Shown here in pieces: positions 1 to 42,319 of a DNA stretch of 42,319 nucleotides. A program made the position numbers and the translations under genes. A model generated the notes under the pieces. It was not told the origin of the DNA and made no database searches. It saw nothing but the letters and a program-made list of their open reading frames with translations. The stretch comes from Bradymonadales bacterium (GTDB taxonomy: Bacteria > Bdellovibrionota > UBA2394): the NCBI GenBank assembly GCA_007693605.1, contig REDG01000020.1, positions 1 through 42,319 of the forward strand. The letters run 5' to 3'. The number at the start of each line of letters is the position of its first letter. Position 1 is the stretch's first letter.

Positions 1-105
1 CTCGGCTGAGGGACACTGCTACAGCCCAGTGTCAGGAATGTCTCCATGAACTACAACTGCGCAAAAAAGTCATAGTGGATGAAATGAGATGCGGACTCCC
101 AACGA

Positions 106-567
106 CTATCTTGGAATCCAAAGAAGAGGTCGGTGGATCCAGACCCGATCGCCTTCAACATCCTCCAGCTCGACCCAGGCGCCTTGCTCTCTGATCAGGC
201 GAAAAGCGACCAGGCGATCGGCTCTCTGGGCGCCCACTTGAGCGTGATTCGTGCCAGGTCCGGCTCTCAAATTGGCGTACTCGTTTTTTACCACTGCACA
301 GCGAAAGTCTCGACTGACCAAATCCTCCCTTACCCAGTGCCTGTTTCCGTCCAGGTCTTCGACCTGATGCCACCTCCCATGTTTTGACACTTCCTTTAGG
401 GGCGTAAAGCGAAAGACCCGGCCGGTTTGCTCATGCTGAGTTCCTGGGGCGGCTCTCAAATTCGCAAAAGAATTCGAAACGCAAAGCGCCGAGACCCCCC
501 CTTCCAGAACAAGGCCGAGCCCCCAAAGGCTGAAGGTCCATGCAAAAAATCGAATCATATCTTTCAT
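106..567 (-). CDS. Secreted protein with two bacterial SH3 (SH3b) domains
   Basis: Hydrophobic N-terminal signal followed by two ANLRA(A/G)PGT...W..V/L.D.(D/E)G...W repeats typical of SH3b. The ATG at 567 is preferred over the track's TTG at 594. Confidence 0.85.
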   Translation of the reverse strand: MKDMIRFFAWTFSLWGLGLVLEGGVSALCVSNSFANLRAAPGTQHEQTGRVFRFTPLKEVSKHGRWHQVEDLDGNRHWVREDLVSRDFRCAVVKNEYANLRAGPGTNHAQVGAQRADRLVAFRLIREQGAWVELEDVEGDRVWIHRPLLWIPR

Positions 568-611
568 TAAACTCACTTTTGAAGTTGTATTCAATTCAAA
601 GAGGTCTCTGA

Positions 612-1682
612 ATGTGGATTGATGTGATAAAAGTTCTCTTGGGACTCGGTCTCCTCAGCATCTCGGCTGAGTATCTCGTCCATTCCTCAGTTAAAATCGC
701 CCAGACTCTCTCCATTCCCAAGCTCCTAATCGGGCTCACTATCGTCTCCTTTGGTACAAGCGCCCCAGAACTTGCCGTCAGCAGTATTGCCGCGCTGCAA
801 GGCAAGGCCGATATGACCTTAGGCAATATCGTCGGAAGCAATTTGTTTAATAGCCTTGTCATTGTGGGACTAACGGCTGCTATCTTTCCGGTCATTGTCA
901 GTCGTCGACTGTTGCGCTTCGATCTTCCTATCGCCTTTGGGGCGAGCCTGCTTGTGGCCTGGATGGCCTATGGCCGTAGCTTTGATCCACTCAAGGGCTG
1001 GATTCTCCTCGGTCTCTTGGCGCTCTATCTTGCAAGCCTCTTTCAGTTTTCAAAAAAACCAAAGCGCCAAGAAAGTCGGGCCATTGCAAAGTCTTGGAGG
1101 GGGTTGAGCCTGCAAGCTCTGATCTTCTTGGTGACTTTGACGGGCTTGATTTTCGGCTCTCAATGGTTTGTGGCCGGCGCCGCTAATCTGGCCCGAGCGG
1201 CCGGTGTAAGTGAACTGATTGTTGGTCTCAGCCTAGTTGCGGTCGGCACGAGCATTCCTGAAGTCGCCACCTCAATCTCAGCGGCCTTCAAGAGAGAGTC
1301 TGGCATCGCCATTGGCAATGCCATTGGAAGTAATATCTTTAACCTTCTGGGAGTTTTGGGAATCTCGGTCATTATCGCCCCTGCGAACCTTCAGGTGAGC
1401 CCTGAACTCTTGAGTCGAGACCTGCCCGTACTTTTGGCTGCTTCTATTCTTATGATTCTCGCTTTTCTCAGTCATCGACGCCTAAGCCAACGAGAAGGCG
1501 TTTTTCTGCTCCTGGCCTACGGCCTTTACGCCGTCAGCTTATACTTTTCGACATTGTCCTCTCATGCGTTGAGCAGTTGGAGCATGAAGCTGATCTACTT
1601 TTTGCTGGCTCCCAGTTTCCTTCTTTTCGTGCTGCTTCGAACTCGACAGAGAATGTCGAATCGCCGAAGATCGTCGGCATGA
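612..1682 (+). CDS. Calcium/sodium antiporter (CaCA/YrbG family)
   Basis: Two alpha-repeats (GTSAPE...GNIVGSN and GTSIPE...GNAIGSN) and about 10 TM segments. Confidence 0.93.
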   Translation: MWIDVIKVLLGLGLLSISAEYLVHSSVKIAQTLSIPKLLIGLTIVSFGTSAPELAVSSIAALQGKADMTLGNIVGSNLFNSLVIVGLTAAIFPVIVSRRLLRFDLPIAFGASLLVAWMAYGRSFDPLKGWILLGLLALYLASLFQFSKKPKRQESRAIAKSWRGLSLQALIFLVTLTGLIFGSQWFVAGAANLARAAGVSELIVGLSLVAVGTSIPEVATSISAAFKRESGIAIGNAIGSNIFNLLGVLGISVIIAPANLQVSPELLSRDLPVLLAASILMILAFLSHRRLSQREGVFLLLAYGLYAVSLYFSTLSSHALSSWSMKLIYFLLAPSFLLFVLLRTRQRMSNRRRSSA

Positions 1683-2098
1683 GCCCTCAAGACTTCTTTC
1701 GGAATTTTCGCGCGGATCGCCTTGATCTAGTGGAAGCCTTTTATGATCCCAAGATTCATTTTGTTGATCCTCTGGGGGAGCATCACGGCGTGGAGGCCAT
1801 GAAGTCTTACTACTCTCGACTCTATGAAAATCTGAAAGAAATCGAGTTTGAGTTTCAGGACGAATGGACGAAAGACTTTGAGTCTCTCCTATTCTGGCGG
1901 ATGAGAGTCATCCATCCGCGCTTGAATCGAGGCAAAGAGGTCTCTTTAGAAGGCCTCTCTCACTTTCGGTTCTCGCGCGAATCAAAGCTCTGCTTGTATC
2001 ATCGAGATTATTTTGACGCCGGAGCCTTTCTGTACGAGCAGCTCCCAATCTTGGGGGGCATCATTCGAAAGCTAAAGCAAGTAGCCCGAGGTCAATAG
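1679..2098 (+). CDS. SnoaL-like / NTF2-family protein
   Basis: FY...IHFVDPL and YHRDYFD...YEQLPILG motifs. The ATG at 1679 overlaps the upstream stop (ATGA coupling). Confidence 0.85.
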   Translation: MSPQDFFRNFRADRLDLVEAFYDPKIHFVDPLGEHHGVEAMKSYYSRLYENLKEIEFEFQDEWTKDFESLLFWRMRVIHPRLNRGKEVSLEGLSHFRFSRESKLCLYHRDYFDAGAFLYEQLPILGGIIRKLKQVARGQ

Positions 2099-2120
2099 TG
2101 GTCCACTAGTATTCGAGCCT

Positions 2121-3440
2121 CTAGGAGTTCTTGAGCGAAACTTGTCTCGGAACTTGAGTCCGCACTCGAGTTCCTTGTGCAACTTGGCTTTCGATTTTGA
2201 TTTTGCCGCCATGAGCTTCAACGACTAGGCGACACAGATAAAGTCCGAGCCCGTAGCCACCGGTATGTCGTCGCCTCGAAGCGTCGGTTCGATAGAAAGC
2301 CTCTGTAAGGTGCGGAATATGCTCTGAAGATACGCCCTGACCGTAGTCCCTCACTTCAAAGGAAACGAGATCGGGAGTCTCTTCAAGTCGAAGTTGAACC
2401 GCTCGCTCTGACTTCCCCGAATGGGTCAGGGCGTTCTCGATCAAATTCTTCCAAACCAACTTCATTCGAGTGATATCGCACGTCCAATCGAGACTCGATT
2501 CTTGGCAGTGAATCTCTAGACGATCCTTTTGAGCCTCGAATTTATCTTCCACGATCTGAAGTAGAATGTCCGAAGCTCGACACCGCTCCAGGTTGAGCTG
2601 AAAGTGTCGCGACCCCATATTCTCTGCCTCTAAAATTTCTTCTGTGAGCTTGCCCATTTCTTTCAGGTCCGCCACCAAGGCGTCTTTCACGCTTCGGTCT
2701 TTAATGAATTCAGCAGAGACAAGAGCCCTGGTCAAAGGAGTGCGCACCTCATGGCTGATCGCCAACAGAAGCTGCCTCTTCGATTCCAAAAGCTTCTCAA
2801 TTCGCGATCCCATCTCATTGATCTCGACGGCCAGCTCTCCTAGCTCATCTCCCTTGATCTCGGGAAGTCGCGTCTGAAAATCACCCCGACCCATTCGAAT
2901 CGCACCCTCACGAATCCAACTGAGAGGCTTTAAGGTTCTTGAGACAGCCTGATAACTAAAAAGCAAAATCAAAAACGCTAAAACTCCAGCGACGATCAAC
3001 CGCCAGGCTCTCCACTCGAACTCGTTCACCTTCGGAATCTCAAAAACAAAAGTGAATGGCCCTCGGGTAAAGAAGATAAAGTAGGCCGTTTTGGTGGTGA
3101 CCGTTGAGGGCTGCACCAGAGCCTGTCTTGCTCTCTCGGGAATTGGCATGTCCGCGTTCGTCTTCCAAGATATCTCCCCATGAAAAATAGCGATATTGAT
3201 CCGAACCCGATCACTAATCTCTTGTGCACGAGTCAAATTGGGGGGGCTTCCAATATCACTGGCCAAGTACTCTGCATAACGAGACAAGTTGTCCATGACT
3301 GGCCGATCTGGATCTTTCGATCGAGACAGCTCAATCAAGCCATAGGCCACAAGGGCGAGAGAGCCCATGCTCATCAGAAAGATCGTGAGAAGCTTTGCAA
3401 AGAGAGACTGAAATATTCGAGAACGATTTGTCATTTTCAA
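2121..3440 (-). CDS. Membrane HAMP-domain sensor histidine kinase (CpxA/RstB-like)
   Basis: Two TM helices, HAMP (GDELGELA), H-box ISHEVRTPL, N box NLIENA, G boxes DYGQG and GYGLGL. Confidence 0.93.
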   Translation of the reverse strand: MKMTNRSRIFQSLFAKLLTIFLMSMGSLALVAYGLIELSRSKDPDRPVMDNLSRYAEYLASDIGSPPNLTRAQEISDRVRINIAIFHGEISWKTNADMPIPERARQALVQPSTVTTKTAYFIFFTRGPFTFVFEIPKVNEFEWRAWRLIVAGVLAFLILLFSYQAVSRTLKPLSWIREGAIRMGRGDFQTRLPEIKGDELGELAVEINEMGSRIEKLLESKRQLLLAISHEVRTPLTRALVSAEFIKDRSVKDALVADLKEMGKLTEEILEAENMGSRHFQLNLERCRASDILLQIVEDKFEAQKDRLEIHCQESSLDWTCDITRMKLVWKNLIENALTHSGKSERAVQLRLEETPDLVSFEVRDYGQGVSSEHIPHLTEAFYRTDASRRRHTGGYGLGLYLCRLVVEAHGGKIKIESQVAQGTRVRTQVPRQVSLKNS

Positions 3441-4121
3441 CTAGGGCAAGAAACTGTAGCCAGTTCCCCAGACGGTTTTGATCACTTCTCTCTTAAGACC
3501 TGCCTGTTTTAGCTTCTGTCGAATTCGACTGATCATAATGTCAATCGATCGACTATAGACATCGGCCTCTACTCCCCGCAGGGCATTTTGAATCTCATCT
3601 CGAGAGAAGTTCTTCGAAGGATTCGTCGCCAGCACTTCAAAGATTTGATACTCGGTCGTCGTCATTTCAACTTCTGTCTCTTCAACAAAAAGTTTTCTTC
3701 GGTTTCTGTCGAGTCTAAGGCCGGAAAACTCAAGAAGATCTTTGGTTTGGGTTCGAAATGACCGCATGCGTCGATGCAGTCTCTCAATGCGAGCGACCAG
3801 CTCTCTCGGCTCAAAGGGCTTTGAAACATAATCGTCAGCGCCAATTTCTAAACCCACCACTCGATCCGCCAGCTCCCCGCGAGCGGTCAACATAATGATG
3901 GGAACTTGGCTCTTCTCTCGAATCATTCGACAGACTTCAAAGCCATCTCGCTCAGGCAACATCACATCCAGAAGTACAAAATCATAGGCCTTTTCTTTTA
4001 GCTTTTTTAAACCATGATCGGGATGTTCCGCCGTTTCGAGCTGAATGTCATAACGGCCAAAGTACTCGGTCAACAGGCTGCCAAGTCTCTCATCATCATC
4101 AATCAACAAAACTTGAATCAT
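3441..4121 (-). CDS. OmpR/CpxR-family response regulator
   Basis: REC domain (IDDD, LLDVMLP, KPF) plus winged helix (SRSIDIMISRIRQKL, KTVWGTGY). GGGAG SD before the ATG at 4121. Confidence 0.95.
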   Translation of the reverse strand: MIQVLLIDDDERLGSLLTEYFGRYDIQLETAEHPDHGLKKLKEKAYDFVLLDVMLPERDGFEVCRMIREKSQVPIIMLTARGELADRVVGLEIGADDYVSKPFEPRELVARIERLHRRMRSFRTQTKDLLEFSGLRLDRNRRKLFVEETEVEMTTTEYQIFEVLATNPSKNFSRDEIQNALRGVEADVYSRSIDIMISRIRQKLKQAGLKREVIKTVWGTGYSFLP

Positions 4122-4184
4122 TCGAACTCCCACAATCTCTTTCCTAAACTTCAGGCTCTAGAGCTTCAAGCGTCCTGAGCCCAA

Positions 4185-4209
4185 TTTACAAACTGTTACA
4201 GAGTTTTAC
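4185..4209 (-). promoter_or_regulatory. Triple direct repeat GTAAA-N5-GTAAC-N5-GTAAA, CpxR-like binding box
   Basis: The minus strand reads GTAAAactctGTAACagtttGTAAA, a 10-bp period matching the CpxR consensus, 64 bp upstream of the OmpR-family regulator start. Confidence 0.6.
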
Positions 4210-4230
4210 CTCTGCGAAAGGACTTTCTTT

Positions 4231-4403
4231 CTTAAAATCCTTAAGCTGTCTTTAACAAGCAAGGATTTAAGACTCCTTCACTCCCACACCGCCGAGTCCG
4301 ACGGGCTCGGCAAAGGATCCCCCTCCCACTCATCGTCATCCTTACCTCCCTGAAACACACCCAGGGTGGGGGATCCTTTTCTGGGGGAGTGGCGCTAAGC
4401 GCC
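4231..4403. ncRNA. Putative structured small RNA or leader; strand unresolved
   Basis: Nested inverted repeats: 4231-4242/4261-4271, hairpin 4291-4311, 16-bp stem 4312-4327/4364-4379, CACTCCC/GGGAGTG, hairpin 4391-4403. No ORF in the track. Confidence 0.4.
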
Positions 4404-4412
4404 CATCTCTCT

Positions 4413-4441
4413 GCTAGTCTGGCACTTCCGTCTCCCGACCC
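4413..4441. repeat. Dispersed REP-like element, single arm
   Basis: GCTAGTCTGGCACTTCCGTCTCCCGACCC is identical (29/29) to 40737-40765. Confidence 0.9.
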
Positions 4442-4746
4442 TCAAAATGCTCATCGATTCTTTGGTTTAGAAGACTGGCCCGATCTTGCAACTCGGACAC
4501 CAGCTTCAAAGTCTTTGCGGAGGAGACCCCTTCGCTCTCTAAAGTCTTCTGAAGGAGGTTGAGCCCAAGGCTAATGACCGCCAGGGGGCCCTTTAAATTG
4601 TGTATCTGCTGACTGAAATCATCCGATCGACTCACAGCCCGTCTGACCTCCTTTAGCTCTGGTTCTAGATCCAGATCGAGACTTGAGGAGGCTACCCCAA
4701 CCAAACAGAAGATCAAGTGAAAGCGCATCCCTAAAAGCTTGCTCAT
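4414..4746 (-). CDS. Small stand-alone HisKA-like (phosphoacceptor/dimerisation) protein
   Basis: H-box-like QIHNLKGPLAVISLGLNLL followed by a second amphipathic helix. No HATPase domain. Confidence 0.55.
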   Translation of the reverse strand: MSKLLGMRFHLIFCLVGVASSSLDLDLEPELKEVRRAVSRSDDFSQQIHNLKGPLAVISLGLNLLQKTLESEGVSSAKTLKLVSELQDRASLLNQRIDEHFEGRETEVPD

Positions 4747-4823
4747 TCCAATACCTTACTTAAGTCAGGGCCTGGCCCGAATTGCCCATTGGCAGAATGG
4801 CTGATTCGAAGTAAGGCTCCGGC

Positions 4824-5450
4824 ATGGTGAAATTTAAAAGCATGGAATCTGAATATTTTCCCTTACGAGGAAAGGTCTTGGTGGTCGAGGATGACTCGAT
4901 TGTCGGCAAGTGGATCTCGACTCAACTTAAAGCCAAAGATCTCGAAGTCACTTGGGTTTCGACCCTAGAGGCGGCTCGAGCAGAATTGGAAAAAGATAGC
5001 TACCACGCACTGATTGTTGACATCTATCTTTCTAAGTCTGGGCGCCGCGAGGGGCTTGAGCTGGTTCGAGAGGTCGAGGAGAAAGGGATTCCCGTTCTTG
5101 TGATGAGCTCTCACGCCGACTTGAAGATCGCAAAAGAGGCTCTTAACCGAGGAGCGGTAGGCCTTCTTGAAAAGCCCTTTGAAGCAGAAGAACTCGTGAA
5201 AGCCCTAAACAAAGCATGGCTTGAGCCCAAGGGCTTGGGGGCTGCGGTGGATCGCTTCTTAGACGCCCATCAGTTGACCCCAAAAGAAAGAGAGATTACA
5301 CGGCTCCTTCTCAAAGGCCTTTCGAACAAAGAGATTGCCAATGTTGCGGATACGACAGAGCCCACGGTTAAGTTCTATGTATCCACGATCTACGACAAAT
5401 GTGCCGTAAAATCACGCACGGAACTTTTCAACACGATCTTTCCGACATAA
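4824..5450 (+). CDS. Response regulator with LuxR-type HTH
   Basis: REC domain (VVEDD, IVDIYL, EKPF) plus LTPKEREI...GLSNKEIA...TVKFYVSTIYDK. Confidence 0.92.
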   Translation: MVKFKSMESEYFPLRGKVLVVEDDSIVGKWISTQLKAKDLEVTWVSTLEAARAELEKDSYHALIVDIYLSKSGRREGLELVREVEEKGIPVLVMSSHADLKIAKEALNRGAVGLLEKPFEAEELVKALNKAWLEPKGLGAAVDRFLDAHQLTPKEREITRLLLKGLSNKEIANVADTTEPTVKFYVSTIYDKCAVKSRTELFNTIFPT

Positions 5451-5466
5451 ACAAAGGCAAATTACA

Positions 5467-5871
5467 TCAAAAGCGACTGTCACCCGAGTAGTACTCCGCA
5501 AGCTTCAACTGCATTTGATTGGCCAAATTCTCCACATCGATGGGTTTTGGGAAAAAGAACTCCCGCTTGGTGGCGTCCACTCGAAACTCTGATCGACGGT
5601 CAGCCGACAAGACAAAAACAGGAATATCGGCAACCCTTTCCGAGTGAAGAAGTTGCTTCTCTCGAAACTCCCAACCGTTCATATCGGGCATCATGATATC
5701 CAATAAAATCATATGAGGAAGCTCATCTTCGTCTAACTTTCTCAAGGCCTCTCGACCCGAACTCACCCACACCACCTCATAGCCTTCAAACATGAGTAGC
5801 TCTTCCATCGGCTCGCCGATGCCAGGATCATCTTCAACCAGAAGAATTCGCCACTTTGATTTCTCTCTCAT
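5467..5871 (-). CDS. Single-domain response regulator
   Basis: LVEDD, LLDIMMPDMNG, PKP motifs. Confidence 0.92.
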   Translation of the reverse strand: MREKSKWRILLVEDDPGIGEPMEELLMFEGYEVVWVSSGREALRKLDEDELPHMILLDIMMPDMNGWEFREKQLLHSERVADIPVFVLSADRRSEFRVDATKREFFFPKPIDVENLANQMQLKLAEYYSGDSRF

Positions 5872-8143
5872 CGCTCATCTCCCTTTTCTCATCATGAAGT
5901 CGCAAGCAATCCTCTTGTGATATAAAAATCGGAAACTCCAACCTAAAACAAGAGCCCTTATTCAGTTCACTAGAAAGCTCGATTCTTCCCTGATGCGCCT
6001 TTACAAACTCACTGACAATATAGAGACCTAAACCTAAACCACTCACTTGAGAGCTGTGGACTGACCGCTCAAATCGATCAAAGATCTTTTGCTGATCACG
6101 AGATGGAATTCCGACACCACGATCCTTTACCGACACTCTCAGCCTCTTTCCGTCTGAACTGAGGTCGATATCGATCGGCTTATGCTCTCCGTACTTTACT
6201 GCGTTGGTTAACAGATTATTAATGATCTGTTCCATTCTAAATCGATCCCACCAACCAAAAACGGATTCATTGGCGGTCAAACTCATTTTGATTCCCCGAT
6301 GTCGCGCCATCGGCTGAGTTCTCGCAACCACCTCACGAAGCATCTCAGCAAAGTCAAAATACTCTGGATCAAGCTTAATCTTACCACTCCGCAGACGAGA
6401 CAAATCTAAGAGGTTTTCAATCAGGGCCGTTAAGCGGTCCATCTGCCTATCCATATCTTTCATCTTTGAGCCAAAGACTCGTCGAAGATCCTCGATAGAC
6501 TCCGAAGAGCGAAGCATTCTGCGCATCAACTGAAGGTGCAGGCTCAGGGCAGAGATTGGCGTCTTCAGCTCGTGAGAAGCAATCGAGAAAAACTCATCCC
6601 TTAGCTCAATCGCCTCTTGCGACCTTCGATATAAAACAGAGTTGTCGATGGCGTAAGAGGCTCTTCTGGCAAACTCTTCGAGCAGGGGCACATCTTCCGG
6701 CCCATAGCCAGTCTCATCCTCAGACTTTACAAAACTGATCAATCCTATAATTCGATTTCTGGCGTGGAGTGGCAGTAAAACCCCCGACTTCACCCCAATT
6801 TTTAACCACAGCTCTCGTCTCTCAACATCTGGCATCAACGATTCAATCTGACCAACATCCGCATTTCTAAAAAGAATGGTTTCTCGAGTCTCAATGGCTC
6901 GCCGAAGCATCTGATCTTCCATCAAAAGTGGCGGGTAACTTGCGAGCTTCTTCATGAGCTCGGCCTTTTCAGGACTGCGATGAACGGCCGCAAATCTTTT
7001 GAAGTTGCCCCGTTCGTCTGCAAGATCAATCACACACCAGTCAGAGATGTAATCAACGGCAAGCCGCGCCAAATTTTCGGTCGTTTGATTGAAGTCCAAT
7101 GAGGAACTCAAAACCTTACTCGAGTCTGCCAAGAAGGTGGCCCGCTCCTTGTTCAAACGCAGGGCCTCGATCGCTTCAGACCGTTGTGAATCGACTCGCT
7201 TCAGCGTTCGCAGCGCAAAGAAAATGAGAGTGCCAAAGCCCAAAATATTTCCCACCATAAAGAGCGAAATGGATGGAATTCCAGACAGGAGTTCGCGCGT
7301 CTCTAGAGCAACAACCAACCAGCCGACAAAGAAGGGAATGCCCAAAGTGGCGAGAGCTAAGCGACGAGCAACAGGGCCAATAATTTCTTCGTCTGAGAGC
7401 TGCCCGATCACCCCAAATCTTGGCTTGAGGCAATAGACAGACACGGAGAGCAGCAAAAACGAAAAGGCCGTCCACTCTCCAATCTGCACAAAACTAGAGA
7501 CCTGATAAAAGTTCGGATACCGATAGGCGTAGCCGATCAGGGCGAGAGCGGCCACCGCTGAAGCGGGGGCCACCAAAATCTGCTCGACCCAAGTCTTTCG
7601 AATCTTACTCACCGACATATAGGTCAATGTGGCCCCCATCGAGAGAAAGCAAATCGCCGTTTGAGGGGCCATTCGACCAGGATGTTGAGAACTCCCTCCG
7701 AGCAAGACATCTCGAATGAAGAGTTGATCGATCAGGAAATCAACGGAAAACAGATATTGAAGCCCGCTCATCAGTCCCAACAGAAAAACGAAGGGCGAAA
7801 CACAAACCACCAAGACACTGAGGCCGCCTAGGCGGAAAAATCTCTGCGAGAGGAAAATCAGAATCATCCCCAAAGACAGAGCAAAAAGCCCAAGAGAGGT
7901 ATTGAACTTCATATTCCGGCCTGCGATCAGCCTGAGGCTCTCTTCAGGGGACAGCCAAAGAATCATCTGGGTCAGACTGATGACCAAAACCGTGATCGAA
8001 GCAAAAACGGGAAAGTACAGAAAGAACAGTCGAGGTCGAAAACCCCACCGACGAGACCACCAGCCCATCTCGGGCAGGCGTCGAAAAATTCGAGGACGCC
8101 GAAAAAGCTTTTGCTCATTCGAGGCATCTGGCATTGAAATCAC
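5834..8143 (-). CDS. Multi-TM GAF-domain sensor histidine kinase
   Basis: About 8 TM segments, GAF domain (DWCVID...AIDNS), H-box ASHELKTP, NLLTNAVKYG, DRGVG, GLGLG. Exact start uncertain. Confidence 0.92.
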   Translation of the reverse strand: MISMPDASNEQKLFRRPRIFRRLPEMGWWSRRWGFRPRLFFLYFPVFASITVLVISLTQMILWLSPEESLRLIAGRNMKFNTSLGLFALSLGMILIFLSQRFFRLGGLSVLVVCVSPFVFLLGLMSGLQYLFSVDFLIDQLFIRDVLLGGSSQHPGRMAPQTAICFLSMGATLTYMSVSKIRKTWVEQILVAPASAVAALALIGYAYRYPNFYQVSSFVQIGEWTAFSFLLLSVSVYCLKPRFGVIGQLSDEEIIGPVARRLALATLGIPFFVGWLVVALETRELLSGIPSISLFMVGNILGFGTLIFFALRTLKRVDSQRSEAIEALRLNKERATFLADSSKVLSSSLDFNQTTENLARLAVDYISDWCVIDLADERGNFKRFAAVHRSPEKAELMKKLASYPPLLMEDQMLRRAIETRETILFRNADVGQIESLMPDVERRELWLKIGVKSGVLLPLHARNRIIGLISFVKSEDETGYGPEDVPLLEEFARRASYAIDNSVLYRRSQEAIELRDEFFSIASHELKTPISALSLHLQLMRRMLRSSESIEDLRRVFGSKMKDMDRQMDRLTALIENLLDLSRLRSGKIKLDPEYFDFAEMLREVVARTQPMARHRGIKMSLTANESVFGWWDRFRMEQIINNLLTNAVKYGEHKPIDIDLSSDGKRLRVSVKDRGVGIPSRDQQKIFDRFERSVHSSQVSGLGLGLYIVSEFVKAHQGRIELSSELNKGSCFRLEFPIFISQEDCLRLHDEKREMSDEREIKVANSSG

Positions 8144-8201
8144 TCCGCCCTTTCATGCCGCTGTCCTAAATCAAAGACCCCCCAGACGCAAGCCTGTAGA
8201 T

Positions 8202-8519
8202 CTAGGCCGGCAGACTCTTCTGCTCGGACCCCTCAGACCCCCAGAACAAACGAACATTTCGGAAGCCCAATCGCCCCAATCGTTCAGAGGCCTCTATTCC
8301 CTTGTCGGGCTCCGACTCCTTAGAATAAAGTAAAATCATCTCATCGAGGCCGTGGACCACCTCTTGAACCTTTTCCTCAAAAAACTCGTCGAGCCCGATT
8401 TGAATGGCACCAGGAAGCTGCTCTCGGTAGAAGTCCTGAATCTTCCGTACATCGATCAAATGGACCCTGGGATGGCGCTGCCGCTTCCAACTTTCTAGAA
8501 TGACGAGATCTCTCAACAT
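8202..8519 (-). CDS. Rhodanese-like domain protein lacking the catalytic Cys
   Basis: LIDVR...LPGAI...ILLYS...LGFRNV pattern; the protein contains no Cys. Confidence 0.7.
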   Translation of the reverse strand: MLRDLVILESWKRQRHPRVHLIDVRKIQDFYREQLPGAIQIGLDEFFEEKVQEVVHGLDEMILLYSKESEPDKGIEASERLGRLGFRNVRLFWGSEGSEQKSLPA

Positions 8520-8694
8520 GCACGCATCTCCTCCTTCGATGCCTAGAGGATTTCCGTTTTTTCAGATATTGGCATCTGTCTTTGGTAAGGAGGTTTTTTG
8601 GCTGAAAATGGCCTCCCGTAAGCTACTGAAATGATGGGGCAATCTCGTCGATCTTCTAACTTGATCTCTGACAAAATCTCCCCAAAATGGGGGC

Positions 8695-9273
8695 ATGAAA
8701 ATTCTTTGGATTGGGCAAAAGAACGGAAGGCTCGTCAGACGATTGCCTCGAGAGGGGCTCAAATCGGCCATTTACAGGGCCTCTCGGTTCGCTCTTAGCC
8801 TGTTTCTCGGCCTGACGCTCTTTGCCCCGATAGGGACAGCCCATGTTCACGGAGAGGCCAGACTAAGCCTGGTTCAGGCAGGAGAGCGAATTGTCATCGA
8901 GTGGCGAGTCGCCGCTTACGACATTTTGGGTTTTGAAAGAGAGCTTCGAACCGAGGCAGAGAGGCAAAGCCTAGAGAAATTCAAATCAAAAAGATTGAAG
9001 GATATTCAGGCGGTTGAATTTCCGAGGAGAGCGAACTGCACGATCGAAGAAAGAGCGGAGTTTGAAGAAATTGTTCTGTCGAGTTCTCATCGAGACTTTC
9101 TGTTGCGCTGGAGTGGAAGCTGCGAGCGCCCCAGCGCTTTGCGTTGGGTGAGAGTTCATCCGGTCGAAAACCTGCCAAGTGTCCACCGAACCCAAGTCGC
9201 TTTGATCGGTGAGCAAGCACAAAATCGTGCGCTTGTGCGAACACGAGCACAAAGGCTTTACTTTAATCGTTAG
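8695..9273 (+). CDS. DUF2796 / ZrgA-like periplasmic putative metal-binding protein
   Basis: Signal peptide followed by AHVHGEARL, ILGFE and two Cys. Start uncertain. Confidence 0.7.
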   Translation: MKILWIGQKNGRLVRRLPREGLKSAIYRASRFALSLFLGLTLFAPIGTAHVHGEARLSLVQAGERIVIEWRVAAYDILGFERELRTEAERQSLEKFKSKRLKDIQAVEFPRRANCTIEERAEFEEIVLSSSHRDFLLRWSGSCERPSALRWVRVHPVENLPSVHRTQVALIGEQAQNRALVRTRAQRLYFNR

Positions 9274-9311
9274 CGCTTGCGTGCTGAGCCGAAAATTCGT
9301 AGCCTGGCCCG

Positions 9312-9995
9312 ATGGAAAATAAATGCTTTTCAAAAAATTTGGTCGAGACACTTAAAAAGTTTCATGTTTTGCAACACCCCTTCTATCAGGCCTGGAATGA
9401 AGGAAAGCTTCCTATGAACGCACTTCAACTCTATGCGAAGCAGTATTCTCACCATGTCGACGCCTTTCCAAGATATGTCAGCGCGGCCCATTCTTCCTGC
9501 ACCGACTTCAAAGCCAGACAGATTTTACTAGAAAACTTGATTGATGAAGAAAGAGGAGAAGACAACCACCCAGAGCTTTGGAAACGATTCGCTGAGGGCT
9601 TGGGTGTGAAGCGAGAAGAGATCGCAAACGAAAAGCTTCTGCCTCGAACTCGGGAACTCATTGACGGCTTCTTTAAGAATTGTCGGAAGTCTGCGCCCGA
9701 AGCCATCGCCGCTCTATTCGCCTATGAGCACCAGATTCCTGAGGTCGCTGAGACCAAGATTCGAGGGCTTAAGGAGCATTACGACATCACAGACTCTAGA
9801 AGCTTGGAGTTCTTTGAGCTGCATCAGAAAGCGGACGAGTACCACACCGAGGCCATTTCCGAGATTCTTGACTCTTTCTCTCAAGCCGATCAGGAGAGGG
9901 CAGAGAAAGCTTCGCTTGAGATGGCGGAGAAGATCTGGAACTTTTTGTCAGGAATCTGCGAGGCTTCAGATATTCCTTGCCCTAGAGCAGCCTAA
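9312..9995 (+). CDS. CADD-family (CT610-like, PqqC fold) putative pABA synthase
   Basis: HPFYQAW, YAKQY..HV.AFPRY, ENL.DEE...HPELW, YEHQIP, KIRGL, FFELH...DEYH dimetal ligands. Confidence 0.9.
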   Translation: MENKCFSKNLVETLKKFHVLQHPFYQAWNEGKLPMNALQLYAKQYSHHVDAFPRYVSAAHSSCTDFKARQILLENLIDEERGEDNHPELWKRFAEGLGVKREEIANEKLLPRTRELIDGFFKNCRKSAPEAIAALFAYEHQIPEVAETKIRGLKEHYDITDSRSLEFFELHQKADEYHTEAISEILDSFSQADQERAEKASLEMAEKIWNFLSGICEASDIPCPRAA

Positions 9996-10095
9996 GACTT
10001 TCGAGAGGAAGTTCGGACTACCAGAACCAAAATGAGGAATGGCACGGCTGACGACGCTTTGCCGTCCTAGATCTGGTCAGCCAAACAGACCGAGT

Positions 10096-10890
10096 TTATC
10101 GAATTTCTTTGCTGTTGATTTGAAGATAGCGAGATAACTTTGAGACCAGAAAATACAGTGGCAAGGTGTCGAGAAGAGCCGTCACCAACTTAAAGGAATA
10201 ATTGCTAGCCACCAGTAGGAGCATGGTTTTAAGACTCTGATCTCCCCTCAGATAACTCGCTCCAAAGGTAATCCCAATCACCATGATGCTATCCACCAGT
10301 TGAGAAATCACTGTGCTGGCATTGTTCCGGAGCCAAAGATGCTTACCCTTGGTCACTCGTTTCCAAAAGTGAAAGAGAGCGACATCACAAAACTGAGCTG
10401 TGACATAGGCCACCATTGAAGCCAATACGGCCCCTGTCGTGCAGGCGTAGATAAAAAAGAAGAGTTCAGGCTCGGTGCCAGAAAACTCTCCACTGGGTAG
10501 GGGTAGCGACTCCCTTAAACTCAAAACCTGCCAGGGCGCTTGAAGGTCTTCTGAAACAGAGGGCAGGCTTTGCGCGAGCCAAATCACCCCCAGAACGAAG
10601 AGATTCAGACCCAGGCCAACCCAAACGACGAAGTTAGCCCTCTTTCGACCGTAGAGCTCGCTAATCAAATCGGTGCAAAGAAAGGTCAGGGGGTAAGGAA
10701 GAACGCCCACGGCCAGGGCAAGGGGCCCCAACTGTACGAACTTCGTAATCCCAATGATATTGAGCATCGTCATGGCTGAAAAGAAAACGCCCGCCAAGAC
10801 GATGAAGACTCTTATTCGTCTTTCCTGCAAAAGCTCTGAAGATGGGGCTGTCGAGTGATGCGTTGCCAAAAACTCTTCAATAACTAGCAC
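10096..10890 (-). CDS. Queuosine precursor transporter (YhhQ/Vut_1 family)
   Basis: YPLTFLCTDLISELYG, AQFCDV.LFH, HLWLRNNAST.ISQLVDS motifs. Confidence 0.9.
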   Translation of the reverse strand: MLVIEEFLATHHSTAPSSELLQERRIRVFIVLAGVFFSAMTMLNIIGITKFVQLGPLALAVGVLPYPLTFLCTDLISELYGRKRANFVVWVGLGLNLFVLGVIWLAQSLPSVSEDLQAPWQVLSLRESLPLPSGEFSGTEPELFFFIYACTTGAVLASMVAYVTAQFCDVALFHFWKRVTKGKHLWLRNNASTVISQLVDSIMVIGITFGASYLRGDQSLKTMLLLVASNYSFKLVTALLDTLPLYFLVSKLSRYLQINSKEIR

Positions 10891-10959
10891 CGACGACTGA
10901 GTTTTGCCCAGAAAATACTGCTTCGGCCTCGCCCCAGTTTGCCTTAGACTAAGAGGGCT

Positions 10960-12504
10960 ATGAAACAGTCCCTCTATTCTCTGCTTTTCTTCTCAAGCTT
11001 CCTATTGATGCCTGGCTCTAGCGACGGTTCCGACCGAAGCGGAGAAGCCTTAGATGCTCGGAAAGGCGGCTTTCGAATTCTCTCTGCCGGGGATCTGGAA
11101 CAGGGGGCTTACTCTTTTCGAAGCTCTCTGCAGTTTTCTAGCACCTCAAACGCCTTGAAAGACGGAAGAAGCAACGAAGTCATGAGCGCGACTATCGCGG
11201 CTGGCTACGACATATTGCCCTTTCTGCATCTGGCCGCCCACGGAGGGCCCGCTTATGCGACTCAAACTTTAGGAGGCTTTGTGCAGAACTTCACCTTCGC
11301 TCGTTTTGGGGCAGCCGTCACAGGCATGGATGACATCGGCGAGAGAATTTTAGGTCGCAGCGGTTTTTGGTTCGGAGGCGCAAGCCTCTCGGTTGATTTT
11401 TCGAAAATCACTCGGTTTTTTAAGGGCCTGGCCGTTCACCCCCAGCTCATCACCAGTTTTGACTTTACAGAGACCTATCAAATCCCCTTGCTGGTTCACG
11501 GCAACCTCGGCTTTCGAACTAAAGACTCTGGCCGCTTCTTCGACAGTTCGCGAGACATCTCTGACTTTGACCGATTTGCCACCCGCTCTCTCAATGCCAA
11601 TGCCATCACCGCTGGTTTAGGCTTCGAAGCGCCTCTGGGCTTTGTGAGACCGGTTTTGGAGTTCAACCTTGAGTATGTTTCGAAGGTGGGGCTTTCTCGA
11701 AGCCCCAAATGGCTGACGGTGGGCGCAAAGAGCCGCCCACTCCCCCACAAAAACATTGAAGTCTTTGCGGCGACAGACCTGAATCTCAGCAGTTTTCGGG
11801 CCACTCCCGCGGACGAGATTCCTGTCGTCTATCGAGTTCCGACCTGGAACTTGATTCTCGGCTTCGGGCTTTCTCAGTTTGGAAAGCGCGAAGGAGAAAT
11901 CAATGTGGACGCTCAAACCTATCGCCTTCTACAGGAGAACCTCGATTCCAGAGAGAAGACCTTGGCTCAACTTCGAAGGGACCTTTCTTACAATACCATT
12001 CAAGGCCAAGTCCTCAATGCAGAGACGAAACGGCCCATGCAAAATGTCGTGGTGAGTTTTCCGGATCTCGACTCCATTCAACCCAGTCAGACCGACTCGA
12101 ACGGAGAGTTCTTGCGCTACTTTCCTCGCTTCTCAGGAAGAATCCAATTCTCTGCCAGCGGTTTTGAGACGGCCACTCAATTCTATAATTTGCAGCCTGG
12201 AGAAGCGATCACGGCCAATGTTGAACTCAGGCCCGCAACAGCGGTTAACCAGGGAGATCTTGTGGTCACCATTACGAACGAAGCCGGTGAAGCTCTAGAA
12301 GCTCAAGTGCTGATTAGAGAGTTGAACCGAGGAGAAGAAACCAGATTGACGACCGACCGAACGGGTCGAGTGAGCGTTAAACTCGCACAAGGAGATTACC
12401 GAATCACGATCACGGCTTCGGGCTACCAACGGCTGCAGGATCGCTTTCGCTTGGATGCGGGTCGAGCCGTGCTACGGACCTACAGTCTCCAAACCATCGA
12501 GTGA
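10960..12504 (+). CDS. Secreted/outer-membrane protein: putative N-terminal beta-barrel, short coiled coil, two carboxypeptidase-regulatory-like domains
   Basis: Signal peptide; alternating beta strands; IQGQVLNAETKRPM...TDSNGEF...SASGF and TTDRTG...GDYRITITASGY. Confidence 0.65.
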   Translation: MKQSLYSLLFFSSFLLMPGSSDGSDRSGEALDARKGGFRILSAGDLEQGAYSFRSSLQFSSTSNALKDGRSNEVMSATIAAGYDILPFLHLAAHGGPAYATQTLGGFVQNFTFARFGAAVTGMDDIGERILGRSGFWFGGASLSVDFSKITRFFKGLAVHPQLITSFDFTETYQIPLLVHGNLGFRTKDSGRFFDSSRDISDFDRFATRSLNANAITAGLGFEAPLGFVRPVLEFNLEYVSKVGLSRSPKWLTVGAKSRPLPHKNIEVFAATDLNLSSFRATPADEIPVVYRVPTWNLILGFGLSQFGKREGEINVDAQTYRLLQENLDSREKTLAQLRRDLSYNTIQGQVLNAETKRPMQNVVVSFPDLDSIQPSQTDSNGEFLRYFPRFSGRIQFSASGFETATQFYNLQPGEAITANVELRPATAVNQGDLVVTITNEAGEALEAQVLIRELNRGEETRLTTDRTGRVSVKLAQGDYRITITASGYQRLQDRFRLDAGRAVLRTYSLQTIE

Positions 12505-13923
12505 CAAAGTCGTCCACCTTAGAATCAGTGGAAGCCAGAGACTAGAAAAGACGGCCACTACCAGAGAGAAGAAAAGATTGAGAGCCAATCCGGCTTTTGC
12601 CATTTCTTTGATCTTGAGTTTGCCCAATGAAAACACCACGGCATTGGGGGGTGTGGCGATCGGAAGCATGAAGGCAAAGGAGCAGGCCAATACGGTCGCC
12701 ATCAACAGAGCCGCCACATCCAAGTCAAAATAGCTCCCCAACCCCGCAACGAGCGGAACCAAAAGGGCCGCAATGGCCGTATTTGAAGTCACCTCAGTCA
12801 TGAAGATCGCTAAAAGGCAAACGCCCCAAATCACAAAGAAGCTTGGAAATTGATTCAAAAACTTCAACTGAAGAGCGATCCATTCAGCAAGACCGGTTTC
12901 TTGCACAGCAAACGAAAGCGCCAAACCCCCTCCAAACAAAATCAAAATTCCCCAAGACACTCTTTGAAGGTCAGGCGCCTCTAGCAGTCGCTCCGAAGAT
13001 TTACCGCTCGGAATCAGAAAGAGCAGGCAAGCCGCCGACAAGGCCACCATCTCATCGGTTAAGCCTTGAATGCCAAATTGCTGTGAAAGAGGAGCCCTAA
13101 AAATCCAAAGAAAAACAGCCGACAAGAACACAATCAGAGTTCGTCTTTGAGCTTGATCGAGACTCCAAGAACTGAACTTTGGAATCTCTAAAGACTCGCT
13201 TCGATCAAATCGACAGGCCACCCGACTCAAATACAGCCACACCACGATGAGAGAGCCCAGGCTCAAAGGAAGGGCGAAGAGCATCCACTGAAGAAAGGAG
13301 ATTGAAATGCCATTCTCAGCCAAATAGCCTACCAAGATCGCGTTCGGAGGACTTCCGATAATGGTTGCCACCCCTCCGACCGAAGCCGCATAGGCCACTC
13401 CCAGCAAGAGGGCTCGAGAATATGCGGGGTCTTCCTTCGCCTGCCATCGAAGTACAGAAAGCACGAGCGGCAAGGCGATCACGGCACTCGCCGTATTGGA
13501 GATCCAGGCCGACATAAAGGCGGTGGCCGTCATCATGGCCAGCAAAACGGCCGACTTCTTCGATCCGAAGGCTCTTAGAATCGCTTGAGCAAAGAGTTGA
13601 TGAAGCCCACACTTTTCAATTGCGGCCGATAACAAGAATCCCCCCAAGAACAAGGCAATCACCGGTGAAGAGTAGCGAGACAAGAGGGCAGCAAACTCAA
13701 GAGAGCTCAGAATCGGAAGAACTAAGGCCGGAAGAAGTGCGGTGACAAAAAGGGGGACAATTTCAAATATCCACCAAAGCAGCATCCACCACAAAAGACC
13801 CAAGACGACTTGAGCTTCAGGGCCCAAATCCGTTGCCAGACTTATCCGAAGAGAGAGAAAAAATCCGACAGGGCCCAAAAGCCCTGCCCACAATCTAAGT
13901 GATCGTATGTCTAATCTAACCAC
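12472..13923 (-). CDS. SLC13/DASS family Na+-coupled anion symporter
   Basis: SAWISNTA, IIGSPPN, TEVTSNTA, FMLPIATPPNA motifs. Confidence 0.94.
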   Translation of the reverse strand: MVRLDIRSLRLWAGLLGPVGFFLSLRISLATDLGPEAQVVLGLLWWMLLWWIFEIVPLFVTALLPALVLPILSSLEFAALLSRYSSPVIALFLGGFLLSAAIEKCGLHQLFAQAILRAFGSKKSAVLLAMMTATAFMSAWISNTASAVIALPLVLSVLRWQAKEDPAYSRALLLGVAYAASVGGVATIIGSPPNAILVGYLAENGISISFLQWMLFALPLSLGSLIVVWLYLSRVACRFDRSESLEIPKFSSWSLDQAQRRTLIVFLSAVFLWIFRAPLSQQFGIQGLTDEMVALSAACLLFLIPSGKSSERLLEAPDLQRVSWGILILFGGGLALSFAVQETGLAEWIALQLKFLNQFPSFFVIWGVCLLAIFMTEVTSNTAIAALLVPLVAGLGSYFDLDVAALLMATVLACSFAFMLPIATPPNAVVFSLGKLKIKEMAKAGLALNLFFSLVVAVFSSLWLPLILRWTTLSLDGLETVGP

Positions 13924-14576
13924 ATGCGAACGCCATAGCCGCGACTAGGTTGCCGTTCTTCTGCAAAGCTCGACTCTTTAGAACGAACATCCAGAGCGAG
14001 CTGAATCTCTTTCTCACGGGCTTCCAAATCAGCAATCCTCTGACTCTGCTCATCAATCGAGAGCTCTAAGATCGCTACACTCTCTGTCAGCCAGTCTGAA
14101 AGCTCTGAAGAGGTCGTTGCCAATAAAAATCTCTCATAATCCTGAAAGCTTAAGAGAAAGCCACCCACACTCACGGGGTCTTCGCGCCAAACAAGATCGC
14201 CCTCGAAAGTCATTCGCTGATATGACCTGGACTGATAGGATTTAGAGAATCGAGCTAAGGCCTGAAGTCTTAGCCGAAGACTCTCCTCAGAAAAATCACC
14301 GGAATCAATCAAAGCCTCCAAATCTTCAAGTCTCTCTAGGCGGGCCTCCAGATCGCCTAGCCTTGAAAGCTCTTCATCGAGCTGACCCTCAACATTAGAC
14401 AGGGCGTGTTGCAGAAAAATCATATCCTCAGGAGTCAGTTCCACTCCTTCGGCCAGAAGATTCTCCAGCGAGAAGTTTGCCTCCGAGCTAGGCTCTTGGT
14501 CTGCCCACAGCCTCTTCTCAGCACTCAAAAGAAAAGAAGCGACAATCGTCAATGCAATAAGCCTAGTAAGTAACAT
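13911..14576 (-). CDS. Hypothetical secreted acidic coiled-coil protein
   Basis: Signal peptide, heptad L/E-rich helices, GAAGGGAGA SD before the ATG at 14576. Confidence 0.6.
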   Translation of the reverse strand: MLLTRLIALTIVASFLLSAEKRLWADQEPSSEANFSLENLLAEGVELTPEDMIFLQHALSNVEGQLDEELSRLGDLEARLERLEDLEALIDSGDFSEESLRLRLQALARFSKSYQSRSYQRMTFEGDLVWREDPVSVGGFLLSFQDYERFLLATTSSELSDWLTESVAILELSIDEQSQRIADLEAREKEIQLALDVRSKESSFAEERQPSRGYGVRMWLD

Positions 14577-14726
14577 GGAATCTCCCTTCACCAAATTGAT
14601 CACGACAAACCCTGACTCAAACTGACCCCCCTTCTAACGGAATTTTGAAAAAGACTCAAGCCACCCCAAAATATTTCAGAATTTTTCAGCACTTGGGCCG
14701 TTGGGGCATCATTGGCTCGGCAATCT

Positions 14727-15581
14727 CTAAGCGGATTCTCCGTTTCCGCTGGGTTTTGAGGGGTTCTGAGGCTTGTTCCGCTGCCGTCGGTACTCCACAC
14801 TTCCCATCCTGCGACTGGGCTGAGGATAAAGCTCCAAAAGATCATGAACCAAGTCGGGCAGATCAGAACTCACCTTCAGGCCAAGGGATTTCGCTTCTTC
14901 AAAGCTAATGGGGTGGTCATGCGTCCACCTTCCCTCACTCAAGACTCGGCTCAGCTCTTCAGCCCTTTCAGGAAGGCTTTTCTTCAAGAGAGATTCCAGT
15001 TGAAAGCGAATCTGTACCAAAGCCTTTTCTGAAATGTCGGCGTAAATGAGCATCTGATCTCCAATTTTTGCACGAGGCTTCTGATACAAAAGCCGTACTA
15101 AAGAGGCTGCCGGATACCCTCCAATCTGGGGATCGATCGGCCCCAGCACCGCGGCTGCATCCATCAGGATTTCATCCGCAGCAATCGCGAGCATGCTTCC
15201 GCCCGACATCGCATAGTGAGGGATCAGAACTCGAACCCGAGAGGGATGCCTCTGCAAAGCTTTCGAAATCTGAAGCGAGGCAAGGACTAGACCTCCGGGA
15301 GTGTGAAGAATCAAATCAATTGGCCGCTCAGAATCTGTTTGTCGAATGGCTCTCAAAATCTGTTCGGAGTCTTCAATGCTAATGTACTTAAAAAATGGCA
15401 GGCCTAAAAAACTCAAAGCTTCTTGCCGATGCACCAAGGTGATGACACGAGACCCGCTTTCTTTCTCGATTCGAGCCATTAACTTCTTTCTTGCCCGAGC
15501 CAGAAGCCTTTGCTGCAGAACCGGAATCAAAAAGATTAAGAGAAAGAGAACCCAAATCCATGCCATTCCATCACTCATCAT
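14727..15581 (-). CDS. SDH-family Clp-fold serine protease
   Basis: LHTPGG, AMSGGS, GPIDPQ, WTHDHPI (Ser-Asp-His order) and an N-terminal TM segment. Confidence 0.92.
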   Translation of the reverse strand: MMSDGMAWIWVLFLLIFLIPVLQQRLLARARKKLMARIEKESGSRVITLVHRQEALSFLGLPFFKYISIEDSEQILRAIRQTDSERPIDLILHTPGGLVLASLQISKALQRHPSRVRVLIPHYAMSGGSMLAIAADEILMDAAAVLGPIDPQIGGYPAASLVRLLYQKPRAKIGDQMLIYADISEKALVQIRFQLESLLKKSLPERAEELSRVLSEGRWTHDHPISFEEAKSLGLKVSSDLPDLVHDLLELYPQPSRRMGSVEYRRQRNKPQNPSKPSGNGESA

Positions 15582-16588
15582 CGCCTCAAATCCGTTCGTA
15601 GAAACATCCTTCTTGGTCTTGCAAAGAACTCCTGCACCACGACTGTTAGGTCTTGCAAAGCCTTGGCCGCTCGCACCTTAGTGTAGAGAATGTGACCAAA
15701 CTCCAACCAAACGGAGCTGTGGTACACTAAAAACTTAAACTTTCGTAAAGACTGTGACTCATCAGGATAGAGCCTCAAAAGTTCTAGAACTCTCAACAAA
15801 AACTTTTGGTAGTCCCTCAATTCACACGAAGTCTCCGCCCGAAACAACCAGGGTTTTGCCAAGACGGCTCTGCCGACCATCACTCGATCACAGCCAGTTT
15901 GTCGAAACATCTCTTGAACATCTTCTAAGCACTGTATGTCTCCATTTCCAATGACAGGTATCTTCAAGTTCTCTTTCACGAGACGGATTTGAGACCAATC
16001 CGCGACCCCTCGCCTTTTCTGGTCGGCCGTTCGAGGGTGAAGACAGATCCAAGCGGCTCCTTCATTCTCTAAAGCCTTGGTGAAAGATAAGAGGTAGTTC
16101 GCATCCTTTTGAAATCCGGCTCGAAGCTTGACCGAGACCGGCAACTTCGTCGCTCTCACCGCCATCGCCAAGACTCGGGCGGCATAACGGATATCGCCCA
16201 TCAAAGAAACGCCATAGTTGTGCTGTAATGCTTTTCGAACGGAACATCCCATATTCATATCAATCGCAGCGGCCCCCCAAGACTCCAACTTTTCAATAGA
16301 GGCACGAATCAAATTTTCATCGTTTCCTAGGAGTTGAGGGCAAAGCCCTTGATCTCGATCATTAAAGTATAACTCGGGCTTTTGAGCCTCCCTTTCGTAA
16401 GGAAGCCGTCGAGAAGAAAGCATCTCTGTATACCAAAGGGCCTTGACCCCCTCTGGCAGGAATTCAGACAAGGCCTTTCGAACAGCGTAGTGAGACAGCC
16501 CCACCATTGGGGCCAAGAGCAGTCTAGAAGAGCAAAGCCGATCTAAGCTGGTTTCTAGCAGAGGCTGTGGCTGGGCCTGTTCCAACAA
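15578..16588 (-). CDS. tRNA-dihydrouridine synthase family protein
   Basis: LAPMVG, IDMNMGC, VSVKLRAG, LHPRT, GNGDI, VMVGR motifs. Confidence 0.92.
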   Translation of the reverse strand: MLEQAQPQPLLETSLDRLCSSRLLLAPMVGLSHYAVRKALSEFLPEGVKALWYTEMLSSRRLPYEREAQKPELYFNDRDQGLCPQLLGNDENLIRASIEKLESWGAAAIDMNMGCSVRKALQHNYGVSLMGDIRYAARVLAMAVRATKLPVSVKLRAGFQKDANYLLSFTKALENEGAAWICLHPRTADQKRRGVADWSQIRLVKENLKIPVIGNGDIQCLEDVQEMFRQTGCDRVMVGRAVLAKPWLFRAETSCELRDYQKFLLRVLELLRLYPDESQSLRKFKFLVYHSSVWLEFGHILYTKVRAAKALQDLTVVVQEFFARPRRMFLRTDLRR

Positions 16589-16616
16589 GAAACTAGACTA
16601 CTCAGCCGGAGCCCTC

Positions 16617-17876
16617 TTAACAAACCAAACATCCTCTCTGATTCAGGATCTGAAGACTTCGAGTTGAATTGGTTAACTGAATTCCCTCTGCACGAACGGG
16701 CTCATAGATGGCCTGCAACCAGATGCTGGCATCCACTTCCATCTGAGCGAGAGTCGTCTGAATCGATCCGCCAGAACCCATCAGGTCGGCAATCTGAAAG
16801 CCAATATCGGTAAAGTGACGAGAAGCCCCGCCAATCTCTGAGAGGTTTTTATGAAGTCCCATAAAGCTCAGATCGAGACTTTGAGCGTAAGCCAAGACCG
16901 GATCTCGTTGAAGCTCAAGCTGGCCCACTTTGCCGATTGAGTCAAAATAAGACAGGCTTTGATAAACTTCGCCCCAGAAATTCATAAGGCTCCGAAAATT
17001 CTTATCTCTAAGGTCTCTGAGGGCTCCCACCCGATGCTCTCGCTCCATCGACTTAACCCGAGCTTCCAACTCATCGAAGGCCCTCTCGAAAAAATAGAAC
17101 TGGAAGGGGTGCGGCACGGGTAAATCAAGCTGAGCTGGATTGTATTGAATCCCCAATCTTCCACTCAAATCTTCAGCCAGAAAATCAATGGCATCGATGA
17201 CCTTCCGTTCGATTTCTCTAGCCATCTCCGCCCTTTCTTGAAGAAGGCTGGCCGATTCCGTTGCAAAATCAATTGCCCCCAGGGGGCTAAGATTCTCCCA
17301 TCCTGGTCGTAGCGGAGCTACAAACTGAGGGGCCTCAAGAGGTGGGCCCATGAGCCTCAACCAATCCTGAGGAGAGTTAACCAGGTAAGCCCATGTCACC
17401 GCTTTGAGGGTTCGAATCAGAATTTCGTTTTGCGCTCGAAGTCGAGTAATGTCTGTGTCCTTCAGGGGATCTTTGCGCGCTTGGTAAAAGGATGCCAGTT
17501 GAGCAAGATAGTTTAGGACTCCCAACTGAAAACTCTGAACCACCCGATAGTGAGGCCGATTGTCATTGTCATAGACTAGCAAGTAGTGGCCCTGCTCTCT
17601 CGAGTAGGCCCTTAATGTCTCCCCTAAACGATCGGCAATCCAACCGGCGCGCTCCGACTGTTCAAACGCCGTATTTCCTGGATTCTGTTGATAGGCTCGA
17701 GATAGTTTCTTGAGTTCTACTTGCAGAACCCCCAGGGCATCAACGGTCTGAGAACCAAATTGAAGATGCTGCTTCACTTCCTGTAAGTTTGAGTCCGCCA
17801 TCGAGCGACTTGGACTGCCAAGGCCCCCGAGCAGACTAAGAACTAGAACGAAGAAAAATAGAGATCGCATACTCAC
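16617..17876 (-). CDS. Hypothetical secreted helical protein
   Basis: 419-aa ORF with signal peptide and SD; ends GCLVC; no recognised domain. Confidence 0.7.
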   Translation of the reverse strand: MSMRSLFFFVLVLSLLGGLGSPSRSMADSNLQEVKQHLQFGSQTVDALGVLQVELKKLSRAYQQNPGNTAFEQSERAGWIADRLGETLRAYSREQGHYLLVYDNDNRPHYRVVQSFQLGVLNYLAQLASFYQARKDPLKDTDITRLRAQNEILIRTLKAVTWAYLVNSPQDWLRLMGPPLEAPQFVAPLRPGWENLSPLGAIDFATESASLLQERAEMAREIERKVIDAIDFLAEDLSGRLGIQYNPAQLDLPVPHPFQFYFFERAFDELEARVKSMEREHRVGALRDLRDKNFRSLMNFWGEVYQSLSYFDSIGKVGQLELQRDPVLAYAQSLDLSFMGLHKNLSEIGGASRHFTDIGFQIADLMGSGGSIQTTLAQMEVDASIWLQAIYEPVRAEGIQLTNSTRSLQILNQRGCLVC

Positions 17877-17946
17877 TTACCCCTTTCACAACTTTGTTAA
17901 CGGGCCTTAGAATGACGACTCGGTCTCTAAGTGCCTGCCCCAACTA

Positions 17947-17963
17947 AGCAAGAGCTGTGCCAA
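17947..17963 (-). promoter_or_regulatory. Sigma-54 (-24/-12) promoter
   Basis: The minus strand reads TTGGCACAGCTCTTGCT, matching TGGCAC-N5-TTGC, about 70 bp upstream of 17876. Confidence 0.75.
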
Positions 17964-18155
17964 GACTTAAAAGCGAGAAGCCCGCCGAGAGATTTCTGCC
18001 TAAAGCCCTGTTTTCACGAAATCTTTCTGGCTTCAGCTCTCTAGGAGCTCAAATGCTCACTTTGGATTCTCTGCGACAACTATGACCCAGCACTGAGACA
18101 GGCTTGTCGCAGATCACCTGGATTTTCAGCTCGAAATCGGCTCTGATAAAGCCCA

Positions 18156-19580
18156 ATGAGATCGACGCGAAAGACTCCAATCAGCTCAAGCCTTTGCAAA
18201 AGGCCTTTCAAAGGAAGCCTAGGCGCCTGGAAAGTCGGAGTCTCTGCGCCCTCTGGCCTCGTTCTTGTCCTATTTTGTCTTTGTTTTCATCTGCTGAGCT
18301 TTCGGGTTGAGGCCCAACTCAACCTTCAGATCATGGGCCAACCCAAGGACATCGAGATTGACGAGTGGCCCTACGCTGTCATCCGAATTGAGGAGATTCG
18401 TGTCATCGGGAATGAGCGCACCACCAGAGAAGAGGTCCTTCGAATTGCCAACCTTCAGGAGGGCGACGAACTGGGTCGGGATCGTAGCTTCGAAGCCAAA
18501 CGACGCCTTCTTTCGGCGGGCATTTTTGAGGAAGTCTATTTGAGAGTGCAGTATGGAAGCGGTCAGGGCTTCTCTCGAATCGAGATTGAGGTCAAAGAAA
18601 AGACCACCTGGTTTGTTGTGCCCTTTTTCAGTGTGTCACAAGGAAGCCTCGGCGGAGGCTTGGCTTTTGGGGAATCCAATTTGTTTGGCTCCTCGAAGCA
18701 AATTCTGGTTGGAGGGGCCTATTCCAATCGAAGAAAGGCTGCGGTCTTGGGCTATCGCGATCCGAGCGTTCTTCGAAGCATTGCAACGATTGATCTCGAT
18801 CTGATTGTTCGAGAGGAGGACATCCCGGAATATCGAGGCGGAAACCGAATTCGAGATGTTCGAATCTTTGAGTATGGGGGCAACCTCCTTCCGGGTGTTC
18901 AGTGGACGACTCACTTTCAAACCTCTGCCGGAGTCTATTTTCGTCGGGTACAACAGACTCAAAAATTTCAAGAAGATGGGATCTCTGATCTTCTGGCAGA
19001 AAAGCTAAAGGGAGGCACAGATTTGGCCGGAATGATTCGGTTTCGATTCGACAATTCTGACTATGTCGACGGATTGATGAGTGGAATCTTTACAGAGCTC
19101 GAAGTCGCCCTGTCTGATCAGAGGTTCTGGAGTGACTTTGATTATTCTCGCCAAAGCATTCGATTTAACTGGGGGAATCGCTTTGGAGAGACCTCCTCTT
19201 TCGGCTTGCTCGCAAAATTTGTAGCACAGTTTGGACAGCGGCTCCCCTTTTACCGACAGTTGTCGGCGGGAGGCCAAAACTTTCGAGGCTATCGCCCCAA
19301 TGAGTTTCGCGGAGATACTCGCTACGCTCTGACGACCGAGCTTCAGTTTCCTTTGCGACGCTTTAATCGATTCATCGTCAGGGGGATCGGATTTTGGGAT
19401 GTCGGCACTCTCTATTTTGAAGACGATGGTTTTTCGATCACGAAACTAAAGAATGGTCTGGGTCTGGGACTTCGACTGTACTTTCGAGGCATCGATATCC
19501 CCGCCCTCGGCTACGATTTCGCCTACGGCGCCAACCAGAATCAGTTTCAGCATTATCTCAGTATTGGGGCCTCCTTCTAG
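18156..19580 (+). CDS. Omp85/BamA-TamA family outer-membrane protein with one POTRA domain
   Basis: POTRA (IRVIGNERT...GIFEEV...VKEK), barrel with GESNLFG and FRGY, C-terminal Phe. Start uncertain. Confidence 0.88.
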   Translation: MRSTRKTPISSSLCKRPFKGSLGAWKVGVSAPSGLVLVLFCLCFHLLSFRVEAQLNLQIMGQPKDIEIDEWPYAVIRIEEIRVIGNERTTREEVLRIANLQEGDELGRDRSFEAKRRLLSAGIFEEVYLRVQYGSGQGFSRIEIEVKEKTTWFVVPFFSVSQGSLGGGLAFGESNLFGSSKQILVGGAYSNRRKAAVLGYRDPSVLRSIATIDLDLIVREEDIPEYRGGNRIRDVRIFEYGGNLLPGVQWTTHFQTSAGVYFRRVQQTQKFQEDGISDLLAEKLKGGTDLAGMIRFRFDNSDYVDGLMSGIFTELEVALSDQRFWSDFDYSRQSIRFNWGNRFGETSSFGLLAKFVAQFGQRLPFYRQLSAGGQNFRGYRPNEFRGDTRYALTTELQFPLRRFNRFIVRGIGFWDVGTLYFEDDGFSITKLKNGLGLGLRLYFRGIDIPALGYDFAYGANQNQFQHYLSIGASF

Positions 19581-19693
19581 TGGTCCATCTGCTTTATGGG
19601 CCTATAGGCCTTCAAAACTTAGGCGGCCCTTAGGCGAGTTTTGACGAAAGCTTAATTGTTGCTAACTCATCAAGACGCCTAGTCTTAAAGGAG

Positions 19694-20665
19694 ATGAGTC
19701 CAGATTCTCTGAGTCCTATCTTCATGATTCTTGGATTCCTACTTGCGTCTTATTCTGTAGTGGCCAACGACAGCCTGCAAACTCTCGGCACCTTCATCGC
19801 CTCACAGTCTAAAAGAATATCTTGGACCATCCTGTGGATCGCCACCTCTAGCGTGATGGTCGTTGTGCTCCTTTGGAGTTGGTGGTCAAATGACGGCGAC
19901 ATCTCTTACGGAAGACTTCAACGAATCGCGCGGCCAGAGATCTTTCAGTGGTGGCATGCCGCCGCCCCTGCCCTTCTGCTGCTAATGACCCGGGTGGGAA
20001 TTCCTGTTTCGACCACTTTTTTGGTTTTATCAGTCTTTGCCGCCGGCGATCTGCTGCAAGATATGCTTTTCAAAAGCATTCTGGGCTACAGTTGCGCCGC
20101 CGTCTTTGCCTATTGTTTTTGGTGGGTACTCTCTCGCTTTCTGAACGAAAGAGAGCGAATTGAAAACCCCAAAACCGAACGAGCCTGGAGAATCACTCAA
20201 TGGATTGCCACTTCTGCTCTCTGGGCGAGCTGGCTCTCACACGATATGGCCAATGTGGCCGTCTATCTGCCGCGCTCCCTGTCAGTGGGAGAACTGATTT
20301 TCACCCTGGCAGTTCTGACAAGCGGTCTTGCTTATGTCTTTTGGGCAAGGGGCGGAAGTATCCAGAAGGTGGTCTTGGATAAAAGCGGAACTCGTTTCGT
20401 CCGATCGGCCACCATCATCGACTTTGCCTATGCCTTTGTGTTGTATTTCTTTAAAGAGATGAACGACATTCCCATGAGCACCACCTGGGTGTTTGTGGGC
20501 CTCCTTTGTGGTCGAGAATTTGCCGTTTACAGACAGCACGACCCCCAAAAAGTCGTCACCTCTGTTTTTCCAATTGTTGCGAAGGACTTTCTGAAGATCT
20601 TTCTCGGCCTTGCTCTTTCCGTCCTGCTCGTGCTCATTGTGGCAGCCCTCGACAAAAGCGCCTAG
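19694..20665 (+). CDS. Integral membrane protein, distant PiT/PHO4-like transporter
   Basis: About 9-10 TM segments; ANDSLQT...PVSTT and HDMAN...PMSTT form a PiT-like duplicated signature. Confidence 0.65.
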   Translation: MSPDSLSPIFMILGFLLASYSVVANDSLQTLGTFIASQSKRISWTILWIATSSVMVVVLLWSWWSNDGDISYGRLQRIARPEIFQWWHAAAPALLLLMTRVGIPVSTTFLVLSVFAAGDLLQDMLFKSILGYSCAAVFAYCFWWVLSRFLNERERIENPKTERAWRITQWIATSALWASWLSHDMANVAVYLPRSLSVGELIFTLAVLTSGLAYVFWARGGSIQKVVLDKSGTRFVRSATIIDFAYAFVLYFFKEMNDIPMSTTWVFVGLLCGREFAVYRQHDPQKVVTSVFPIVAKDFLKIFLGLALSVLLVLIVAALDKSA

Positions 20666-20790
20666 GCTCTAATCTCGGCCCTTCTCTTTGAGACATGCAC
20701 GACCTGCGCCAGAATCAAATGAATGAGGGCCTTTCAATTTGACCGCTTTGCCCCTTGAATCAAATGGCTTTTCGGGGCATTGTCGCCGCC

Positions 20791-21471
20791 ATGGCAGCCC
20801 TCGATCTTGATTCAGTTCAAAAGGTCTATAATCGATACTCAGGCGTCTACGACTTCTATTTTGGAAAGGTCTTTGAAGAGGGTCGAAAAAAGGCGATTGC
20901 CTCCCTCGACTGTCAGGGCGGAGAAAAAGTTCTTGAAGTGGGGGTCGGAACAGGGCTTTCACTCCCTCTTTACCCCGCTGAAACTGAAGTCTATGGCATT
21001 GATATTTCTTCAGATATGCTCGCCAAAGCGAAGGCTTTGAAGGAAGAGCGGGATCTTCAGAATGTAAAGGTTCTTGAGGTCATGAATGCTCAAGAGATGA
21101 GCTTTCCGGACAACTACTTTGATAAAGTTGTTGCTATGTATGTTGCAACGGTTGTGCCCGATCCTGTTGCTTTTGTGAATGAGGTGAAAAGAGTTTGTAA
21201 ACCCAAGGGACGAATCGTTTTGGTGAATCACTTTCACAATCCCAAAACCCTCTTCGGAAAAGTGGCCAAGCTTTTTGTACCCCTCTCAAGAATGATCGGG
21301 TTTCACCCCAACATCTCTCTCGATCGATTCACCCAAGAGACCGGAGTGAAAGTAGTGTCTAAGGCCCCAGTCAATCTATTCAAGCAGTGGACAGTCTTAG
21401 TGACTGAAAATGATGCCACCTCTTCTGACGAGTCGAAACCTACGACGCCGGTCGATAAAGAATCGAACTGA
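20791..21471 (+). CDS. Class I SAM methyltransferase, phosphatidylethanolamine N-methyltransferase (PmtA-like)
   Basis: VYD.YFG, VLEVGVGTGLSLP.Y, GIDIS..ML, VVAMYV.TVVPDP, VNHF. Confidence 0.8.
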   Translation: MAALDLDSVQKVYNRYSGVYDFYFGKVFEEGRKKAIASLDCQGGEKVLEVGVGTGLSLPLYPAETEVYGIDISSDMLAKAKALKEERDLQNVKVLEVMNAQEMSFPDNYFDKVVAMYVATVVPDPVAFVNEVKRVCKPKGRIVLVNHFHNPKTLFGKVAKLFVPLSRMIGFHPNISLDRFTQETGVKVVSKAPVNLFKQWTVLVTENDATSSDESKPTTPVDKESN

Positions 21472-22666
21472 TAAAACCAAAAATCACTCCAAGAAGAGAA
21501 AGGGCAATGACGAACTCCACGATTCGATCGATGGGGGTTCCCCAATCTAAGAGTCGTCCAAAGATAGGCGTGCTGACCGCAGTAGACAGCACCATCAAGA
21601 AGGCAATGAGACCGCGAAGCGCGCCGAGGTGTTTCACTCCATAGGCCTCGGCCCAAAACGCCGTTCGAGCATTACCTCCGGCCCCTACAGAAACTCCAGC
21701 AAGAAACAGAAAACAGTAGGCGGTCCATTCCATTTCTCCGAAGCGCAAGACAATCAAGCCTAACAAAAACGGAATTCCTACGAAGCCCAACAACGAACGA
21801 CCCGTCCATCGATCAATAGCGTGACCAATACTCAGACCCAGCAAGGACCTCGAGACGCCGAAGAAAATAAAGGCTGTCGCCATGACTCGAATATCCCAAG
21901 ACTTTGCGAGCGCAATTTCAACTTGATAAAAGAAAAGACCCGTCAAAGCGCCAGGCAGAACCAGGGCGGAAGCCATGGCGAAGTAAAACCGGTAGTCCAA
22001 AAGAATCCGTTGCATGGTCCAAACCTTGGCCGCGAGTTCCATCTTTGGAGCCTGTGGCAACGCCCTCCCCTTCACCGGCTTCAACAAAAAGAAGCTGGCG
22101 GGCATATAAAAAACCAGAATCATCGCCGCCAACAAGACCCAGCCAGATCGCCAATCATAGTAAATGAGCCAAGTACTGATGATGATGGGCAGAATGACTT
22201 CGGCCAATGGATAGCCTTGTGTCACCAGGCTCAAGGCTTTTCCTCGGTTCTGCCCAAAACGGCGGGCCACTGCTGTTGAACTAATCACACTCAAAGCGCC
22301 TTGCCCAAAGCATCGAATAAGCAGAAGACCCGCAACGAGGCCCCATACTTCGACCGCAAGACTCATGAGAACGCAGCCAAAGGCCAAAAAGAAGCCCATC
22401 AATAAGCTCAATCGACCGAGATCTGATCGATCCATCAGTCGGCCAATCAAGGGCAAGACGAGGCTTCCCCCAAGGGTTGCAACAAAGTAGAGGTCGCCCA
22501 CCTGCGAAGAACTCAGACGAAGATCCGATTGAATTCCCGGCAGGAAAAAAGAAATCAGATAACTCTGGCCAGGTCCTGTGAAGAAAGTGGCCAAAAGCCC
22601 AAACAAGATGAGGCGAGGATCGTCCCGAAAAGTTTTCCAAAGATCGGTGTGGTAGGTCTTCATCAT
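21440..22666 (-). CDS. MFS transporter
   Basis: About 12 TM segments; GPGQSY, GRLMDR, RGKALS motifs. Confidence 0.9.
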   Translation of the reverse strand: MMKTYHTDLWKTFRDDPRLILFGLLATFFTGPGQSYLISFFLPGIQSDLRLSSSQVGDLYFVATLGGSLVLPLIGRLMDRSDLGRLSLLMGFFLAFGCVLMSLAVEVWGLVAGLLLIRCFGQGALSVISSTAVARRFGQNRGKALSLVTQGYPLAEVILPIIISTWLIYYDWRSGWVLLAAMILVFYMPASFFLLKPVKGRALPQAPKMELAAKVWTMQRILLDYRFYFAMASALVLPGALTGLFFYQVEIALAKSWDIRVMATAFIFFGVSRSLLGLSIGHAIDRWTGRSLLGFVGIPFLLGLIVLRFGEMEWTAYCFLFLAGVSVGAGGNARTAFWAEAYGVKHLGALRGLIAFLMVLSTAVSTPIFGRLLDWGTPIDRIVEFVIALSLLGVIFGFISSILYRPAS

Positions 22667-22738
22667 CTAGTTTTCACTTGGCCTTGATTCGAAGCAAAAG
22701 CTTGATTCACAACATGAAAAAATCTTCCGTTTGGACCA

Positions 22739-23536
22739 CTAGGGGGCCTTCATTTTTTCAATGGAGGCTTTAATGTCCTGGACTTCACGAAGGAGCCTTA
22801 TGCGCTCTTCTCGCCCAATCTCGTCTCTCTCTTTTGCTGCAGTCTCTGTTTCGGGCTGAAGAGACGTCACCAGAACGGCGATCAAAAGATTCAAGGTGGT
22901 AAAGGTCGTGATTAGAATGAAGGGAATAAAAAAGGCCCAAGCATAAGGATAGTGGCCCATCACCGGCCTCACAATTCCCATCGACCAACTCTCTAGGGTC
23001 ATGATTTGAAAAAGACTGAATGAGCTTCGACCGACCGTTCCAAACCACTCAGGAAAGCTTTCTCCAAAAAGTTTGGTGGCCATCACGGAGCCCACATAGA
23101 ATAGAAGTAAGAGAACACAGCTGACGGCCCCCAAGCCGGGCAGGGAACTAAGAAGGCCTGACACCACTCGACGAAGTGCCGGAACAATGGTGATCAGCCG
23201 AAGGGCTCTCAAGATCCGAAAGGCCCGAAGCACAGAGAGAGGCCCGGCGGTTGGAATCCAGGCGATCGCGACGATACAAAAATCAAACAAATTCCAGGGG
23301 TCTCGATAGAATCGCCAGCGGTAGGCATAGAGTTTCATGGCAATCTCTAGACTGAAAATGCTCAAAAATACTCGATCCAGAAAGAGCAGCTGATCTCCCA
23401 TTCTACTCATCAAAGATTGGGAGGTCTCTAGCCCAAGCGTAACGGAGTTCAGAAGAATGAAAATCAGCACACTGCCCTCAAAATAGCGAGAGCTCAGAAT
23501 GACTTTCAGTTTTTCCTTCGTCGATCCCATCGGCAA
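22739..23536 (-). CDS. Bacterial voltage-gated sodium channel (BacNaV)
   Basis: WNLFDF, S4 segment LRAFRILRALRL, selectivity filter TLESWSMG, C-terminal coiled coil. Confidence 0.93.
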   Translation of the reverse strand: MPMGSTKEKLKVILSSRYFEGSVLIFILLNSVTLGLETSQSLMSRMGDQLLFLDRVFLSIFSLEIAMKLYAYRWRFYRDPWNLFDFCIVAIAWIPTAGPLSVLRAFRILRALRLITIVPALRRVVSGLLSSLPGLGAVSCVLLLLFYVGSVMATKLFGESFPEWFGTVGRSSFSLFQIMTLESWSMGIVRPVMGHYPYAWAFFIPFILITTFTTLNLLIAVLVTSLQPETETAAKERDEIGREERIRLLREVQDIKASIEKMKAP

Positions 23537-23701
23537 GACTTAGTTAAGCGAATCTCTGCCCAATCGGAAAGCAGGTAAATCAGATTTTCTTTTGTTTTTA
23601 AAAAATAATCAGCCCTTCCAGGCCGTTTGCTAGCCAAGAATGACTTTCAAAAAGCGCTTTCTATGAAGGCTGGCCTCCTCCCCTTCACTGTCACAAAGAA
23701 G

Positions 23702-24037
23702 TTAAACCAACTCTGCCTCCCAAATTCGCCGTTGATTATTGTGCTGCCGGCAGAGCAGCCGAAGATTGGGAGCATTGGAATCCCCACCCTTCGAAAACTC
23801 CATAATATGATCCCACTCCAGCCCAAAATTCGAACCACACGACCTACCCGATCCGGGCTCCACAAAAACACAAGTCCCCTCATCTCTCTTCCAAACCTCC
23901 GCACGAACTGATTTTGGAATATGACGGCTTCTTTTGATTTCTGCGGAACAAAGAACTTCCGTAGCGGTAGCCGTTCTCTGGCGATCACTTTCCCGAGTCT
24001 CAAATTCGATGCCCTGCAGTTGAAAAAATGAACGGGC
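23702..24037 (-). pseudogene. HNH endonuclease C-terminal fragment without an ATG/GTG/TTG start upstream of the domain
   Basis: Manual translation gives SRHIPKSVRAEVWKRDEGTCVFVEPGSGRSCGSNFGLEWDHIMEFSKGGDSNAPNLRLLCRQHNNQRRIW. The frame is bounded by TAA at 24040-24038. Confidence 0.8.
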
Positions 24038-24390
24038 TTAAAGTTATGGGAGTCTAAACTTTCATTTTTTAGAAAACACGGCCCGCGAGCGAATTTAAGA
24101 CCAAAGCCAATTCCGCTGCGGAAGTGAACTGCGGGCAGAAACTGATCAATGAAGCCCATATGCAACAAACAAAGAGAATGAGTCTTCGAAAAACTCACTT
24201 TCATTTTTGGGGGGTATGAAACGACTGTGGAAACATTCTTGGGATTTGCAATGGTATAGACGAAGCCAAGAAAAGCTTTGATGGCAAAAATTGTCTTTCT
24301 AAGGTTCGGTGGTCAAAATTGGGCCGAACAGTCTGGCAAAATTGCCACGAGTTAGGGCTCAGGGGCCCAAAATCTCAGGCTTTTTTCAGG

Positions 24391-24406
24391 CGGTCCCGAT
24401 TTTGCA
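24391..24406 (+). promoter_or_regulatory. Possible sigma-54 promoter
   Basis: CGGTCCCGATTTTGCA (GG-N10-GC) 20 bp before the ATG at 24426; weaker -24 match. Confidence 0.35.
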
Positions 24407-24425
24407 GTTCTACTCAAGCATAGAG

Positions 24426-25625
24426 ATGAACCATTCATTTGAAAGCTCTAAGCTTCAGGATTTTCGAGACCAAGTGCTTCTTGGCTCTCGACTCTTTTGG
24501 CTAGGTCTCTTTGCATTCATTTTTCTTTCAGCTTGCGCTGCAGATCCAATCTTGAGCCCTATTGGATCTCAGAGTCTAGGAGGGCTCGGAAGTGATCCCG
24601 AAAGCACGCCCTCCCCCGATCAAGATCCCCTAGGCAATCCGGGGCCTTATGGGGAAAATCCAGAAGCCCCCTTTGTTCCTCCAGGGGGTTCAGGCTCCGA
24701 GGGCTCTGACTCTGAAGAAGAGGGACAAGGCGAGCCAGCCGGTGAGAGCGGCGGTTCCGATTCATCGGGAGGAACTTCCGGCGGAGATGGTGAAGATTCA
24801 CAACCCGCTGGGTCCGGAGCCGGCGAGGAAGCTTCTAGTAATCCGGTTTGTGACCCCTTAACCAGCGGCTCTCAAGACTCAAGCTCAGATCTGCAGGCGG
24901 GAATTCGAGGAGAAATTTCTTACATCAATTCAGCCGCTCAGCAGGTTTATGATTTTTGGACTTATGATCTGGCAACGGATCGCTATCTGCCGGCAAACAG
25001 TGTCGACGGAACAGTCTATATGCCTAAATTCGATGTGCCCACTCGGCCGTTTAGCATGGGCTTTGTACCTTCAGGATCTTCGGAAGCCCTTAAGAAGGAT
25101 GACGGAAATCCTCTGGTAGAAAATTTTAGTCTTCGATTTGAGAGTCTACTGATCTTGCCAGAGAATTATCCTGAAGGCCGTTATGAGATTGCCATCCTCT
25201 CTGATGATGGAAGCATTCTGTATTTGAACGGTCAGAGCGTCATTGATAACGACGGCAATCACCCGACTCGCATGGGCTGCCAGCCAGCCGGTGCAAGCCC
25301 ACTTCATTTAACTCAAAACAGCGAATTGGAACTGGAACTTCTGTACTATCAAGGGCCCCGATACCATATTGCCTTAGTGGTGATGTGGAGGCTTCTCTCT
25401 GAAGATGAAACGGCCGGACATGATTCTCAATGTGGCAAGACCGGCAACCACACTTGGTTCAACCCAGACTCTAACCCGATCCAACCCACCAGCAATTATT
25501 TGAAGCTTTTGAGTGACGGTTGGGAAGTCATCCCACCTTCAGCCTTTCGACTGAAGAATTCAGAGCTCAACCCTTGCGCGCCCGGCTCAGATGAGCCGGA
25601 TGCCACTGGAGGTTCCCCCGGTTGA
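24426..25625 (+). CDS. PA14-domain lipoprotein
   Basis: Lipobox FLSAC, long G/S/E/D/P linker, PA14 motifs ENFSLRF, LSDDGS.L, DNDGNH, YYQG. Confidence 0.85.
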   Translation: MNHSFESSKLQDFRDQVLLGSRLFWLGLFAFIFLSACAADPILSPIGSQSLGGLGSDPESTPSPDQDPLGNPGPYGENPEAPFVPPGGSGSEGSDSEEEGQGEPAGESGGSDSSGGTSGGDGEDSQPAGSGAGEEASSNPVCDPLTSGSQDSSSDLQAGIRGEISYINSAAQQVYDFWTYDLATDRYLPANSVDGTVYMPKFDVPTRPFSMGFVPSGSSEALKKDDGNPLVENFSLRFESLLILPENYPEGRYEIAILSDDGSILYLNGQSVIDNDGNHPTRMGCQPAGASPLHLTQNSELELELLYYQGPRYHIALVVMWRLLSEDETAGHDSQCGKTGNHTWFNPDSNPIQPTSNYLKLLSDGWEVIPPSAFRLKNSELNPCAPGSDEPDATGGSPG

Positions 25626-25719
25626 TCTTCATTAGATCTTTGCCTTTAGCGACACTCTCTTTCTGATTTCCCATTGCTGATGAGCCTGCTAGCCTACCCC
25701 TAAATGCGGCCTGGGGTAA

Positions 25720-27075
25720 TTGATGGCGAGTGACACCATAGGGGCAGATCCCCACGAGGGAGAAGAGTCTCTGTGGTACAAGGTTTACTTGCGGCCTCAG
25801 ATGCTTCTCTTGCTTTGCCTTGGCTTCGCCAGCGGCCTTCCCTCACCCCTGATTTTTTCGAATCTTTCGATCTGGCTTCGCTCCGTAGATGTGAGCCGAA
25901 CGGATATTGGCTACTTTGCTTTTGCTACCACTCCCCTCGCACTCAACTTTCTGTGGGCCCCCTTTGTGGATCACCTTCGTCTTCCCTTTTTTTCAAAGAC
26001 ATTCGGTCAGAGAAGGGGCTGGGCAATTTTTGTCCAGAGCCTCGTGATGATTGCCATTCTCCTTTTGAGCTTTTCTGATCCGACCAGCAATCTTGCAAGA
26101 ATGGCCATACTTGTCATTTTTCTGTCCTTTTGCTCCGCCACTCTCGATGTGGTGCTAGATGCTTTTCGGGTGGAGCTTCTAAAACTCTCGGAGCAAGGCG
26201 CGGGAGCTTCTGTTTATATTGCCGGTTGGTATCTTGGCGGCATGTTGATTGGAGGGGCCGTCGGCCTCATGCTTGCCGAGAGATTTGGTTGGAATGCGGC
26301 CTACCTCCTTCTCGCCATGGCTGGCAGTGTTGGCCTTCTTGCTGTGCTTTTCAGTCCGGAACCCAAAGAACTCGTGGCCCAAAGAGCAGAGGCAGAATCA
26401 AGGCGCACGCCCGAGGCTCGAGGGTGGGAGGCCATTGAAGAGTGGATTGAGATGAGCGTGATCGAGCCCTTTCGCGAATTCATGAAACGGGATTATTGGC
26501 TGCTGATTTTGAGTTTTGTATTTGTCTTTCGATTGGGTGACGCCCTCTTAGGGCGGATGTCTGGGGTCTTTTATCGAGATATGGGTTTTAGTCTCACGGA
26601 AATTGCGACCGTGAGTAAAGTTTACGGATTGACGGCCACTTTAGTGGGGATCGTTTTGGGGGGAATCCTCGCCACTCGCATCGGGGTCTTGAAGGCCCTG
26701 TTTGTTTCAGGTCTTGCGACCGCTCTCACAAACTTGACTTACTCATGGCTCGCCATGGCCGGCCATGATATGGGGGTCTTCATTTTTGCCGTCGTCTCCG
26801 ATAATTTTACAAGTGGCCTCGTGAATGTGGCTTTTGTCGCCTATCTCTCAAGCCTCTGCAATGTGGCTTTTACGGCCACTCAGTATGCTCTTTTGGCCAG
26901 TCTGGGCAATCTATCTCGAATTCTTTTCTCTGGCGTCAGCGGGTGGATGGTGGACTCACTTCACGGCAGCTGGGCCTTCTTCTTTTGGATTACGGCCATC
27001 GTCGCTCTAGCTGGCCTGCCCCTGCTTCTCGTTCTGATGAGAAAGATTCCCCAAATTAACCCGACCCGAGCTTGA
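25720..27075 (+). CDS. ampG: AmpG-family muropeptide MFS permease
   Basis: LGFASGLP, FLWAP.VD, GQRRGW, ATLDVVLDAFRVE, FTATQYALL. Confidence 0.88.
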   Translation: MMASDTIGADPHEGEESLWYKVYLRPQMLLLLCLGFASGLPSPLIFSNLSIWLRSVDVSRTDIGYFAFATTPLALNFLWAPFVDHLRLPFFSKTFGQRRGWAIFVQSLVMIAILLLSFSDPTSNLARMAILVIFLSFCSATLDVVLDAFRVELLKLSEQGAGASVYIAGWYLGGMLIGGAVGLMLAERFGWNAAYLLLAMAGSVGLLAVLFSPEPKELVAQRAEAESRRTPEARGWEAIEEWIEMSVIEPFREFMKRDYWLLILSFVFVFRLGDALLGRMSGVFYRDMGFSLTEIATVSKVYGLTATLVGIVLGGILATRIGVLKALFVSGLATALTNLTYSWLAMAGHDMGVFIFAVVSDNFTSGLVNVAFVAYLSSLCNVAFTATQYALLASLGNLSRILFSGVSGWMVDSLHGSWAFFFWITAIVALAGLPLLLVLMRKIPQINPTRA

Positions 27076-27170
27076 AGTTTTGTGCTTGACCCGCTCTCCG
27101 GCGCTCGGGCAATCTCCGTTGGAGGCCTTAGTAAGGGCGTTTCTGTCACCCAAAATATGTAGGAGCTTTC

Positions 27171-27992
27171 GTGAAGAAACTAAGTGTTTTGATTTTCGCA
27201 GGAATAATTTCATGGACCAACTTCGAACCCGTCGCATCCGCTTCAGGAAGCTGCGGAGACGGGTTCAAGGCGCTGTCTGTGAGAACAGCAAATCCTGAAA
27301 GCTTGGGAGTGCGGGCGCCTTTGAGTGCTGGACTCCTAGTTCAACACTGGTTGATGGTCTTCGGTGGGGTTGTCATCAATCCCTATGAGTTGAGGCCTTG
27401 GCCCGTTTCAGTGAAGGTTTATCAAGACAAAAGATACTTGGATAATATCCCAGGTGCGGTCTGGCGCTTGGATTACCGAAGAGATCGGAGAAGGGATAAA
27501 AGAAACTTTGATCGTCTGCCCTTCCAACCTGTGATCCAGATATTTTCGGGCGACCAGATTTTGGTGGGAGGCTCTCATCAGGTTCAGGAGGATTCATCCG
27601 TTCTCGCTTTTCGGGTGAGACCTAAAGAGGGTCGATGGAAGGATCTGCCAAGCACTTATATCTCAGCACAAGAAATCGATATACTGTCGCGTTGGCTGAG
27701 GGACAAGAGCTCTTATCTCTTTGCTCCACAAGGGGATGTTAGAGATACACTCCTCGTCACGCAGGTGCAACTCTTGCAGTCACCAGGAGAGGGCCCAAAC
27801 AATTTGTTTCTAGAAAACCTTTCGGATGTTCCAGAAAATAGCTTGTTGTTTCAAGTAGATCTAGCGAACACCTTAGCTGGCTCCCACACGCTTTACCAAA
27901 GCGTTGCGGTCAGAGTTATTCTTCTAGAACTCGAGGATGGCACGAAGTATCCTGTCATTATTGGCATAAGACCGATGCCCCGCCACTTTTGA
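27171..27992 (+). CDS. Hypothetical secreted protein
   Basis: GTG start after AGGAG, signal peptide, no recognised domain. Confidence 0.7.
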   Translation: MKKLSVLIFAGIISWTNFEPVASASGSCGDGFKALSVRTANPESLGVRAPLSAGLLVQHWLMVFGGVVINPYELRPWPVSVKVYQDKRYLDNIPGAVWRLDYRRDRRRDKRNFDRLPFQPVIQIFSGDQILVGGSHQVQEDSSVLAFRVRPKEGRWKDLPSTYISAQEIDILSRWLRDKSSYLFAPQGDVRDTLLVTQVQLLQSPGEGPNNLFLENLSDVPENSLLFQVDLANTLAGSHTLYQSVAVRVILLELEDGTKYPVIIGIRPMPRHF

Positions 27993-28027
27993 GCCCCAAC
28001 AAAAGGGGATCAAAAGATGACGGCAAA

Positions 28028-29818
28028 TCATTCTGCGATCGCTCGACCTTGGCCGCGAGGATCAGACACCGCCTTGAGAGCTTGGCCGTCGTGTTCGACA
28101 GCTTGAATGCTGCAACCTAAGTTTGCTTCCTTTATGTCGTAGCCCATTTCTTGCAGGTTCGATGCCAAGGGCTCAGGAAAGCCCGGCGCTTCGACACTGA
28201 TCTGATCGGGCCTCCATTGATGATGATAACGAAGCGTTTTCTGAGCTTCCTCGAGGCTCATGCCATACTCATATCGATTCAAGAGGGTTTGAAACACGCA
28301 GCTAATAATGCGAGTTCCGGCAGGGCTCCCCAAAGCCATTTCAGCGCGGCCAGTGTCAGGATTCAGCACAATGGTCGGCGACATACTGCTGAGTGGCCGT
28401 TTTCTTGGTTCAATCTTGTTGGGCTCCCCGCCAATTGCTCCGAAAAGATTTGAGGCTCCAAGCTTGGTCGTAAAATCATCCATTTCGTTGTTCAGAACAA
28501 TTCCAGTCGACTCTACGACCACACCCGATCCGAACCAGCCGTTGATCGTCTGTGTGGAAGCCACCGCACTTCCGTCAGCGGTGATCAAGCTGAAGTGCGT
28601 CGTCTCATCACTCTCTCTTGGCTCGGCTCGCCATTTTGATTGCACCTCATCGGAAGCTCGAAAGGAGTTTTGAGAAATGATTTGCCAAGTTCTTTGCGCA
28701 TAATCTCGACTTATCAGTTCAGTGAGGGGAACCCGCACGAAGTCCGGATCGCCCATGGCGCTTGCGCGGTCAGAAAAAGCCTGCTGCATACTTGCAACCG
28801 TCCTGGCGACATTCAAAGAATCTGCATTGCCTCGCTCAGCCAAACTCCCAAAAGAGAGCGCCTGAAGCATTTGAATGATATGCGCGCCCCCTGAGCTTGG
28901 CGGTGGCATCGAGTAAATCTTTCTCCCGTGAACGAGGGCCTCCACAGCCACTCGTCGCTTCACTTCATAAGCTTCAAAGTCGGCTCGATCCACTAGACCC
29001 CCAGCCTGAGCAAAGGCATCCAGAATGGCTTGGCCCACCCAAGACCGATAGAAGCCGTCTCGGCCCTTCGCCTGAATCTCTCTCAAGACTCGCCCAAGAT
29101 CTCTTTGAACCAAAAGATCTCCTTCTCGAAGCGGTTCTCCCTCTCGATGAAAGAAAATCTTGCGAGCCCCCGGGCTTTTCCAAAGAACAGAAGCCCTCCA
29201 GTCCAGTGCGCCCTCAAGGTGGTCGTAGACTGCGAAACCTTCTTCCGCCAGCTTAATCGCGGGCTCTAGAACTTCAGCCCAAGGCAGCTTGCCAAAGTCT
29301 CGGTGGATTTCATACAGACCCGCAACCAAGCCCGGCACCCCAACCGCCAGAATCCCGTCTCGCGAAAGATCGGGAACGAGCTCGCCCGAGCGGTTCAAAT
29401 ACATTTGGGAAAAAGATCGAAGGGGGGCTACTTCTCGAAAGTCGAAGGTATGCAACTCGCCCGTCGATGCATCATAAAAAAGCAAAAAGCCCCCTCCACC
29501 CAAACCCGTTGACTGAGGCCTCTCGACAGAGACCGCAAAAGACATCGCGACAGCGGCGTCCACAATATTTCCTCCTCGTTTCAACATCTCAGCACCCGCC
29601 TCAGAAGTGCCAGAGCCTTGAGAAGCAATGGCGAAACTTCTACCCTCAGCACGATGAGTTTCTGGAATCTCGCTCACTGCCCATGGCAGGCTCTGCGAAG
29701 GCTCCAAATGGATGGCATCGGAATGCTCAACTTGGTGTCGAGCGCAAGAACTGACGATCAGGATGAGAAAGCAGAACTTTACAAACGCGCCAAACTTGAG
29801 GGAAGGGGTATGTCCCAT
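28028..29818 (-). CDS. ggt: Gamma-glutamyltransferase
   Basis: GGNIVDAAVA, FDFREVAP, PPPSSGG, nucleophile ETTHFS, LNNEMDDF, RPLSSMSP; lipobox-like IVSSC. Confidence 0.95.
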   Translation of the reverse strand: MGHTPSLKFGAFVKFCFLILIVSSCARHQVEHSDAIHLEPSQSLPWAVSEIPETHRAEGRSFAIASQGSGTSEAGAEMLKRGGNIVDAAVAMSFAVSVERPQSTGLGGGGFLLFYDASTGELHTFDFREVAPLRSFSQMYLNRSGELVPDLSRDGILAVGVPGLVAGLYEIHRDFGKLPWAEVLEPAIKLAEEGFAVYDHLEGALDWRASVLWKSPGARKIFFHREGEPLREGDLLVQRDLGRVLREIQAKGRDGFYRSWVGQAILDAFAQAGGLVDRADFEAYEVKRRVAVEALVHGRKIYSMPPPSSGGAHIIQMLQALSFGSLAERGNADSLNVARTVASMQQAFSDRASAMGDPDFVRVPLTELISRDYAQRTWQIISQNSFRASDEVQSKWRAEPRESDETTHFSLITADGSAVASTQTINGWFGSGVVVESTGIVLNNEMDDFTTKLGASNLFGAIGGEPNKIEPRKRPLSSMSPTIVLNPDTGRAEMALGSPAGTRIISCVFQTLLNRYEYGMSLEEAQKTLRYHHQWRPDQISVEAPGFPEPLASNLQEMGYDIKEANLGCSIQAVEHDGQALKAVSDPRGQGRAIAE

Positions 29819-29847
29819 GATGGAGTCCTTTCAGAAGTTTGTTTTAT

Positions 29848-31380
29848 CTAGCCAATGATTCTCTTTAAGCAAAACTCGAAACAGGTATTAGCTTCCTGCT
29901 CGACAAGATGCAACTCTGTCTGATGCTCTTTCAATATCTGCTGGCAAATCGGAAGCCCAAGACCTGTGCCCTCACCCGCCTTCTTTGTTGTAAAGAAGGG
30001 CTCAAAAATCTTCTCGCGAATTTCTTCAGGAACACCAGGCCCTGCATCCAAGACTTGAATCTTTAGCCGTTCGCCAAAGTCCTGACAGCGAATCTCAACG
30101 AACCTTTGTTCGGCCGTTGAGGCAGCAGAAAGAGCGTTGTTGATTAAATTCACAAGAACCTGACAGATTCCAATCTCATCGCACTCGACCTGCAGCTCAG
30201 CAGCCACTTCAATGCGTACAGAGACATCCCATCGGGTGGCATTGGACGAAGTGAGCATCACAGCTTCTTCTACGAGTTCTCTTAAGTTCTGAGGCTTAAA
30301 GCTCGGGACATCCTCTCGACGAGAAAATTTTCGCAGACTTTCAACAATCCGAGAAATTCTGTGGGTCGACTTCTCGATTTTTTCAAGGTAGTTTTTGACC
30401 AAGTCAGGATCGTCACCCTTTTTAGAAATCATCCCTCGAGCAGCCAAAATCACCGCCAGAGGGTTGTTGATCTCGTGCGCAATTCCTGCTGCCATTTCCC
30501 CTAGTGAAGCCAGCTTCGACGCATGAATGGACTTAGCTCTCTCATGATTCAGCTCTCTCTCTAGTTTCTTTCGGTCGGAGATGTCCTGACATGTTCCGAA
30601 AATCTCAAGCACATTCCCTTCAGGATCTTTCAATCCCTTGCCGCGGCACTCTAACCAAACTGGAGCAGAAGGATTTAACACCAGCCGACACTCAATAAAA
30701 AATTCATCTCCAGACTTGAAAGAGGACTGAACGGTTGACATCCAAAGCTCGCGATCTTCAGGATGAATCATGTTTTTCACATCCAAGAAATGAGGAAGAT
30801 CAGCGCTGTCTGAGATTTGAAACAGCCGCCTCATTTCGTCAGACCACCAGCTCAGCTTGCAAAGCGGAAAGTAAGCCCAACTGCCCAACTTGGCAGTCTC
30901 TTCTGATTGACTGAGATTCTTTTGAAGGCGCACCTCCTCTGTTACATCTAAAAAGATGCCATCCCAGAGCACGGAGCCGCAGTCTCCGCGACGGGGGTTA
31001 CTTCTAGCCGAGATCCATTTCACTTGGCCAGCTCGAGTTAAGATTCTTCCCGTCCACTTAAAGTCAGTCATTTCTCGAGCGCTTCTACGAATTCTTGAAA
31101 TCAGATCTTGGGCATCGTCTGGGTAGATCATCTTCATGAAAATGCCAGGATCTTTGTCGTAATCCTCTTTTGGAATTCCGAAGACAGCGCAAACACTCTG
31201 GCTCACAAAGGGGAATGTCATCTCTTCGGCGGGAGTCATCTGAAACTGGTAGACGCAACCGGGTGAATTCTCAATGAGACCCTCGAGCTGTGCCGTTCTT
31301 TCTCTCAGAAGCTGAGTCGTCGTATTTAAACGACCTTCTAAGTCTTCTGGCTTTTCTGTAGTAACGGCCTCTTTCTTCAT
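29848..31380 (-). CDS. Cytoplasmic PAS-PAS sensor histidine kinase
   Basis: Two PAS/PAC domains, H-box [22 protein letters not shown]. Confidence 0.93.
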
Positions 31381-33242
31381 GACTCTAGAGTCCCCTCAAT
31401 TTCACAAAGCCTTTTCGGCAAGCGAATCTCAAAGCAAGTATTGGGGCCCGAGTCATTCAACCGAATGCTTGCATGATGAGACTTTAAAATCCCCCTACAA
31501 ATCGAGAGCCCTAGTCCGGTGCCGGAGCCCACCTCCTTCGTCGTGAAAAAAGGCTCGAAAAGTCTATTCACAAATTCTTTAGAAATACCAGCCCCTGAAT
31601 CCTTTACTGATAGCAGCACCTCCTCTGACTGCTCGGTCAGACACAACTCCAACCACGCTCCGGGTTGCCCTCTCAATGCATCAATCGAGTTATTCATCAG
31701 GTTGACAAGAACTTGTTCGATCTCAATCTCATTGCAAAAGAACTTACAATCCACCTCCTGATTCAACCGAATCTCCACCCCACCTCTTGTGGCCCTCGAC
31801 TCCACCAAAGCGACCGACTCCGCTATAATATTTGAAAGCCTATGAAACCCCCGAGCATCGGCCGCCGAACTTCTCGAGAACCTCTTTAGGCCCCTCACAA
31901 TTCGAGACACCCGCCGACAAGACTTTTCAAGCACCTCAATCTTCTTTTGAAATCGTTCGGGTTGCTCACGATATCGCTCTAAAAGCTTTAGGTTGGCAGA
32001 AATAATAGACAAAGGGTTGTTGATTTCGTGAGCCACCCCAGCCGAAAGCTCGCCGAGCGAAGCCAATTTTGAAACCTGCAAGGTTTTGAGCCGCTCTTCC
32101 TGCAGACTCTGTTCAGCTTGAAGTCTCTCAGTCACATCTTGGCAGGTGCCAACAAGCCCCTCGAATTCCCCTGTCGATCTCCACTTCGCCTTTGCCCTCA
32201 ATTCAATCCAAGAAAATTCATTGCCGCAGCCCACGCGGCAGGTTGCATTGAGGGGCTGCCCCGACCGGATTGATCGTTCCAGTCCAGACTTCAACTCTCT
32301 TCGATCGTGGGGGTGAATATTCAAGAGAAGTCTCTCGTTCAGATTGTCTCTGGAACCAAAGAGGTCTGGTATAATCTCCCTCATTTGAGAACACCACTTC
32401 GAGCGCCGAAAATCTTGATGAAATGTCCATGTCCCCATTTTTGCCAGGGCCTTGGCTTCTGCGAGTTGCTGTTCCATATCTTCCATCTCTGTGACATCTC
32501 GGGCCGCTGCGTACAAAAGCTGAGACTCAAGATCTGGAGTCGTGTTCCAACTCAAAGTTCGATAGCTTCCGTCTTTTGTTCGGTAACGATTCTTGAACTG
32601 AATGGTGGTGCGCCCCGACCGCAAAGCCTCAATCTCTCTCAATGTTGGCTCAACATCGTCGGGATGAACAAAGTCGATAAAGGGTCGTTGCAAAAGTTCT
32701 CCGTCACTGTAACCCAGTCGTTCCCAAGCACGATTCAGCTTCTTGAAGCGGCCGTCGGTACCTGCAATACAAAGAAGCTCTGGGGCCGTTTCAAAGAAGG
32801 TGGCAAGCTCTTCTTGGGCTCGATCAAGCTTGAAACGGAGCGCCTTGGATTCGCTCCTTAACCTTCGGCGCTCCGTCACATCCGAGATGACAAGAACAAA
32901 CTGATCCGGATTGGGCGTCGGCATCGCTCGACACTCAAACCAGCGAGCTCCATCGTCGCCAGCCGTAAAGAGGTCCTGATATTCAAAAGCCTCCGCCAAT
33001 TGCCCCCGGTCCAATTCATCAATCGCCCGCTGAAGTGGCTCAATGAGATCAGCGGGCACAAGCTCCGACAGCTTCCGATTTCTCACCTCGCCTGGTGGAA
33101 TAAAAAGCGCTGAAACATCTCTGTACCAAAGCTGAACAACCCGCGTGTCTCTATCTACCAAGAAAGTGAGATCGCTGACCGCACTCAAGACCTCCTCTGT
33201 TGATGTTATTTTCTCTTCCAATTTTTCTAGTCTATCAGGCAT
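31377..33242 (-). CDS. Cytoplasmic triple-PAS sensor histidine kinase
   Basis: Three PAS domains, [22 protein letters not shown]. The ATG at 33242 is coupled to the upstream regulator's stop. Confidence 0.93.
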   Translation of the reverse strand: MPDRLEKLEEKITSTEEVLSAVSDLTFLVDRDTRVVQLWYRDVSALFIPPGEVRNRKLSELVPADLIEPLQRAIDELDRGQLAEAFEYQDLFTAGDDGARWFECRAMPTPNPDQFVLVISDVTERRRLRSESKALRFKLDRAQEELATFFETAPELLCIAGTDGRFKKLNRAWERLGYSDGELLQRPFIDFVHPDDVEPTLREIEALRSGRTTIQFKNRYRTKDGSYRTLSWNTTPDLESQLLYAAARDVTEMEDMEQQLAEAKALAKMGTWTFHQDFRRSKWCSQMREIIPDLFGSRDNLNERLLLNIHPHDRRELKSGLERSIRSGQPLNATCRVGCGNEFSWIELRAKAKWRSTGEFEGLVGTCQDVTERLQAEQSLQEERLKTLQVSKLASLGELSAGVAHEINNPLSIISANLKLLERYREQPERFQKKIEVLEKSCRRVSRIVRGLKRFSRSSAADARGFHRLSNIIAESVALVESRATRGGVEIRLNQEVDCKFFCNEIEIEQVLVNLMNNSIDALRGQPGAWLELCLTEQSEEVLLSVKDSGAGISKEFVNRLFEPFFTTKEVGSGTGLGLSICRGILKSHHASIRLNDSGPNTCFEIRLPKRLCEIEGTLES

Positions 33243-33618
33243 CACGCACCTTCTGCTTCGAAAGCCGAGACTGATAGTGTCTAAGAAGCCTCTCAATGTC
33301 GCTCACTTCGAAAGGCTTCTCAATGATCTGCTCAAAGGGATAACTCGTTGTAATCGCAATTTCACCAGTCAACAAGATCTTCGGAATATGATCGGGCATT
33401 TCTCTCGCAACCTGATCTCCAAGTACTCCGGGTAAGCGATAGTCGAGAAAAATCAAATCAGGATTTCTCTTCTTTGAAAAGGCAACCGCTTCATGAACTT
33501 GAGAGAATGTGGAAATCTTGAAATCGCTCGTCTCGAAATAATCTTGAAAGAACTCGCACAGCTCTTTTTCGTCATCCAAAAAGAGAACCTGAAGCGGCTG
33601 ATGGGTGGTTATGGCCAT
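33235..33618 (-). CDS. Single-domain response regulator
   Basis: FLDDE, FLDYRLP, EKPF motifs. Confidence 0.9.
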   Translation of the reverse strand: MAITTHQPLQVLFLDDEKELCEFFQDYFETSDFKISTFSQVHEAVAFSKKRNPDLIFLDYRLPGVLGDQVAREMPDHIPKILLTGEIAITTSYPFEQIIEKPFEVSDIERLLRHYQSRLSKQKVRDA

Positions 33619-33654
33619 TCAAAAAAACCTCAAAGTCCCACAAAAAAGACCCCA

Positions 33655-35205
33655 TTAAACAGACTTTTGCAAGCTTAAACGCAAGCCCTTCGGAAGGGCC
33701 CAGCGCTCTGAGAAGTCAAAAATGCCCTGGACCAAAAGGGCCATAAGAGCGGCCGGCAACGCTCCGTGAAGAATCGTCCAGGCGTCGTTGATCGCGAGCC
33801 CGCGCAAGATGAAATCTCCATAGCCTCCGGCGCCAATAAATGCGGCCAAAGTGGCGGTGCCCACACTGATGACAGCGGAGGTCTTAATTCCGGCAAGAAT
33901 ACTGGGAGAAGCCAGCGGTAACTCGATCCAGAAAAGCCGTCGTCTGCCCTCCAGACCCAAGACAAAAGCCGTCTCTCGAAGGCTCTTGGGGATCTGCTCT
34001 ACTCCCAAATAGGTGTTTCGAACAATGGGCAAGAGCGCATACAAAATCATGGCAACAAGGGCGGGCAGTACTCCAATTCCTAAGATGGGAATCAAGAAGC
34101 CCAAAAGGGCAAGAGAAGGAATGGTCTGAAAAATTCCTGTGGTGGACAAAATCAACTGCTCCAATAGCTTTGAGTGGTGGGCCAAGAAGCCCAAAGGGAC
34201 AGCAATCAGAATCGAAAAAATCAGAGAGATCACAACCAAAAAAACATGCTCTTTGGTGCGAAGCCACAACTCTTGTACAAAGATCGGACGGCTGAAGCCT
34301 GAGATTTCTATGGATTCGCCAAAGTGCACTCGTGCTGCATCTTCAATTGTCATTCGATCGATATCCACCATGGCATTGAGCTCAATCATTTTCGACTCTG
34401 AAAACTGACCCTCTAAGGTCTTCAAAAGCTCCCAAGCTTCTGGAGCCCTTTCTGTAGACTCTAAATTGGCCAGAATAACGGCATCGTATCGAGGAAAGAA
34501 TTCGAGATCGTCTTCAAGCAGTAAGAGATCCAATGCTCCAAGTTTTGCATCTGTCGTATAAACATCCATCAAGTCAATCGAGCCGCTATCTAAAGCATCG
34601 TAAGCGAGACTGTGCTCCATGCCGCGCACCCGAGACATTGCAAGAGAGTAAGCTTCAGTCAGAGCGTAGAACCCGTCCGACCGGTCTAGAAACTCATAAC
34701 TGACCCCCACTCGCAAATTGGGGTGATTAACAAGATCTGAGATGTTTCGAACACCCAATTCCTCGGCATGAGCCCGTCTCATCGCAAGAGCATAAGTATT
34801 GTTAAACCCAAGCGGATCAGAAATTGTCATGCCTAATTCTGTCAGAGCTTCTCGCAGCTCTGGAATGGACTTGAGCTCTGGTCTTTGAAGTAAAGCCTCT
34901 GCAAGTGTTCCCGTATACTCTGGATAAAAATCGAGATGCCCCGTGCGCACGGCCTCGAAAACAATGCCAGAACCTCCCATGCCCAATCGACGGTCGACCC
35001 TCCAAGCCGACTTCTCTCGCTCAATCACCTGGGCAAGGATCTCTCCTAGAATATAACTCTCGGTAAAAGTCTTGGAGCCCACTCGGAGTCTTTCTTGGGA
35101 ATACAAATCTTCGGACGCAGCAAAAACCGAAATCAAAAGTGCTGCAAAACAAAGAGATCCTTTGAGGCGGTCAAAAGCCCTTGCCACTCGATCAAGACAT
35201 TTCAA
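33655..35205 (-). CDS. Glycine betaine/choline-type ABC transporter, fused substrate-binding and permease protein
   Basis: VGSKTFTESYILGE, YPEYTGT, GFNNTYAL, FFPRYDA, then a TM domain with QTIPSLAL and LAAFIGAGGYG. Confidence 0.92.
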   Translation of the reverse strand: MKCLDRVARAFDRLKGSLCFAALLISVFAASEDLYSQERLRVGSKTFTESYILGEILAQVIEREKSAWRVDRRLGMGGSGIVFEAVRTGHLDFYPEYTGTLAEALLQRPELKSIPELREALTELGMTISDPLGFNNTYALAMRRAHAEELGVRNISDLVNHPNLRVGVSYEFLDRSDGFYALTEAYSLAMSRVRGMEHSLAYDALDSGSIDLMDVYTTDAKLGALDLLLLEDDLEFFPRYDAVILANLESTERAPEAWELLKTLEGQFSESKMIELNAMVDIDRMTIEDAARVHFGESIEISGFSRPIFVQELWLRTKEHVFLVVISLIFSILIAVPLGFLAHHSKLLEQLILSTTGIFQTIPSLALLGFLIPILGIGVLPALVAMILYALLPIVRNTYLGVEQIPKSLRETAFVLGLEGRRRLFWIELPLASPSILAGIKTSAVISVGTATLAAFIGAGGYGDFILRGLAINDAWTILHGALPAALMALLVQGIFDFSERWALPKGLRLSLQKSV

Positions 35206-35933
35206 CTGGCCGCACTCCTTTGGGATTGAACGAAACGAGAGACAAACTCTGAAGCTGGTCTCGACTGAAAATCTTCCAAGAGCCCACTCTGAACAATTTG
35301 ACCTTCATTCAACAAATAAATCTTGTGCCCAAGCTTGACCGCCTCCCGAAGGTCGTGAGTGACAAAAACCACCGTTTTTTCGAGTCGTCTAAAGATTTTC
35401 AAAAGATCCTCCTGAAGGTCCCCTCGAATCAAGGGGTCGAGAGCAGACAGTGGCTCGTCCATCAAGAGATAAGGCGGATTGAGAATAAGCGCTCGCATCA
35501 AGCTCACTCGCTGCTGTTGGCCCCCACTCAATTGAAAAGGGTATTTTTCTAGCATTTCTGGCTCTAGTTGAACGAGCTCTGAGAGTTCATCGATCCGGCT
35601 CTTTACTTTCTGTGGAGACCACGCCGCACAACGAGCCGGCAGCTCCACATTTTGAAAGGCCGTAAAATGAGGAAACAAAGAGAACTTTTGAATCACGTAA
35701 CCAAAGAGTTGGCTTCGCTCAAAGAGGGAATAAGCCGACAAGGGCTTGGTCTCTAAATGAACTTCGCCTTCATCCGGTCGGGTGAGCCCAATAATCATCC
35801 GCAAGAGAGTCGACTTTCCGCATCCGCTACTGCCCAGCAATACATGGGTTTTGGCCTCTTCGAACTGGAGACTCAGATCACTCAGAACCGGCTGAGAAGA
35901 AAAGGACTTAGAAACACTCTTTAGCTCAATCAC
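35202..35933 (-). CDS. Osmoprotectant ABC transporter ATP-binding subunit
   Basis: GSSGCGKS, LSGGQQQR, LLMDEP, VTHD motifs. Confidence 0.93.
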   Translation of the reverse strand: MIELKSVSKSFSSQPVLSDLSLQFEEAKTHVLLGSSGCGKSTLLRMIIGLTRPDEGEVHLETKPLSAYSLFERSQLFGYVIQKFSLFPHFTAFQNVELPARCAAWSPQKVKSRIDELSELVQLEPEMLEKYPFQLSGGQQQRVSLMRALILNPPYLLMDEPLSALDPLIRGDLQEDLLKIFRRLEKTVVFVTHDLREAVKLGHKIYLLNEGQIVQSGLLEDFQSRPASEFVSRFVQSQRSAAS

Positions 35934-36066
35934 GGCTTTTGACCCTAGCGGCTGGAGCGGAGGCTCTCAAGGCAAAGATCCCCTGAATTCAGTCCAAAAA
36001 GCCATCACAAGCTTGCTCCATCCTCAAGAGACGATAGCGACCTGAAGCTTCTAATCTGCTGGGAAA

Positions 36067-36085
36067 AGCCAACAGCCTGTTGGCT
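36067..36085. promoter_or_regulatory. Perfect 9-bp inverted repeat, candidate activator site
   Basis: AGCCAACAG-C-CTGTTGGCT, about 60 bp upstream of the sigma-54 motif. Confidence 0.4.
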
Positions 36086-36142
36086 GAGACCAACAAGTCA
36101 TCGCTCAAGAGCCCAAATTTGGACAATAGAGGGCCTTAGTTT

Positions 36143-36159
36143 CTGGCACGCAATCTGCA
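36143..36159 (+). promoter_or_regulatory. Sigma-54 (-24/-12) promoter
   Basis: CTGGCACGCAATCTGCA, GG-N10-GC with TGGCACG, 57 bp upstream of the tube gene ATG. Confidence 0.7.
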
Positions 36160-36216
36160 GTGATATGAAGCCAAAAGGCAAGCGAACAACGAAACCAATG
36201 AAAGGAACAATTGATA

Positions 36217-36645
36217 ATGAGTGAATCAGCTGAGGCATTTTCAGTAGCAAAGTTTGAAGTCAACCTCGAAGGTCTTCAGGCCAAGGACTTCTCGTCCGTG
36301 AGTGGCTTAGCCATGAGCACAGAGGCCCTTCCACTTCAAGAAGGAGCCATGCACGAAAAAACGACCAGAAAAGGGCGCACACGCTATCGCAATCTGAGCT
36401 TGAGCCGAATCTTTACCGGCGACAAAGAGCTCGTCCAGTGGTTTCAGCGCTGCGCTCGAGCCTCTCTCGAAAAACGATCGGGCTCCATCATTCTAAAAGA
36501 TGAAGATCATCGAGAAGTTCTGCGATTTAATGTTCGGCAAGCCTGGCCCATTCACTGGGAGGGCCCCGACTTCTTTGCTCAGCAACCGAATCAACTGGCC
36601 TACGAAACCATCGTCTTAGATGTAGAAGAGATTGAGGTGGAGTAA
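36217..36645 (+). CDS. Contractile-tail tube protein (T4 gp19-like, Afp1/Afp5-type)
   Basis: FSSVSGL, EG, NLSLSR, L.QW, KRSGSIIL.D, RFN..QAWP..WEGP, LAYETI.L; 142 aa. Confidence 0.88.
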   Translation: MSESAEAFSVAKFEVNLEGLQAKDFSSVSGLAMSTEALPLQEGAMHEKTTRKGRTRYRNLSLSRIFTGDKELVQWFQRCARASLEKRSGSIILKDEDHREVLRFNVRQAWPIHWEGPDFFAQQPNQLAYETIVLDVEEIEVE

Positions 36646-36647
36646 AG

Positions 36648-37634
36648 ATGGAGCTTGTTTGCCGCAAAGATCCAGACATCTTCGCCTTGCTCTACCGCGT
36701 CCAAAACGGCGACACGATCTCGCGCATTCTCTACCAGTTTCCGGCTCTCAAGAACAATCCAGAGGCCTACCGCCGAGCCCTGCAAAGCCTCAAACTTCTG
36801 AACCCACACCTGACAAATCTCGACCTTATTTTTCCCGGAGACATTCTCTTGTTGCCCCCCTTCACACGGTTTACACTTGGGGGAACTCTCGAAGCAGAAC
36901 TCATCCATCAAGCGCAAGAGATTCATGAAAGCCTTCAAGCGCAGGACCATAAAACAAAGGGCGTTCTCTTTGAATACTGGCCATCCATCTCGGCTGCGAT
37001 GAAACTCGCTCTACCCGGAAAAACCATCCTCGAAGCACTCGACGACCTGGCTGGACCTTTATCGAAAACAGCCTTTCAATATAGTCTTCGCCCGATCAGA
37101 TATATTCAAACAGATTTCTATCGCTTGCAGCAAATCTTCGTGCAGCAAACCCGTGAGTCTCTTCGAATTCTTGAAATCAACTACACACGAATCGAACAAC
37201 GATCGATCGTCGTCATCCAAAGCAGCCAAACCCGCTTCCGAGACTTCGCTCGCCACTTGAAGATCATGTTAGACTATGCCAAGGCTCTGCACTTGAAGAA
37301 ACTGCTGCCTATTGTAGGTTACACCCCAGAGGGAGTAGAAGGTATCGAGCTTGCACAACGAGGGCGCTATGCCGACTCAGCAAAAGTCGTGACCCGAGAC
37401 ATCATCATTCCGGTGGGCTCAGTCGGAATCGGAGCAAAGTGGGTGGGCCCCGCTTGCATTGCTAAAATCGCCATAGGAACTACCGCCGGAGGAGTTGGCG
37501 CCATTCCAGGCACAATCGGTTGTATTGGACTTGGAATCGTCACGGCCTTCGGATTAAATTCAAGCCTTCAATGGGGTTTTGACTGGGGATCCCGTAAGCT
37601 GGGCTTTCCCCAAGAAAGAGAAGTAGATAGATGA
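36648..37634 (+). CDS. LysM-domain protein with Gly-rich hydrophobic C-terminus (putative pore-forming effector)
   Basis: LysM YRVQNGDTISRI...LNP.L.NLDLIFPGDILLLP; C-terminal GPACIAKIAIGTTAGGVGAIPGTIGCIGLGIVTAFGL. Confidence 0.7.
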   Translation: MELVCRKDPDIFALLYRVQNGDTISRILYQFPALKNNPEAYRRALQSLKLLNPHLTNLDLIFPGDILLLPPFTRFTLGGTLEAELIHQAQEIHESLQAQDHKTKGVLFEYWPSISAAMKLALPGKTILEALDDLAGPLSKTAFQYSLRPIRYIQTDFYRLQQIFVQQTRESLRILEINYTRIEQRSIVVIQSSQTRFRDFARHLKIMLDYAKALHLKKLLPIVGYTPEGVEGIELAQRGRYADSAKVVTRDIIIPVGSVGIGAKWVGPACIAKIAIGTTAGGVGAIPGTIGCIGLGIVTAFGLNSSLQWGFDWGSRKLGFPQEREVDR

Positions 37635-38518
37635 GCTTGATTCAACTTGGCTTTTTTATGCCATTCGCTGTGATTGGTTTTCCATTGGTGTTTCTACTCT
37701 TTTTTGGATGGTATCCCTGTGGAAAGTATCATGAAAAGTGGCTTTCTCGTCTGAATTTTCCAAACCACGGTTATAAACCTGAGTTTTTTGTTTGGTTCGG
37801 AATTGCTTCAACCTACTTTCTCTATGCGAGGGCCTTTTTTTCTGACGCCTTCTCGAAACGCTATTTTGATATGAGCAAGAGAGAGTTTCGCTCAGAAGCG
37901 AACTTGATTATGAAGGTCTATGTTGTCATGGGTGCTTTGGCGACTTTTAGTCTTCCAATATTCGTCGCTCAGCTGCTTGCGTTTCCCATTATGACACTGC
38001 CCGATAGTGACCCTGACTATATAAGAGACGGCCTTCCAGCCTGGTCCACAATGACGGAAATGTTCAAACAGGCCTGGGAGCTTGGATTGGCCGAAAGCCT
38101 TTCTCTGCTTCTTCGTCTACTCGCCGCCATCGCTTGGATCAGCTGGCTCTGTATCATCAATTTCACACTACTTGGAATCTTCTGTGTGATGATCCCCCTT
38201 GATGACCGATGGGCTGGCATCCTTGACCCAGATGAAAAGGACTGGAAGGTGGTCCCCAATCTTCTCGGGCCCATAGGCTCTCCATACCGATTCCCCCTCC
38301 GAACCCTGGCCTACGGCCGAGCGATCGTCTCGAATCGCTATGCGCAGAAACGCTTTCAAATCTCGAGTGAGACCCTGCGAGAAAGTCTGAACGCCGCCCA
38401 GATTGCATTCTGCAGCCTTCTTGCTGCATGCAGCTATCTGCTTTGGCCAACAATTATCTTGATCTGGACTCTCGGCGCCACCGCTTTGCTGTTTCCTTCC
38501 CTCTTTGGAGCCCTCTAG
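37631..38518 (+). CDS. Internally duplicated membrane protein (putative immunity protein)
   Basis: ATGA overlap with the LysM gene; two similar halves (YARAFFSDAFSKRYF vs YGRAIVSNRYAQKRF), each flanked by TM helices. Confidence 0.65.
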   Translation: MSLIQLGFFMPFAVIGFPLVFLLFFGWYPCGKYHEKWLSRLNFPNHGYKPEFFVWFGIASTYFLYARAFFSDAFSKRYFDMSKREFRSEANLIMKVYVVMGALATFSLPIFVAQLLAFPIMTLPDSDPDYIRDGLPAWSTMTEMFKQAWELGLAESLSLLLRLLAAIAWISWLCIINFTLLGIFCVMIPLDDRWAGILDPDEKDWKVVPNLLGPIGSPYRFPLRTLAYGRAIVSNRYAQKRFQISSETLRESLNAAQIAFCSLLAACSYLLWPTIILIWTLGATALLFPSLFGAL

Positions 38519-38718
38519 GATATGGACAGCTTCTTCGATCCCCTGGTGGGCTCATCTTAGCCACAAGTATAAGGGCCTCAGAGAACTCCACCACTAGCCT
38601 CCGCCAAGCAAGCCCTCTGTCCTCCTAGACCCACTTTTTTGCGGGGTCTGAGACTTCAAAACTATGAAGAATATTGCGGAGCCTTGGCTATAGGGCCCCT
38701 GAATGACAATTTTTGTCA

Positions 38719-38734
38719 CGGCATGCTCTTTGCA
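38719..38734 (+). promoter_or_regulatory. Sigma-54 (-24/-12) promoter
   Basis: CGGCATGCTCTTTGCA, GG-N10-GC with TTGCA, 52 bp upstream of the SD-preceded ATG at 38787. Confidence 0.6.
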
Positions 38735-38786
38735 TTTTCAAGGCCTCGTGAGTGGAAAAATGGAATTGTCTGTGGAGGGCCCTAGA

Positions 38787-40658
38787 ATGCGATCAATGAA
38801 AAACTTGTTTCAAACCTCGATCTGGAGTTTTGGACTCATTTTTGTAGGAGCCTGTGGATCGGTTGACAAAAATGAGATCGGGGGTGCCAGCACATTTACT
38901 CAAGGTCGAATCCAGAGCTTTGAGAGAAAGATCCCAAACAACGAACAAAGTCCTGCCACCTACTCCGAAGAGCGAGATGAAAACAATCAGCAGCTGATCG
39001 TTAGTAACTTCGTTCACTTTGCTGGCAAAGACGCGCTCGTCACCGTCGCCCTGCCGGTGGGCTACCAATGTGTGCCCGGCTCCCTCAGCTATGAGCTCGA
39101 GTCCGAGTCTGGCGTCAGTCTTCAGTTGAACTCTGACTCAGCCAACTGTAGAGCGAGTCTTAGACTACAAGACCACCCAACCCCTCAAAAAGTAGGGGAC
39201 CAATATCCCGCATTGATGTCACTTGGAAAACTCGTCGCAACGGGATCAACCCGGATTTCAGGAAAGACTTACGAAACCGAAATTGAAACATCGCTCTACC
39301 TTCGAGTTCAGAATCGAATTCCCCCTGTCACCACCTACGAACCGAAGCCTGTAGTGCCTGCGGAGGATCTGACGGAAGCCATTCGACGACAGCCTCCTGT
39401 CATTGTCAACCTAACCCAGCCCAACCAATCGCAGAACGAAAATGCGCTCGGAGTTTCTAAGACTTTAAATGCGGGTGCGATTCCTTTCGAGACAGGCGGT
39501 CTCGCTGCAAGTACCCAGGCCTTAGTTCTGCCACAGAGCATTCAAGGCCCACTCTCTCAAACGATTTCCTTCGAAAGCCTGCGAACGGTAAATGGAAATC
39601 GAGACGCAGCCGCCTTCCAAACAAGTGAAGGTGCGTTAGCCAAGCTCGAGACTCTTTGCCAGATGGAAATCACCATGCCCTTTGTTGTAGAGGGCAGCGA
39701 GCAAGAGAGCACCCACCAAATCATCTTCAGAGATTTAGCTAACGAAGATCCCGAAACCTCGGATTCAGATGAAATCAAGAGCGTCAGCTACCTTCCGGCC
39801 GATAGCTGCCCCTTTGAATTGGCTGTCAACAGCGCCGAGGATACAATGTCGATCAATCTCAAAGCCTCCCCCTTAAGGGTCAATGGAAAAGAGTTTCGGG
39901 ACGCCGAGGGTAAACGAAGATATGCTTTACAAGGTTTGCCACCCATCTCTTTGCCTTCGGGCATCGCAGAGTTCATCTTTCATGTCTACTACTATCGGGC
40001 TGACAGCAGTCTTGACGAGAAGGGCGCCTATGATGAAGTGGTCTTGAAGATGCCTTTCACGATTAATGTTCCGACTTACAATGACTTAGAGATTCCTAAA
40101 TTCAAAGAAATCGGCCGAATTGGAGGCTGGGTTTACGGATATCTTGATGCTCACATGAGCATCTGGGAAGCCGACCGAAAGGCCAAGCTCTTGGGAGGTG
40201 CAAATTTCATGGAAGCCTATGTCGCCATGCCAAAGGACGAAGAGACAAACGAATTGCTTGGCAGCTCTCGACCCGACAACAAAAACCAGAACAAGTTCTG
40301 GTTGGGTCTGTTAAGCATGTGGTCGCATAATGACGACTCAGGCATACTGAGGCAATACAAATCGCCCGGGCAGCAGGGCACATCCAGCTTCGAGTACTGG
40401 ATAGATCACACCTCAGTCACTTTCAATAACTGGGTGAATAAGAAGGGAAACAATCCAGGAGGCTACCCTAATAATACAAGTCCGTTGGCTTGCGCCTCTT
40501 ATCAGAGAAGACAGGACGACAAGTGGCAATTGGCGAACTGCAATCGTCAGTTTAAGCCCTTTATTCAGATCAAGGTAGGATCCGGAAGCGTCCAAAATCC
40601 AGGAGGAGTCGGATCTGGCGGTGGAAATGGCCAGGGCAGCTGCCTCTTTGGATGTTAA
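38787..40658 (+). CDS. Lipoprotein with C-terminal C-type-lectin-like domain
   Basis: GGAGGG SD; lipobox FVGAC; C-terminal FWLGL...F.YW.D...FNNW...PNN...CA...W.L.NC...FI. Confidence 0.7.
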   Translation: MRSMKNLFQTSIWSFGLIFVGACGSVDKNEIGGASTFTQGRIQSFERKIPNNEQSPATYSEERDENNQQLIVSNFVHFAGKDALVTVALPVGYQCVPGSLSYELESESGVSLQLNSDSANCRASLRLQDHPTPQKVGDQYPALMSLGKLVATGSTRISGKTYETEIETSLYLRVQNRIPPVTTYEPKPVVPAEDLTEAIRRQPPVIVNLTQPNQSQNENALGVSKTLNAGAIPFETGGLAASTQALVLPQSIQGPLSQTISFESLRTVNGNRDAAAFQTSEGALAKLETLCQMEITMPFVVEGSEQESTHQIIFRDLANEDPETSDSDEIKSVSYLPADSCPFELAVNSAEDTMSINLKASPLRVNGKEFRDAEGKRRYALQGLPPISLPSGIAEFIFHVYYYRADSSLDEKGAYDEVVLKMPFTINVPTYNDLEIPKFKEIGRIGGWVYGYLDAHMSIWEADRKAKLLGGANFMEAYVAMPKDEETNELLGSSRPDNKNQNKFWLGLLSMWSHNDDSGILRQYKSPGQQGTSSFEYWIDHTSVTFNNWVNKKGNNPGGYPNNTSPLACASYQRRQDDKWQLANCNRQFKPFIQIKVGSGSVQNPGGVGSGGGNGQGSCLFGC

Positions 40659-40660
40659 TC

Positions 40661-40766
40661 AATTCTGCGGGGTCGGGAGACGAAATTCTGCGGGGTCGGG
40701 AGACGAAAGTGCCAGACTAGAAAACACTGTTTGTTGGCTAGTCTGGCACTTCCGTCTCCCGACCCC
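40661..40766. repeat. REP/REPIN-like element: 23-bp tandem duplication plus 29-bp inverted repeat; possible bidirectional terminator
   Basis: AATTCTGCGGGGTCGGGAGACGA twice (40661-40706); arms 40692-40720 and 40738-40766 (28/29 complementary) around a 17-nt spacer, between convergent genes. Confidence 0.9.
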
Positions 40767-40769
40767 TCC

Positions 40770-42317
40770 CTAGGTATTCAAAAGCTGTAAGGCCAATTGG
40801 GGACTTAGGTTGGCTTGACCCAAGACCGAAACGCCCGCTTGTTGAAGAATCTGCATTCGAACCAAGTTCGCCGTTTCTTCGGCGATGTCGGCATCTCGAA
40901 TCTGAGATCGCGCACTTTCGAGGTTTTCCGTGGTGATGAGAATGCTTTCCCTGGCGGACTCCAGTCGACTCGTGGTGGCGCCAATCAAGGCCAATCGATC
41001 GAGTAGATTTGAAAGGGCGGTATCAAAAAGAGCGAGCATCTCTTGAGCTCTCTCTTGAGAGTCAATGCGAATATCTGTTTCAGCCACTTCTCTCTCAAAT
41101 GAACCCATGAGGAATAGGCTTTCGCCGCTGCCGGGAGCAATGATGTCTTTCAAGCCATCGCCATTCAAATCCATCCCAAGCACACCGAAGGCGGGAAGAC
41201 TGCCCGCACCTAGGTCAAAAGTTTGGGAGATTTTGAAGCTGCCTTCGCCATCATTGAGCAAGACTGTAAGTTGCGCGTCGAAGGTTGACTGAAAAGCGAG
41301 ATCGAGATGACCGTTTCCGTTCAGATCGGCAATCAGGGGATTTCGTCTTGCGAGCTCCCCCAGTTGAGAAGAGAAGTTCTGGCTAGAACTCATTGCTCCG
41401 GTTCCGTCGTTGAGCCAGATTTGTCCATTGGTAGATACGAAATCCATGGCACCGTTCCCGCTCAGATCAGCATAAAATCCGCTATCAGTTGGGCCAAAGA
41501 AAGCCTCAGAGGTGAAGGTTCCATCTCCGTTGGACATCAGCCTCACCGCCGTGTCGGCTCCCCAGTCCCAGGCTCGAAAATCGATCCTGCCATTTGCGTT
41601 TAAGTCCCCAGACTTTTCAAAGGTCAAGCTGTCCACCGAAATATAAGTGTCCGCTCCAAAAGTCATGGTGCCATCGGCTTGACTCAGTTGGGTGGTTATC
41701 ATGCCGGGCCCTCCAACCTGGCTAAAAGGGTCAACGATTCTCATGTACACCAGATCCGCTCTCCCGTTGGCGTTTAAGTCGGCGAGGGCAATGGAATGTC
41801 CCCGAGTGCTGCCAGAAAAGGAGGCAATAGCTCCCGCAAATGTCTCTAGGAGTTCAAAGCCTCCTGATCCATCATTAAGATAGGTGCGAGCCTCATCTAA
41901 ATTAGTCCTTATTGCCAGATCTAGAGAACCATCTCCGTTGATATCTCCCAGATCATAGTCTCTAGCTCCAGAGATGTGCTGAGTTTCGGTCCACAGGCCA
42001 GCTGAACCGACAGAAAAGATCCGCAGCCCAGTGCTGTCCAGCAGCACGAGTTCATCCTTGCCGTCTCCGGTCAAGTCATGAAACTCAGGCGCAAAAACGA
42101 CCGAAGTCCCCACACTCAAGACCTGCCTGTTCAATAGTCCACCGTTACCATCTGCCTCAAAGAAAATAAGCTCACCGGAGACATAGCTGACCAACAACTC
42201 CTTTCCGTTGGAAGTCTTAGAAGTAACCGCACTCCAGCCCAGGTTTTCATTTTGCTCAGACTGGGAGAACTTGCCGGTGGGCAAGACTTCTGTCTTGGTG
42301 AAGACCTCATCGGCTCT
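40770..42317 (-). CDS. Flagellin with FG-GAP/VCBS repeats in the variable region (5' end beyond the window)
   Basis: Flagellin C-terminal domain IGATTSRLE...ENLESARSQIRDADIAEE...QILQQAGVSVLGQAN..PQLALQLL, preceded by seven D(L/I)xxxGxxD-type repeats. The frame is open to the window edge. Confidence 0.88.
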   Translation of the reverse strand, partial: RADEVFTKTEVLPTGKFSQSEQNENLGWSAVTSKTSNGKELLVSYVSGELIFFEADGNGGLLNRQVLSVGTSVVFAPEFHDLTGDGKDELVLLDSTGLRIFSVGSAGLWTETQHISGARDYDLGDINGDGSLDLAIRTNLDEARTYLNDGSGGFELLETFAGAIASFSGSTRGHSIALADLNANGRADLVYMRIVDPFSQVGGPGMITTQLSQADGTMTFGADTYISVDSLTFEKSGDLNANGRIDFRAWDWGADTAVRLMSNGDGTFTSEAFFGPTDSGFYADLSGNGAMDFVSTNGQIWLNDGTGAMSSSQNFSSQLGELARRNPLIADLNGNGHLDLAFQSTFDAQLTVLLNDGEGSFKISQTFDLGAGSLPAFGVLGMDLNGDGLKDIIAPGSGESLFLMGSFEREVAETDIRIDSQERAQEMLALFDTALSNLLDRLALIGATTSRLESARESILITTENLESARSQIRDADIAEETANLVRMQILQQAGVSVLGQANLSPQLALQLLNT

Positions 42318-42319
42318 TG

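Follow-up and report, generated by a model that had tools for sequence, protein, structure and literature searches.

The window analyzed here, a stretch of 42,319 nucleotides (contig C72), belongs to the genome of a Bradymonadales bacterium (Bdellovibrionota), a small, predatory-type organism, and carries a triad of genes coding for a tube protein of contractile injection systems (CIS), a LysM protein (g2), and a membrane protein (g3). The genes follow a sigma-54-type promoter in the order tube, g2, g3. Direct reading of the junctions revealed a 2-bp gap between tube and g2 (TAA AG ATG) and an ATGA overlap between g2 and g3. The features are as follows:

36067..36085, no strand assigned: perfect palindrome AGCCAACAG-C-CTGTTGGCT, which precedes the sigma-54-type promoter by about 60-75 nt
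36144..36159, + strand: sigma-54-type promoter TGGCACgcaatCTGCA (-24 GG / -12 GC), 73 nt 5' of the tube ATG
36217..36645, + strand: orphan CIS inner-tube protein (Cis1/Afp1 type), 142 aa from ATG, with an alternative TTG start at 36211
36648..37634, + strand: g2, 328 aa, 36 kDa, no signal peptide, with a LysM domain, a helical middle, and a C-terminal hydrophobic hairpin
36678..36863, + strand: LysM domain of g2 (residues about 11-72)
37395..37562, + strand: hydrophobic hairpin of g2, rich in Gly (residues about 250-305); a Cys-x21-Cys pair flanks its turn
37631..38518, + strand: g3, 295-aa polytopic membrane protein whose start overlaps the g2 stop (ATGA)

An earlier note on this DNA had described a coupled three-gene unit behind a sigma-54 promoter, consisting of a gp19/Afp1-type tube gene, a LysM protein with a Gly-rich hydrophobic hairpin and two Cys, and a membrane protein at 37631-38518, and each of these elements was recovered in our analysis. 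No RNA family was found in the window with Rfam, PADLOC gave no match, and PHROGs yielded weak tail-tube and LysM matches only. Two metatranscriptome runs of the source study contained 0 reads on 12.3 kb and hence provided no test of expression.

The tube protein matched PF06841 across profile positions 4-134 of 134 (1.8e-27, 96.2 bits; cut-off 28.2) and also TIGR02241 (6e-24, 84.4 bits; cut-off 62.4). Its best solved relatives were CIS tubes, namely AlgoCIS Cis1 (7adz, 2e-13), 7b5h (1.6e-12), Pvc1 (2.7e-7), and Afp1 (1.3e-6), and Anabaena All3324 was recovered as well. In a phylogenetic tree, the orphan tube fell within the first-tube clade, apart from the second-tube clade (100/100), and grouped with the main tube of its own genome; the NCBIfam model CIS5 scored higher than CIS1 (62 versus 45 bits), with both values far below the respective cut-offs.

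Four PF06841 tubes are encoded in the genome, one of them inside a complete CIS locus on contig C16, which comprises two sheath genes, the tube, a hub, gp25, a baseplate-J-like protein, a VgrG-like spike, and two AAA ATPases, and in which no LysM domain was found. Genome-wide, the sheath (PF04984) and gp25 (PF04965) profiles matched this contig only, and the window gave a single tube match, which agrees with the earlier observation that sheath, baseplate, and spike genes are absent from the 42 kb. Neither TssC nor Hcp, and thus no T6SS, was found in the genome. The three remaining tubes each head a paralogous tube, LysM, and membrane protein triad behind a sigma-54-type promoter (contigs C72, C18, and C45). 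When all open reading frames of at least 50 aa were searched, the g2 and g3 profiles each matched exactly these three loci. A fourth triad was present on a metagenome contig from another organism (L065). Gene order and the ATGA overlap are the same there, the tube follows a sigma-54-type promoter at a distance of 64 nt, and the flanks have no homologs in the genome studied here. With two further occurrences in this genome and one on the metagenome contig, the layout is not a product of chance. The orphan-island character proposed in the earlier note is supported in part, by a complete machine elsewhere in a genome in which no T6SS was found and by tube-g2-g3 synteny conserved in four triads.

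The orphan tube in the window was 55% identical to the main-locus tube (C16:57421-57843), 66% to the orphan tube on C45, and 63% to that on L065. Tubes were 62-66% identical across triads and organisms, whereas the g2 proteins next to them shared 23-30%, which argues that the tube is constrained. Orphan tubes were intact and conserved, with no sign of the decay that the earlier note had considered, and contained no export or membrane segment. Both the tube tree and the g2 tree recovered a group formed by the C72, C45, and L065 triads. Prediction of a complex between tube and g2 returned a score of 0.00, which counts neither for nor against binding.

The N-terminal domain of g2 matched the LysM family PF01476 over residues 16-70 (8.7e-5; 22.8 bits, above the cut-off of 20.9), and an AF2 model showed the beta-alpha-alpha-beta fold with pLDDT 80-92 over residues 11-70 (strands at 14-17 and 66-69, helices between). 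A profile of the g2 family hit the LysM domain of SafA (1.3e-11) and Kbp (5e-8) among solved structures. In an alignment of 18 family members (A5), 13 matched Pfam LysM at E<=0.01, and a g3-type membrane gene followed g2 in 17 cases, the exception being G374a. LysM was the best-conserved part of the family, with 34% mean pairwise identity versus 17% for the middle. The C-terminal hairpin is rich in Gly, Ala, Ser, and Thr, and the last 110 residues of g2 contain 18% Gly; GxxxG motifs were modest in number (0-9 per 110 residues). No Pfam family matched the hairpin, and a C-terminal profile matched membrane-helix hairpins only (MCT1, E 0.0036). Apart from LysM, Pfam found nothing in g2 (DUF4157, MIX, and PAAR included), and we recognized neither a toxic domain nor a pore fold or known effector marker. 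For the whole protein, AF2 reached a pLDDT of 40 (3 sequences) or 48 (18 sequences) and was confident for the LysM domain only, which precluded fold comparison. We consider g2 a predicted cargo or effector protein.

The comparison with colicin-type pore formers drawn in the earlier note did not hold up: the full g2 profile matched colicin Ib at E 0.044, a match that the C-terminal profile did not reproduce at E<=10, and no Pfam colicin domain was detected. A function of g2 as tube initiator or tape measure was also set aside, since it has no tube-like domain, is accompanied by a membrane partner, and occurs unlinked to tail genes. Word-indexed homolog searches with g2, with an alignment of the three paralogs (A1), and with the 18-member alignment returned almost only sequences identified before, and scans of genome-contig and viral-contig collections gave no match. 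The clusters nearest to g2 in the Protein Atlas (score 0.94) consisted of proteins without a name that contain LysM and are about 340-460 aa long. One cluster had Gly-zipper_Omp in 36% of its members and another PAAR in 61% (0.83-0.85); we regard these similarities as leads only.

g3 contains about 5-6 hydrophobic segments, had no match in Pfam, and consists of two tandem copies of a two-helix unit of ~140 aa. A profile of single g3 units matched it twice, at residues 50-121 (1e-4) and 172-280 (2e-11), and on L065 two separate g3 genes take the place of the fusion. The two helices of a single unit are joined by a loop with 9-15 K+R versus 4-8 D+E, which is predicted to be cytoplasmic. We consider g3 a predicted immunity or partner protein.

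In each of the four triads, a sigma-54-type element precedes the tube start by 40-75 nt, and the main CIS operon on C16 has a sigma-54-type promoter of its own; the consensus TGGCA(C/T)-N5-(T/C)TGC aligned all five regions. By simple arithmetic, about 8 matches to the sigma-54 pattern would be expected genome-wide, versus 42 found, and the genome encodes 12 strong sigma-54 activators. Between 35800 and 38900, no sigma-70-like promoter was found versus 2.0 expected. The palindrome at 36067..36085 is a candidate activator-binding site. Its core, C[AT]ACAG.CTGT[AT]G (a pattern derived post hoc), occurs only twice in the 2.19-Mb genome; the other copy (C16:55448, in a palindrome at C16:55446-55462) precedes the main CIS operon's sigma-54-type promoter by 118 nt. 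On the minus strand, the same palindrome also scores as a terminator-like hairpin. The 9-mer GCCAACAG was discarded as a shared upstream motif, as it was not enriched genome-wide (22 found versus about 17 expected by simple arithmetic).

The distribution of g2 and CIS tubes was determined in a sample of 400 other genomes of the phylum. A CIS tube was present in 21 genomes and a g2 family member in 14; 13 of these 14 had a tube, versus 8 of the remaining 386 (Fisher p = 4.5e-15 on an earlier 11/1/10/378 table, in which genomes are not independent). None of 12 marginal LysM matches in tube-negative genomes was a g2 protein. In family f10, a single genome out of 100 had a tube, with a sheath gene beside it, and this genome was the sole g2 carrier there (5 copies). 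Conversely, one g2-positive genome (G142; 95% complete, 330 contigs) had neither tube nor sheath, and eight tube-bearing genomes had no g2. Genomes often contained 2-5 copies of the g2/g3 pair at 13-30% identity, including tandem pairs (G188) and decayed copies. Complete tube-g2-g3 triads were not found in any of the 400 genomes. Outside the lineage studied here, the pairs were scattered among unrelated genes and not located within the CIS cluster; no tube or other CIS gene was found beside them and, with one weak exception, no sigma-54 promoter. The LysM/membrane pair is the older and more widespread module, and only in this lineage did it acquire the tube.

The best explanation, which we favor tentatively and with slightly less than even confidence, is that the triads are CIS-linked effector-immunity modules joined to a dedicated tube paralog, by analogy to orphan hcp islands. 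From each triad, the cell would obtain an additional tube subunit, a cargo protein that is tagged with LysM and inserts into membranes, and a membrane protein protecting the producer. Because it has no signal peptide, g2 is probably made in the cytoplasm, where it could be recruited to the CIS via its conserved N-terminal LysM and/or, in an Hcp-like manner, via the cognate tube paralog. Contraction of the CIS would expel g2, whose Gly-rich hairpin would insert into the target membrane, and LysM might also hold the protein on target peptidoglycan. g3, with its positively charged loop predicted to be cytoplasmic, would neutralize g2 both in producing cells and in their sisters.

This reading is favored by the complete CIS in a genome without T6SS, by the three triads and a fourth on L065, by the promoter type common to the four triads and the main CIS operon, and by the way the g2 family tracks CIS-bearing genomes. 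In addition, the multiple divergent g2 copies, tandem pairs, decayed copies, conserved N-terminal domain, and variable middle form a polymorphic-toxin-like pattern. The conservation of the tubes next to divergent g2 proteins counts in its favor too, as do the LysM, glycine-zipper, and haloarchaeal precedents described below. Against it stand the failure to recognize a toxic domain, pore fold, or effector marker in a protein modeled confidently only in its LysM part, and the pairs outside the lineage that have no adjacent tube, CIS gene, or (bar the weak exception) sigma-54 promoter. G142 and the eight tube-bearing genomes without g2 also count against it. At 36 kDa, g2 would be large for a folded protein in the tube lumen, and a cytoplasmic g3 loop would suit a producer-side partner as well as an immunity protein, which we likewise counted as a negative point. 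Moreover, the prior for an effector-immunity pair in eCIS is modest, since a 2023 review knew of no immunity proteins for eCIS toxins (PMC10598620). A bolder version appears doubtful to us: the Afp/eCIS machines of Bdellovibrionota would exchange their tube protomers, and every protomer would serve a single LysM-tagged membrane toxin that has an immunity protein of its own.

Another possibility, which we regard as unlikely, is that g2 is a tail-anchored inner-membrane adaptor whose LysM docks the baseplate or tube, with g3 as its partner and the orphan tube as a docking piece, in a CisA-like holding and firing of the CIS at the membrane. The lack of a signal peptide together with a C-terminal hydrophobic hairpin would place the N terminus of g2 in the cytoplasm, on the side to which the conserved g3 loop is also predicted to face. 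A precedent exists in CisA of Streptomyces (PMC12237407), and LysM is described as a structural part of contractile-tail baseplates (PMC10673891); the LysM tail-tube initiator 9g8s was a weak match to the g2 profile, and no LysM domain was found in the main CIS locus. Co-occurrence of g2/g3 with CIS fits equally well. However, an adaptor binding conserved parts would hardly be expected in 3-5 copies at 13-30% identity, with tandem arrays and decayed copies, nor at scattered sites away from the CIS cluster, and eight CIS-bearing genomes manage without the pair.

Extracellular CIS are released by lysis of the producer, and the triads might also be lysis cassettes in which g2 forms holin-like membrane lesions, g3 acts as antagonist, and sigma-54 times the process with particle production. 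Holin-like size and two helices in g3 units, the co-occurrence with CIS, and the common promoter type would fit, but we find this role improbable: one cassette would be enough, yet three divergent ones are present here and up to five elsewhere, no copy has a lytic enzyme gene beside it, the cytoplasmic LysM of a C-terminally anchored protein could not reach peptidoglycan, and the tube gene would have no role. Finally, an autonomous sheath-less tube-based device, which the earlier note had offered as an alternative, or an envelope structure unrelated to CIS, would agree with the physical separation of the triads from the CIS locus but is very improbable given the full sheath and baseplate set in the same genome, the promoter type it has in common with the triads, the tracking of CIS-bearing genomes by g2/g3, and orphan tubes that have no export or membrane segment and are the nearest kin of the genome's own main tube.

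If the triads are indeed effector-immunity modules, the pairing of a tube paralog with a gene for its cargo would suggest a route by which cargo is loaded via the tube. How cargo is chosen and loaded in Afp/PVC-type systems is only partly understood; such a route is established for Hcp of T6SS, and the literature searched contained no description of it for the eCIS class. Likewise, modules combining a spare tube with cargo are a known layout in T6SS, with none in the literature searched for this kind of injector. The g2/g3 family would further serve as a marker for cargo genes far from the CIS cluster, and a naturally occurring "tube + cargo" cassette would offer a helpful lead for engineered protein-delivery machines. 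The triads also suggest that predatory-type bacteria may direct their CIS against bacterial envelopes. Should protomers be dedicated to individual toxins as in the bolder version, they would be the first Hcp-like cargo-specific tube subunits known beyond T6SS, and g2/g3 would be the first effector-immunity family of any bacterial CIS other than T6SS. The machines would then be used against other bacteria, whether prey or competitors, and LysM would hold the toxin on the target cell wall.

Several known systems resemble parts of the triad. An N-terminal LysM loads T6SS effectors onto VgrG (PMC10673891), and these proteins combine it with a variable C-terminal part and a downstream protective gene, as does g2, in which LysM is the most conserved part. 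They differ in being cell-wall hydrolase toxins encoded in vgrG loci, whereas g2 ends in a hydrophobic hairpin and is linked to a tube as its core gene; the same source places T6SS LysM domains apart from those of eCIS (PMC10673891). Among eCIS-associated toxins (EATs) and haloarchaeal pairs, cargo of Afp-type machines sometimes contains LysM, and pairs can lie off the cluster (PMC11297309, PMC8213781, PMC11566945). EAT14 is one of the tested eCIS toxins that contain LysM (PMC11297309), and haloarchaea have CIS-linked toxin-immunity pairs, some outside the cluster (PMC11566945). Unlike EATs, g2 has no DUF4157 or known toxin domain, and no EAT module with its own tube gene was found in the literature searched. 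CisA of Streptomyces (PMC12237407) and Sle1 (PMC13277306) are CIS-linked proteins with a cytoplasmic N terminus and membrane segments; Sle1 is described as a tape-measure-like membrane-associated CIS effector, a relative of which forms a toxin-antitoxin system (PMC13277306). No sequence relation of either protein to g2/g3 was detected, and CisA differs further in being single-copy and encoded within the cluster.

With glycine-zipper toxins, g2 shares a Gly-rich hydrophobic C-terminal segment of small residues and an adjacent gene for a polytopic membrane protein. Tse4 and Ssp6 of T6SS are membrane-depolarizing toxins of this kind that have membrane immunity proteins. For EsxX, polytopic membrane immunity proteins are described as well (ExiCD; PMC12744356). 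In contrast to g2, these toxins (EsxX, Tse4, and Ssp6) use another secretion route; no sequence or profile match connected them to g2, and its GxxxG content is modest.

T6SS orphan or auxiliary hcp (or vgrG) operons have the layout of the triads: a spare tube protomer lies off the main cluster, with genes for a candidate effector and a membrane protein downstream, and several divergent copies are present per genome. Effectors known to be carried in the Hcp lumen are generally smaller than the 36-kDa g2. The tube of hcp islands is Hcp (PF05638) and that of the triads a gp19/Cis1/Afp1 protein (PF06841), in a genome in which no T6SS was found. The g2/g3 pairs without a core gene in other genomes, in turn, resemble the "super orphan" loci described for T6SS in a preprint (bioRxiv 10.1101/2021.10.07.463556).

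The three-gene unit described in the earlier note was recovered by ORF listing and direct reading with the same genes, coordinates, 2-bp gap and ATGA overlap, all three genes being co-directional. The triad consists of an orphan tube gene, a LysM protein gene (g2) and a membrane protein gene (g3); it has two further copies, on contigs C18 and C45, and the genome's complete contractile injection system (CIS) locus lies on contig C16.

36144-36159, + strand: TGGCACgcaatCTGCA, fit to the sigma-54 -24/-12 consensus
36217-36645, + strand: tube gene, ATG start, with an alternative TTG upstream at 36211
36648-37634, + strand: g2, 328 aa, after the 2-bp gap
37631-38518, + strand: g3, 295 aa, its ATG overlapping the preceding TGA
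C16:57421-57843: tube gene of the full CIS locus, PF06841
C18: triad of the same build, tube, g2 (348 aa) and g3 (146 aa)
C45: triad of the same build, tube, g2 (334 aa) and g3 (273 aa)

The window tube gene covered the whole PF06841 model (Pfam, 1.8e-27) and scored above the cut-off of TIGR02241; the closest solved structures were CIS inner tubes, namely AlgoCIS 7adz (2e-13), Anabaena 7b5h, Pvc1 and Afp1. In g2, a LysM domain was matched by Pfam (8.7e-5) and, using the family profile, by the SafA LysM (1.3e-11), and the C-terminus is a hydrophobic Gly-rich stretch with two Cys. The window g3 contains several hydrophobic segments and had no match in Pfam. The triad is flanked by a glycine-betaine-type ABC transporter on the opposite strand and by a lectin-like, probable lipoprotein (38703-40658, +, 651 aa) that starts 185 nt past g3 and has a C-terminal domain weakly resembling C-type lectins (PF00059, 3e-4, slightly below cut-off); no counterpart of the latter gene was found beside the other triads. 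Farther on, a gene running to the contig end (40770-42284, -, at least 504 aa, N-terminus truncated by the contig end) encodes a flagellin-like product with a beta-propeller part, in which six FG-GAP-type repeats (PF13517, 3e-32) come ahead of a helical region of the flagellin C-terminal type (PF00700, 8e-18).

The window (contig C72) belongs to an assembly of 2.19 Mb in 79 contigs, about 90% complete. Genome-wide, sheath and gp25 profiles matched C16 only, and the window thus holds no further tail genes, in agreement with the earlier note, which had seen no sheath, baseplate or spike there. The genome search that it proposed for such genes and for other orphan tubes returned the full C16 locus and two further orphan tubes, giving four PF06841 genes. 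The C16 locus (C16:54279-78000) comprises the tube and a weak second one, two sheath genes and two AAA ATPases, together with a GPD-type hub, gp25, baseplate-J-like and CIS13-like proteins and a VgrG-related spike; no LysM protein was detected among its core components, and the T6SS markers TssC and Hcp were not found in this genome. Between its tube/ATPase and hub genes lie radical-SAM activase-like, DUF1257 and pentapeptide-repeat genes, and genome G188 shows the same succession of gene lengths around its tube. Among all genome ORFs of at least 50 aa, the g2 and g3 profiles each matched at exactly the three triad loci. Identity among these paralogs was 28-30% for g2 and 23-26% for g3; the tubes shared 44-66% mutual identity, with 55% between the window and main-locus tubes.

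One locus, L065, on a contig from another organism, came out of a metagenome scan that used the tube alignment. Its tube is 63% identical to that of the window and starts 64 nt past the promoter element TGGCACactcaTTGCA; its g2 (351 aa) is 26% identical to the window's (E 1.5e-41 with A5, the 18-member g2 profile) and is followed by two g3 genes of 138 aa (overlapping the g2 stop) and 159 aa. The 295-aa g3 of the window corresponds to two tandem copies of the single g3 unit, which are separate genes in L065. Conservation between the two loci was far higher for the tube than for g2, and the L065 flanking genes were unrelated, with no homolog in this genome. Since the order is kept in this second organism, the tube-LysM-membrane synteny is conserved.

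The sigma-54 promoter proposed ahead of the unit is matched in sequence by TGGCACgcaatCTGCA, and no sigma-70-like site was found within 35800-38900. Each triad carries a TGGCAC-N5-(T/C)TGC element 40-75 nt upstream of the tube start, and in the main CIS operon TGGCATgcctcTTGCT lies 56 nt ahead of the ORF preceding the second sheath gene and tube. The sigma-54 search pattern gave 42 genome matches versus about 8 expected (our own estimate from base frequencies), and the genome encodes 12 strong sigma-54 activators. Perfect palindromes occur at 36067-36085 in the window (AGCCAACAG-C-CTGTTGGCT) and at C16:55446-55462 (CCCTACAG-G-CTGTAGGG), 74 nt and 118 nt, respectively, upstream of the sigma-54-type promoter. 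Their core, C[AT]ACAG.CTGT[AT]G, has just these two occurrences in the genome, by a pattern derived from the two sites themselves, both of which are also hairpin-like; as a lead, it is a candidate common activator site for the triad and the main CIS operon.

In trees, one unresolved group took in the tube from L065, all four from this genome and the main one from G188, whose CIS locus has the gene order of C16; this group stood apart from other families' first-tube clade (99/98) and from the second-tube clade (100/100). The C72, C45 and L065 copies clustered in both the tube tree (85/98) and the g2 tree (97/97); therefore, duplication involved whole triads. The branches of the C18 unit are long, and a single origin of the tube linkage was not rejected (p-AU 0.125 and 0.21). 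Every orphan tube is full-length and stop-free, so the decay of the tube gene considered in the earlier note was not seen.

In 400 other genomes from the phylum, six-frame searches with a three-paralog profile and then A5 separated full-length g2 relatives (about 150-370 bits, whole model) by a clean gap from LysM-only matches (<65 bits). The family was present in 14 genomes, a count that takes in two members recognised on inspection (G188 and G039); one member, labelled in its source record as a LysM protein from a Bdellovibrionales MAG, fixes the phylum. All 12 marginal matches inspected in tube-negative genomes were other kinds of signal-peptide LysM proteins. There were 2-3 copies in G119, 4-5 in G190 and five in G374, and G188 has two pairs in tandem; copies in G138 and G166 were decayed or split: a g2-like stretch with six stop codons (G138:C4:546108-546752) and copies broken across two or three frames (G166:C1), by decay or assembly error. 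Every inspected g2 except G374a was followed by a small g3-related membrane protein, of 122-174 aa with two helices (292 aa in G202). The partner of the second G119 copy (L031 14345-14818, 157 aa) has four hydrophobic segments and no match to the g3 profile, and partner types may therefore have been exchanged.

The tube (PF06841) occurred in 21 of the 400 genomes and in 13 of the 14 with g2; the remaining one, a 330-contig assembly, lacks the sheath likewise. Fisher values for this co-occurrence (4.5e-15, from an earlier 11/1/10/378 table; 2.5e-6 inside family f5) are too strong, because related genomes are not independent. Isolated cases are more telling: in family f10, a tube, next to a sheath gene, was present in one genome in 100, which is also the sole g2 carrier, and in the window's own family both tube and g2 were absent from all 13 relatives. 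In these other genomes no g2 gene adjoined a tube or other recognisable tail gene, and sigma-54-type promoters were absent from the tube-less g2 loci, with one weak exception. Tandem tube-domain ORFs with two matches each were seen in G337 (C68, L068 1054-3132, 692 aa) and G292 (C64, L071 2595-3659, 354 aa), with no recognisable CIS context in the fetched stretches. Tube paralogy, promoter type and phyletic pattern show that the triad belongs to a set of accessory modules linked with the CIS of this genome. The g2/g3 pair is the ancestral module, which gained its tube within this lineage.

The g2 proteins have no signal peptide. Their LysM was modelled confidently by AF2 (residues 11-70, pLDDT 80-92) and is followed by a helical, poorly conserved middle region and a C-terminal segment enriched in Gly, Ala, Ser and Thr; mean pairwise identity was 34%, 17% and 23%, respectively. 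A Cys pair, spaced by 13-21 residues, surrounds the C-terminal turn in 16 of 21 members. The C-terminal profile matched no Pfam family, and its sole matches were to the transmembrane hairpins found in an unrelated transporter. No support was obtained for the colicin-like pore former suggested earlier: colicin Ib appeared at E 0.044 with the family profile and vanished with the C-terminal profile. The g3 unit has two hydrophobic helices separated by a loop of 65-82 residues, predicted to be cytoplasmic by the positive-inside rule from its excess of Lys+Arg (9-15) over Asp+Glu (4-8).

We infer that g2 is cargo for the CIS, with g3 as the protective partner, because the g2 family diverges fast, has multiple copies, some in tandem and some decayed, and joins a conserved N-terminal domain to a variable remainder. 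Three reports point the same way: LysM was shown experimentally to load T6SS effectors (PMC10673891), experimentally tested eCIS (extracellular CIS) toxins include LysM carriers (PMC11297309), and toxin-immunity pairs linked to the CIS of haloarchaea can be encoded away from the cluster (PMC11566945). A membrane adaptor like CisA (PMC12237407) or a release/lysis cassette would fit the CIS co-occurrence equally well, but both agree poorly with the copy number and divergence of g2/g3. Under the cargo reading, the tube paralog would carry g2, going only by gene order and co-duplication; more speculatively, the LysM might bind target peptidoglycan, and a redox switch between producer cytoplasm and target periplasm might lie in the Cys pair.

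Searches of open-access papers and bioRxiv turned up no earlier case in which an eCIS-type tube gene comes with cargo of its own. The obligate membrane gene g3 adjacent to g2 also argues for cargo and protective partner, as it parallels the adjacent membrane gene of glycine-zipper toxins (PMC12744356). The tube-g2 arrangement resembles the orphan hcp operons of T6SS, in which a conserved tube paralog precedes a fast-evolving gene (bioRxiv 10.1101/2021.10.07.463556).
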